A DNA stretch of 64,000 nt from Glaucostegus cemiculus (taxonomy: Eukaryota): NCBI GenBank assembly GCA_976551045.1, contig CDPCPM010000435.1:992001-1056000 (forward strand), read 5' to 3'. This document shows positions 1-64,000 of this stretch, one piece after another. The notes beneath the pieces are model-generated. The model was given only the letters and a program-made list of their open reading frames with translations, was not told where the DNA came from and did no database searches. The stretch's first letter is position 1; each line of letters begins with the position of its first letter. A program made the translations under genes and the position numbers.

Positions 1-291
1 ATAATTAGAAATGATAGATTCACATAGCACTGAAACAGTCCCTTGGGCCCACCTCAACCATCAACCCTTCATTTAGACTAATCCCACACTAATCCCATTC
101 TATCCTCCCTTCATCCCCCCCCACGTTCTACCACACACCTCCACACTAGCAGCAACTTACAATGGCCAATTAATGGACCAACCTGCACATCTGTGGGATA
201 GTTGTTCTGTGGAAAAGAGGGATCAAGGGGTCTTTGGAGCCAATGGCTATTTCCTGCCATTAGTCATTATTCTGGTCTTGGAAAATTCTTA

Positions 292-486
<195 letters not shown>

Positions 487-861
487 CTAACAACAGGAAA
501 ATTACGTCAGATCCAATGAAGCTTAAATTCCATCAAACGTGGCAGTTTATTTCAGTGCTGCCTGATTGAAAATTGAACTTTTCATGACCGTAATAACAAA
601 CTTTTGAGATCTTTTACACCACTCTGGAAATGTGACCGTGTTCTTTTTGACATGAGCTGCACTTGTACAAATGATGCAACTTCCACTTCAGCCACGCACC
701 AAACCACACCAGCTGCAGGTAGTTCTCCTCTTGGAGCACTGCTGGGAGAATTAGACCAGCTTAGTCCTGAGGAGTGAAGTCTTTGGTCACTACCAGAACA
801 AAGAGGTTTTACTAACACTAGTCTGGGCTAAGCTCCCAATGAGCTAAAGCCATAGATGCAC

Positions 862-1205
862 AGAGTATACAGCACAGACACACGCCCTTTGGCCTAACTC
901 GCCCGTGCTGACCAAGTTACCTAACTGAGCTCATCCCACTTGGTTCTAAGCTTTTCCTATCCACATAACTGTCCAAATGCCTTTTAACTGTTGTAACCGT
1001 ACCCACCTCTACCACTTTGTCTGGCAGCTTGTTCAATATACTCACCACCCTCTGTGTGAAAAAGTTGCCCCTCAAATCCATTTTAAATCTTTTCCTTCTC
1101 ACTTTAAACTTACACCCTTAGTTTTGGTATCCCCCCTATCCTGGGGAAAAGACTTTGGCTATTATAAGGTGAATAGTGCCTGTCACCTTATCTATGCCCC
1201 TAAAG
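862..1205 (-). mobile_element. CR1 LINE 3' fragment
   Basis: Translation RFKMDLRGNFFTQRVVSILNKLP...KRHLD resembles the CR1 ORF2 C-terminus; CR1 3' UTR follows. Confidence 0.85.
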
Positions 1206-2514
1206 GCCCATTTTTTTTTAACATATCTTTGTAGTTATAGCACTGACCCCCTCATCCACTGATCCTGCTCCCCCAGTCAATCTCACCACCCAACCTCCAG
1301 TGAACCCCGAATTCAACCTCCTGCTGGTTCCAACTGGGCCTCCAATGTTCATACCGACTCCACACACCCCGATCCCACGGACAGCTGTCGGGACCACAAT
1401 CACCAGGCTCCCTAACTTGATGTTCCAACCTTTAATGGATGGCTCTTTTACCTTTGTAGGCTCTCACATTACAATTGATTCGTCAACCTCTGAACTTAGC
1501 TTTGGTGGGCATGTTTGAAATGGTGGCTGGATACCGTACAACAATCTTTAAGTAGGGATTGAATAGTTTTTACGGTGATTCTATCAAAAATATTTCCACG
1601 GAAAAATCATTTTTCCTTATTGATGTGACTGAATAAACTGATCACTGTAATAACTGGGCAGATTTCCCAATCAATGCCTACAAATGTTGAACATACATTT
1701 TATATATTCCTGCCAATGCCATTTTGACTATTTGATGGATTAATAACGGTGCATTTTAATATGAACATATTAATGTTTATTTTCCAAAAGACACATCCCT
1801 TTAAATAATGAGCAGCTACTAAAATACGTGGGTCACTAATGAACAAATATTGGGCTTTGACATTTTTCAATGAGTGCTAATCTTGTTGAACTAACTAACC
1901 CAGTGATCCCCTGAATTATTCATATCATAATTTATAATCTATGGCATTCTATAACATTATTATTTCAATGAGGCCACTGTAAGGTAATGTTTAAGACATA
2001 CAAAGCAAATCATGGCTTTAGAGAAAGGGAGATACTTGTCAATTTTGGCAGGGTGCTGTGGATTAAAATTCTATTGTGCAATGTTAGAAATGAAGACATG
2101 AATAAGAGGTATGGGAACATTACAATCCCACCTCTTGAAAGAAGGATAGCGTATGTTATGACTATGTTGAAAAGCAAACACACCACTGCAGCCAAGCAGC
2201 TTACAATACACCTTCAATGCAGAAAGTGTTCACACAGGAGAGCTCGATGCCGAGGGCCTGTGAGGAAAGTTCATCTAAAGCTATGTCAAATACAGAGGTT
2301 TAAAGGAGTTCTTAAGGGGAAGCAGAAGGCACCAAGGGAGAGTCCTGGTAACAGGGCCAAGACAACAAAAGGCCCTTCTATTGATGATGGAGCACATGGA
2401 ACTAGTGTACATAGAAACTCTGACTGGGAAGGCAGAAGAAACCAGATAGAAGGAGGTTGCACATGGGGCCAGTAAACATGGGGAATTTATAATCAATAAG
2501 GGTTGCAAAGTTCA

Positions 2515-2880
<366 letters not shown>

Positions 2881-3154
2881 TTAACATTTGAAATCAGAAA
2901 GATTAGTAAAGAAAAACACATTCTATATGCCACCAGCTCTTTTTTTTAATAGTAATATCCATTTTTTATAGAAGAAAATTTGCTTGCAAATTGTCCATCC
3001 AGCAAAACAAGGGTGTAGTACAAGGAACAGTGTATTTTTCGTTCTAGGTTTCAGATGCCAGCATCAAGCATTCCATGTGTTAAAATCAAGCACACCTAAA
3101 TTACATCCAGCACGACCTATATGCAGACCTTTGTACAGTATATCCTAACCCAGA

Positions 3155-3915
3155 AGCACTACCAGGTCTGATCATCCCTGATCATACCAACATCCCCGAC
3201 CCTGGCACCTGGGAGGTAACACACCATCCGGGAGTCTCGTTCTTGTCCACCGAATCTCCTGTCTGTCCCGTTAACCAACGAATCCCCTATCACTAATGCA
3301 CTCCTCCCACCCCCCACTTCACCTCTGAGCCACTGAGCCAGACTCTGCACTGAGACCCATCTGCTGTGGCTCTCCACCGGTGACTCATCCCCTCCCCAAC
3401 AGCATCCAAAATGATATACTTGTTATCAAGGGAAATAGTCACTGGGGTATCCTGTACCGACTGCCTATTCCGTTTCCCTCCCCTCGCGGTTACCCAACTA
3501 CCTACATCTCGGACCCTGGGTGTAACTGCCTCCTGGTGACTCCTATCTATCATCTATCTCCTCAGCTTCCTGAACAATCTGAGCTCATCCAGCTCCAGCT
3601 CCCTAACACGGTCTAAGGAGCTTCACCCGGACACACTTCCTGCAGGTGAAGACGCCAGGGACACTGGAGGTCTCCCTAACATCCCACATCCTTCAGGAGG
3701 AGCATACTTCTGTCCTGACTACCATTCCCACTGTTCTATACAAAGGAAATTACAAATAATAGCGAAAGGAAGAGAACCTACTGGAAGCCTCCGCTCACCT
3801 ACTCCGCCTCTTCACGCTGAAGCCTCTTTAGCCAAAGCCTCAGCTCCCCACTCCCAACAACGGCTGCCCTGCTTGACCCTAACTTCTTTTTATTGGCTAA
3901 TCAGCTAATCAACAG
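3155..3915 (-). mobile_element. CR1 LINE 5' portion: 5' UTR plus decayed ORF1 (zinc finger, coiled coil, SGNH/GDSL esterase)
   Basis: MVVRTEVCSS*RMW...FTCRKC from the ATG at 3725; ALVIGDSLV...MVCYLPGARVGDV esterase block. Confidence 0.8.
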
Positions 3916-3984
3916 GCCTATCAACACCACAGCAGCAAGAACAACAACAACGGGCCTATCTTTTCAAACTGCTCCCTGCTCTCC

Positions 3985-4555
3985 ATAGAACAAATACAGC
4001 AGAATACAGGCCCTTTGGCCCTTTATACCTCGCTTAAGACTATCTAACCCCTTCCTCCCACATATCCCCCTATTTTAAGTTCCTCCATATGCTTATTTAA
4101 CAACCTCTTGAACTTGGTCAGTACCTCCACTACTATCCCAGGCAGTGCATTCCATGCACCAACCACTCTCTGGGTAAAAGACCCCTCTGATATCTCCCTT
4201 GAACTTCCCACCCATTACTTTAAAGCAAATGCCCTCTTGTGTTGAGCACTGGTGCCCTGGGAAAGTGGCACTGGCTGTCTTCTCTATCTATTCCTCTTAA
4301 TATTTTGTACACCTCTATCATGTCTCCCCTCATCCTCCTCCTCTCCAAAGAGTAAAGCCCTAGCTCCCTTAGTCTCTCCTCATAATCCATACTCTCCAAA
4401 CCAGGTAGCATCCTAGTAAATCTCCTCTGCACCCTCTCCAACGCTTCCACATCCTATAATGAGGCGACCAGAACTGGACACAGTGCTCCAAGTGTAGTCT
4501 GACCAGAGTTTTGTAGAGCTGCAACATTACCTCATGGCTCTTAAACTCGATCCCC
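3985..4555 (-). mobile_element. CR1 LINE 3' fragment
   Basis: EALERVQRRFTRMLPGLE...LERRRMRGDMIEVYKIL. Confidence 0.9.
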
Positions 4556-5354
4556 TGTCCTTAGTAATAATAAAAAGAACTCTTGCTCTTGCTTTTTTTA
4601 AAATTGGGTGGCTCTTCTCTCAGACACTTGTTTAAGCAGATCTGCATCAATTACAGAAGATGTCGGGCCATTCTGGAAATGGCCCTTCCCTAAATGACCA
4701 ACGGGTTTGTGGCTCATGGTTCACAATTGCATTCCAGGCTGTAATAGTGGGCTGTTCTGCTGAACTTTCTTAACCTTTGGATTGTTTTAACTACTCCAGC
4801 GTTTTGCTATTTATAATCTTCATTAAATTATGGAAGTTTATCTTTGTTCTCAGGATACCACCTTTCATTGCGTTAAGTCACATACGAGAGGTTCCAAGTC
4901 CTAACTGGCAGCAGAGCCAGCCAGTGAAGGAAGAGTGGTCTATTGATACTCCAACAGATGGAGCAATAGAGGACAAACTGGACCATGGAAAAAAGGTGAA
5001 GCTTTCAATATTAAATAAGCATTAAGTTTCTAGACTCCCAAGTGAAGAATGGTCCCTGCTGAGGGTCCTCATTGGGACTGTGAAACTGCACCCAGCTACG
5101 TTAATCTTTTGAGGGATGAGGAGGAAAAAATTGGCAAAACTAACACTAAGGCATTTGAAGACATTTTGGTTTCTGAGAGTCCTATATATGTCGGTGGCAG
5201 CAAAACCCAGGTGCCTGCAGGTGAATTAATCTGGGATTTGTAATTGAGAATCACAGATTTCAATAAATTCAATTCCTTTCTTGTTAGTGTCAAACTGATG
5301 TACAGTTTTGCAGAAAGTGCTTTCGGTCCACAAACCCATGAACACTAACTCGAT

Positions 5355-5478
5355 ATTTCCTTTTTTTTGCACTATTTATTTATTTGGTAATTTTTTTGTC
5401 TTTCAACTGTACTGCTGCCGCAAAACAACAAATCTCACGTCAAGTAAGTCAGTGATAATAAACCTGATTCTGATTCTG
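5355..5478 (+). mobile_element. Rex/Babar (L2-group) LINE 3' tail
   Basis: AATAAACCTGATTCTGATTCTG terminal microsatellite with the typical upstream tail sequence. Confidence 0.55.
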
Positions 5479-7295
5479 GCTGTCAGCTTTTAGCAACTGA
5501 GTGCCTTTTTGCTAAAGCATGCCAGAAAAATAGAAAATGGCACTAACTCCCACACCCCCAGATGTACCTCTGTGTCATCTTTGATTATTCAGCCAAATCA
5601 ATGTTTAGCTCTTGCTTGTATAATGAGCACATCGCCATGACTGCAATGCAGCAAGAAACAGGAGTAACCCAAACCTGAAGAAAATCAGTGCAGTAATGAG
5701 AACTGATACTGATTTCATTTTACTGACTATGCAATACTGCCTCACTACTGTTGGCTTCCTGGTACACATGCAAAGCCCTCAATAAAACAAAGTGTACATG
5801 AAGCGGTATCAATATTTGCAATGTTCTTGCAAAGAGGAAACAACAAACTGAAAACAGTTATATTTGTGCAAGGTAATATGATAGGAAGTGATTTTATTTC
5901 TCCTCTATAATGATAAGCTGGAACCAACCAATTGCCTTGTGATCAAGATTAATTATATTGGGAAATGCATTTAATGAGTACAACAGAGAGCTTACTCCAT
6001 TTGGTTTCCTTTTACAGAAATAAACCTGCCATTGGAGACTGCAAATGTGATTATATGTGACTTTTGATTAGACATGGAATACAGTGAATTCTGCATTGGG
6101 AAAATATCACACCATGAAATAAAATTGCCTCCAGGGTGTATTCATGTTTGGATCTATTCAGGAAGAGAGCACAGTATCTCTTCTATTATGCACTTATGTC
6201 AGTCGCTGACCGTGCATAAAACAAGACTGGCCTAGTAATTCCAGCACACTCAAACGGCATACCAGGTGGGTGTCGTATCAGGGCAGCTACAAAGTCCAAG
6301 TCTCTAGATGAGCTGCCCAGCAGTCTGATCTGAGGCCTGGTTCAGGAGGTCAGGGAAGGTGGTGTCCATTAGCCTATGATCAAGCCCGTGCACTGAAGGC
6401 CTGCACTGAGATGGTGATGATAGAGGATTTCAGAACCCTGTGGCTCAGGGTGTTGGATGTAGGGGGAAGGGGGAAAAGGTGCATGATGGGGTAGGTGGAA
6501 GAGGTTGGCGATTTAGACCTCCATTATGCGCCTTTGTAGATAGCAGGTTGGGTGATTGTGGCCTGGGATTGAGAGGTTTGGAGTGATATATGGATGCCTA
6601 GAGGTGGGGTTCAGATCAGAATAAATAAAACACAGTACAGGACTTATCTTATTAGGTCCCTATCTATCGCAGCAGTCAGAAGACATAGTTGCCTAAAATG
6701 GCCACTTCCAAGACAACAAGGTCCAAATTCCCTTGCGTATTCCCCTTGTTTGGAGCATTGCAGCACTTCCCTGCAATGCTCCAAACTTCATCCTGTATAC
6801 CGATTTAGGGTGCAATGGTCACTCAAGGCAGAAGAAGCTGGTTGAATTTCCTGAATTGTATGAAGTAACATGGAAATGGCTGTTATTCATTTGACTCCAG
6901 AAAAAATACAAATTTCAATCGTATAACATTGAAAAGAAAACAGCATTATGTAACTATATTTCCATTCACATCTCTTCTGCACATATATCACCATGAGAAA
7001 ATTCACAAGGCTTAAAACTCCCAGTTGTGTTTAAGTACACCATCCACTTTCATGGAGAGCAAATGGATCCCTGATCGATTCATAATATGCTATATTTAAT
7101 AGGCTATATTGAGCCTTGCTAATTTTTGATGAAGTTTGTGGGGAAATTGACCATGTCTTGATCCTGGTCCCGATTGCTGTGCAGTAGCCCGGATGATTGA
7201 TAAATATATGTGTCCATCAACATGGAACAAATTTGGTTCAGCTGTACTACCGCCCAAGCCTGGCGACACAGTTACTTGGAAGAGCCACCAGATGA

Positions 7296-8245
7296 CTGGA
7301 TTGGATGAGGAAGTAGACGGATGAGTTAGTAAGTTTGCAGGTGACACAACAGTTGGAGGTATTGTGGACAGTGTAGAAGGCTGTCGTAGGTTACAATGGG
7401 ATATAGACAGGATGCAGAGTTGGGCAGAGAAGTGGCAAATGGAGTTCAATCCAGAAAAGTATGAAGAGAAACACTTTGGAAGATCAAACTTGAAAGCAGA
7501 GTACAAGGTTAATGGCAGGATTCTTAGCAGTGTGCAGGAACAGAGAGATCTTGGGGTCCAAGTCCATAGATCCCTCAAAGTTGCCACGCAAGTTGATAAG
7601 GTGGTTAAGAAGGAATATGGTGTACTGGCCTTCATTAGTCAGGGGACTGAGTTCAAGAGCCGTAAGGTAATGTTGCAACTCTATAAAACTCTGGTTAGAC
7701 TACACTTTAAGAGTTCTGGTCACCTCATTATAGGAAGGATGTGGAAGCTTTAGAGAGAGTGCAGAGATTTACCAGGATGCTGCCTAGATTAGAGAACATG
7801 TCTTATGAGGAAAGGTTGAGCGAGCTAGGACTTTTCTCTTTGGAGTGACGCAGGATGAGAGGCGACTTGATAGAGGTGTATATGATTATGAGGGCCATTG
7901 ACAGAGTGGACAGCCAGCACCTTTTCCCCAGGGCAGCAATGGCCAATACCAGAGGACATCAGTTTAAGGTCAGAGGAGGGAAATTTAGTGGAGATGTCAG
8001 AGGTAGGGTTTTTTGCACAGAGAGTGGTGGGTGCCTGGAACGCACGGCCGGGGGTGGGGGTAGAGGCTGATACAATAAGGACATTTAAGAGACTCTTAGA
8101 TAGGCACATGGATGTAAGAGAAATGGAGGGTTATGGGCTGTGTAGGAGGGAAAGGTTAGATTGATCATGGAGTAGGTTTATACAGGCCAGCACAACATCG
8201 TGGGCCGAAGAGCCTGTACTGTGCTGTACTGTACTATGTTCTATG
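7296..8245 (+). mobile_element. CR1 LINE 3' fragment (~950 bp)
   Basis: LQWDIDRMQSWAEKWQMEFNPEK...RDLGVQVHRSLK; ends in a TACTATGTTCTATG tail. Confidence 0.92.
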
Positions 8246-8514
8246 ACTGATGCTATCTCTCAGCATGCATCTTAGCACCTTCAGGACAGATGAAGGTATG
8301 GAGATAGGGAGGGGTAATTGAGAAACAAAATCTAAAGACGAATGATTCTGCCAGCGTGCAGACAAGTCAAGCCAAACTCTGGAATTCTATGTGAAGCCAG
8401 ACTATGGCAGTAATGAAATAAAACAACAGTTTTCACTCTGACAGACTACCGTGAGGGATGGATAAATACAGCACATCATTATTCTCTTGTCCCCTTCCAA
8501 GTTTCTCCCAGATT

Positions 8515-8795
8515 CGAGGACAGCTTCCATCCCACTGTTATCAGACTCTTGAATGGACCTCTCAAATGCTAAAGATGAACCCTTGACCTCTGAATCTACC
8601 TCATTATAGCCTTGCACTTTATTTGTTTACCTGCACTGCACCTTCTCTCTAGCTGCAACAATACATTCTGTCATCTGTTTTCTTTTTACCACCTCAATAT
8701 ACTTATGTATGGCATGATCTGACTGGATGGCATGCAAACAAAAGCTTTTCATTGTACCTCGGTACATGTGACAATAAAACAACACCAATACCAAT
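8515..8795 (+). mobile_element. Rex/Babar LINE 3' end
   Basis: SFHPTVIRLLN-type ORF end, then a tail TGTACCTCGGTACATGTGACAATAAA shared with other copies in the window. Confidence 0.7.
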
Positions 8796-9484
8796 CTCCC
8801 ATGGATGTACCCTGAATTGCTGAATGATTTTAAAACTGTGATTGCAAAAATGGCTGTTTAACTGTGGAAAGAAACCCAACCGAGCTTAGTAACATTTCCT
8901 CCAATCACGCACATAAGTGCACTTTCTTGAGAGAGTCATTTGAAGAAGCCAAAGGGTTTGGCTATATTCCAAGTTTCGTATCAATGAGAAATAGTGTGAG
9001 ATTCCCTGGGTTAATTACAATAACCAACATGGGACCAACTTGAATTTAAAAAGTGCTAAGGCAGGCAAGTGGCCTTAGAGTGTTTTTAAATACACCTGTA
9101 GATGGTGATGGTGTATTTTCTGTCCTTCCTGATCACATTTCCATAAAAAGAACTGTAGCATTCAGAGCTTTCTGCTGGGCAGAAGATTTGCAGGAAATGT
9201 AACGCACCACTGGCTAACCAGAACTCACACTGCACTTCACAAGGGTAACTGCAATATAATTACTGCACTATTTATTTCCCTTGTCCCATTCTTGTTGCTA
9301 TGTAAATGAAGTGCCTTCTTGTTAGTCTAAAATTAATTTTATTTGGACAATTCAAAATGAGATCACTACCAAAGATTAATGGATGTTAACGATCAATCCC
9401 CTAATCTAAAATTAAACAACTGCCACTTAATATTACTATTATTTAGATATCACACATGAATTAAATACCATTATTTTCCACTCA

Positions 9485-9682
<198 letters not shown>

Positions 9683-10203
9683 TCATTTAAAAATTCAAGG
9701 TGTTAAATGTCACTAGTAAATGAATTGTGTCTTCAAAGTCTTTGATTCCAACAAGTCCCTCACCATCTCACACTCCAGGTGCTCCTCCTGGTACTATCCC
9801 CATTTTCCTAGGTCCAAAGGGAACTAACCACAGTGTTTAATGTATGGCCGGTCAAGTCATTCATCAGAAGTCCGATGACCACTTCTCAGCCTCATCCAAC
9901 AACTCCAATATTATCCTGGAGGCAAGGATGCAAAATTTTTTTTTTTATCTCTGATAAAGTGTCTTCTTCTAACCCCTTCCTCCTGCCTCCTACTGCAACA
10001 AAGTGCAAAAAGGAATAGTATTCTCCATTTCTAATACGGAGACTGCCTCTACCGTTACCTTTGCTCCCTTCTTGTTTAACCCTGTTCTTTCATTTAGTTG
10101 TGTTAACCCTGATCACCAATCCTCTTGCAGTTTCCCTCCTCGGCTTTGTCCAAGTTCTACTCTCATGTTACTCTGTGATTGTAAGACGGAAGCTCATACT
10201 CAC

Positions 10204-10375
10204 ATGAAGGGGGAGGAGGGAGACTATTCAGGTTGGGCTTTATGTCGGGAAGAAAGGGTGATTTGACGTCCTGGTTTGGTGACATGTATGGAGGAATATT
10301 GCTTCCTGGAGTCATTGGAGGTGTCGGGTTGCCTGATATAGGGGAACTGGGATAGCCAGGCATAGATCTTGACGG
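10204..10375 (-). CDS. ZMIZ2: ZMIZ coding exon (172 bp): [57 protein letters not shown]
   Basis: Acceptor TTCCAG|CCG, donor T|GTGAGT, phase 0 to 1; GNPTPPMTP motif. Confidence 0.96.
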
Positions 10376-11375
10376 CTGGAAAATAAAGTTTGTGGATTAT
10401 TTTCTGTTTAAGTACAAAGTCCAGGATAATATTCATGAGGCATAAACCCCATATCCCTCATCCAGAGCCCCAGCCAATTCGGTCCTCAGAAGTCTGCTGA
10501 CCAAATCAACCTTGCTCTTCTCAGCCTCATCCAACTCCTGTGTTATCCTAAAGAGAAGAATGGCCAAAGCTCCCTTTATCTCTGATGAAATGTTTTCTTC
10601 AAACATCATCTCTTTCGCCTCTACTCCAATAAAGTGCAAAAGGCTCAAGTTTCTCAGATTTCTCAGTAAAAACAAACATTATTTTTTTAAAAGGTAGTTT
10701 CTCTAAGGTCCCATTGCTGGCCGTGCTCTTACTGTATCTCCTACTGTATGTAAGTTCGGTCACTCTGCTGTCCAGTTATATAGTCGGCTAATGACCGGCA
10801 CGTCAGCAATTCAGTGCACCCTGCGGAGAACCCCAGTGGAGTCTGTGTTTGAAAATTGGAACCAGGTTGCTGACACAGTCACAGCCATCAGGCAAGACCT
10901 CGTCCTGGATTACTGATATACCCTCAGGTCCCAGCAGGACAAAACGAGGGCCTTTTTCAACCTATGTGACTAGCAGTTTTAAGACTGAAAAAATGTGTAG
11001 CTGGTTATTGATATAGATCCAATGCTTAATATATACAGTGCTCAAGGCTTGAGTGTAAAGAGTTTGATGATAGCTATTCACTTAGATGATTGTGTGTACA
11101 TGGAGTTGTACTAATGCAACGTATAATTCTGATTCATAAGGCATTCACTTTTAAGAGAATAAGTACAACTTTATTAATTTATTTCTTTTTACTGCAGAAA
11201 CTCCACCAATTACAATTCCTAGACATTATGAACTTCTAAATGATACAAAAATTTTCTGATTCAAGTGAAAATTTGATTCGTCTAAATTCTAAACTTTGAA
11301 TACCTTTTACAAAACTCATCTGTTTTTGTTATCCAATACTGAAAGTTAGAAGTAAAATACAAAATCTTTACATAC

Positions 11376-11456
11376 CCCATTGATATTGGCCTGGGTGTAG
11401 TTGGTGTAGTTACCACCCATGAAGCTGTTACTCTGCCCATTATATTTCTCAGATGG
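11376..11456 (-). CDS. ZMIZ2: ZMIZ coding exon (81 bp): PSEKYNGQSNSFMGGNYTNYTQANING
   Basis: Acceptor TTACAG|CCA, donor GGG|GTATGT; aligns with ZMIZ2 PTEQFNGQ and ZMIZ1 PEQFNGQNNTF. Confidence 0.9.
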
Positions 11457-12077
11457 CTGTAAAGATAAAAGGCCCAAGAGATGCTGCCATCAACAACTCT
11501 AAACATCCCAATACAACTTATCACCAAACAGTCCTCTCGGTCAACAATGTTGGTCAGTGGCAAGGGCTTAATTACCTACTTACCTGCTCAGGAAGTGAAA
11601 CTTCTAGTTCACTCAGGGTCTGAATTACTTGGGCAAATAACTACCCATCTCTAAAGCTGTGATGATTTTTTGAACCTTGCTCTCTTGCTCACCGTTACTG
11701 TCCAAAATTATGGAAAACAATAACTGGTAAGATGTTGCATATCACTTCTACAGCAGGAAGGGTGATATTCTGGCCCGATGTGGAGAAGGATTTTAGAAGG
11801 GTCTGATGACTGATGCCTGGTGAGCAACGCTTCAACTTTCCATGTGAGGAACTACTGTTTTTTCTGACCTTACATGGAAAAGGCTTACTACTTCAGACCT
11901 CTTACAACCCCAAATTCTCCTCCTGGGAAAGTTACACATGATCTTCAATCTGCCTATTTATAAAAGCTTTAAAATGTTTTACAGTCAATTCCTATAATGG
12001 TTAGTAATTCCTTTTAATTATTTAATTCAATGCTGCCAGTGGGTAGCCCTGCTTGAAGGGAGACCTATAGTTATTGT

Positions 12078-12430
12078 TAGATAAACAAAGGACTGCAGAT
12101 GCTGGAATCTAGATGAAAAAAACAAGATGCTGGAGGAACTCAGCAGGCCAGGCAGCATCCGTGGAGAAAAACAGTCAATGTTTCGGATCAGTACCCTACT
12201 TCAGGACTGAACATAGGAAAAGGGGAAGCCCAATTTATAGGGGGGAAAAGCAGAGCAGTGATAGGTGGTTGAAAGAGGGGAGGCGGTGTGGACACAGGGT
12301 AAATGCAGGTTAGAGATAGTGATAGGGAAGATGCGGGGGAAGGAGGGGAGAACATATCCACCGGGGCATGGCTCAAAGATATGGAGGCAGGCAGGATGAG
12401 GGGAGGGGGGAGAGGGGAGGGAAAAGAAAA
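12078..12430 (-). mobile_element. Penelope-like terminal repeat with degenerate hammerhead ribozyme motif
   Basis: Minus strand 12209-12172 reads CAGTC CTGAAGT AGGGTACTGATCC GAAAC ATT GACTG. The same repeat adjoins a GIY-YIG fragment at 21001. Confidence 0.7.
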
Positions 12431-12948
12431 ATAGGTGAGGATGTGGTTATTATTTTTCAAAACTAATTGTATGAAACAGTTTGAAACATTTTGATGTGAT
12501 GGGGTTGGACATGATTTTTTTTTGAAATTATAAACATTTGTAAAGAACTTGCACTTTAAAGCATTTGTTTGTGGAACTTGGGCATTGTTGGGAGAGACTA
12601 TATATTCCTAGTCACTCTGATAAAGGAGTGTTGGGTCTGAACTGTTGCTATCCATTTAGCAGTGGTCTTCCCACAGCATGCACTGGATAAGAAATTCTGG
12701 GATACTGGCTCTGCAACGTAGAAGGAACATTAATATACATCTCCTAGTTAGGATGGATATAATGAAGTGGCTGTGTTCTTATAACCTTGCTGCTGTTGGA
12801 GGTCAAAGGCTTTTCATATTCAGGTCATTAGAGCAAATGAATTCCTTTCATTGTAATTACCACTTTCATCTTGGTCAATGCAGCAGAAAATTAATGCACA
12901 TTTTAAATCTGATATTGCGAATTTTCATATTCAATGTGACTTTCTTAC

Positions 12949-13131
12949 CTTGTAATACTGCCCCATTGATCCTGGGGGAATGGGGTACTGTCCTGTGTTT
13001 TGCTGGCCTGGCATCCTATGTGCTGGATAGTTGGGAGATGGAATGGACCGCTGGGGGTTTGAAGGAGCATACTGGCTGGGCTGGCTAGGGTACTGGCTGC
13101 TGGGACCATACTGTTGACCTGGATAGCTTTG
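12949..13131 (-). CDS. ZMIZ2: ZMIZ coding exon (183 bp): [15 protein letters not shown]...PGSMGQYYK
   Basis: Read by hand. Acceptor TTTAAG|CAA (AAG type), donor AAG|GTAAGA, 61 codons, ends MGQYYK as in ZMIZ1. Confidence 0.92.
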
Positions 13132-15441
13132 CTTAAAGTACAGAACAGAACCATGTTAATAATTTTGCTCCTCGATCACCAAAATGATTGCTCTGTTAAT
13201 AAAACTTTTTATATAGAAAACATTTGTGAATTCAAGATTGTCTAACGATAAATATAACATTCAGCTTAGTTCAACGTCATCAATGTAGAAAGGAAGGCAA
13301 TTTTAATTAGACCAAGATTTTGTGTAAAATTTTAATGTTAGGAGAATGTGTACATGTCTTACTCAGATAACATAAAGACCTATAGACATCAGCTGTCACC
13401 CTTTGCTTGCTGATTGGTTGGCTGCTGCGTAAGCAATGTCTTGATTTTAAAATTCCCTCCATGGCTTCATCCCTCCCTTTCAATTTAATCTCCCAACAGC
13501 TACTATCCTCTGGCCACTCAATCATTCCCAGTTTTAATTGTTCCACCCCTGGAGGCCCTCAGTTTCCTCCCTCAACGTTGCTGCCTCGCTGTCTCACTGC
13601 ACAAATTTGATGATGCTTAAAATACAAGTCACAGTCACAGGGAGATACAACACAGAATTAGGCCCTTCAACCCATCGTCCACACCAACCATTGACCATCC
13701 ATTAAGTCTTTGGCCAAATGCAAAACAAGACAAAATTGTGTTGTATTTGTTGAGCAACACAAATATCTGTCAAATTTGGTTTTATAACATTCATGTGATT
13801 CCTATAGATGTTTTGGTACATTAATGGCACTATGCAAATTAAAGCAGCAGGGTCAGTATGGACATCACTTCTGGTACATAGTATTGAACAATTCTGGCAA
13901 CAATTACATCAGCCAGTTCTGAATATGGCCAGAGGAGAGACACCTAGGTGACCCTGTTCGAGGGTGAAGTGATTTAGTGAGTGTGACCAGAAGGGTCCCA
14001 CTCAGCAACCAGTCCTGAAACACTGGAGACCATTTCTTCGGTTAAAGAACAATGAAACCAGAATGGACCCACTGTCAATTCAGCTTGAGTTGGTTTCTGT
14101 ACCACAATTAACCTACTCAGAAATAACATATGGAATATTAAGATCCTTAAATAAATTTGATAAGAGTACTTGTTTTAATGGGCTGCATTAAATCAAGCCA
14201 CATACTATACAGAGTTTGCTTTTTATAAAGATGACCAGCTAGGAATTTACAATGCTGAAAATATCTTGTCACATTAGTCACTTTGTCTTATAATTACCTT
14301 TAAATTGATTTTTTTTTAAAACTACCTAAAACCCTTAGGCAGTATTTAATATTTATCAAAATAGAACCCAAAGTGTTGTGGCTCAGTTTGGCTTTTAACA
14401 ACTGCTGACTCATGGGAAGTTTAGGCAGAAAAATACACATTTAACTGTCAATAATGTACCCACACAGATTACACTAGGATATAGTTCAGTCAGCCCTGCA
14501 TTACTGACTGCTGGACAACATACCATATCATAATCTACAGCATCATGAGTTCAGGAAAGTGGACAGGGTGGTGGTTTAATTACAGTAAATGCTGAGCTGT
14601 TTATAATTGAAGCCTAGAAGTCCAATCATGTTGGAATAGTTGTGTTAGAATTGCATTGAATTAGGGCCCCATTATAGACTGATCACAGTTGAAATTCACA
14701 CAGGTGCTTTATTAACATGAATGCAATATCCGGCCAGAGCCCACTTTGCAGGGTGTAATCTGAAGGTAGCTAGCACCATTTGAACCTAGCAGCGATTGAA
14801 GCCATGACTGCATCTCTTCATGTACAGTGGTCACCACTGGAAGTCGTTGGAAAGCTTTGGGAATGATGATGCAATCCAAAGCAGGCCAGGGACCTTAATT
14901 TTTGATGCCATCCTCAATGGTGTTAGTTGTAGAACTATAGAGGATTTATCCGCACCCAGAAGCCATTGAGATGAGTTAGAAGCAGTCATGGGAGAGATCA
15001 ATAGGTTTCCAGATAATAAAGGGATCGAGGGACATGGTGCTCTTTTCCTTCTAGCGGGGTTAGATTTTAAGGGGTGCCGACGGAGGATCCTTGGTGAGCT
15101 GACATAACACATCTTGTAGATGATGCCTGTAGATAACTGGCGTAAAAATTACCTTCCTGCCTTGTCACTGGTCCTCTTCCCACGATATAGTGTGTTTTGG
15201 TAATTTATCTCCTTGATTGTATGAGAGCACAATTTTTATGGCATTTGCCACCTTTTTATTCAGGGCTTTACTGAGTTAGAACAATACTTCTGAAACTCCA
15301 GCATAGCCTGAGAAGAGGTCTTGGATCTCTTGGACGCATTAGCAGATATTCCCCTTACATAAAGAATAATTTAACAAACATGTAGCATGTATGCAGAGCA
15401 GAAAAAATGATGATGATAGCAGGAAAGAAAGATCCAGTTAC

Positions 15442-15714
15442 CTCGTTGACATATGGCCGCTTTACTCCTTGCCCAGGCATCTGTTGTGTTGGTCGGGGTC
15501 CTGCATATCCGTGCTGTGGCATTCGCTGGCTCTGTGCACTGAACATGGGGTTGATACCGGGTGGCCTTGAGTGGGCCATAGACATGTGTGATATACTTGA
15601 TGGTCCCATTGGGCCAGCCATTCCTCCTGTGGTCATTCCAGTGGACATCTGCGGTGAACCACGAGGGCCAGAGTGACTGATGTATTGGTTGTTATAGGAT
15701 TGAGCTGCACTTAT
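15442..15714 (-). CDS. ZMIZ2: ZMIZ coding exon (273 bp): ISAAQSYNNQYISHSGPRGSPQ...GVKRPYVNE
   Basis: Acceptor CTACAG|ATA, donor GAG|GTAACT, phase 0 to 0; GPRG, QRMPQHGY and KRPY motifs. Confidence 0.94.
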
Positions 15715-15854
15715 CTGTAGAAGAAAAGCAGATAAAACATCAGTTAAGTGTTTTGCTGAATCCCTGTGAATAATGTTTCTGAGCTAGAAAATGGGACATG
15801 TCGCTTTGTCATAAGCTAGTTATCACCACTGGCGTAGCAGGATCAACATAGGAA

Positions 15855-17030
15855 CAACAGAGTACAAGTACATAGTTCACTGAAAGTGGAGACACAGGTA
15901 GACAGGGTGGTGAAGAAGGCATTTGGCACACTTGCCTTCATCAGTCAGGGCACTGAGTACAAGAGCAACACAAAAAAATGCTGGAGGAACTCAGCGGGTC
16001 AGGCAGCATCTGTGGAGGGAAATGGACAATCGACGCTTCAGGTCAAGAACCTTCATCCGGAACAGTCTGTATGAAGGGTCTCGATCTGAAACGACGACTG
16101 TCCATTTCCCTCCATAGATGCTGCCTGACCCACTGAGTTGCTCCAGATTCCAGCATCTGCAGTCTCTTGTGTCTCTACTGAGTCCAAGAGTTGGGATATC
16201 GTGTTACAACTGCACAAGACTTTAGTGAGACTGCACTTGGAGTATTGTGTGCAGTTCTGGTCATCTAGCTATAGGAAGGACGTGATTAAGCTATAAAGGG
16301 TCCAGAAAAGATTCACAAGGACTGGGTATGAGGTCTACCAGCTATGTCAAATAAGAAATTGAGCAAGCTAGGCCTCGTATACCAGAGTTCAGACAGATGA
16401 GAGGTTCCAGGTCCTGCTCAAAGTCACTTGTGAGATTGGAAGAGACTTCTTCCATATTCCCTGACATTTCACTCACACCTTAATGCTGGTGTAACTATGT
16501 CTGAGGCCTTAATGTGCATGTCCATTAGACTTAGACTTTCAGCTGCCTGTGGCTAAACAAAGCACTTACTTCCATTACCAGGTCTGGAAGGCGTGAGTTA
16601 TAAAGAGAGACTGGATAGGTTGGAGCTTTTTGCCCTGGAGTGAAGGGGACTGATTGGGTGACCTTACAGAGGTTTATAATATCATGAGGGGCACAGATAA
16701 GGTGAATCGTCGCAGTCTTTTTCCCTGTGGTGGGGGGTGTAAAATTACAGGCCACAGATGTAAGGTAAGGGGGAAGAAATTTTAAAGGGGACCTGAGGGG
16801 CAACTTTTTCGCACAGAGGGTGGTGAATCTATCGAACGAGCTGCCAGAGGAAGTGGTAGAGGTGGGTACAATTACAACGTTTAAAAGAAATTTGGACAGG
16901 TACATGGATAGAAAAGGTTTAAAGGGATACAGGCCAAACGCTGGCAAATGGGACTAACTCAGGTAGGCATCTTGGTTGGCATGGACAAGTTGGGCAGAAG
17001 GGCTAAACTCCATGCTGTATAATTCTATTC
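15855..17030 (+). mobile_element. CR1 LINE 3' fragment, interrupted
   Basis: ETQVDRVVKKAFGTLAFISQGTEYKS resumes after the insertion at 16191; 3' end lies at 16575-17030. Confidence 0.85.
15966..16176. mobile_element. ~211-bp foldback element made of two inverted Penelope-type repeats, with a 14-bp TSD
   Basis: Arms of about 80 bp at ~15981-16059 and ~16068-16147 are reverse complements. Flanks are ACTGAGTACAAGAG (15952-15965) and ACTGAGTCCAAGAG (16177-16190). Confidence 0.8.
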
Positions 17031-18324
17031 CTGGATGCAGGACTAAGAAAATCAGCCCTGATTTCCCTCTTGATCATTAACCAGTAATGACAACTAGACA
17101 ATATTTGTGGACAACAGCAGAGGTAGGCCATAATTCTTTCCATAACCAAACAGCAAATAACTATTCTCTCTCCTGGCTCCCATATGAAGTATGATTGAAC
17201 ATCCAAAACACGAGGCTTCAGAAGGGGTGAAAACTGGAAAGGAAATAAAAAACTGAGACATGGATGGGGTTTTGGAGCTAGACTGCTCTGTAGCGGCAGT
17301 TACCAATGTGAAGCAAAGTCACAGATCCATTTGCCAATATTTCTTGGGTTTTTGGTGAGTGGGTGGATTTTATCTTAAGGTGCCTGAGCTGAACCTGGGG
17401 CAACTAAGATACATTCTTGTCCACTCACCTCCCTCTTCACTAGCAGCTAGGATGCCAAAGTTAGGATGCCTTGCCTCTGGAAAACACTGGCAGGAAATAA
17501 GGCGCAGGAGTGCCCATTTTCTGGGCAGTATGAAAGTTCTCCAAGAGCCAAAATATTATACGCAGTGCAAACAGATACTTATGAAGCAGGTTAAACTGGT
17601 GTAGTATTGATGAGAGTGTTAGAAATATGTGCACTGAGAGACTGCCAGAGTAATTCAGAGTAAGCAGATCGTAATGTCAGCCAGCCTGCAGGTGTGATTT
17701 GGTATCAGCACTGCCATTTTGGACACATCAGTCCAGAAGCCTACTAAGAGCGGTGTGGCCGCTGCTGCAGAACACATTGTCAAGTTCAGACTTCTACAAA
17801 AAAATTCAGGTGTTCCCACACATGAAAGTGTTAGTAGGTCTTCTCTTAAATATATCATCATCCAAAGAATGAGCAGAAGGCATTCAAAGCACACCACACT
17901 GCTGGAGAAAGGGGGCTGGGCTCTGACGTCTTCCCAGGGTGTACAAGGAGTAATTCCCCAACGTGGACTTTGGCCAGAAGCAATGTGCAAGATGGCTGTG
18001 CTACAGTAGAGATACCTTCACTAAAATCTGCCACCTCTAGCAGCCGACCTGAGAGAGCAGCAAGGGCCACATCACCAGTGACTGAAGTCAATTACTCTAG
18101 TCACCTTGAACATGGGTTTTAACTCCTGTCCATTGGAGCTGGAGATTTTAAATCTTTTACTGTTTGCAAGATCAGCCATGCTCTCTAATCCAAGACAGTG
18201 ATTAGACTTCATTCCTTCAAGCCAGAAACCAGTAGGCAGAGCATGAATGTGCCTTTGGGAAGACTGCAAGCTCCCGCAAGCTGCAGTATGTCAATGATTG
18301 CAGACATATTGTTTTAAATGCAAA

Positions 18325-19010
18325 TTTTCAGCATCAGTTTTATTGTCACTACCATATACACATACAATGTGCATAGAAGTGAAATACCGTACTCCACAGA
18401 TCAAGGTGCTCGTCACATTAAAAAAAGCAGACACTGAGAAGCACAAAGACAGAGAGGCACTGAAAACATTAGAACCACAAAATTAAATTATACAACTTAA
18501 ATAATCTTAAAGTGAGCGTACTGGCAGCGGACATTTAAAGTGCTGGTGCGTTTCTGTACGTCTAGCATCCTTTAGTGTTGGCGGGAGTGAGGGAGGGATG
18601 AGGGTGTTCACAGTTCTAATAGCTTGTGGGAAGAAGCTATTGCACAGTCTAGTTGTCCTTGCCCGGATGCACTTGAGCCTTCTTCCAGACGGCAAGAAAT
18701 GTGAAGAGATGGTAGGAGGGGTGAGAAAGGTCCGACATTATATTTGTGGCCTTTTAACACATCGATCCTTATATATATCTGCAATAGAGGGTAGAGAGAC
18801 ACCTATGATCTTCTCCACTGCTCTCACTATACTCTGGAGGGACTTCCGACCAGCAGCTGAGCAGCTCCCAAACTAGACAGTGATGCAGTGAGTTAGGATG
18901 CTCTCGATGGTCCCTCTATAAAAAGTTTTCATTACCGAAGGATGGGAGTTCACTTTCCTCAGTCTCCGCAGGAAGTACAGGTGTTTTTGGGCTTTCTTAG
19001 TGAGGGTTCT
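18325..19010 (-). mobile_element. Rex1/Babar LINE 3' fragment
   Basis: PSGRRLKCIRARTTRLCNSFFPQAIR is a typical Rex1 RT C-terminus. Confidence 0.8.
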
Positions 19011-19604
19011 GTAACTTCTTAATTTTGTTCTGTACTAGAAATGAAAGCAATTCCACTTCCCGTACGTACAGCTGGAATGGAACCACTAGCAGGGTACCAT
19101 GCCCCATTTCCAAGGGAATTCATGATACCTTCATTCAGCAGCAATCTGCTCGCCAGCTACACTTTAGCCACCATGCCAAGTTAAAGAGTGGCTTTGGCCC
19201 AGAAGAGAACTCCACTGTTGCACATCTGCACACCATACAAACACCAGGCAGAACGGGGCAATCTAGGTCACCTTCTTCCTCTTCCCCCACTCCTGCTCTT
19301 TCTTCTGTGCACAAACACTGAAAGCCAAGTTTGGTGCACAGAACATCTTTTTAGAATGTCTAAAAAACATATGGGTAGGTTAATTTGAGGGTTTAAAATG
19401 GGCAGCATGGACTTGTTGGGCTGAAAGGGCCTGTTACCATGCTGTAAATAAAAAAAATGTGTTTGAGCATGTCATTGGCACGCTGAAGCAATCCTTTATC
19501 TGCAGAGATCTGGAAGAGTTCAGTGAGCAACCTTACCACCCCATGGGACCAGCCTTTGCCACCAGTGATAAACTTTGAGCAGCTGAACAGCAGAAGGCAA
19601 GGTA

Positions 19605-19815
19605 GATTGTGACCTCGCAATCTACCCCGTTAAGGCCTTGCACATTGTTTGCCTGACTGCACTTTCTCTGTAATTGTGACACTATTCTGCATTCTGTTAT
19701 TGTTTTCCCTTGTACTACCTCAATGCACTGATGTGATGAAATGATCTGTATGGACGGCATGCAAAACAAAGTTTTTCACTGTACCTCGGCACACGTGACA
19801 ATAATAAACCAATTC
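19605..19815 (+). mobile_element. Rex/Babar LINE 3' UTR fragment
   Basis: Tail closely similar to the copies at 8515, 53160, 56030 and 57465. Confidence 0.7.
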
Positions 19816-19879
19816 ACCAACTTAGATAGTCCCATTCTTCTTGGACTAATGTGAAGAATTGTCTCCAGTACTGCAACCC

Positions 19880-20151
19880 CAGTCTCCATTCACCAACAGT
19901 CCCCATTCACCAACAATCTCCATTGACCAACAGTCCCCATTCACCAACAGTCTCCATTCACCAACAGTCCCCATTCACCAACAGTCCCCATTCACCAACA
20001 GTCCCCATTCACCAACAGTCTCCATTCACCAACAGTCCCCATTCACCAACAGTCCCCATTCACCAACAGTCCCCATTCACCAACAGTCTCCATTCACCAA
20101 CAGTCCCCATTCACCAACAGTCCCCATTCACCAACAGTCCCCATTCACCAA
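19880..20151. repeat. 17-bp minisatellite, 16 copies, CAGTC(C/T)CCATTCACCAA
   Basis: Counted directly; head-to-tail units without spacers. Confidence 0.97.
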
Positions 20152-20494
20152 CTTCCATCTGACAGCCACATCATTAGACACAATGCAAAAATAAAAGCCA
20201 CCACAAAATAAATATTCCAAACCAAATTTATAAATAAGTCATGCCAACTTCAATACAACCATCAACCAACCAACAAACATGCATTTCTTTAGTGCCTATG
20301 CATGATTTTTTGTCCGTCCTAAATTGCTATGGAGTGTCACCCAATGACAACATGGCTGGTGGAAATGCCGACTTAAGTGGAGGATGTAGCAGAAGAACAA
20401 CCTCGAATATTTCCCTTCCTAAATGCAGTCTGATCCAGCTGCCTGATGGGTCACAGCTACCTCACTGAGGGATGACCCTTTTAAGGGTTAACAA

Positions 20495-21600
20495 AATTAC
20501 GACGGGCATAGGTAGTTTAGATTGACCTAATCTTTTTCCCAGGGTAAGGCAGTTTAGAAGCAGAAGACACAGGTTTAAGGTGAGAGGCGAGAAATTTAAG
20601 GAAGATCGAACCAGTAAGCGTTTCACACAGATGGTGGTGAATAGTCATAATGAGCTGCCAGAGGAGATAGAACATAGAACATAGATACCTACAGCACAAT
20701 TCAGGCCCTTTGGCCCACAAAGCTGTGCCGAACATGTCCCCACACTATTAGGCTTACCCATAGCCTTCTATCTTATTTACCTCCATGTACCTATCCAACA
20801 GTCTCTTGAAAGACCCTATCGTATCCGCCTCCACCACCATCTCCGGCAGCCCATTCCATGCACAAAAAGTATCCAGATAATAAACTGCTGATCATGGTTT
20901 CTTAACTGAAAGTTGGCGACTGAGTGAAATATATTTCAATTTGAGCATTAATAAATCAGGTACAACAGGACAGTTAAAAAAAGAAACGTATTATCCTGCT
21001 AGAGAAACGAAGGACTGCAGATGCTGGAATCCAGGTGAAAAACACGATGATGCTGAAGGAACTCAGCAGGCCAGGCAGCACCCGCGGGGAAAAGCAGGTG
21101 GCCAACTGCCCGGGTCAGGACCACCCCCCCCACCCCACCCCCCACGACTGAAAAGGGGAAGCCCAATAGACAAGAGATTCACCTGCACCTCCCCTAATGT
21201 CATCCACTGCACTCGGTGCTCCAAGTGTGGCCTCCTCTACATTGGCGAGACCAAACACAGAGCAGGTGACCATTTTGCAGAACACCTGCGCTCTGTCCAT
21301 AACCACGATTTACATCTCCCCGCCACCAGTCACTTCAACTCCCCCTCCCACACTATCACTGATATGTCAGTCCTCGGCCTCCTCCACTGCCAGGAGAATT
21401 CCAGGCACAAAGAACAGCAGCTCATTTTCCGTCTTGGAACCTTGCAGCCTAGGTAGTGGAGGTAGCTACTAACACAACATTTCAAAGGCATTTGGATGGG
21501 AACGTGGATAGGAAAGGAGTTGAAGGATACGGGCTAATGTGGGCATCACAGTCGGCATGGATGAGGTGGGCCATAAGGGTCGTTTCTGCGCTGTATGTTT
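20495..21600 (+). mobile_element. CR1 3' fragment split by a ~785-bp composite insert (20667-21450)
   Basis: GAGCTGCCAGAGGAG ends at 20666 and resumes as AGGTAGTGGAGG at 21451, matching the contiguous CR1 sequence seen in other copies. Confidence 0.7.
21001..21450 (+). mobile_element. Penelope-like element fragment: inverted terminal repeat plus GIY-YIG endonuclease
   Basis: RFTCTSPNVIHCTRCSKCGLLYIGETK...FAEHLRSV...HFNSPSH...LIFRLGTLQP. Confidence 0.88.
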
Positions 21601-23060
21601 TTACGATAATAGGCGCTGCCAGAAGTGAGATCATGTGCCGCCTTCCAGAGAGGGAACAGAAGGTTTGTATCGCCCGGAGCTGCTGCCATTCCCCTGGGCT
21701 TCACGAAAGCCAATAATCTGACACAGGTCAGATTACTGCACTCCCGAAATACCCCACAAACCACTTAGTGTTGTCTGAAGACAATACACCAACATTCTGA
21801 GCTCTCTCTGCACTAGGTAGTGACTGGTGCTGAATGGAAGTGGTGACATCAGCATTCAGATGCTGCATTATAATGAAGTCCATGACAAGCTAGGGATTTT
21901 GCACCACTTTCATGCTGGAAAGGATGGGCTCCAAACTCTGTGCAAAGCTCAATCTAGGCTCCTTCATGCTCCCTGACAATGAATACAGGCTTTCTGGTAG
22001 ACTTCCCAACCCACAAGGTATTTCATTGTGCAAACCCATCAGCTGCCTTCTGTAATTGGCCCCATCAGGCGGTCCTCCAAAGCACAACTTGTCCATGTTC
22101 TTACCCCACCTCCAGTGAGGTAACACCTGCACTATCCTTTCCCTATTGTGTGGCTGTACCACATGCAGACATCCTGCCTCTAGCCCTCTCCTCTAAACTA
22201 GGTACAGCAGAGTCCAAGCTGGTGGCTGCAAGGGTAAAACTGAATGCACATGCATAGTCACCACCTTCCTCTTCACTGCTTGACTAGATTTCAGGTCTTG
22301 CTGTTTGAAATTAAGAAGGTACAAGGCTAAAGTTAAAGTGCAGGGGAGAGGGGGAAAGGGAGAAACAAGACAAACATCTGCAACTTGCAAATATTGGAAA
22401 AGCTCATGTCTTGGGAGGTGGCTTGGGTATAGGGTACCATCACTACTGATGGATTCAGTTCTGCAGCAATGGACATCCCAATCGTAGCACCAGTTTCTTC
22501 CAAGAGGACTATGGCACGCAGGCACTCCCGTTCTTGTCTATCTAATTGCATCATCTTCTCTTGCAAGAGAGAAGGAAGTGTGTTTATTTGGGTAACGTGG
22601 ATGTCACCGTGTACAAGCTCTGAGAGGTGGGCAGAAGGCTGCAGCAGTGCTAAGTACGTGAGGGTGCACGTGAATGTTAGTTCTCATTGTAAGTTGGTGA
22701 CTGATGGAGGTGTGGTGTATTGATGAATACCAGACTGGTAGCATAATTGGCTAAATATGATGTTTGAATTTGCACTTACTGATCTCAGGTCAGCATACTA
22801 AACTTCTCACAACACTATATCCAGGAACTCAGAGCTTTAATCCTAGCACTGACCTACAGTGCTACCTACTCCCATTGTATCTCCTGGTGTACCAGTCATC
22901 CCTCTTTCCACCTTGTCAACCAGTGCAGCCTCCAAGAACCTGTGGAACACATGCTCTCCCACAGTGTGCCAAACTGCAACAAACCTACTTATACGTACCA
23001 GCACCTGCTGCAGCCACCTTGCGCCTCCATTTTAAGAGGTGCAGGCTAGGTGGTGCAGTC
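21600..23060 (-). mobile_element. Possible decayed Harbinger Myb/SANT-like gene
   Basis: Near 22900-22960 the minus strand reads, with a frameshift, RFLEAALVDKVER, resembling the Myb_DNA-bind_5 start. The downstream coil-like YRRQLMGLHNE...FAQSLEPILSSM is consistent. Heavily decayed. Confidence 0.4.
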
Positions 23061-23209
23061 TAATTTTATGAGATGCTGACCACTTGTAATATTGGTCTCT
23101 GCTGAAGCACCTAGCCTACGATTATCACAGTTCATGCTGGCAAGATCCAACATTTAATGTAATGAGCAGGCCGGGGGGTTAATTGTGCATAATGACTTGC
23201 ACACCAACT

Positions 23210-23545
23210 TTCTGGGTTATCAGATCCATTCCCAACTCTGGAACTTCAGCCCATACTCTTAGCTGACTGTTAAGATACAAGGGAGTGCTCATCAGATGTC
23301 TTGTTCTTTAGCTCAAGTATCAATCAGAGGCCCTCTTGATTAACTCAAAAGGTTACATTTCTGCCACAGTTCAAAGGCAAGTAGGGGAGTTACTACGGCT
23401 AATGTTAATCTTTCCATCAAAAGACTACAAATATAAGGAACAAGGCTGGTCATTCAGCTGTTTCTAAATGACATTCATTATATGGTAAAAGATAATTATG
23501 TGGAAACTGTGTAAGTATAATAATGCATTTTATAAAAGCAAGTAT
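23210..23545 (+). mobile_element. Old DeuSINE (SacSINE1/AmnSINE-like)
   Basis: Diverged Deu-domain motifs (GAGGCCC...AGGGGAGTT...CTGGTCATT) and an ATAAAAGCAAG end. Confidence 0.45.
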
Positions 23546-24589
23546 TAACTAAAACTACTGTTACGTTTACTAATGTCCTATCTCGGATTTATGCTGCTAA
23601 GTAGCTATCCCCCTGCACACTGCACAATGCTATTCCACAGTGAGAGGACTGTTTCTGTGCTTTCCCATCTTAACTCCCACTTGTCATAATGCAGTAAAAT
23701 TACTTAGGATTCAGAGTACAGGTAGTACTCTTGTCTGCCGACACGAAGCTACAAACCATGTTGTTAACACTATCGCCGATAAGAATAAAGAGGGTTAAAA
23801 TATGCATGGTGAACAGATGTTATTTAAAATAATCTTTCAGTGAAAGAGTCTGGTTTATTTTAAAACATATTAAATCTAATGAGTTAAATTCCATTCACTC
23901 CCCAAAGCTTTGGTATTCAAAGCAAGAGCAGCTGTACCTCTAAACCTCGGCAGCAGAAGTGTCCCCAGGTTCTGCTGCTCCCACCCTAGGCAACAATGAA
24001 GAAGTCCAATTAATGGGCTCACAGTGCCCAAATATTTTATATTAAATATATTAACTAAAGTAATTTAGTTAATTAATAAAGTAATTATGTAGGATATCAA
24101 TTCTGGAATGGGAAGTGGATTGAGCTCATGTGCAGTGCACTCTATAGACAAGAATGTTACTGTCTACAACCCAAAGCATTCCAAAGATTCACAATCCTCT
24201 GAGTAAAAGAACGTTCTCCTCAGTTCAGTCCTAATCAGCCAGTCTCCGATCTTCAGACCATGGCCCCAGTTCTAGACTTGCTGGTCTGAGCAAACAGCCT
24301 CTGCACCTACACTGCACCTTCAGTGAGATCACCTCTTCTAACCTTCAGTGAGAACAAATCCAAATTACTGAAACCCTGGTTCCAGCCATCCATCCAGTGA
24401 CTCTTGGCTCCTTACTGACCTCTGGAAAGTCTGCATCATTCCCATTTCCTGACGTGACAGACAATGCAGTCCCATTGCCCTGCCGACCCAGTGCAAACTG
24501 AATGAGTAGAACTGCCGACTCCACTCACTTCCTACGTATCAAAGGTGTAACTCAGGGAATAATGTGGTCCAAGCTATTCTTTGTGTACT

Positions 24590-26010
24590 TACAGTGGGGT
24601 AGTCCTCATTTCATCCTTACTCAGGCTTCTTCTTCAATACATTCAGTAAACTGCTGACTACACTGAAGCTGCTTCCTGAACTCATACAGAACTGTGCTGT
24701 CAATTTCCACCCAGCCTTCCCTTCACATGGTCCCTGTCTGACTCTACCTTTCCCTTTCTTCAATAACTATCTCGATCTTCATCTCAGAGGATAGGCTAAT
24801 GACCAATATCCATGATGCCCATAAACTACCACAGGCATCTCAACTAATTCCTCCCTCCTACCCTGCTTCCTGCAAGGATTCCAGCCCATTTTCCCAGTTT
24901 CTCCAGCTTTGTTGTATGTGTGCTTGGGGTGACACAGTGACACAGCGGTTCGTGCTGCTGCCTCACGACTCCAGCGACCTAGGTTTGATCTTGACCTTGG
25001 GTGCTGTCTGCGTCGAGTTTGCAGGTTCCCCAAGTGACTGCAAGGGTTTCTCCCAGGAGCTCTTGTTCCCTCTCACATGCCAAAGGCATGGTGGTTGGTA
25101 GGTTTATTGGTGACTGTAAATTGCCCCTATACAGGTGGGCGACAGGAGAATTGGGGGAGTTGATGGAAACCAAGAGAAAAAAAATGGAATTAGTGTAATT
25201 GGGTGCTTGATGGATGGCCAGATTTGTGCCGTATGACTTTCCACTCCAGTGTCTCTGAGATGTCTTTCTTTTTCCTTAACCTTGGCTTTCCCTTTACCAT
25301 AACTTTTAGAACTATCAACAGGGTCGTCTCTATTTCCCACGCTTCTGTCTTACCAGATCTCCTCCCAGCCAGATCAAGGACTGGGTCCCCCTTGTCCTCG
25401 CCTTCCAGCCCACCAGCCTCCATATTCAATGAATATTTATATAATAGATCCACAACTTCCACTAGCTCCAGAAATTCCACTGCCAGACATATCTTTCCCT
25501 TCACTCCCCTTTCAGCATTCCAAAGGAACCATGTCCTTTGTGACTCCCCAGTCTGCTCTTCCATCTCCACCAACCATTCCCCTTCTCATGGCACTTTTCC
25601 GGGCCACCACAGGAGATGTGACACCTGACCTTATATCTCTTCCCACCATACGAGACCCACGGAGTCCGTTCCAGGTGAAGCAGCACCTCTCCCAGACTAA
25701 TGTAATGCTTTCTGTGTTCACAAGAGGGTAACTCAGATTGTGTGACTGCTTTACAGAACACTTCCACTGAGTCTGCAAGAGTGAAGGTGACCTTCCAGTC
25801 ACCACGACTTTAATTCTCCATCCTTCTCCTACTCTGACTTATCTGCCTTTGGCCTCCTGTGTTAAGCCCAATACAAGCTCGAAGAACAGTACCTCATCTA
25901 ACATTTAGGCACAATATAATCTGCAAAACTCAACAATTCAGCCATTCCTGTTTGTGATAGAATTGGTCAGTTCCAGCTGACCTGCTGGATATTTCTAATA
26001 TTCTCTTCTG
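24590..26010 (+). mobile_element. Decayed Penelope-like element (RT C-terminus plus GIY-YIG) interrupted by a SINE
   Basis: Frameshifted HFQCLRDVFLF/PFQVKQH-type segments and a terminal-repeat remnant near 25970-26010. Confidence 0.65.
24925..25225 (+). mobile_element. tRNA-head V-SINE
   Basis: A/B-box-like head (GTGACACAGCGG, GGTTTGATC) and conserved core TGCTGTCTG..GAGTTTGCA. Confidence 0.75.
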
Positions 26011-26142
26011 TTTTATACTTCCAGCAGTTGCTGTGCTCTGCATCTCACTGTTCCAACGCGTCCTTTACTTTTCCTCTCTCTCTAACTGCCCTCATTCATC
26101 TATTATCTAGAAGGTTAGACAGAGATAATGTCCAGGTCTTAC

Positions 26143-26341
26143 CGGTCCATACTGGCTCATCTCCTGGTTTTGCTTCTCCTGCAGGGCAGCCACGGTGGCG
26201 GTGGCCGTGGCGGTGGCGGTAGCTGCAGCTGCAGCCACAGCAGCAGCAGCTGCAGCAGCAGCTGGCTGGGTGAAGTGCGTTGGTGGCCTGGAATGTGAAG
26301 GGATTCCCATTCCACCAGAACCATTTGGGCCACCAGGGTAA
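26143..26341 (-). CDS. ZMIZ2: ZMIZ coding exon (199 bp), alanine-rich domain: [66 protein letters not shown]
   Basis: Acceptor TTTTAG|T, donor CCG|GTAAGA, phase 2 to 0; hallmark [24 protein letters not shown] motif. Confidence 0.97.
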
Positions 26342-27259
26342 CTAAAAGCAAAGAGAAAGTGAGTATTAATGGAAAGAGTGGATAAGAAACTTGGATTCTT
26401 GGAAAGGATGCTTCCTTAGACTTGTGGGGAATGGCAAAGTTGCCACGTGCACTTAGCTTGCATTGATTAATCAAAAAAGTTTCTGATACACAGAGAAAGT
26501 CCTGGCTGAACTTCATAATAGGTCATTAAGATTGTAGCACAGGCCATTCAGTCCACGTGCTAGCCTGGGCTTTCTACTCAAATCCCATTTCCTGGTCCTT
26601 TTATATTACGTTAAGCTATTTATCCAATTTCCTTCAAGTAAATTTATGGGAATTAATCCATGAGGGTAGGGAGTGGAAAGTTTAATGCAATGGAAGTAAT
26701 ACTCACTGGAAACCAAACCCATTACACCTTCCACACGGAATCTAGTGCGCCAAGACTACCTGAAGGAAAACTCCTTGGGAGAGGCTAGTTACTCCTGTAC
26801 GGCAACATCAGCAGCACTTAACTCAAGGTGCGCAAATTTCCTGAGTATCCTTGAAACTGCAGTGAAAGCAAAGCAAGATCACAGTGGCTGAAGTGCTGGC
26901 AATATTTAGCAATAAGCACTGCGGCCCCAGTTTCTCGATCTATTTTGCAAAAGATTTTCTTCACAGAAGCTGCGTAGATGACTTCGGAATAAGTTTTGTA
27001 AGGATTGAACTTCAATTTGAGATCCTTGCTGTTTAGTTTGCAAATTTTAGAGATGACCATTGCAGACTTCAGGAAGGGTTTGAGAGCTGCACTCTGTATC
27101 GCTCCACGGCCACGGCATTTTGAATGCTGCTTATGCTACTTTACTGTGAGAACCACTGGGCGATAATGATGAATAACAGCAGAGACTCAGATACAGCAGC
27201 ACCATGCTCTTTACATACTGTAACTAGACAACAGAGAGGGGATCAGCAGAGCTGTCCAG

Positions 27260-28570
27260 CTCTGAGGACACCAGACGTATAAAGGATATGCTTCCATAAT
27301 ACCTGAACAGTGTCCAGGGATGCTTAGTTTCCCATGACCCATGGATATTATATGAACAAAATCTCCTGTCTGTCAGAACAGGTAACTACACTTCAAAGAG
27401 AGCAATGCCCTTTACCTCAGGAGCTCTGCCTGAGATACTTGTAGAATTTCAGAGGATGAGCGTGACAGTTGGATCTGCTGTTCTGGCTGGTTTCACCACG
27501 GTGTAGGAGGCCGCCCAGCCGCACATGTGGCGGTTAAACCATTCCAGATCACCCAGGAGTGTTCATCAACCACTAGTTCTTCCACTCCATCAACATACGC
27601 AGCATTCTCGGCAAATACGGGTTATGCTAGAGGTCTGCGCAAGATTTACAGGCAGCGGCCATGAATGCTTGTGTCGTGTAGCAGTACACCCTCATTCATC
27701 TCTTCACACATCCAACTACACATACCAGCTGGTTGTAGAGAATCACCCAATCAAAAGATGGCTGATGGCTGCGTGATCAACCTCACCATGAGGAGCCCAA
27801 CAATTTGTTCCAGCTAGATAATCAGAACTACCCGACAACTAACAATTACACTGAGCAAGCTACAGACACGCTGGTAGACTTTGGTGGTGGATTACTGTAC
27901 ACTGCAACACTGGTTGGAAGCAAAGCCAGAGTGTACAAATGCCCACAACTTCTACTGGATTGAAACAAGAGGTAGAAGCCAAACAAGTGACTGAGTGTTG
28001 ACATGGTGTTGGGAAACTTGGGCTTTTGGAGAGATGGGGCTTGGGCCTCAGTGAGGGAGTGTCAGGAGTGATGGGGGAATGGTTTGGTTCTGAAGTGGGA
28101 TTAGTGGAGTTGGGCTACAAAAGATTAAATATATAGGACTAACCTTCTAGAGGCATAAATCAATGTTGAGTTACTAAAACATTATTGTCCCTGGCACAAT
28201 CAATAATGATTACTCCCAGGACAATGTGCACTAATTTTCTCCATGTTGCTCCAAAGACAATGTTGCTGGAAGATCAATACTGTCTTCTGTATGACTGAAG
28301 TGGACTTTGAACACACAGAAGTGAATTAGTCTGGGAAGAGACAAGCTGGATTTTTGGAGTGACGTGAAATGATCCACAATGATCATTATCACGTCTCACG
28401 ACAAGTAACATCAATTTTCAATAACACAACTACTGGAAGTATCACACCATTGAACTTCAAGGCCAAAGCCTCATCAGATGAGGAAGAAAAAGGTACAAGC
28501 AGTGCAAGACAGATGACCCACTTTGCAGCTTGGGATGATCTTATTGTTCAGCATTACTTTGACTTCAGCA
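27260..28570 (+). pseudogene. Decayed PIF/Harbinger transposase (HARBI1-like DDE)
   Basis: Collinear degraded motifs across frames: AGFTTV*, AHVAVK, PGVFINH*FFHSINI, EVCARFTGSGHE, HPIKRWLMA; C-terminal SSDEEE...AAWDDLIVQHYF at ~28470-28560. Confidence 0.7.
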
Positions 28571-28599
28571 ATCCTATCTGACCTCTAAATGCCAAAACT

Positions 28600-28815
28600 A
28601 TTTTCTCTCCCTTACCTCTTTTCCTCTGCCAACCTAAATCGGTTCTGCAAACCTGTCCCTATCACTCAGTATCAATCCATACATCACGCAAGTGATTTCC
28701 AGCTTTTTCTTGTCCTGATGAAAGTAGATTGACCTAAAATATTTCTCCTGTCCTCTCCACAGACGCTGACTGACTTGCTGAGTATTTCCAGCATTTCCTT
28801 TTAATTTCAGTTTTC
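28600..28815 (+). mobile_element. Old Penelope-like terminal repeat with CTGATGA core
   Basis: GTCCTGATGAAAG..TTGACCTAAAA followed by CTCTCCACAGACGCTG..TGACTTGCTGAGTATTTCCAGCA. Confidence 0.6.
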
Positions 28816-30489
28816 AATTTATTTCTGACCATTCCATACAACTTAACAGGGCACCTGGCAGTAATTAACCAACAATATTCCAGATCAGAAAGCACTACCA
28901 AAAGATATTTGTTATGCCACTCCAATGAAGTAAAACTTATCACTGTAAAATATCCAGGTGCTTGTTCTGGTGGAACTACAAACTTTTACTCTTCCACCAC
29001 GTAGTACAACACCTGCGTCTGTGGCAGAGGTTGAGGTAGGCTGCTCATAACTTTCTCTGATGGGTGAGGTGCCCCTATTTTGAAGCCCCTGAGCAGCCTG
29101 CCATAGATTGTGCCACTTGCACACAGACAGATTCACCTATTAGGAAACTAGGCTGCATGTTGAGTGTTGGTGTCCAACCCACGTTCCTGACACTGTCGCT
29201 TCTCTCATGACCTACATTTACTTCCTTACCAGCAATGACCGGAGGTCTTGTTTGCAGTTGTATGAGGGCTATGTTTGATGCCCCATGCAGGTGGCCTGAC
29301 ATCAGTACTAAGGTCTCTTACATTTCATCACTCAACACAGATTCCTCTAATCTCTGCAGACGTGCACAGTGACAGAGACCTTCCAACAAACTGCATATTC
29401 TTTGGTATTACTCCAGAAGTGTCCTGTTGTCAACAGCCTGGGATACAACATCTACGTCCACAGAACAGAGACCAGACAGTCCTCAGCCTTCTGAGTGCTT
29501 CCACCATCTGCTCTGCCTCTCCTGTGATGCGCCAGTCACAAAGTGAAAACCTAAAGATTTTGCCACTGATCCATCAGCCTAAGTATCAGAGCCGAAACTT
29601 CTTTGGGATGTATCCTGTACAATGCATCCTCTCTGGGGAGTCACCACCTTCATCATTCTGCGGCTGGATGGGTCAAAATCTTACTAGAGATCAAAGGCAC
29701 AAATTAAAATGCTTCGTTATCATCGTGCACATTTTCACTTTTCGCTTGCTGATAATTTCACGTTCACATATGCAAGTGTTGCACGACACAGCTTGAGGTA
29801 CCATCACCAAGAAAGAGAAGCACCCCATCCGTGCCGTCTCTGTCTCTGACATTTGGTCATGCAACTGCATCTCCAGAGCCGCCCCCTCTGCAGATGCAGA
29901 CTGCAGGAAGACTGGAGGGTCACGTAGGTCCTTGGCTCCCCCTTGTGCTCAATGCCACCTTCTCCTGCATGGCGTGAAAGCAGAGGCCCCTGAGTGAGAG
30001 AGCTAGTACGCACTGAACGAGTAGGTGAAAACATTCACTGCCGGTGGGAGAGGCAAGACTTTGCTTCAAGATCAGGCTGCGTGAAGGTAGTGATGAGCCT
30101 TGAAGATGGGAGGAAGTGTGCCTGCATGGTGAGTATGTGTGGGCATTGATCCTGGAGAACAATGACAGCAGACTGAGCGAAATTGCAGTAATACACACTT
30201 AGCAAAATATAAACTTTTGATCTAATGGGATCCAAGAGCAGGGACCAAATTCCTACTGCACCTTCTATGGAAACCTCCATCCATGTTTTCTCGGTGTTAT
30301 CTGCAGGGTTCGTCCTCCCATCAAAAGGGAATTCAATTTCCCTGCGAACCTTTCAATTCCCTGGATGACATCAAGTGCCACTGGATTTTGGTGCAGCCCT
30401 GGTGTGTCTGTCTTCTTCAAGTTGTGAAGTCAGCTCAGAATCTACCGATGTTCATGTTTACAAAGTGCCTTTAATTGTGGAACTGGACG

Positions 30490-31000
30490 CAGTGTGTCGG
30501 CACCCTGGCCGCGCAGTGTGTCAGTACCCTGACCACGCAGTGTGTCAGTGCCCTGGCCGCACAGTGTGTCAGTGCCCTGGCCGCACAGTGTGTCAGTGCC
30601 CTGGCCGCACAGTGTGTCAGTGCCCTGGCCGCACAGTGTGTCAGTACCCTGGCCGCTCAGTGGGTCAGTACCCTGACCGCGCAGTGTGTCAGTACCCTGG
30701 CCGCTCAGTGGGTCAATACCCTGACCGCGCAGTGGGTCAGTACCCTGGCCGCACAGTGTGTCGGTACCCTGGCCGCTCAGTGTGTCAGTACCCTGGCCGC
30801 TCAGTGGGTCAGTACCCTGGCCGCTCAGTGGGTCAGTACCCTGACCGCGCAGTGTGTCAGTACCCTGGCCGCGCAGTGTGTCAGTACCCTGGCCGCTCAG
30901 TGGGTCAGTACCCTGGCCGCTCAGTGTGTCAGTACCCTGGCCGCGCAGTGGGTCGGTACCCTGGCCGCGCAGTGGGTCGGTACCCTGGCCACTCAGTGTC
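30490..31000. repeat. 24-bp CpG-rich minisatellite, ~21 copies, CAGTG(T/G)GTCAGTACCCTGGCCGC(G/A/T)
   Basis: Counted directly. The unit length is a multiple of 3, which explains the repetitive ORFs on both strands. Confidence 0.97.
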
Positions 31001-31917
31001 ATTGGTTGGGAATTGCAAAAACTAAATAGCAGGGATAAAGCACTTAATTTAAACCAACAGCAAAAGGCTTTGTCTACCTCGGGGCAGCCTTCCTCATCTC
31101 CCTCAACCTAGCCCCAATGCAACTGCTTGCAAACTCTTGAAAAGTTAAAATAATCCCATAGTCTTTATCCCTAAAGCCTCTATAGTGAGACATTCCATGT
31201 CTCACAATCGTATGTGAATCACTTCTCCCAAATTTTCCATTCCTTCCCTGAGTAAAGACCACCGCTGATTCACCAAAGAACAAACAATGTCTCAGTATTT
31301 TTCCTCTCAGAATTTGAACCGTCTATTAGATCTTTTGAGCTTCAGATTCCCGCCATCATCATAGCCCTGTATTCCTGGTCCCATTGTAGAAAATATTTAC
31401 TGACTACCCTTCCTGTAATTAGTTGTGCAAACCATAGCTAGACAGTGTCTTGAACAAATTCAGATTTACTTTCTTGCACTCCCCTTATGTGTCAAAACAA
31501 ATCCCATTTGACTCTGTAAACCTTTTATAACTTCACTCCCAGCTGCAGAACTGCAGCATCACATCTCTCCATTCATCCATTTAACATCTGGGACTTTTAA
31601 AAAAAACTCTTACTCCCAAAACATCTTGCTTCATATGTCTCATTATTAAACTGGGTCAGCCACTATGGAGAAGCTATTGGCACTTTAACTTCTGTTGACT
31701 GCTTCCTGTTGAATCTTTCATGCAACAAATCTTTGGACAGTTTTTTTCCACATCACTTTCACTCTGTATGGAACATGTATTTTGGTTACCCACTGAAGGT
31801 CACGTTGCTGTAACAATTGATCACGCCATCTCCAACTCCCCGGGAGTTGACCCATACCCTCAACACTCTTTCAATTCTCAACCATCTTCCTCATTCCTGG
31901 GCCACTCTTCCTGTAAG

Positions 31918-33225
31918 GATGGTACAGTGACATAGCTTATAGAGCTGCTGCCCCAGACTTCTAGCAACCTCGGTTCAATCCTGACCTTTGGTGCTGTTAG
32001 TATTCTCTCCCTGTGACCACAGATTTTTTCTATGCACTCCGATTTCCTTCCACGTTCCAAAGAATGTGCAGTTAGATAGGTTAATTAGCCACTGGAAATT
32101 GTCCCTGTTGTGGACGTGAGTGGTAGAAACTGGAGCAAGTTGTTGGGGAAGTGAGAAGAATAAAATGGGAACACAAGAACGGAGGAATACGAGTTCGAGC
32201 TCCATCAACCACAGCAGAAGGGAAGCCGTGCTTCCTGAAAAAGGACATTTCCGATGTCCTGGAACAAAAAGCCTCATCTTGAGAGCAGATGTGGCGGAGA
32301 CGGAGGAACTGGGAGAAAGGAATGACGTCCTTACAAGAGACAGGGTTGGAAGAGGTGTAGTCTAACGAGCTGTGGGAGTCCGTAAATTTATAGTAAGAAT
32401 CAGTGGATAGTTTGTCTCCTGAGATGGAGATCTAGAAAAAGGAGAGAAGAGTCAGAAATGGTCCAAGTGAATTTGAGAGCAGGGTGGAAGCTGGTGGTGA
32501 AGGTGATAAGATTGATGAGTTCTACATGGGTGCAAGAAGCAGCATCAGTGCACAGGAAGCAGAACCAATGCAGTCATCAATGTAACAGAGAAAGATTTGG
32601 GGAGTGGTACCAGAGAAGGTTTGGAACAGGTACTGTTCCATGTAGCCAAAAAAAAAGATAGGCATAGCTGCGGCCCATGCAGGTGCCCATGGCTAAATCT
32701 TTTATTTGTAGAAAGTGAGAGGAGTTGAAAGAGAAGCTGCTTAAGGTAAGAGCAAGTTCAGCCGGGCAGATGAGTGTTGGTGGAGGGGAACTGGTTGGAT
32801 CTTTGTTGCAGAAAGAAGGGGAGGGCTCTTAGACCTTCCTGATGGGGGAAGGAGGTGTCTAAAGACTGGACGTCCGTGGTGAAGATGAGGCAGTGGGGGC
32901 CTGGGAATAGGAAGTTGTCCAAATGGTGGAGGGCATGCGAGGTGTCCCAGATGTCGGTGGTAAGGGACTGGACAAGGGGGGACAGGATGGAGTCGAGATA
33001 TGAGGAGGTAAGTTCGATGGGGCAAGAGCAGGCAGAAACAGTGGGCCTACCAGGACAGTCCTGCTTGTGGATCTTAGGTAAGAGATAGAAGTGGGACGTG
33101 TGGGGTTGAGGCACTGTCAGGTAGGAAGCTGTGGAGAAGGAATAAAATGGGATTAGTGCAAAATTGTTTGGCACAGACTCAGTGGACTGAAGAGTCTCTT
33201 TCTGTGACATATGACTATGAAATTT
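31918..33225 (+). mobile_element. V-SINE interrupted by a Penelope fragment
   Basis: SINE head and core at 31918-32170; tail resumes at 33140. Confidence 0.75.
32171..33139 (-). mobile_element. Penelope-like reverse transcriptase fragment with 13-bp TSD
   Basis: FYLLPKIHKQDCPGRP...FTTDVQSL, AMGTCMGRSYA and YIDD motifs; GAATAAAATGGGA at 32158-32170 and 33140-33152. Confidence 0.88.
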
Positions 33226-33349
33226 CCCTTCCACACTTCTCTATTCTGGTTCCGTCCCCCACCATCACTTGCCCGGACACCACCCTGGCCAGGCCTCAAT
33301 TTAACCAATTTCCTTCTAATGTTCCGGCATAAAGCTTTCCTCATGCACA

Positions 33350-33690
33350 ATGGTACACCTAGAAGAGCTGCTGCCTCACAGCACCAGAGACCCAGGTTCA
33401 ACATTGACCTCAGGTGCTGTCTGTGTGGAGTTTGACATTCTCCCTGTGACCACGTGGGTCCCCCCCAGATACTCTAGTTTCCTCCCACATCCCAAAGACG
33501 TGTGGGTTGGTGGGTTAATTGGCTGCTGTAAGTTGCTCCTGGTGTGTGGGTGAGTCGTGAAATTGGGAGAGAGTTGATGAGAATGTGGGGAGAATTAATA
33601 AAAAATGGAATGAATATAGGATTAGTGTAAATGGGTAGTTGATCATCAGTACAGACTCAACGGGCCAAACCGTTTCTATGCTGTAACTCC
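33350..33690 (+). mobile_element. tRNA-head V-SINE with CR1-like tail
   Basis: GCTGCCTCACAGC..GACCCAGGTTCAA head and TTTCCTCCCACATCCCAAAGACG core. Confidence 0.8.
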
Positions 33691-34452
33691 CTGAGAGAAC
33701 CTGCTCAGTAGGCATCGTGGGTGTTTTATGTCACTGAATTTCCTTACAACAAGCCCACAAAGAGAACTATTTTTGTTCTGTGCACTGTAAACATTTAGCA
33801 CACCTTTGCAGGCTGCGACTAAATTCTAGGTCACGTTTCAAATTTGGAATAAGAATTATAGAAGTGAAAGCAGCTTTTAACAGCAACTGTTTAGCATTAC
33901 AAACTAAAAGTGAAGATAAATAATAGGGGCAGGAAGGACTGGAATACCTCAAAACTGCATTTTCTATCATTAATTTACAAAAATGCATTTCACTACACAC
34001 GTTGGAAATAGCAAGAGGAGGCCCTGTTGCAAATTTCAGCCACTCTTTTGTGCTTTTTTTTACATTTATAGCATAAAGAATATTCAAAATAGTGTTCATT
34101 TCCTCTTCTCCCTTAATAATTATAACATCTATTCATATTGTTCCCTGCAAGGAACGCTGGTGATTAATAGAACCATCATGTTTCATCACCATTTACTGCA
34201 CTGTTGTCAGTCAGGAATTCTGAATCAATCTAAATTTAACAGTGATTCTACTGCACGAAACTGGCATTAATACAATAAATAAAACAGCTCAATGTTTTCT
34301 ATATGCATTGAATGAAATTAGTATTAAGTGTAAAACACATGCTCTGTAAACTTCAAAAAGTAAAAATAAAGCCCTATATAATCTGCTCTTTTTTAAAAGA
34401 AAATTGCAATGCCAGCCAACTTTCTGCATTGATTGAAAGGAACATCAATTGA

Positions 34453-35992
34453 TTGAAGGAGGTGGCTCTAGAAATTGTGGATGCATTGGTGATCATTTTC
34501 CGATGTTCCCTAGATTCTGGGTCAGTTCCTGAGGATTGGAGAATGGCCAATGTTATCCCACTTTTTAAGAAAGGAGGGAGGGAGAAAACGGGGAACTATC
34601 GTCCAGTTAGCCTGACGTCTGTGGTGGGGAAGATGCTAGAGTCCATTATTAAGGATGAAATAGCAGCATATTTGGATAGCAATGATAGGATTGGGTCGAG
34701 TCAACATGGATTTACCACGGGCAAATCGTGCTTGGCTAATCTACTGGAGTTTTTTGAGGATGTAACCAGGAAAATAGACGAGGGAGATTCGGTGGCTGTT
34801 GTGTACCTCGAACTTCAGAAGGCATTTGATAAGGTGCCGCACAGGAGATTGGTGGGTAAAATTAGGGCTCATGGAATTGGGGGGAGGGTATTATCATGGA
34901 TGGAAAACTGGTTGGCTGATAGGAAACAAAGGGTAGGGGTGAATGGTTGTTTCTCAGAATGGCAGGCCGTGACTAGTGGGGTGCCGCAGGGCTCGGTGCT
35001 GGGACCGCAGCTGTTTACAATCTATGTTAATGATTTAGATGAAGGCATTCAGAATAACATTAGCAAGTTTGCTGATGATACAAAGTTGGGTGGCAGGGCG
35101 ACATGTGTAGAGGAAGTTAGGAGGATTCAAGGTGACTTGGATAGGTTGGGTGAGTGGGCAGATACTTGGCAGATGAAGTTTAATGTGGATAAGTGTGAGG
35201 TTATCCACTTTGGGAGCAGGAACAGGAAGGCGGATTATTATCTGAATGGTGTGGAGTTAGGTAAAGGGGAGGTACAAAGGGATCTAGGAGTCCTTGTTCA
35301 TCAGTCTCTGAAAGTGAATGAGCAAGTGCAGTAGGCAGTGATGAAGGCTAATGGAATGTTGGCCTGTATTACGAGGGGAATTGAGTACAAGAGCAAAAAG
35401 ACTCTTTTGCATTTGTACAGGGCCCTGGTGAGACGGCTCCTGGAGTATTGTGTACAGTTTTGGTCTCCGGGGTTAAGGAAGGATATCCTGGCTATAGAGG
35501 GCGTGCAGCGTAGGTTTACGAGGTTAATTCCGGGGATGTCGGGACTGTCTTATGCAGAGAGGTTGGATGGACTGGGATTGTACACGCTGGAATTGAGAAG
35601 ATTGAGAGGGGATCTGATTGAAACATACAAGATTGTTAAGGGATTGGACAAGATAGAGACAGGAAATATGTTCCAGATGTTGGGGAAGTCCAGGACCAGA
35701 GGGCATGATTTAAGAATAAGGGGTAGGCCATTTAGGATAGAGGTGAGGAAAAACTTCTTCTCCCAGAGGGTTGTGAGTTTGTGGAATGCACTGCCTCAGA
35801 GGGCAGTGGAGGCAAATTCTCTGGGCACTTTCAAGAAGGAGCTAGACAGGTTCCTTATAGGTAGGGGAATCAAGGGATATGGAGACAAGGCAGGAACGGG
35901 ATATTGAGTGTTGAGGATCAGCCATGATCTCAAAATGGTGGAGCAGACTCGAAGGGCCGAATGGTCTACTTCTGCTCCTATTGTCTATTGTC
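34453..35992 (+). mobile_element. Young 5'-truncated CR1 LINE with nearly intact RT (one in-frame stop)
   Basis: ORFs 34453-35334 and 35338-35907 share a frame separated by a single TAG; NYRPVSLTS, KAFDKVPH, GVPQGSVLGP and FADD motifs; CTATTGTCTATTGTC tail. Confidence 0.97.
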
Positions 35993-37589
35993 AATACAAG
36001 TACGGGAAATAACTATTTAAGACGCTTTCAATTAAAAATAAACAAATATCATTCCACCTCTTAAAGATTTTCATGATTATCTTTGCCACTGATCCGCTTT
36101 GCAGTTAATGGATCATGGAGTAGGACCTATAGTAAAGGATTTACTACATGGATCCTGCAGTGCATCAGTCTCTGAATGAGGGGTCGGATAAAGCAATACA
36201 GCAATGAGGGCTACCTCAATAACCTCACTACATAACATTATGGATACCCCCTTGCAGCCTTCCAATGTGATGCATGGAATAGTATGGCCAGAACCAGATT
36301 CTAATTTTTTTACTAACCAAGCAAGACCAGGGCTATCTGTGCATTTTGCAATTCAAGATTTCCACCCTGGGAAAAAGACTGACTGTACCATATCTATGCT
36401 GCTCACAATTTTATATCACCCTCTGATGGTCCAGAGAAAACAATCCAAGTTGGTCCAACCTCTCCTTATAGTTTAGACGACGTGGTTTTGTACAGTTATG
36501 GGTCACCAAAATTCGTAACGTGCCAGAAGTCCTGGTTTCTCCACCCAGTGACTGGAACGTTAATTAGCGTTTTCCCGATCTCATAGCTCTAGCCTTTCTC
36601 CAACTTTGCAGAACTTCAATGAGACTTCCCATTCATCGCACTGCTTCCTAAAACCCACCCCGCTCTACAGATCCTCATCTTTTTGGCCAAGATTCCAGCA
36701 CCATGGCAGTTCTTGTGTACTATTTTTAAAATACATACAAAATATATACATCGCTGTTCACAGAATCACAGAACGGTTACAGCACAGAGGGAGACAGGCA
36801 GTTGGCACTGGCTCTATGTAAGAACAATTTAGCTAGTCCCACTGTCCTGGTTTCTCCCATAGCCCTGCAAATATATTTCAGATACTTTTCCAGCTTAATT
36901 TTGAATATTACAATTTTGTCTCCGCTACTCCCTCTGACAGGACACTTCAGATCCTAGCTATTTGCTCCATAAAAAAGGTTTCTCTTGTCACTTTTAGTCC
37001 TTTTGCCCTTCACCTACATTCTGTATGCCCTGGTTCTTGACCACTCCACCGACGGGATAGTTTCTCGCCATCCCCTTTGTCTATAACCATGATCTCACAC
37101 CTTCGTCAGATACCCTGCAACCTCCTCTGTTCCAAGGAGAACCCCCACTTCTCTAGACTTCATATAACTGCAGCCCCTCATTCTGACATAATTTTAGTCA
37201 ATCTCTTCTGCATTTACATCCTCCCTAAAGTCTGGCACCCTGAACTGGAATCAAATATCCGTCTTTAGTCAAGTATGTCTGCAGTTAAAGTTTCCACTCG
37301 ATTTTATTACAGTGCTGAATTTCTCTTTCTAATATGGATTGAAATTTGAGAGGTGTCCTATTTTGATACACATTATATAGATCAACATCATCTCAAACCT
37401 CCACAATTTATCTTCACGTGAACAGCAGACCTATCCTTAACATAAACTGGTACTTAAGTTCAAGTAGCTTGAATACAGTCTCACTATCAAGCATCAACAG
37501 CCTCGGAAACTGCCGACAAAAACCTTTCATCATCTGGAACCTTAAAATCATTATTCAATATCTGTGGGTTTTTTTTTTGCTTTGGTTAC

Positions 37590-37798
37590 CTTCCACCGTA
37601 TCCTGCTCCTCCAGGATAGTTAGGCCGTCCATACATATTTTGCTGCATGTATCCCTTGCTTGAACCTGTATCTGTGGCTGGGAATGGTTGCTGTCCCATG
37701 AACTGTGGAGAGTTCATTCCTGGACCATTTCCAGGTATCCCAGATGTCATGTGATTCCCACTGGAGTTACCCCCAGGAGCCATAGGATTTCCTAGGAC
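37590..37798 (-). CDS. ZMIZ2: ZMIZ coding exon (209 bp): VLGNPMAPGGNSSG...MYGRPNYPGGAGYGG(S)
   Basis: Acceptor CCACAG|GTC, donor AG|GTAACC, phase 0 to 2; VLGNPM and YGRPNYPG motifs. Confidence 0.95.
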
Positions 37799-38149
37799 CT
37801 GTGGAAGGGGCAGGAGAGGGGTAGAGATTTAAAACAAGAGAAGTGGCAACTTTTTTGTTCAAGTTTTCTGAATGGTGCACCTCAGCACAGAAGTACGTTC
37901 ACAAAATTCCCGTAATAGCTAAACTCCAATCATACACTGACCCACATTTTCTCTCCGAGTCCCCCTGGTGCTATATTTACTTCGTAACCTATACATGCAC
38001 CAGCCTTGCATCGTGACAAAGAAGGGACATGGTCCAATTCATCAATATTGAGCTCTAGAGTATTTGAGGCATGTGATTATTTATACACCGCACTTCTGTA
38101 CTGAAGTGTACAATTCTGAAAACCAACAAAAAAGTTGTATTAATATTGT

Positions 38150-38395
38150 TCTCTCAGGTGGATGTAAAATACCCAGGACACTGATTCAAGGAGCAAGGGA
38201 GTTATCCCTGATACCCTGGGAGATATTTCTCCTTCAATAAACATGCCTGGAAAATCGCCCAGTCATTATCACATTTCCGGTTGTGGGAACTAGCTGCACA
38301 CACGACTGACTGCCGCAGTTCCCACAACACTACTGTGAACACTCTTCATTGCTAGAAAATACTTTTGAGACATCCAACGCTGGAAAGAAAGGGAC
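38150..38395 (+). mobile_element. DeuSINE (SacSINE1/AmnSINE1-like) Deu domain
   Basis: CTCTCAGGTGGATGTAAAA..CCC..GGGGAGTT.TCCC..GTCATTATCACATT..TTGTGGGA matches the Deu domain as I recall it. Confidence 0.7.
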
Positions 38396-38491
38396 AAAAA
38401 ATGTTTATTTTTAAATAGTCTCTGTCTGACGCAGCATAAAGCACCGTATGTACAAAAAGTGATTTTTCAAATCAAAGTAATTTTTTGTTGA

Positions 38492-38637
38492 AGTGGGGAG
38501 GTGTGGGTGGAGGGAAGTGTGTGGGTGGGGGGGGAGGGAGGTGTGGGTGTGTGGGTGGGGGGCGGTGCGTGTGTGTCTGCGTATAGAGGGAAGTGTGTGG
38601 TATCTGTACACAGGTGTATGAGTGGAGCAAAGGATGT

Positions 38638-38693
<56 letters not shown>

Positions 38694-38955
38694 AGGGTGG
38701 GAGGTAGGTTTTATATCTGTAGGTGTGTGTGAGGGGAAGGGATGTGTGTGTGTATAGAGGGAAATGTGTAGTGTTATGTACACAGGTGTATGAGTAGAGC
38801 AAAGTGTGTGTGTATAGAGGGAAGTGTGTGGTGTATGTACACAGGTGTGTGTATGAGTGGAGCAAAGTGTGTGTGTATGTATGTATATAAGGGTGAGAGC
38901 TAGGTCTTATATCTGTAGGTGTGTGTGTGGGGAAGGGAGGTGTGTGTGAGTGTAT
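38492..38955. repeat. Compound GT-rich microsatellite with higher-order repeats
   Basis: Pure (GT)n at ~38639-38688, embedded in recurring GTATAGAGGGAA..GTACACAGGTG..GAGCAAAG blocks. Confidence 0.9.
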
Positions 38956-39469
38956 GAAGGTCAAGAACAAAGAAATTGATAAACACTGTAACTAATATTT
39001 AAAATTCTAATTCAACTGATCGTCACAACTGATTTCCCCAAGTAACAAGCTGATCATATGAGCCAAATCAAGTACAGAAGGAAGGATCACTGGCGAGGTT
39101 CAGTGTTTGGTGCATTCTTCTTCCTCCTTTCCCTGTACCACACAATCTGTACACTGTTAATGATACGTAGGAGATGCCTGCTAGTTTAACCAGGAGCTCA
39201 TGGTCTGCAAGTGTGGAGAGAAGCATTTTCCTTCAGCTTCAAGTTCAATGGATGAAAACATTGGCTAGCACTGACACCTCAAATCATGAAAATTAAACAC
39301 TCTTCCAGCTTCTGTTGTTGATTCAGTTTATAGGTCTGTATTTACTAAGAGTTATGGGAATAAGTTTCTTCATTTACAAAGAGATTGTAGTCAGACAGAA
39401 AAGTGCGAAGGAAAGAAACATCTTAAAGCTCTTCCATATCTGGACAAGATGTTGCATTTATTTTAACGA

Positions 39470-41300
39470 AGGAACATAAGAAATTGGAGAACCAGTAGGA
39501 TTTAAGCCACTCTGAAACCTGCCCTGCCATTCAGTAAGAACACAAGAGTCTCAGCAACAGTTCCCTCCCTCTTCCTGTGACCCTCAATTCCCCTAAAATC
39601 TCCTTATTTATTGTAGCCTCAAATATATTTAATGACTCCACCTCCACAGCTCTCTGGGGTACAGAATGTGAAAGATTCACATTCCTTTCAGAGAAGAAAC
39701 AACTTCTCACCTCAGCCTTAAATTACCCTTTATCATGAGACTTAGTCCCTTGGTTCTAGCGGAAATACCTTCATAACTTCCACCTGTCATGCGCCCTTGG
39801 AGTCAGACACAAGACCATCGCTCATTCTTCTAAACTCCAGAGAGTAGGGGCCCAATCTGAGTAATTTTTCCTCATGTGATAATCCTTTCATATCTGTAAT
39901 CAATTTAGTTAACTTGTTCGATGTTCCTTCCAAGGCAAATGCAATAATTCTCCATTAATCCAGGAGGTTTTGGTGGTGGCAGACTGGCAGATTTTTCAGA
40001 CTATTGGATGTTATTCCAATTAATTCTCCAGCACCCTTCTAATTCATTTTTTGTAAAAGACGTTACAACAGTGGTATGATAGATTTTCCAGCAAGTCTAG
40101 TAAATATAAAGGGAGCGAGGCCCCAGTGTGTTAAAAAGGAGCAGTGGAATCTGCATCCAGTGGGCCAGGTGCTGAACAATCGGGATTTCTGAACAACCAG
40201 AGAGCAGATTATTAGAGCTTCAACAGTACGTGCTTGCTGAATGTGACCAGAATTGCACACTGTACTCCATGACCTCAAAGCCTCTAAATATTGTAAAACT
40301 TTCTTTGTTTTTATTCCCTCCCTCTTTCAATCAAGGCTAATTTGCCCTCATGATTACTTGCTGCAATTGTATGTCAACATTGTGTGTTGTACAAGGACAC
40401 CAGGATTCAATCACAAGCTTTTCACTATACCTCGGTACAAGTGACAATAATGTAGCAATAACAATTCAGGAACCTTACAACATTTAATTAATATTCTGGC
40501 TTTCTATTCTTCTAACTAAAGTGGAAAGCCTAAACTTTACCGTATACTCTATCTGCTTATTGTCTATACCTCTTTCAAGACTTTGTATTCTCGTAACTTA
40601 CAATGCCACCTCCATATCACAATACATTTGGATGCAATATACTTAGTTCCTTCATCTAAATTACAGTCTGTAAACAACTAAGGTCCCCGTACTGATGCTC
40701 ATGCCACCTGACTAATTACAGTATGCCAACCTGAAAATGTCTCATTTACCTTGACCTGCTGCTTTCTGTCCGTTAAACAGTCCTCTCCCCATTCTATCAT
40801 CTGCAATACCACGAGCCCTTATTTTGTGCTGTAATATTCCAAGTGGCACCTCATCTAGGTCCTTTTAGAAAACCTAAATGCACTGCAATAACTGGTTCCC
40901 CATGTTCCACCTTGCTGGTTACATCCTCAAATAGCACTACTAATTTTTATTAAACATAATTTCCCAACCATAAAGCAGTGTTAATTCTCCTTAAATAATT
41001 ATTTTCTAAGTGTTTTAACGACAGATTCCAGCATTCTCCCTGATAACTGGCCTTTCTCTCTCCCTCCTTTCCAGAAGCTTTTCCAATGGACTGGAACCTT
41101 TCCAAAATCTCGGGCACTTTGGAAGATCACAAAGAATGCATCTATAATCCCTGTAGCCACTTCTTTCAGAATCCTCTGATCTGAGCCAGCAGGTCTTGGG
41201 GATTTTTCAGCCTTTAATCCCAATAATTTGCCGAATTCACTTCCTTTAATGAGAGTGATTATTTTGTGTTCCTCCTTCCATTTTGCCTGATTTCCATTGT
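39470..41300 (-). mobile_element. Old fragmented CR1 LINE
   Basis: GLKAEKSPRP..RILKEVATGIIDA..IFQ at 40999-41223, plus a decayed 3' end near 39470. Confidence 0.65.
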
Positions 41301-42495
41301 TTATGATACTTTTGTATTGTCTAAATATGTATCTGTTATCACAATAATGTCACCATTTCCTTACTTCCCCTCATTCATTTCCCAATGATTTATTTCCTCT
41401 GTTATTTCTTATCTCCATCTAAATGTGTTCTGCTGCCCAACTTCCTGAGCCAAGATCATTTCCCACTACTGTCCTAATGTTATCCTTTGTTAACAGTTAC
41501 CCCACCTCCATTTCCATTCTCTCTGTTGCTGCAAAACATCAAGATTATTCAGTGCTTGAACACAATGTCTCTACAATTATTATTAAATCATATCCAATTG
41601 TCACTATTTGAGCCATCAATTCCTGGCACCAATGCTTCATTCATTCAGATAAAAGACCTTTAAATGTTGACTTCTTTCTATTAGTTCCAACTTTGACCCC
41701 ATTAGCTGTTACACCATTATCATTGTACACCCACTACTTCCATCACATTCTGCTTATCATTACTCACATCTCAGCTATGCATCACATTGTTCCTTGTAAA
41801 TTTTCTTTCACCTGAAATCTCCCCTCCAGTATTTAGTTTTCCTCTACAGATTTGGTTCTTCAATTCACTAGGCACTGGTCCCAGAAGTATTCAGATGAAG
41901 CCCACCCCAACGAAGTGGCTCCCTTTCCCCCCAGAACTGGTGCCAATTCCCATTAATTGAAAACCCGTCTCGCACACCGCTCTCTGAACGCTGCATTCAG
42001 CGCTCTAATCCATTTGATCCCAGGCCAATTTGCATGCTGTTTGGAGTAATCCAGAGATCATTGCCTTTGTGGTTTTGCTTTTTAATTCATTCAGTAGTGA
42101 AATGGATACTTTAAATATTTGCTAAAATGATCCTGGACTATCATATAACATGCCTGTTGATAAGTGTGCTGTTCAATGCAGTGGGAGGGATAGTATCAGC
42201 ACCTGTGAGCCCTTTAAGGTCTAATCCTATTTCTGGCGATCATGATCTGATCTCCACACTGCGGAGGAACCAGGAGGGAAAGTTAGTGCACTCTCATGCC
42301 CTCAGCTGTAGAAACTGTTCTTCTCTGAGGGCAGAGTACTAGGCGAACGAAAAGGAAGAGGCAGGAAAAGTAAAACTGCAACCACACTTAAGAGTGGCAA
42401 AACGATAGTGCACTCACTTCTTCCCAAGTCACGGCCCTATGGATACAATTCCGAGCATCTGTGATGCTGTGAACAGTTGGCATGCGCTGGAATTA

Positions 42496-42714
<219 letters not shown>

Positions 42715-43327
42715 TCAGTGTGGGAGGAAACGTTTGCTCTCTTGTGTTGCAATTAAGAGACAGAAAAAAAAACAATGTGCTTACACTTAGCACTAGGAGG
42801 ATCATGAAAATCCAACTCTCATGCATTCACCTCGGTCATGCTCACCTCATCATTCCACAATGAAAAAACTAGTAGCACTTTAAGATAATAATCAGCAACT
42901 TTAATCAAGAGCAACCACCGGAGATCTACAACTGAGTCATAGGTTCTGTTGCTATCATCTGGAATGAACGAACTAGATAACAACATGTATTTGAAATGAA
43001 GGAAACAATAAGCATGTAGTGGGTGAGGCAGCACGTTCTAACAGTAAAATCTGAAGCCAGCCAAGGGAAATGATTGTCTTTTCTTCTGCTTGCCGTTATG
43101 GGAACTCAATTGAAATGGTTCAGGCAACATAGACCTTGTTCTCAGTAGGTAAACACAAATCTAGTCTCATAATTGGAAATAGCTGGCACATCAAATCCCC
43201 CTACTGCATAAATAAATCATCGCTGTAATATCTATTCATCAAATCAAAGTTGCGGCTTTGCTTCATAGCTTGACGGCAGGGTAATTCCGGAGAGCTCTGA
43301 GATTCTGACAGGTAAGAGAGCTCTGTG

Positions 43328-43535
43328 GAGACACAAGAGGCTGCAGCTGCTGGAATCTGGAGCAACAAACAATCTGCTGGAGAAACTCAGCGGGTCGAGC
43401 AGCATCTGTGGGGGTGGGGAATGAATTGCCAACGTTGTTCCAGATTCCAGTATCTGCAGTCTCTTGTGTCTAGTCCTGATGCAGGGTTCTGACCCAAAAC
43501 ATCAACAATTCCTTCCCCCCCCACACAGACGCTGG
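43328..43535. mobile_element. Rearranged inverted Penelope-type repeat with degenerate hammerhead motif
   Basis: 43330-43361 is inverted to 43439-43470; AGTCCTGATGCAGGGTTCTGACCCAAAAC begins at 43472. Confidence 0.7.
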
Positions 43536-46089
43536 GGGGGGGGGTGAAGGAATTGTATGTGTGTGCGTGCGTCATTTGCAACCTGTTCGTCACCCACTCT
43601 TTCGTTCCCTTCTACTCAATGTTGATTCTTTTTCTATGATTTTTATTCACTCAGTGTCACACCTCATTTTATATTTTCTCTGTGTCCTTGTGTATCAAAT
43701 TACACCAGGATAGTTCAGTGGTGAGATGGGAGAGCAGAGTACACTCTGCACTTTATCTCCAAACTTGGCTCCAGCCCATGGAGATAATCTAGAATTCAGA
43801 CTTTAACTGGTCTTGGGTTTTGATTAACTACTGAGCTTCTAATGGTGAAGCTTCCTCACGTTACACTGAAAGCAGGTGAAGCCATCCACTGGAATATTAG
43901 TCAAGTCAGTTGATCATTATTCTAACCAGCTTAAAAGGAAGGTAAAAAATCAAAGTGACATCTTGGAATTCTGGTGAGGATAGACAATGATAAAACTTAT
44001 GCACGGGCACTACCTAGACTTAACTTCCTGATATATGGTTTCAAAATAAAACAATGGCAGCAACGGAAGTACATTAAAAGACAATTACAACGAAAAATTA
44101 ACATTACCAAACATTTTTTTGAAATGTCAGGTTTGTACAAAGTAGAATAATAAAACCTGTAGCTTGATTCAGTGAGGTATTTCATTAACAAAAAGTTATG
44201 GTTGAATAAACACATTACTGGTCCCTCTCCAACACATGCCTCCTGCTCCCCTAACCAGCTCCACGTGCTGCTAGTTGAACAATTTACTTACAGATAATAA
44301 ATATAACTCCTTGGCAGCATGGGATTGCTGGAATATTTAGCAGAAGTCCTCAAGCTTTATATTTAAAATTGTGTCCATAATTACTTGCTAGGTATAAAAT
44401 AAATTAATTGTCGATTTTCCATCTTCTCAAAAAATCTCAAAGTGAAAGCAGTTGGCTATTTCAGTAAGAAATCTTCCTTCCTCTTCTTCACACATGATGG
44501 ATTCGCAACCACATAATGAGAGCAAAATCAGATGAACGGGAGGCAAAAGCAGCGCACACTGTGCTGCTGATCCAACGGAGGTAATCACTAGTCACAGTGG
44601 AAACCTCCAACCAGTAATATCACTTCATCACTCAGCAAGAAAGAGGGACATATCAGTCACCACAGACAAGTCCCATTACATCCACAGAGCAGAGGGCAAG
44701 CATTTAGTAGGTACATTGGTCCATTCTAAGTGCTTGTGACCTGTGCAAAGCCATACAAGCAGATCGTAAAATGTAGTAATAACTGCATCACATTATTCAG
44801 CTCCTTTAGGCACATTAGTGGGGCAGGTTAGCTCCGTATTTGGACCAACTTGTTTATTGGAGCACAGTTCCCGTGATGCTGACATGCAGTTCACTATGTG
44901 AAGCACTGAGATGTTCCAGCACAATATAAAAGGCATATAAAGGCAAGATGTTATAGACCAAGAACAGCCTTCCTTACAACTCTTTAATGTAAGCACTAAG
45001 AGCTCCCCTAAGTCCTCTGGGGGTGAGTTCAGAATGAGATAGGGGCAGGATTCGAGAAAGTCCCTGCAGCATGCAAATTCACAGCTGTGCCTCGCACCAT
45101 GAATCCATCAAGGGAGGAAACTTCCCAAAGCTCAACACGTTGGAGATGAATTCTGCAAGGGAAAAAATCCAGAGTTTTACATTACTCTAAGAAAAACAGC
45201 TGCCAGCATCTCTCTTTCAACTCCTTCAGTAAGCTTTTGAATACTGATTGTGCACAGAACTGTTTTATTAAAAGGTTTTAAAGAAATAGATGTTCAAAAA
45301 CTAATTCTATTAATTATAAATTTTGAAATTTTCAAGTCAACGCTTACCTGTGAAATCTTATACACTGTTTTAATCTTGTTCCTTTTTCTTCTCTTTTCCA
45401 AAAACATAAATCAGTTTCAGTTTCTCGTTTCTTTTCTTGGTTCAGTTCTGCTTTTGCGATACCAGTTGTTCTTTATTCTCAGATTTTATGTAACACAGGT
45501 GAAGATAACTTGGCTTACGCCTGATCAAAACTCTAAATTAGCTTTCCGAAAATGGTATTGTTATGTTTTCCTATATTCACTCTGAGCATTGCAAAAAATA
45601 CAATGCAAATCTGAGGGATTAATTACATGTTACATACCATGTAGTTTTCGGAATGTAAAGTTTTAAAGTTTGTGTGCAAAACAAAAATGATGAAGTATGG
45701 GACATCAGAGACTGATTGTATGATAGATAAACTATTCAGTATTAAAATACCGAGGGATTCAATCAATGACTGGTTAATTTGATCCTACAATTCACTGAGG
45801 GAAAGGATAATGCTGAATTAATCCCATAAACTGGAGAGCCTCTTCTAGCTCAACTCACTCACAAAGTGTGCTAATTGAGTGTTAATGTTTCTTTCTCTTA
45901 TTCTTTCCTATAACCTCAAAGTTGGAATTCGTCAGCTGCTTCAGCCATCCCTCCTTTTCAATAACTGACACCCAAGCTTGGCCTTATCCACCCACTTCTT
46001 CCCCATCTATCACTGCCTTTTAAGGTGAATGGTTCTTACATGGTGACCTGTCACCTGGGTTTCACAATGACAATACAGATCTGCTCCTT

Positions 46090-46362
46090 TCTTTATTTTT
46101 TTTAATTTTAATTTTTTTAATTTTTATTTACAGCGTGGTAACAGGCCCTTTCGGCCCAACGAGTCTGTGCCACCCATTTTAAACACCCCAGATTAACCTA
46201 CCTGTACGTCTTTAGAATGTGGGAGAAAACCGGAGCACCCGGAGGAAACCCACGCAGACACGGGAGAACATACAAACTCCTTACAGAGAGCGACGGGAAT
46301 CGAACCCCTATCGCTGGCGCTGTAACAGCGTTGCGCTAACCGCTACGCTATCGTGCCGCCCC
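46090..46362 (-). mobile_element. Young tRNA-derived V-SINE with intact Pol III A/B boxes and CR1-type tail
   Basis: TAGCGTAGCGG (A box) and GGTTCGATTCC (B box), CpGs retained, GGGCCGAAAGGGCCTGT tail followed by an A-rich end. Confidence 0.9.
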
Positions 46363-46427
46363 AATGGAACTGTTATAATGGAACTGTTATAATTACACTG
46401 CTTTCAATGGGTTAGGTATAACATCCT

Positions 46428-46715
46428 GGCAGGCAAGGTAGTGTAGCGGTTAGTGTAATGTTTTACCATGCCAGTGACCCCGGTTCAATTCCCACTGCTT
46501 TCTGTAGGGAGTTTGTATGTTCTCCCTGTGTCTGTGTGGGTTTCCTCCGGGTGCTCCGGTTTCCTCCCACATTCCAAAGACGTACAGGTTAGGAAATTGT
46601 GGGCATGCTAGGTTGGCGCCGGAAGCGTGGTGACACTTGCGGGCTGCCCCCAGAACACTCTACGCAAAAGATGTATTTCACTGTGTGTTTCAACGTACGT
46701 GTGACTAATAAAGAT
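46428..46715 (+). mobile_element. V-SINE with the same head but an L2/Rex-type tail
   Basis: TAGTGTAGCGG and GGTTCAATTCC boxes; tail TTTCACTGTGTGTTTC..GTGACTAATAAAG. Confidence 0.85.
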
Positions 46716-47089
46716 CTAAGAAAGAAATGGGATCCATTTGCGCCTCTTTTTAAAAGCAAAATTATTCAAAAATTGTTTTGCACAAGGTTTTGAGGTACCA
46801 ATTATGCCCATTTCTGGCACCCGTTGTGTAACTGTACCCAGCTTGAAGTTACAATTCACCATGGCATAAGTGACAAGTACCCACCTCCATCAATGAATGT
46901 GTAGCTCATCACTTTTACACAGGAATAAAAGAAGTTGTTCACAACTTTGCTTTTCTCACACGACCAAACAAGGAGCAAACCACGGAAGTAAATGTGATTG
47001 CAAGTGCCCTGGCTGGGATAGACTGTATCAGTACCGACACCGTGACCTTCATTTCTCATGCTGACCCTTTTGTTCTCTGGTGGAACTAA

Positions 47090-47785
47090 TGAAAAGTTGC
47101 AGCAACCCCATGTTACGCACCTCAGTGCAAGGTGCTGAGATCAGCACCTCCCATCAGCGCAACCGGGTGGGTCACCACCGACTCAGCTGGATCAGCCACA
47201 AACATCGTGGCCACATGCACAGGTCAGAGGTTGGCTATCCTGCAGTGAGAGACTCACCTTCTGATACCACAAAGCCTTCCCACCATGTACAAGGCACCAG
47301 TCAGGAGCATGATGGAAGACTCTCTACTTGCCAGGACGAGTGCATCTCCGACAGCAGTTAAGAAGCCCGAAACCATTTGGTACAAAATAGCTCATCTACT
47401 GGAAGCCCATCCAGCACCCAAACCTTCATTCTGTCTCGTGCACGATGCCCTCAGTATGTACCATCTATCAATTGAACTACAGTTACTTACGGTTTACAGA
47501 CAGCACCTCCCCAACCCATGACCTCAACTACCAATAAGGGCAAGGACAGCAGGCTCAAGGGAAGACCACCTCCTGGAAGTTCCCCTCCAATTACATTTGG
47601 AAATGTATCGGCCATTCCTCCATTCCTTCTAAATCCCGGAACTCCATCCCCAGCAGCGCCGTAGGAGCACCTTCACCAGAAGGACTACAGTGGTCCAAGA
47701 AGGCAGCTCACCATCAGCTGCTCAAGGGAGAATTAGGGATGGACAATTGTGCTGGCCATGCCCCCAATCCCCACATCCCAAAAAC
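47090..47785 (+). mobile_element. L2/Crack-group LINE 3' fragment
   Basis: YKAPVRSMMEDSLLA..ASPTAVKKPETI resembles the YKAQVRSVMEYSPLAW RT C-terminus. Confidence 0.6.
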
Positions 47786-48840
47786 TGAATTATAAAGATG
47801 CTGGTGTTATGTCTGCTCTGTAGCATTGAAGGAAGGCGAGGATGGCTCCATGAAGAGTCTGGAGCACCAACCTACCTATTTCTACCCACGCCCTCATCAC
47901 CACTACGGTAACACTTATACCCCTGTAACGTACCTTCCATGGAGAGATACATTAACATGGGAACTGCAGGCTCTGCAGACAGCCGCCATATGTAAATGTG
48001 TAGGTCATGTTTCAACACTTCGAAGTTGGGAAAACCACATTAACTTGTGGTTCCTTTAAAGTGAGAAATGATAAGTTGAACTTCTCGAACTGTATAGGCG
48101 CTTATTAATACATAGACGCACTTTAAACAGATATGAATATGTGGTGTTGTTATGTTTTTAGTTTTGTTTTTAGGGATGTTTTTAGACTATTTTAGATATT
48201 TATCACTGTTCTTTTGTGCACTGACATGAACTGGCGAGAAACAGTATTTCGTTTTTTTGTGTATGTAAATACTCAAAGAAAGACAATAAAGTGAATCTTG
48301 AATCTTGAATCTAGAATGCCTCAATTTCAGTTTGTTTGGCGACTCAGACTTGGCGTTTATCACCCTGCACAAAACACATTCACTGCATCAAGAAAGGGTA
48401 GAATATAATTTCTGGGCAACCTTTTCTGAGGTTCAAGATATTTATTCACTCCCTTTCCCCAACAAACACAGCTGAAGTGGGTTTAGAAAGCCCAAAATCA
48501 CAAAGGATTGGATAAAATTTCAATCTATTGCATAACAATTTGTCAAACTCTACCCAAAGATACCTTAAAGAAAAGATTTTATAAAACAACACAAAATGTT
48601 CTGCCACGACAGCAATGATACTGATGTCGAAACACCAGTGAGGTGGAACCTCGAGGGCTCGGAATTAGATGGACCAATTTCTTCTGTTCCAAACTGAAAA
48701 CTTATTTTCACTTCCTGAATCTGTCCTTCACCTTGACGTGCAGATACCCTCAATTTATAGTGTAGTCCATAGTAGTGATGCTGTTTGCTCAAGTTGTACA
48801 GGGGTTTAGTTCAGTTTAGGCAACACACACTCAACACTTA

Positions 48841-49724
48841 GAACAATGCAGCACAAGAAGAGGCCCTTCAGCCCATCATGTCTGTGCTGACCATAATGCC
48901 AATCTAAATTATTCCTGTCTGCCTGCACGCGGTCCAATTCCCTTTAGTCCCTGCCTGTTCATCTCTCTATCTGAATGCCTCATTGCCATCATATCTGCTT
49001 CTACCATCTCTCCTGGCAGTGTGTTCCAAGCTCCTACCATTCTCTGTGTAGAAAAAAACGTCTTGCAAATGCCCTTTGAACACTCCCCTTCTCACATTAA
49101 ACCTACGCACTCTAGTCTTGACATTTCTATCCTGGGAAAAGGACTCTATCTATCCCTATCCACGCTTCTCATAATTTCATAAACTTCTATCAGGTTGGCC
49201 CCAGCCTCTGATGCCCCAGAGAAAACAAGGAAAGTTTGTCCACTTCTCCTCATAACTTATACACTGCAATCCAAACAACTTCCTAGTGAACATCCTCTCC
49301 AGCCTCTCCAAAGCCTCCTACATCCTTCCTATAGTGTGGCCACCAGAACTGCATACAACACTCCAAAAGTGGACTAACCAAAGTTTTATACAAAGCTGCC
49401 ACATACCTTCCCGACTTTTGTGCTCATCACCCTGTCTGACGAAGACAAGCAAGAGCCTTCTTTACCACCCTATCCACTTGTGTTGCCTCTTTCAGGAGCC
49501 TCTGGACTTTACACCACAAAATCCCTCTGCACATCAGTGCCGTTAAAGGTCCTGCCATTTACTGTATCCTTTCCCCATCTATTTCACCTCCCAAAACGCA
49601 CTACCTCACACTTGTCCAGATTAACCTCCACCTGCCATCGTACCGCCCAAATTTCCAACTGTATCCTTTGACAACCTTCCTCGCTCTCTGCAGCTCTGCC
49701 AACCTTCAGGTCATCTGCAGACTT
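48841..49724 (-). mobile_element. CR1 LINE 3' fragment starting right after the exon donor site
   Basis: 5' end reads SKSADDLKVG (FADD motif region); 3' UTR GGGCTGAAGGGCC..TGTTC ends at ~48841. Confidence 0.88.
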
Positions 49725-49730
49725 ACTTAC

Positions 49731-49884
49731 CTGTGAGGAGTGGGTGGAAGGGAAGGCTTCATGGGATTCATGGAGTTCATGGGGGGCTGTAAGGGCAACT
49801 TAACAGCCGGATTGTTTGGACGGCTCTTCTGATGGCGCAGAAGGAGGAGTCGACCCAAATCCTCACACCACGAGGTAAGCAGGG
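49731..49884 (-). CDS. ZMIZ2: ZMIZ coding exon (154 bp): [51 protein letters not shown](S)
   Basis: Acceptor CGTAG|CC, donor CACAG|GTAAGT, phase 1 to 2. First half matches ZMIZ1 [22 protein letters not shown]; second half matches the human ZMIZ2 N-terminus. Confidence 0.95.
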
Positions 49885-50169
49885 CTACGTAAGAAACAAA
49901 GGACAAGTCAGTAAACACCAGTGAAATACAAAACCCAGGCAAGGACCTCCTTATATACAGCACTGAAATAAACTGGGAATGACACACGGATACTCAAAAA
50001 TACTTTAACACTCTCGGATCAGTACCCAACGTACAATCCTGCGTAGAAGATCCTCGTGTGCAAACATGCACACACATCATGAATACCAGAGTAACAGAGC
50101 TATAGACGGCACAGAAAGAGGCCATTTGACCATCAAGTTTCAGCCAGCTCATAGTGGACCTTAGGAGGA

Positions 50170-50575
50170 ACTGGACAACCTCTCTCTCCTCCTGATCTCC
50201 CCAGTTCCTCCCACACCCACCCCACATTCATCCCCTATCGCCCTGTTTCTTCACCCACTCCACCTACCCGCACACACACACCTCCCATTGGGTCCCCTTC
50301 CCCTACTGTTTCCATCTGCCCTCCCCACCCATCACCTCCCAGCCCCCGTCACCATCTCCACTCTCCCCTCCTCCACCTGCCTGTCACCTCCCCTCACCTG
50401 GATCCACTTATCACTTGCCAGCTCTTGCCCACTCCTTCCCCTCAACTCTTTACACAGGCCATCGCCCCTCTTATCTTTCAGTCCAGATGACAAGAAACGT
50501 TGACAGTCCATTTCTCTCCACAGTTGCTGCCTGACCCACTGCCTAATTCCTCTAGCAGTTTGCTTTTTCATTCTT
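50170..50575 (+). mobile_element. Penelope-like terminal repeat, pyrimidine-rich, hammerhead stem II deleted
   Basis: CAGTCCAGATGACAAGAAACGTTGACAG at 50479-50506, followed by the conserved TCTCCACAG.TGCTGCCTGACCC. Confidence 0.65.
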
Positions 50576-51057
50576 TTTTAATCCCATACTTCTAGAAACA
50601 TACTTGTTAGCCCATGTCCTCACCATGGGAGGGGTATATCCTATTCCACCAGCAGGGCAGGATGGTGGTGTACGGTCAGGAAGCAGTGATTCTTGGGTCC
50701 TCAGAATTGAGCCCAAACACCTTTAAGAGTCATGGTAACAGGTGGACAAATCTGATTTTATTTTTTGATGCAGTAACTGGTAAGATGCGACAGGTAGTTG
50801 TCATGCTTTGATTTTCAGAAGGTGAATGATAACATCCCACGTAGAAGGCAGTGGGAAGCACAATCTACCTGAACACAGCCTTGTCCAAGCACTGGCACTT
50901 TAGAACATGGAACATTACGGCACAGTACAGGCCCTTCAGCCTATGATGCTGTCCTGACCTCAGTTTAGCTGTTTAATTGTCCACCATCATTCACAACCAG
51001 ATGTGGTAGGACTGCAAAGCTTCAATCTGATCCTGTAGTTTTGAGACTGTTTATCTA

Positions 51058-51465
51058 CCTCATAGAGATATTTAAAATGTTGAAAGGACTGGACAGAATA
51101 GATGTGGCCAAGCTGTTTCCCTTGGTGGGGGAGTCCAGGACCAGAGGGCATAACCTTAGAATTAGAGGGTACAGGTTTAAGACAGAGACGAGGAGAAATT
51201 TCTTTAGCCAGAGGGTGGTGGCATTATGGAATTCCTTGTCACAAGAAGCAGTGGAGGCCAGATCATTGGAGGTGTTTAAGGAGATATAGATAGATAGATA
51301 TCCAATTAGTCAAGCTATCAAGGGATACGGAAATAAGGCCAGAACTTGGGGTTAGAATAAGTTGTTTTTATTTGTTTCTCTCTTCTTCTCCCCCCATTCC
51401 TTTCCCTTTGGAGCAGACTCGATGGGCCGAATGGCCTACTTCTGCTCCCTTGACTTGTGATATTG
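51058..51465 (+). mobile_element. CR1 LINE 3' fragment
   Basis: LIEIFKMLKGLDRID..ESRTRGHNLRI..FFSQRVVALWNSL. Confidence 0.9.
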
Positions 51466-52039
51466 TGGTAAGCCTAGTAGTTTCTAGTGTAGGGATATGT
51501 TCGACACAGCTTTGTGGATCGAAGGGCCTGAATTATGCTGTAGATGTTCTATGTTCTATTACATGCTACCTAGCACACGCATAGTCCTGTGTTGCACCTT
51601 CAACAGGTTGGCACTTCATTTTTAGGTACACCTTGTGCTGCCCACAGTGTGTCCTTCTGCACTCGTTATTGAACTAGGGACGATCTCCTGGCATGACAGC
51701 AACGTTAGAGTAAGGGATGTAGCGAGCCCCAAGGTTACAGACTGTGGTGGTGTACCCTGCTGCTAATAATTGACAATGTCTCGCGGACGCCTGGTGTGGA
51801 GCTGCCAGTATCCCTTTTCATTTGTTTCCTGGTTCCTCGGAGCAAAAGCTCAGCTGGTGCCAGTGGCCCATTTATAGTTACTATCCCTGGATATCTGAAG
51901 GGTCCATCTGCCATACTGCATGTACAGGACTTCAGTATTTATTCACTGAACTGTTCCTTCCTCGGGAGCTCTTGGGTTGTAATTGAAGCAGTGTGGTGCA
52001 GGGACCTGAAGGAACATCTTGCAGACCTGCGCCACAAAC

Positions 52040-52790
52040 TAGAATCAAAGAGTCATACAGCACGGAAACAGGCCCTTCGGCCCAACTAGTCCATGCTGTC
52101 CAAGTTACCTACCTAAGCCAGTCCCATTTGCCTGCATTTAGCCCGTATCCCTCTAAACCTTTCCCTTCCATGTACCTGTCTAAATGCCTTTCAAACATTG
52201 CAATTGTACTGGTCTGTACCACTCCTTCTGGCAGCTTGTTCCATATTCCGCAGCACCTAACACACTCTATAAAAGATTTGCCCCTTACTTCCCCTTTAGA
52301 TTTTCCCCCTTTCACTTTAAATCTACGCCCTCTAGTTTTAGACTCCCCTACCCTGGGAAAAACACTGTGGCCATTCGCCCTGTCAATGCCCCTCATGACA
52401 TTGTGTATCTCAGAAAGATCACCTTTCAGTCTCTTATGCTCCAGGGACAAAAGCCCCAGCTTATCCGGTGTCTCCTTATAACACAAGCCCTCCAATCCCG
52501 GCAACATCCTTGTGAATCTTTATCACACCCTTTCCAGCTTAATGACATTCTCCCTATAGCTCAGCACCCAATACGCCAAACACGGTCTCACCAACATCTT
52601 GTACAGTTGTAACATGATGTCCCAACTCTTGTTCTCAGTGCCCTGACTGATGAAGTCAAGCCCTGCCAAGTGCCTTCTTCACTAAGCCGCATCGCTGTTT
52701 TCAGGGAATTATGTACCTCTAGGTCTCTCCATTCCACAACACTCTCCAGGGCTCTGGTTTAACTTCCCAAAATGCAATGCTTTGCACTTG
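52040..52790 (-). mobile_element. CR1 LINE 3' fragment
   Basis: MLPGLEGLCYKE..RLKGDL..ESKTRGRRFKV. Confidence 0.88.
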
Positions 52791-53159
52791 TTATTACTTG
52801 CTCTTCCTGGATGATCCCACAGTCTGAAGTTCTGTAACCATAGTGGCTAAATGGAATTTACTGCATTGTATAATAACATCTTGTGCACACAGATCCTGTT
52901 TTACTCAATAAGGCATTGGTAACTGCTAATGAGAAACCTTTAAATCAAGGAGCAAAGGCCTTAGCAGAGGCAGGGACTGAGGTGGAGAGTCCAGCTGTAA
53001 GCTGGTTTGCATTGGCAAGCTTCCAAGTACTCCTGCTGATGTAACACAGACACTTTGTTGAGGAGCCTTGGCGAAACTGCAGATCCTTTACAAACCAGTG
53101 GGCTTCTTCGTGTCACTGGTCTCTGGAATGTTGGCCATTACTGCAAGAGGGGGATTGAA

Positions 53160-53580
53160 TATTGGTATTGGTTTATTATTGTCACTTGTACCGAGGTACA
53201 GTGAAAAACTTTGTCTTACAAACCAATCGTACAGGTCAATTCATTACACAGTGCAGTTACATAGTTAGTACAAAGTGCATTGACATAGTACAGTAAAACC
53301 AGTAACAGTACAGAGTAAAGTGTCACAGCTACAGAAAGTGCTGTGCAATAAGGTGCAAGGTCACATAAGGTAGAAAGTGAGGTCACAGACCATCTCATTG
53401 TATAAGTGAACCATTCAATAGTCCTATCACAGTGGGGAAGAAGCTGTCCTTAAGTCTGGTGGTACGTGCCCTCAGGCACCTGTATCTTCTACCCAATGGA
53501 AGAGGAGAGAAGAGAGAATGTCCCGGATGAGTGGGGTCTTTGATTATGCTGGCCACTACACCAAGACAACGAGTATAAAC
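53160..53580 (-). mobile_element. Rex/Babar LINE 3' fragment
   Basis: SIIKDPTHPGHSLFSPLPLGRRYRCLRARTTRLKDSFFPTVIGLLN. Confidence 0.85.
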
Positions 53581-53789
53581 GTAATGATATTGTATTTCAA
53601 CTGTATGGGGTGTGGGTGAGACGGCAGCGGGAGCTCTGTGTACAGTTCTGGTCTCTGTACTTAGTGAGGGATTTACTTGCGTTACTGGGTTCACAAGGTC
53701 CAATCCTGAAATGAAGCAACGTCTTTTGAAAAAAATAGTGGAGCAGTTCGATCCTATACTCAATGTAGCTTAGTAGAAGATAGTGTTTA

Positions 53790-54085
53790 ATACTAGACGA
53801 CGTGCATGTAAGGTGAGGAAGTTAAAAAAGAGATGTGCAAGGGGGAGTTTGTTTTTTCAAAACACAGAGCGGTGGGTGCCTGGAACAGGCTGCCAGGGTA
53901 GTGGTGGAAGCAGATACAACAGCGGTGTTTGAAGGGTTTTTAGACAGACACAAGTATGCAGGGATCGGAGGGATATGGACTATGGGCAGGCAGAAAGGAT
54001 TTAGTTTAATCTGGCCTTGTGTTTGGCAGGGACATGGTGGGCCAAAGGGCCTGTCCTGTGCTGTACTGGTCTGTGTTCTATGTAG
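53790..54085 (+). mobile_element. CR1 LINE 3' fragment
   Basis: CR1 3' UTR ending GGGCCAAAGGGCCTGT..TGTTCTATG. Confidence 0.75.
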
Positions 54086-56029
54086 TGATCTTACTGGAAA
54101 ATAAACGATTCTGAGGGAAGGTATTTCTCCTCACTGGGGAACCAAGACCCTCTCAGAACAAGGGGTCATCCACTACGACGGAGAAAGAGGAACAATTCCT
54201 TCTGCCAGATGTAGTAATCTTTGGAATTCTCTGTCAAAGAGTCACGGAATATATCTGACAGAGAGAGATATTCAGTCAGTCAGAGACTGACAGATGGTAT
54301 GAACTGTGGGGAAATCAAGGGTTGTGGGAAACTGGCAGGAAAGTGGAGCTGGAGGTCAAGGTCAGATCAGCTATGACGTGCAGAACAAGCTGGAGCGGCC
54401 GGATGGTCCACTCCCTTGTCCTGGGACTCGTGGGATAACCACGTCAAACTGGGAATGATGGATGTTCTAACAAACCAATGCAGTATGTCTTAAAATGCAA
54501 AACAAACCCCTAATGGCTACTAAGGTTCACCCTCCTCTCACCTCTTCATTGAACATCGACTGCTAACCCACTCTGTGCCTGAGTTGTCATGAGCAAAACA
54601 GTCCCTCCTACTGGCTCACTCATGATCTGCACTGAGTGAGCTGGTCTAATTGCTGGACCTCGTTAACTTTGGGCAACTGAGCTTAATTATAAGGCTTGGT
54701 TCTTGTGAGTGAACTGAATGGAAACCGTAACCATAGACAACCGGCTGCGGATGGGCTTCCTGGCCAAAGGTGAATGATTACTGATCCCAGATGGAGTCAG
54801 CCAATGGTGTGAGGGACTCCTCACCTACCAGAAGGTTGGACAAGGTTGTCGGACTGAAGTGGCTCGATGGAAAAAAAGAGTAATTGGCCCAATAGAAATT
54901 TTAGCTGGATTAAAAGATCTGGATTAAGGAAACCTCCAACATCCAGCAAATTGTCAAGGAAATGTGGAAAGATTACATACCAGTCTGAACCAGATGGGGT
55001 CAGCCTGACACTGTGGATCAGGTTCCCTGAAGCATTTACAGCTCCCTCTAAGCCACATCTATTTAGCCATTGCTCACAACAGGTTTCATGTCAAATGTTG
55101 TTGTCCTCCTCCTCCTCCATCACAGCCTGTATTCCCAGACACACTCAGGTTATTGTACAGTCATTCCATGTGCTCCGTCTGTCAGGCGAGAGCATGGCAA
55201 AGAAAGGCTGCACGCAGGTCATCTCTGGATGTTACTCATTCTTTGCCTCATTAGCTACTTGAAAGAGAAACCACTGCCAAGAATCAAGGAAACAAACGCC
55301 CCATTTCCAAGGCTCCAAGTCCTGCAGCTTTGTAAAAGCTCGGATTATTTTGTATTTATAGAATTTATGTCCTATCCTGTTTTTTCCCCATCTAAGTATG
55401 CAATCCAAAAACTTCAGCAATTACGAGTTATTTGCTGCTTTTTGACCAGTGGATTTATCCTCACATCATCAAATATTTAGCATTACTGTAAAAACAAAGT
55501 AATTACCCACAGTGAAGAACATCCTGTTCCCTTTGTTTCATGCTAGTTCCGGTACATGTGGCCCAAAGGTTCAGACACATTTCACTCATATGATGCATAG
55601 GGACGTGAGCACTGTAGTAGGAAATCTTTGGCTACAACATGCCTAAAACAGTTTTCCCTTGCATAATCCCGAGTCTAAACTCGTACCAAACAGGCAGATC
55701 ATGCACATCGAACCACGGGTAACAGCCGGCTGCAGCTTGCCCAGTCAAACTGGCTCACGTGCACGATTAACACTCAGGGTGGACCGCGCGCAGGTTAACA
55801 GCTCTGCACAGCGGGGGCGAGTCCCGTTTGCTTACATTTGCACGCTTGCGCCCATTAAACCTTAATGTGGCTCCAACAGGGGTTGCCACTGTCTTGATGT
55901 GATGCATACAGAGCCTGCCACTGTCCAGCTAATGGCATAAACCAGCAAGTGCTGCTGGTGCTTAATGTTGTGGCAGATGCTGGAAAATCATGAAACCAGT
56001 GGTACAGACACTCTTCATCAGCCAAGCAA

Positions 56030-56330
56030 TTTTGGTGTAAATTGGTTTATTATTGTCACATGTACCAAGGCACAGGAAAAGCCATTATTTTGCATGCCAT
56101 CCATACAGATCATTTCATCACATCAGTGCGTTGAGGCAGAACAAGGGAAGACAATAACAGAGTGCAGAAAGAAGTGTTACAGTTACAGAGAAAGTGCAGT
56201 GCAGGCAGACAATAAGGTGCAAGGACATGACGAGGTAGATTGTGAGGTCTGATCGTACTAGGGGACCGTTCAATAGTTTTATAACAGCGGGATAGAAGCT
56301 GTCCTTGAGCCTGGGGGGGGGTGTTCTCAG
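56030..56330 (-). mobile_element. Rex/Babar LINE 3' fragment
   Basis: Shared tail and CTCAAGGACAGCTTCTATCCC ORF end. Confidence 0.75.
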
Positions 56331-56819
56331 CTTTTTGCATCGATGGTGTGCAAAGGGTTAAAACTGGCCCAAAGGTTAACGCCCACAATATCTATGCACC
56401 GTTACAGCCCTGGCACGCCATGCTTCATCAGCCAACAACAGCAGGACACCGACAAAAACAGACACAATGACCGCTGCTCAACAAGTGTCAGTCACCCCTC
56501 CAGAGCTCGACTCCAAACACAGGGCCCTGGACTCTGGCATCCAGCAGAATCTCACTTACAATCCACAACTGGGTTTTGAGCCAGAGTTTGGGTTTTGAAC
56601 TCGAGCCATGCCAAAGGTGACAAACTGCAGAGGTCTGGAATGACACACAATAAAACAGAGGTCTGCATGCTGCTCATGTCTGACCTCCAACTTGAGTCGG
56701 ACTCTCTGGTGTTACCATAGTTTGGAAGCCACAGTGGTAGGACGTCCTGTTTGGAGCAGCCATCCCTCAGCTCAAGACAGGACTTTCTCATCCTCCACAG
56801 GGGCAAGCAGACACAATGT

Positions 56820-57105
56820 GGGCAGCACAGTAACATCATTGGCAGGGCGGCTATCTCTCAGCTTCAACGACCCGGGTTCAGAACTGACCTCTGGAGCCAT
56901 CTGAGTAGCGTTTGTGCATCCTCCGTGACCGCGTGGGTTTCCTCCAGTAATTCCTCCCACATCCCAAGACAGGCCAGTGTAAGGTACCCCCGGTACCACT
57001 TAGGTGGTAGGAGAAAGAATCGGTTGTCGGGGAATGGAACTGATGGGGCTGCTCTGAGAGCCAGCATAGACTCGATGGGCTGAATGGCCCCCTTCTACGT
57101 TGTGA
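56820..57105 (+). mobile_element. V-SINE
   Basis: CGACCCGGGTTCA head; CR1-type tail GATGGGCTGAATGGCC. Confidence 0.7.
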
Positions 57106-57464
57106 GGGAAAGTGGCACCCATGATCAGTTTGATCATCTGAATCCGGGGCCTCTGTGACAATGCAAGCTGAACAAGAACACGAGTATTTTTGGTCCTAAC
57201 ATCCCTGGTCCTTGTTCTATTCCCACTGAAGTGTCTTCACAATGTTTCTGAACCACCCAAAACTTCTAACTCCCTCCTCTCGAAGGTGGTGTGATCGTGA
57301 GCCAAGTAATCATACCCGTTCCCCGGCCAGTCATTACAGCACCTGCCGCTGTCTGGCAGCACCAGTGCGGACGTGCAGCTCCTGAGAGGCACAACCATTG
57401 GTTGTGTGACCACATCTGGAACCCCCTCAGTAACCAGCCCAGTCACTGCACTCCAGAGAATCAT

Positions 57465-57755
57465 TTGGTATTGGTTTATTATTGTCACTTGTACTGAGGT
57501 ACAGTGAAAAACTTGTCTTACAAACCGATTGTACAGGTCAGTTCATTACACAGTGCAGTTACATTGGGTTAGTACAGAGTCCATTGAGGTAGTACAGGTA
57601 AAAACAATAACAGTAAAGTGTCACAGCTACAGAGAAAGTGCAGTGCAACAAGGTTCAAGGTCACAACAAGGTAGATCGTGAGGTGAGGGTCCATCTCATT
57701 GTATAAGGAAACTATTCAAAAGTCTTATCACAGTGGGGTAGAAGCTGTCCTTAAT
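57465..57755 (-). mobile_element. Rex/Babar LINE 3' fragment
   Basis: Closely similar to 53160-53450. Confidence 0.8.
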
Positions 57756-57859
57756 CATTTCAAAAGGGATCTGCAAATTCTCGGCTTTATTAGGAGACAA
57801 TGCATCAGGGCTCATTGGATCAAGCACACAGAGCCTGGAGCACTGGATATTTGGGAATA

Positions 57860-58013
57860 TTCACAGTGGTAGAGAGCCAGTGCCTTGCAGTGCCAGAGAT
57901 CTGGGTTCAATCCTGACCTCCGGTACCGTGTGTGGGGGGAGACGGTGTGTTCTCGTGGCTGTGTGGATTCCCTGGTGCTCCTGTATCCCAAAGATGTGTG
58001 TGGGTTGGAAGAT
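57860..58013 (+). mobile_element. V-SINE 5' part running into the assembly gap
   Basis: GGGTTCAATCCTGACC head and ATCCCAAAGATG core. Confidence 0.7.
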
Positions 58014-58227
58014 NNNNNNNNNNNNNNNNNNNNNNNNNNNNNNNNNNNNNNNNNNNNNNNNNNNNNNNNNNNNNNNNNNNNNNNNNNNNNNNNNNNNNNN
58101 NNNNNNNNNNNNNNNNNNNNNNNNNNNNNNNNNNNNNNNNNNNNNNNNNNNNNNNNNNNNNNNNNNNNNNNNNNNNNNNNNNNNNNNNNNNNNNNNNNNN
58201 NNNNNNNNNNNNNNNNNNNNNNNNNNN
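58014..58227. other. Assembly gap (214 N)
   Basis: Run of n characters. Confidence 1.
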
Positions 58228-58429
58228 CAACCAGGTATCTGGGGTCCCACAAGCAGCAGTGTGATTGCTGCAGTATCTGACTCAACTCCTCAGTGACACC
58301 ACCAAGTCACCCCACCATCTGCAAGGCTCAGCAGGGGTGTGGGAGAAGATCCCTGCAGCACCAGAACTGGTTAACCATGTTCTCCGTGAATGTAGCCCCA
58401 AAGCCAGTCGGGACTGTTCTCTCTAGGGC

Positions 58430-58775
58430 TGTAGAGAGACAGGCCCTCTGTGCCACTGAGCCTGCACTGACCATCAACCACCCATTCACCCTACATTAAT
58501 CTCTTTTGTTAATTCTCCCCACATTCCCATCAACTCCCCCCCCTCACCCTGCCGACACTACCACTCACCCACACACTAGGAGGCAATTTACAGCCTCCAA
58601 TTAACCTATCAACCCAAATCTTTGGGATGTGGGAAGAAACCGGAGCATCCGGGGGGGTGGGGGGGGGAACCCACACAGTCACAGGGAGAAGGTTGCAAAC
58701 TCCACACACAGACGGCACCTGAGGTCATGATCGAACCTGGGTCTGTGAGCCAGCAGCTCTACTAGCTGTGCCAGC
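58430..58775 (-). mobile_element. V-SINE
   Basis: Reverse complement of GACCCAGGTTCGATC..GAGTTTGCA..CCCACATCCCAAAG. Confidence 0.8.
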
Positions 58776-59286
58776 TGGCACTGCGCCTGAGTACCAACCA
58801 GCCCACAGCCCTTCCTGCAGAGCGCCTGAGTCACCTCCCGAAAATCAACTGGACACCGAGGAACACTTGCAAGATGAATTCCAATACACATGACCTCCTT
58901 GTCTGGAAGCACACCTTCCCTCCCCATGCCTCACTCACTCTGTCAGAGCTGCCCCCACCAGCCACCCCCCACCCCCATCAGCACTCTCATGGATCCCTCG
59001 GCCACATAACTAGCAGCTTCTCGGCAGCCTCAGTGTCGATTCGCGTTGAGCAACAGACGCCGACTCTGTGCTGACACCCTCTGCCCATGAGCATTGACAT
59101 GACAGGAAAACCCAAATCCCCATGGCGACACAGCTCTCACGTAACCATCCCTGTTACCGATCATCCCAGCGTCCTCTCTTACATAAACCACAAGATCGGG
59201 AGCCAAGGAAACCAACACGTTATTTTTACACACACAATCATGACACATCCGCACTCCTGCACACTCCCTCAGTCATTTTCAGCAGA

Positions 59287-59640
59287 TAGAATCATCAAGT
59301 TATACGGCACAGAAACAGGCCCTTCGGCCCAACTGCTCCATGCCCACCAAGTTGCCTTACTGAGCTAGTCCCATATCCCTCTAAACCTTTCCTATGCATG
59401 TAATTCTCCAAACACTGTAACTGTACCCACCTCCACCCCTTCCTCTGGCATCTCGTTCCACACACCCACCACCCTGTGTGTGTGAAAAAGTTGCTCCTCA
59501 GTTCCTTTTTATATCTTTCCCCTCTCACTTTGAACCAATGACCTCTAGTCTTGGACTGCCCTACCCTGGGAAAAAGACTTTGGCGAAGTCTATATTCACC
59601 TTATTTACGCCCCTCATGATTTAATAAACCTCGATAAGGT
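59287..59640 (-). mobile_element. CR1 LINE 3' fragment
   Basis: RGERYKKELRSNFFT... Confidence 0.8.
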
Positions 59641-62539
59641 AAGGTGCTTCCTTGGTGCCACAACCAAGCTGGTGAATTGCTTGGGAGGTTGTAGAAGGTC
59701 ATGATGGGTACCTGTCAGCAGCCTAGTGCCCAGCAAGCCTGGCTTTGGACTACATCACCCCAAGATCCCCCAATGAAGTTCCGTTGGAGTGACAGTGGTG
59801 GGAGGATGAACAGTTGCCCTGGGAAGGGGGAGTTGATTTGTGCCCCACACAGTCAGATCAGCAATCTCAGCAGCCTGCTGGAGGGCTGCAAGCCTCGAGG
59901 TCCCAGGAAGTAAAGCAATGCAGAGCCACTGCAGCAGAGGTTGCACTGGGTGGCTGCTGCTCGTGCTGTTGTAGGAGCCATCAGATGTTGTACTGTGACT
60001 GGTCTGCAGGAGGTGGTGTGGATCTCAGCACCACCTCCACTGGGTTTGATAATCCCCTCTTACCTCCACTAAAAAACACACAAAGGTCAACCTAACTGGT
60101 TAAATATGGCGTTAGTCTAGAAGTTGGAGATGCAGCAATTTTGTAAGGACATATTTACATCTTTTCCTGATCACAGAGTCACCCTTCCAATGGTGATGAA
60201 GCACTTTCAGCATGGAACCCGAATATATTTTCTTGCATGAGCACTATTGTAACTTTAAATGACACCTTAATGCTCTTTTATCGGCTATATTTTACCCCAT
60301 TCTCTGTTGAAGTGGAAAATTGTTGACTAATATTCAATTGTTAATTAATTATTTTGCAACATACAAAATAACTTAAGTTCTGTTTATAGAGTACTACAGC
60401 ACGAAAACAGGGCCTTGGCCCAACCTGTCCATGCCGAATTATAATCTTTGAATAATTAAACTGCATTGATATCTAAATCAGAGGAAGAGACCGTGAGCAG
60501 ACATCAAGGGAACAAACTGGAACAGAGATTCAACAAAGTTAACTAAAGACTAACACCAACAATGAAGATGATAGGGACTCTAAAGGGAGACAAATCACCA
60601 GGATCAGCTGGATTGTATCCATGGGTTTAAGGGAACTGGGTGAGTGTTGCAGGAGACCCAACTATACACCTATGCTTCAGAAAAGGTTTGCAATTAGTCC
60701 TACGCCAGCAGTGAAAGCTAAACATGCCACTCAGCTAGATAACAAGGTGAAAGGCAGAACCAGGGAACTGTAGACCAGTTAACCTAACCCATTTCCAGGG
60801 AATTACAAGTCCAGGTTATTACTGACAGTGACTGAACACAGGACAGTAAAGAGGAGGTCATGCCTGGTGGAGAGAGATCTTAAAGTAATGGACAGTGGAA
60901 TGACAATGGATTTATATGGACTTCCTGAAGACATTAATAAAGAACCATGAGTTAGTGCTGAAGCTCATGGAACTGAATACAAGTTGAGAATATGCCAAGT
61001 GACAGAAGACAGGAAGAACATTGGGTGTGACGAGCACGTCCTGCAGGAGAATCAGAGTAGGGGCCACAACTACTCAAGTGACACGATGGGATTGGAAACC
61101 ACTCTGGGTCATTGTGGCAAACAGATCTGAACCTCCACAACCTTCAAGAACTCTATGTCCAAAAGGTCACTGGGAACATTCCCATGGAAAGACTGGTACA
61201 TGGCGTTAGATCACAGAACAGCCAGGATCTCCCCAAATGGCAGAACAGACAATAACCAGGAGAGCTTCCAACAGTTTTGCTTCTCAGAATCCTGGTAACG
61301 CAAAGGAAATTGCTTCATTTCACCAAGCAAGGTGCAACTGCAGCAACCATTTAGTGCACAGGATAAAATACCAGGCGACTGGGTTTGAGCAGTATTGGAT
61401 GTTGGGAGTCAGGAAATAGGATGAGTTGAGTTGTATCTTTTGCATTCGCTGCACCAGACCAAAGGGAACTATGTCACTGGGCCACATGCAAAGTGTGTCT
61501 CACCCAGTGTTTCACTCTGCGGAAGGCACCAATGGACAGACTGAGAAGGGACAGGAGCACAGAGGAGGAACTCGCAACCTCACAAAGTAAACCTTAGAGA
61601 TAGCACGTAAAAGATTTGAGCAAACACAGGGGGACTGAGTGGTAGTAGATGAAGGCCACAAAACCTTTGAAGCAAGTGGATGCACAACTGTGTGTATAAA
61701 AAGGGATCAGAGTGATTTGATATATCCTAATATGGTACAACAGTTTTGCTTGCTGAGGTCACAGGAGGAAGGAATGCCAAATATGTTCAGATGACATTTC
61801 ATATAAACTTATGGAGCTCCAGAATAAGTACTCCAAAGATTTGAGATCATCTTTTCAAATAAAACAGTGTTCAAGTGGGCCAAAATGCAATCATAAACAA
61901 AAGTGAGCCCAGACAGATCAAACATGAGCAGCCATGTTTAATTCATAACAATTTGCTTTGACTTTTACAGCAAGGAGACTTCCACACCCAGGTTAGAAAT
62001 GCATTGTCCCAGTCAGTTTTGCATTGCAAATGCATCCGGTGTCATCAGAAAGCAAACATTGACCTCCTGAAGTTCTCGATGGCTTTTATGTACAACAATT
62101 GTAGTCATACGTTTAAGAGGAATTGCTAACACCAACATTTCAAGTATAGTTTGAACCACTTTAAAACTGGAAAGTTACGTAAACCTTCCTCCTGTCCACA
62201 GACTGCAGACACTCAGGGATTTACAATCTCCCATCTACCTCAAACGGTGCTGCAGCTTTTAGTTTGATGAATCCAGTACAAATGAATCGTGCTCCACTCC
62301 TTCAGCAACAAAGGATACAGGGTATAACCAGGATATAAGTTTGGTTATAGATCCCAGAAACTTTACCTTGATAAAAAGATGCTATAAATTAGCACAATTT
62401 TTATAATACTTTTAAATACCCAATTACTCAACAAACTTTATTCCATTTTTCGAAGGCACCATCTACACATCATGGTTCCCCATTGTAACACTCACACTTT
62501 CCTGTTGAAGAGAAATTTCTCTCCCCTTTTTGTTTTGAA

Positions 62540-63290
62540 AAAGAACCGATTGTTGACTTCAGGAAGGGGAAGGAGGGCAAACATGTACCATTCTACACTG
62601 GGGGATTGGCAGTGGAGAGGGTCAGCAGCTTTAAATTCCTGGGCATTAACATATCCAACGATCTGTCCTGGGCCCAGCACACAGATGCAACTACACAGAA
62701 GGCGCGCCAGCGTCTTTACTTTGTTAGAAGGTTAATGAGATTTGATTCATCACCGAACACTCTAACAAACTTCTACATATGTACTGTTGAAAGTATCCTG
62801 ACTGACTGCATCATGATCTGGTACGGCAATTCAAATGCACAGAATGCAAGAAGCTGCAGAGAGTAGTGGACCCAGCTCAATAAGTCACAGGCACATCCCT
62901 CTCCACCATCGGGAGTACCTACAGGAGGTGTTGCCTTAAGAAGGCAACATTCATCATCAAAGATTCCCACCATCCGGGCCATGCCACCTTCTCACAGCTC
63001 CCATCAAGCAGGAGGTACAGAAGTCTGAAGTCCCACACCACCAGGTTCAGGAACAGCTACTTCCCTTCAACCATTCGGTTCTTGAACCAACCGGCACAGC
63101 CCTAATCACTACCTCAGTATAGCACTTGGCACTACAATACACTTTGTTTTGTTCTAATTGTGTTCTTTCTTGTATAATTTATGTTTAATTTAGATTTTTC
63201 TTGTGAATGTTGTGCTCCTAATACTACATGCCTGTGATGCTGCACCTGTGCATACATGTACTTGTGCACATGACTAGAAACTTGACTTTC
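62540..63290 (+). mobile_element. Rex1/Babar LINE 3' fragment
   Basis: ERVSSFKFLGINISNDLSW..KARQRLYF..FY..TVESILT.CI..WYGN. Confidence 0.88.
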
Positions 63291-63744
63291 TGGCTTCATT
63301 TATCTTCTTGTTTTAACCAGAGGAACTCTAGGTCAAATGCTCATTCATTCATATCCTGCAGCACCACTTCTGGGACTTGGTGTAAAGGAGAATCTGAGTA
63401 AGAGATTAACTAATATTAGACAGGCTGGGACGGTCGAATTCCATACTATCATATCTGACCCAGCAATCGAGTTATAGCTCGGACTTCAACCCATGGGGAA
63501 AGTGTAACAGATCGTCCACATAGCTGCCTGTCAATGCATCAGAAAATCTTGAGGAAACATTATCACAGCATTGACACCTACAATGGCAGTGTTCCTATGA
63601 AGAATTTGAGTGCTGTTGGAAGAAAAGTTTTGATCTCATCAAAGGTCAAGACTTGGAAATGGCCCTTAAGTGGTGATGTCAAACACTCCTAAGATCAGGT
63701 AAAAGTGGGTTAAAAACTGCTGCTTTATGCACTCTACCGATCTC

Positions 63745-64000
63745 ATAGAGTCATACAGCACGGAGGCCATTCAGCCCAAATGGTCCATGCTGACCAAGCT
63801 TCCCATCTTCCCATTTGCTCACGTCTGGCCCAGATCCCTCTACACCTTTCCAAGTGCCTATTAAGTGTTGTTCACGTACCTGCCTCAACCACTTCCTCTG
63901 GCAGCTCCTTCCATGTACAGACCACCCTCTGGATGACAAAGGTCTTCCCTCCACCCCCCCACCAAGGCTCCTATTAAATCTCTCCCCTCTCACCTTAAAC
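63745..64000 (-). mobile_element. CR1 LINE 3' fragment, runs off the window end
   Basis: CR1 3' UTR and RGERFNR segment. Confidence 0.8.

What the first reader, a model, noticed from the sequence alone, without database searches (positions are those of the whole stretch)
15952..16190. Miniature foldback element built from two inverted hammerhead-type Penelope repeats, inserted with its own 14-bp TSD
Seen: a ~211-bp unit interrupts a CR1 exactly between duplicated ACTGAGT(A/C)CAAGAG sequences. It has two ~80-bp inverted arms and no coding sequence. Each arm carries a degenerate hammerhead core: plus strand 16063-16100 CAGTC TGTATGA AGGGTCTCGATCT GAAAC GAC GACTG, and on the minus strand CGGATGA..GAAGCGTC. 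Known: Penelope-like elements carry minimal type I hammerheads in their terminal repeats and often insert with inverted 5' ends. Inference: this is either an extreme truncated-inverted Penelope insertion or a non-autonomous, retrozyme/MITE-like family mobilised by Penelope RT/GIY-YIG, with a ribozyme motif in both orientations.
Basis: partly seen in the sequence, partly recalled or inferred. Interest (0 to 1): 0.7.

Follow-up and report, generated by a model that had tools for sequence, protein, structure and literature searches.

The report
Shortest-form inverted Penelope retrotransposon insertion
This 211-base hairpin is a one-off, very short insertion of a common Penelope-type jumping gene, made of two head-to-head copies of its end with broken ribozyme cores; it is ordinary, except that such copies very often stop at one spot that likely marks where the element's RNA begins.

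Summary
In detail: 211-bp unit (15966-16176), 81-bp arms 86% complementary, 14-bp TSD (13/14), and a paralogous LINE copy with the target once. It is the known EN+ Penelope-like (PLE) layout (inverted pLTR, one ~35-nt tail, TSD) at minimal size, not a self-copying MITE or retrozyme. Its centre is unique in the genome, 27 of 27 similar units have different centres, and arms show no master-foldback signature. Both hammerhead cores in this copy are broken; the family has an intact minimal hammerhead.
Less ordinary: 27 of 90 arms, picked without regard to their 5' end, stop within -3..+6 of helix I's first base (27 of 58 ending nearby, against 8% in a control). There is no pile-up at the cleavage site. 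In two master-like copies this module sits just before the ORF. Likely mechanism: both nicked strands prime reverse transcription at the two internal start sites, both cDNAs run off the RNA's 5' end, and the ends are joined. The RNA 5' end is inferred, not shown. The scan found this structure, and hints of the hotspot, several times before in this and other genomes.

The parts
15952..15965 (+). left copy of 14-bp target-site duplication
   Evidence: single copy in paralogous LINE at 52560-52700
15966..16061 (-). tail-less arm: Penelope pLTR end from the proximal outer end (inferred RT start 1) to the helix I hotspot
16027..16061 (-). degenerate minimal type I hammerhead (U4 to G, A15.1 to G, stem I and II changes)
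16062..16062 (.). junction base between the two arms; the centre as a whole is unique in the genome
16063..16100 (+). degenerate minimal type I hammerhead (C3, U4, G5 and U16.1 changed; C11.1 to U)
16063..16176 (+). tailed arm: pLTR end from the hotspot to the distal outer end (inferred RT start 2); private ~20-nt deletion near 16139/16140 between short direct repeats
16142..16176 (+). ~35-nt PLE tail, on one arm only
   Evidence: PMC8557442 passage
16177..16190 (+). right copy of TSD
15866..15965 (+). host LINE fragment (CR1-like ORF2 end; label recalled), left part
   Evidence: blastn to 52626-52682; translation
16177..16330 (+). host LINE fragment, right part
   Evidence: blastn to 52507-52639 and 35428-35483; ORF 34453-35331 has RVT_1 E=2e-32
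15442..15715 (-). neighbouring exon of an unidentified host gene; the unit likely lies in its intron, ~250 nt upstream in transcript direction
   Evidence: one 5236-nt contig of run X1 (RNA is the tool's guess) covers exactly this stretch; gene not identified

Best explanation
The unit is a single, now inert insertion of two head-to-head copies of a Penelope-like element's pLTR end, likely built at the moment of insertion by reverse transcription primed on both nicked DNA strands, each cDNA likely running off the 5' end of the element's RNA at hammerhead helix I. Shown here: fixed outer ends ~35 nt apart with the tail on one arm, TSD, unique centre, hotspot of inner ends, position of the module just before the ORF in two master-like copies. 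From literature (anole element, in vitro): both strands are nicked and extended, and RT starts at two internal sites that define the tail. Inferred: staggered nicks 14 nt apart; transcription start at or next to the A of the initiator-like YCAGT, 95-135 nt upstream of the RT starts; joining of the two cDNA 3' ends by end-joining with 0-16 filler bases. The unit does not copy itself and its ribozymes are predicted inactive.
For: Link to element: 20 of 20 endonuclease-bearing loci have the arm downstream; GIY-YIG hit E=0.003, below Pfam cutoff. One tail only: 72 of 88 and 38 of 42 two-armed units. TSD score >=8: 19 of 88 vs 1 of 150 controls, 18 of 42 vs 0 of 100. No master: centre 1 hit at <=3 mismatches; 27 of 27 centres distinct, 16-41 nt; tail-tail identity 0.823, tail vs tail-less 0.820, within-unit 0.858, subfamily columns concordant within units (p 0.001-0.012). 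Hotspot: 27 of 90 arms at -3..+6, 27 of 58 among those ending within 60 nt, control 8%; 4 of 90 within 4 nt of the cut site; seen in tailed (15 of 42) and tail-less (14 of 48) arms; both-at-hotspot 5 of 50, as independence predicts; 81 of 100 arms of 50 double-core units (two loci are one duplicated unit) start at or just after the A. Contigs of four related organisms show loose ends at the same 3 bases with no shared upstream sequence. L341 and L346 show arm-tail-ATG-ORF. 7 of 17 scorable tandem loci join a hotspot arm to different points of the ORF start, none at a GT. PMC11167929 (parts 1-2 read).
Against: No raw RNA reads: the RNA 5' end is not shown. No intact master found (endonuclease hits: longest open frame 395 aa of 150 scored), and of six loci whose ORF start runs on far, three keep upstream pLTR, two lack the arm and at most one starts near the hotspot. 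At least one hotspot call (L111) is a mis-assigned stem II junction; breakpoint error exceeds 5 nt in 31% of simulations. The and one search sets are selected for short centres, so only and the 400-kb sample are unbiased for this. In D. virilis the same position is an intron end, 121 nt after the start site. No clear cap-derived G (6 G, 7 A, 1 T of 14, read by eye). TSDs passed the cut-off in under half of units.
Confidence: 0.7

Rival explanations
1. Same one-off insertion, but the second arm arises by snap-back self-priming (fold-back of the first cDNA or of an antisense template), as Arkhipova et al. 2013 proposed for head-to-head PLE repeats.
For: PMC3846280 passages. Within-unit arms are more alike than between units (0.858 vs 0.82). 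A second cluster of partner ends at columns 21-25, the stem II palindrome (9 of 50).
Against: Needs a separate reason for the second arm to stop exactly at the proximal outer end; the two in vitro RT starts explain both ends. Hotspot occurs in either arm independently, also beside long partners (5 of 50). Centres carry filler bases, not clean loops.
Confidence: 0.12
2. The hotspot is not a transcription start but a 3' splice site (pyrimidine tract then CAG) or an RT stop caused by the hammerhead-shaped cDNA hairpin.
For: Acceptor-like sequence directly before helix I; D. virilis Penelope intron ends at helix I (PMC4209133).
Against: No shared 5' exon upstream of hotspot arms (agreement 0.31-0.41 at the two cleanest positions); 0 of 7 ORF-to-arm joints at a GT donor; no GT..AG joint among the 15 of 204 joints shown; many centres leave no room for an exon. 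The RT-stop variant was not testable.
Confidence: 0.12
3. A non-autonomous, self-copying foldback family (MITE- or retrozyme-like) mobilised as a whole by Penelope proteins.
For: Many units share both outer ends and ~210-230 bp size; 307 exact double-core centres genome-wide vs 3 in the reversed control; very short centres recur.
Against: Unique centre here; distinct centres; no arm-specific shared mutations (1 column of 87 at p=0.02); continuum of arm lengths; no one-strand A-to-G excess in 56 units (p=0.96) or in this unit; motifs are inverted, not tandem.
Confidence: 0.04
4. A functional host hairpin or ribozyme element (co-opted).
For: Strong hairpin in a probable intron.
Against: Changes follow neutral decay incl. 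CpG loss and hit core positions; no Rfam match; no evidence of conservation obtained.
Confidence: 0.02

Closest known systems
Insertion units of EN+ Penelope-like elements: inverted 5'-truncated pLTR, 30-40-bp tail, TSD (Pen2a_Av in PMC3846280; Fig. 2 legend of PMC8557442; passages read)
   Same: Head-to-head pLTR copies, tail on one side, TSD of 9-14 bp and more
   Different: No ORF at all; both arms end at the same 5' hotspot; far higher copy number than in the rotifer
Poseidon of Anolis carolinensis, PAc (PMC11167929, parts 1-2 of 4 read)
   Same: Two internal RT starts bounding the tail, ~100-135 nt downstream of the hammerhead; both strands extended; ribozyme cleavage not needed
   Different: Here the ATG follows the tail rather than lying in stem II; linker Cys motif points to Neptune clade; evidence is genomic, not biochemical
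Minimal type I hammerheads of metazoan PLEs (PMC4209133, parts 1-2 of 4 read)
   Same: Family motif: 5-bp helix I, extra base before helix II, palindromic ACGU in place of helix III; opposite-strand pairs were noted in Schistosoma
   Different: This copy's cores are broken; one abundant subfamily has U4 changed to A (32 of 61 arms)
Non-LTR retrozymes (bioRxiv 10.64898/2026.07.22.740005, part 1 and passages read)
   Same: Non-coding, pLTR-derived, type I hammerhead
   Different: Retrozymes are head-to-tail tandems with intact cores; this is an inverted pair with dead cores and a TSD
MITEs / foldback DNA transposons (recalled)
   Same: Short, non-coding, long inverted arms, TSD
   Different: Ends asymmetric, centre never shared, TSD length variable, retroelement origin

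Membership tests
EN+ PLE insertion unit | sequence derives from the pLTR of an RT + C-terminal GIY-YIG element | tested here: met
   E=0.003, under cutoff; 20 of 20
EN+ PLE insertion unit | inverted 5'-truncated copy adjacent at the 5' end | tested here: met
EN+ PLE insertion unit | 30-40-bp tail on one end | tested here: met
   35 nt here; 72 of 88 and 38 of 42 units
EN+ PLE insertion unit | target-site duplication | tested here: met
Neptune clade | CX2-5CXXC linker between RT and EN | tested here: met
   linker-type motif in 10 of 20 decayed loci, read by eye; L258 ORF; definition
Neptune clade | RT phylogeny groups with Neptune | not tested
   no reference RT set on hand
Minimal type I hammerhead (family consensus) | CUGAnGA / GAAA / UH core with helices I and II | tested here: met
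   368 exact 34-mers, 76 of 100 listed with U4; L045 motif forms helices I and II
Minimal type I hammerhead (this copy) | intact core | tested here: not met
Minimal type I hammerhead | self-cleavage | not testable with these tools
   needs in vitro assay
Non-LTR retrozyme | head-to-tail tandem units each with intact hammerhead | tested here: not met
Non-LTR retrozyme | small circular RNA | not testable with these tools
   only contigs available
MITE-like non-autonomous family | copies share both ends and the interior, descending from a master | tested here: not met

The most novel reading that the evidence does not exclude
These stubs are double 'strong-stop' products: the Penelope RNA starts at an initiator overlapping hammerhead helix I, the RT starts inside the 5' pLTR on both target strands and runs off the cap, so a retroelement mass-produces tens of thousands of MITE-like hairpins without any master copy, and the same run-off followed by a template jump makes its partial tandems. 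The genome would then map the RNA's 5' end and the order of PLE integration steps.
Probability: 0.55. Interest if true: 0.55.

Novelty: new member of a known kind. Interest (0 to 1): 0.3.

Why it matters
The single copy matters little. The statistics of its relatives bear on an open question: how PLEs make inverted ends, tails and partial tandems, and whether the hammerhead cut defines the template (here copies begin ~33 nt upstream of the cut, and a subfamily with a changed core base spread widely). They give a precise, testable prediction for the RNA 5' end. Practical point: such stubs will be mis-annotated as MITEs or ribozyme elements.

Tried and rejected
Rfam scan at E<=10: 3 chance-level hits, no hammerhead family. 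Expression: no RNA holder listed on record; only contigs, so no RNA ends, strand or level; 'places where molecules begin' empty. Orthologous empty site in relatives: no listed contig spans the repeat, undecided. Splice-junction test: negative but only 15 of 204 joints shown. ADAR-type strand scar: none. Cap-G signature: inconclusive. Intact master: not found; an 806-aa frame led to a locus whose long ORF is another LINE inserted in a Penelope copy. L262 was fetched with the flank on the wrong side, so it shows little upstream. Host gene: 0 Pfam hits, Atlas best 0.86, a lead only; a likeness to ZMIZ-type proteins is recalled and unconfirmed. Literature: no paper on this hotspot or on shark/ray Penelope stubs surfaced in searches (listings seen; subscription papers, Repbase/Dfam and supplements not seen, and the supplements of PMC4209133 and PMC11167929 may bear on it). 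One search's deletion count (51 of 125) was a loose pattern and is superseded.

Full report
Observation. The unit spans 15966-16176 between a 14-bp direct repeat with one mismatch. The arms are 81 nt and 86% complementary, and the RNA hairpin is far beyond shuffles (z -14.9). The flanks belong to one LINE fragment: a paralog at 52560-52700 has the 14-mer once, and the flank is homologous to an ORF downstream of an RVT_1 hit. The name CR1 is recalled. A contig from run X1 covers 15442-15715 on the minus strand, so the unit probably sits in an intron; the gene was not identified. The organism is probably a shark or ray (recalled from the repeat and from earlier notes, not tested).

What the arms are. 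Each arm is the end module of a very common repeat: 72 arm hits in 400 kb of evenly spaced sample against 0 in the reversed control, roughly 5 x 10^5 arms of related families if that sample is typical. Long copies continue upstream through a pyrimidine-rich 3' UTR into GIY-YIG and RT ORF pieces; 20 of 20 endonuclease loci are followed by the arm. A CX4CX2C-type linker in about 10 of 20 points to the Neptune clade. Two loci show the other side: hammerhead, arm, tail, then an ATG and the ORF start. So the outer ends of the unit are internal points of the element's RNA, as for the two RT start sites of the anole element. No intact master was found.

Layout. Among two-armed units exactly one arm has the tail in 72 of 88 and 38 of 42 (8 of 50 loci lacked a called arm). 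TSDs pass the score cut-off in 19 of 88 and 18 of 42, against 1 of 150 and 0 of 100 swapped-flank controls. This is the layout described in PMC3846280 and PMC8557442 (passages).

Family or one-off. A pattern for two adjacent cores finds 307 exact places against 3 in the control; three such units lay in the 400-kb sample, which scales to about 20,000 with a wide range (about 4,000-60,000, hand Poisson estimate). But they do not descend from a master. This centre has one hit at up to 3 mismatches. 27 of 27 centres differ (that set is enriched by the query). In 50 more, only 1-3-base centres and one local duplication recur. Tailed arms are no more alike among units (0.823) than tailed versus tail-less (0.820), while the two arms of one unit are more alike (0.858) and share subfamily variants. 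No one-strand A-to-G excess was seen.

Ribozyme. The family motif is the minimal type I hammerhead of PMC4209133. In this copy the plus core has C3, U4, G5 and U16.1 changed, the minus core U4 and A15.1; neither folds better than shuffles. By established hammerhead knowledge (recalled) both are inactive. Each strand holds one sense motif, buried in the long stem, so the active dimer cannot form in cis. Only 3 of 61 unbiased arms keep the full core, and 32 of 61 have A at position 4, a subfamily trait that fits cleavage being dispensable.

The hotspot. 90 arms were chosen by a 32-mer downstream of the hammerhead (the first 90 of 1815). 27 end at -3..+6 of helix I's first base, 27 run past -140, 4 end within 4 nt of the cut site; uniform truncations through the same pipeline put 8% in the hotspot bin. 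At least one call is mis-assigned and the method errs by over 5 nt in 31% of simulations, which does not remove the excess. It holds for tailed and tail-less arms, and double-hotspot pairs (5 of 50) match independence. The edge is sharp: 81 of 100 arms start at or just after the A of YCAGT. Contigs from four related organisms show loose ends at the same three bases with no common upstream sequence. In tandem loci, 7 of 17 scorable second arms begin at the hotspot and are joined to different points of the ORF start, none before a GT, which looks like a jump from a template end rather than splicing.

Mechanism. Most likely the endonuclease nicked both strands 14 nt apart, RT primed on each at one of the two internal starts in the 5' pLTR, both cDNAs ran to the RNA's 5' end at helix I, and the ends were joined. 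Long copies would come from the same starts in the 3' pLTR. The one-off PLE origin is near certain (about 0.93); the RNA-end reading of the hotspot is inferred (about 0.6). Against it: no RNA data, the D. virilis intron ends at this position with the start site 121 nt upstream, ORF-start copies did not show a clean start at the hotspot, and snap-back priming is the published alternative.

Novelty. The structure is known. I found no paper on the hotspot in ten searches (listed under Tried and rejected), but coverage is limited. Earlier notes of this scan reached the same filing many times, and two noted the shared stop; these are unchecked AI notes, not support. Interest 0.3.

Noticed in passing
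window 43328-43520: Tailed inverted arm, then a tail piece joined directly to a further arm that begins at the hotspot: a head-to-tail jump product of the same family.
   Followed up: partly
window 12079-12197, 21001-21080, 28755-28796, 50488-50561: Further decayed pLTR-end copies, some with upstream 3' UTR.
   Followed up: partly
L053; L363, L367, L369, L374, L380, L382, L389: Arm-tail-ORF-start pieces joined to a second arm starting at the hotspot; in L053 both arms start there.
   Followed up: yes
L101-L190, family-wide: Core position 4 is A instead of U in 32 of 61 arms and is concordant within units: a widespread subfamily with a changed catalytic core base.
   Followed up: partly
L110, L114, L164, L167, L174, L188: A second junction class centred on the stem II palindrome of the hammerhead, suggesting microhomology annealing.
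   Followed up: partly
L031-L036: Pattern hits with shared flanks on contigs C3 and C4: copies inside a larger repeated segment.
   Followed up: no
L312 2568-4559 (minus): A 663-aa RT-type ORF of another LINE inserted in a Penelope copy.
   Followed up: no
window 34453-35904: LINE ORF2 piece with RVT_1 (E=2e-32) and only one stop between two long frames.
   Followed up: no
window 15442-15715 (minus): Pro/Gly/Met/Gln-rich coding exon, about 97% identical to a contig of a related organism; gene unidentified.
   Followed up: partly
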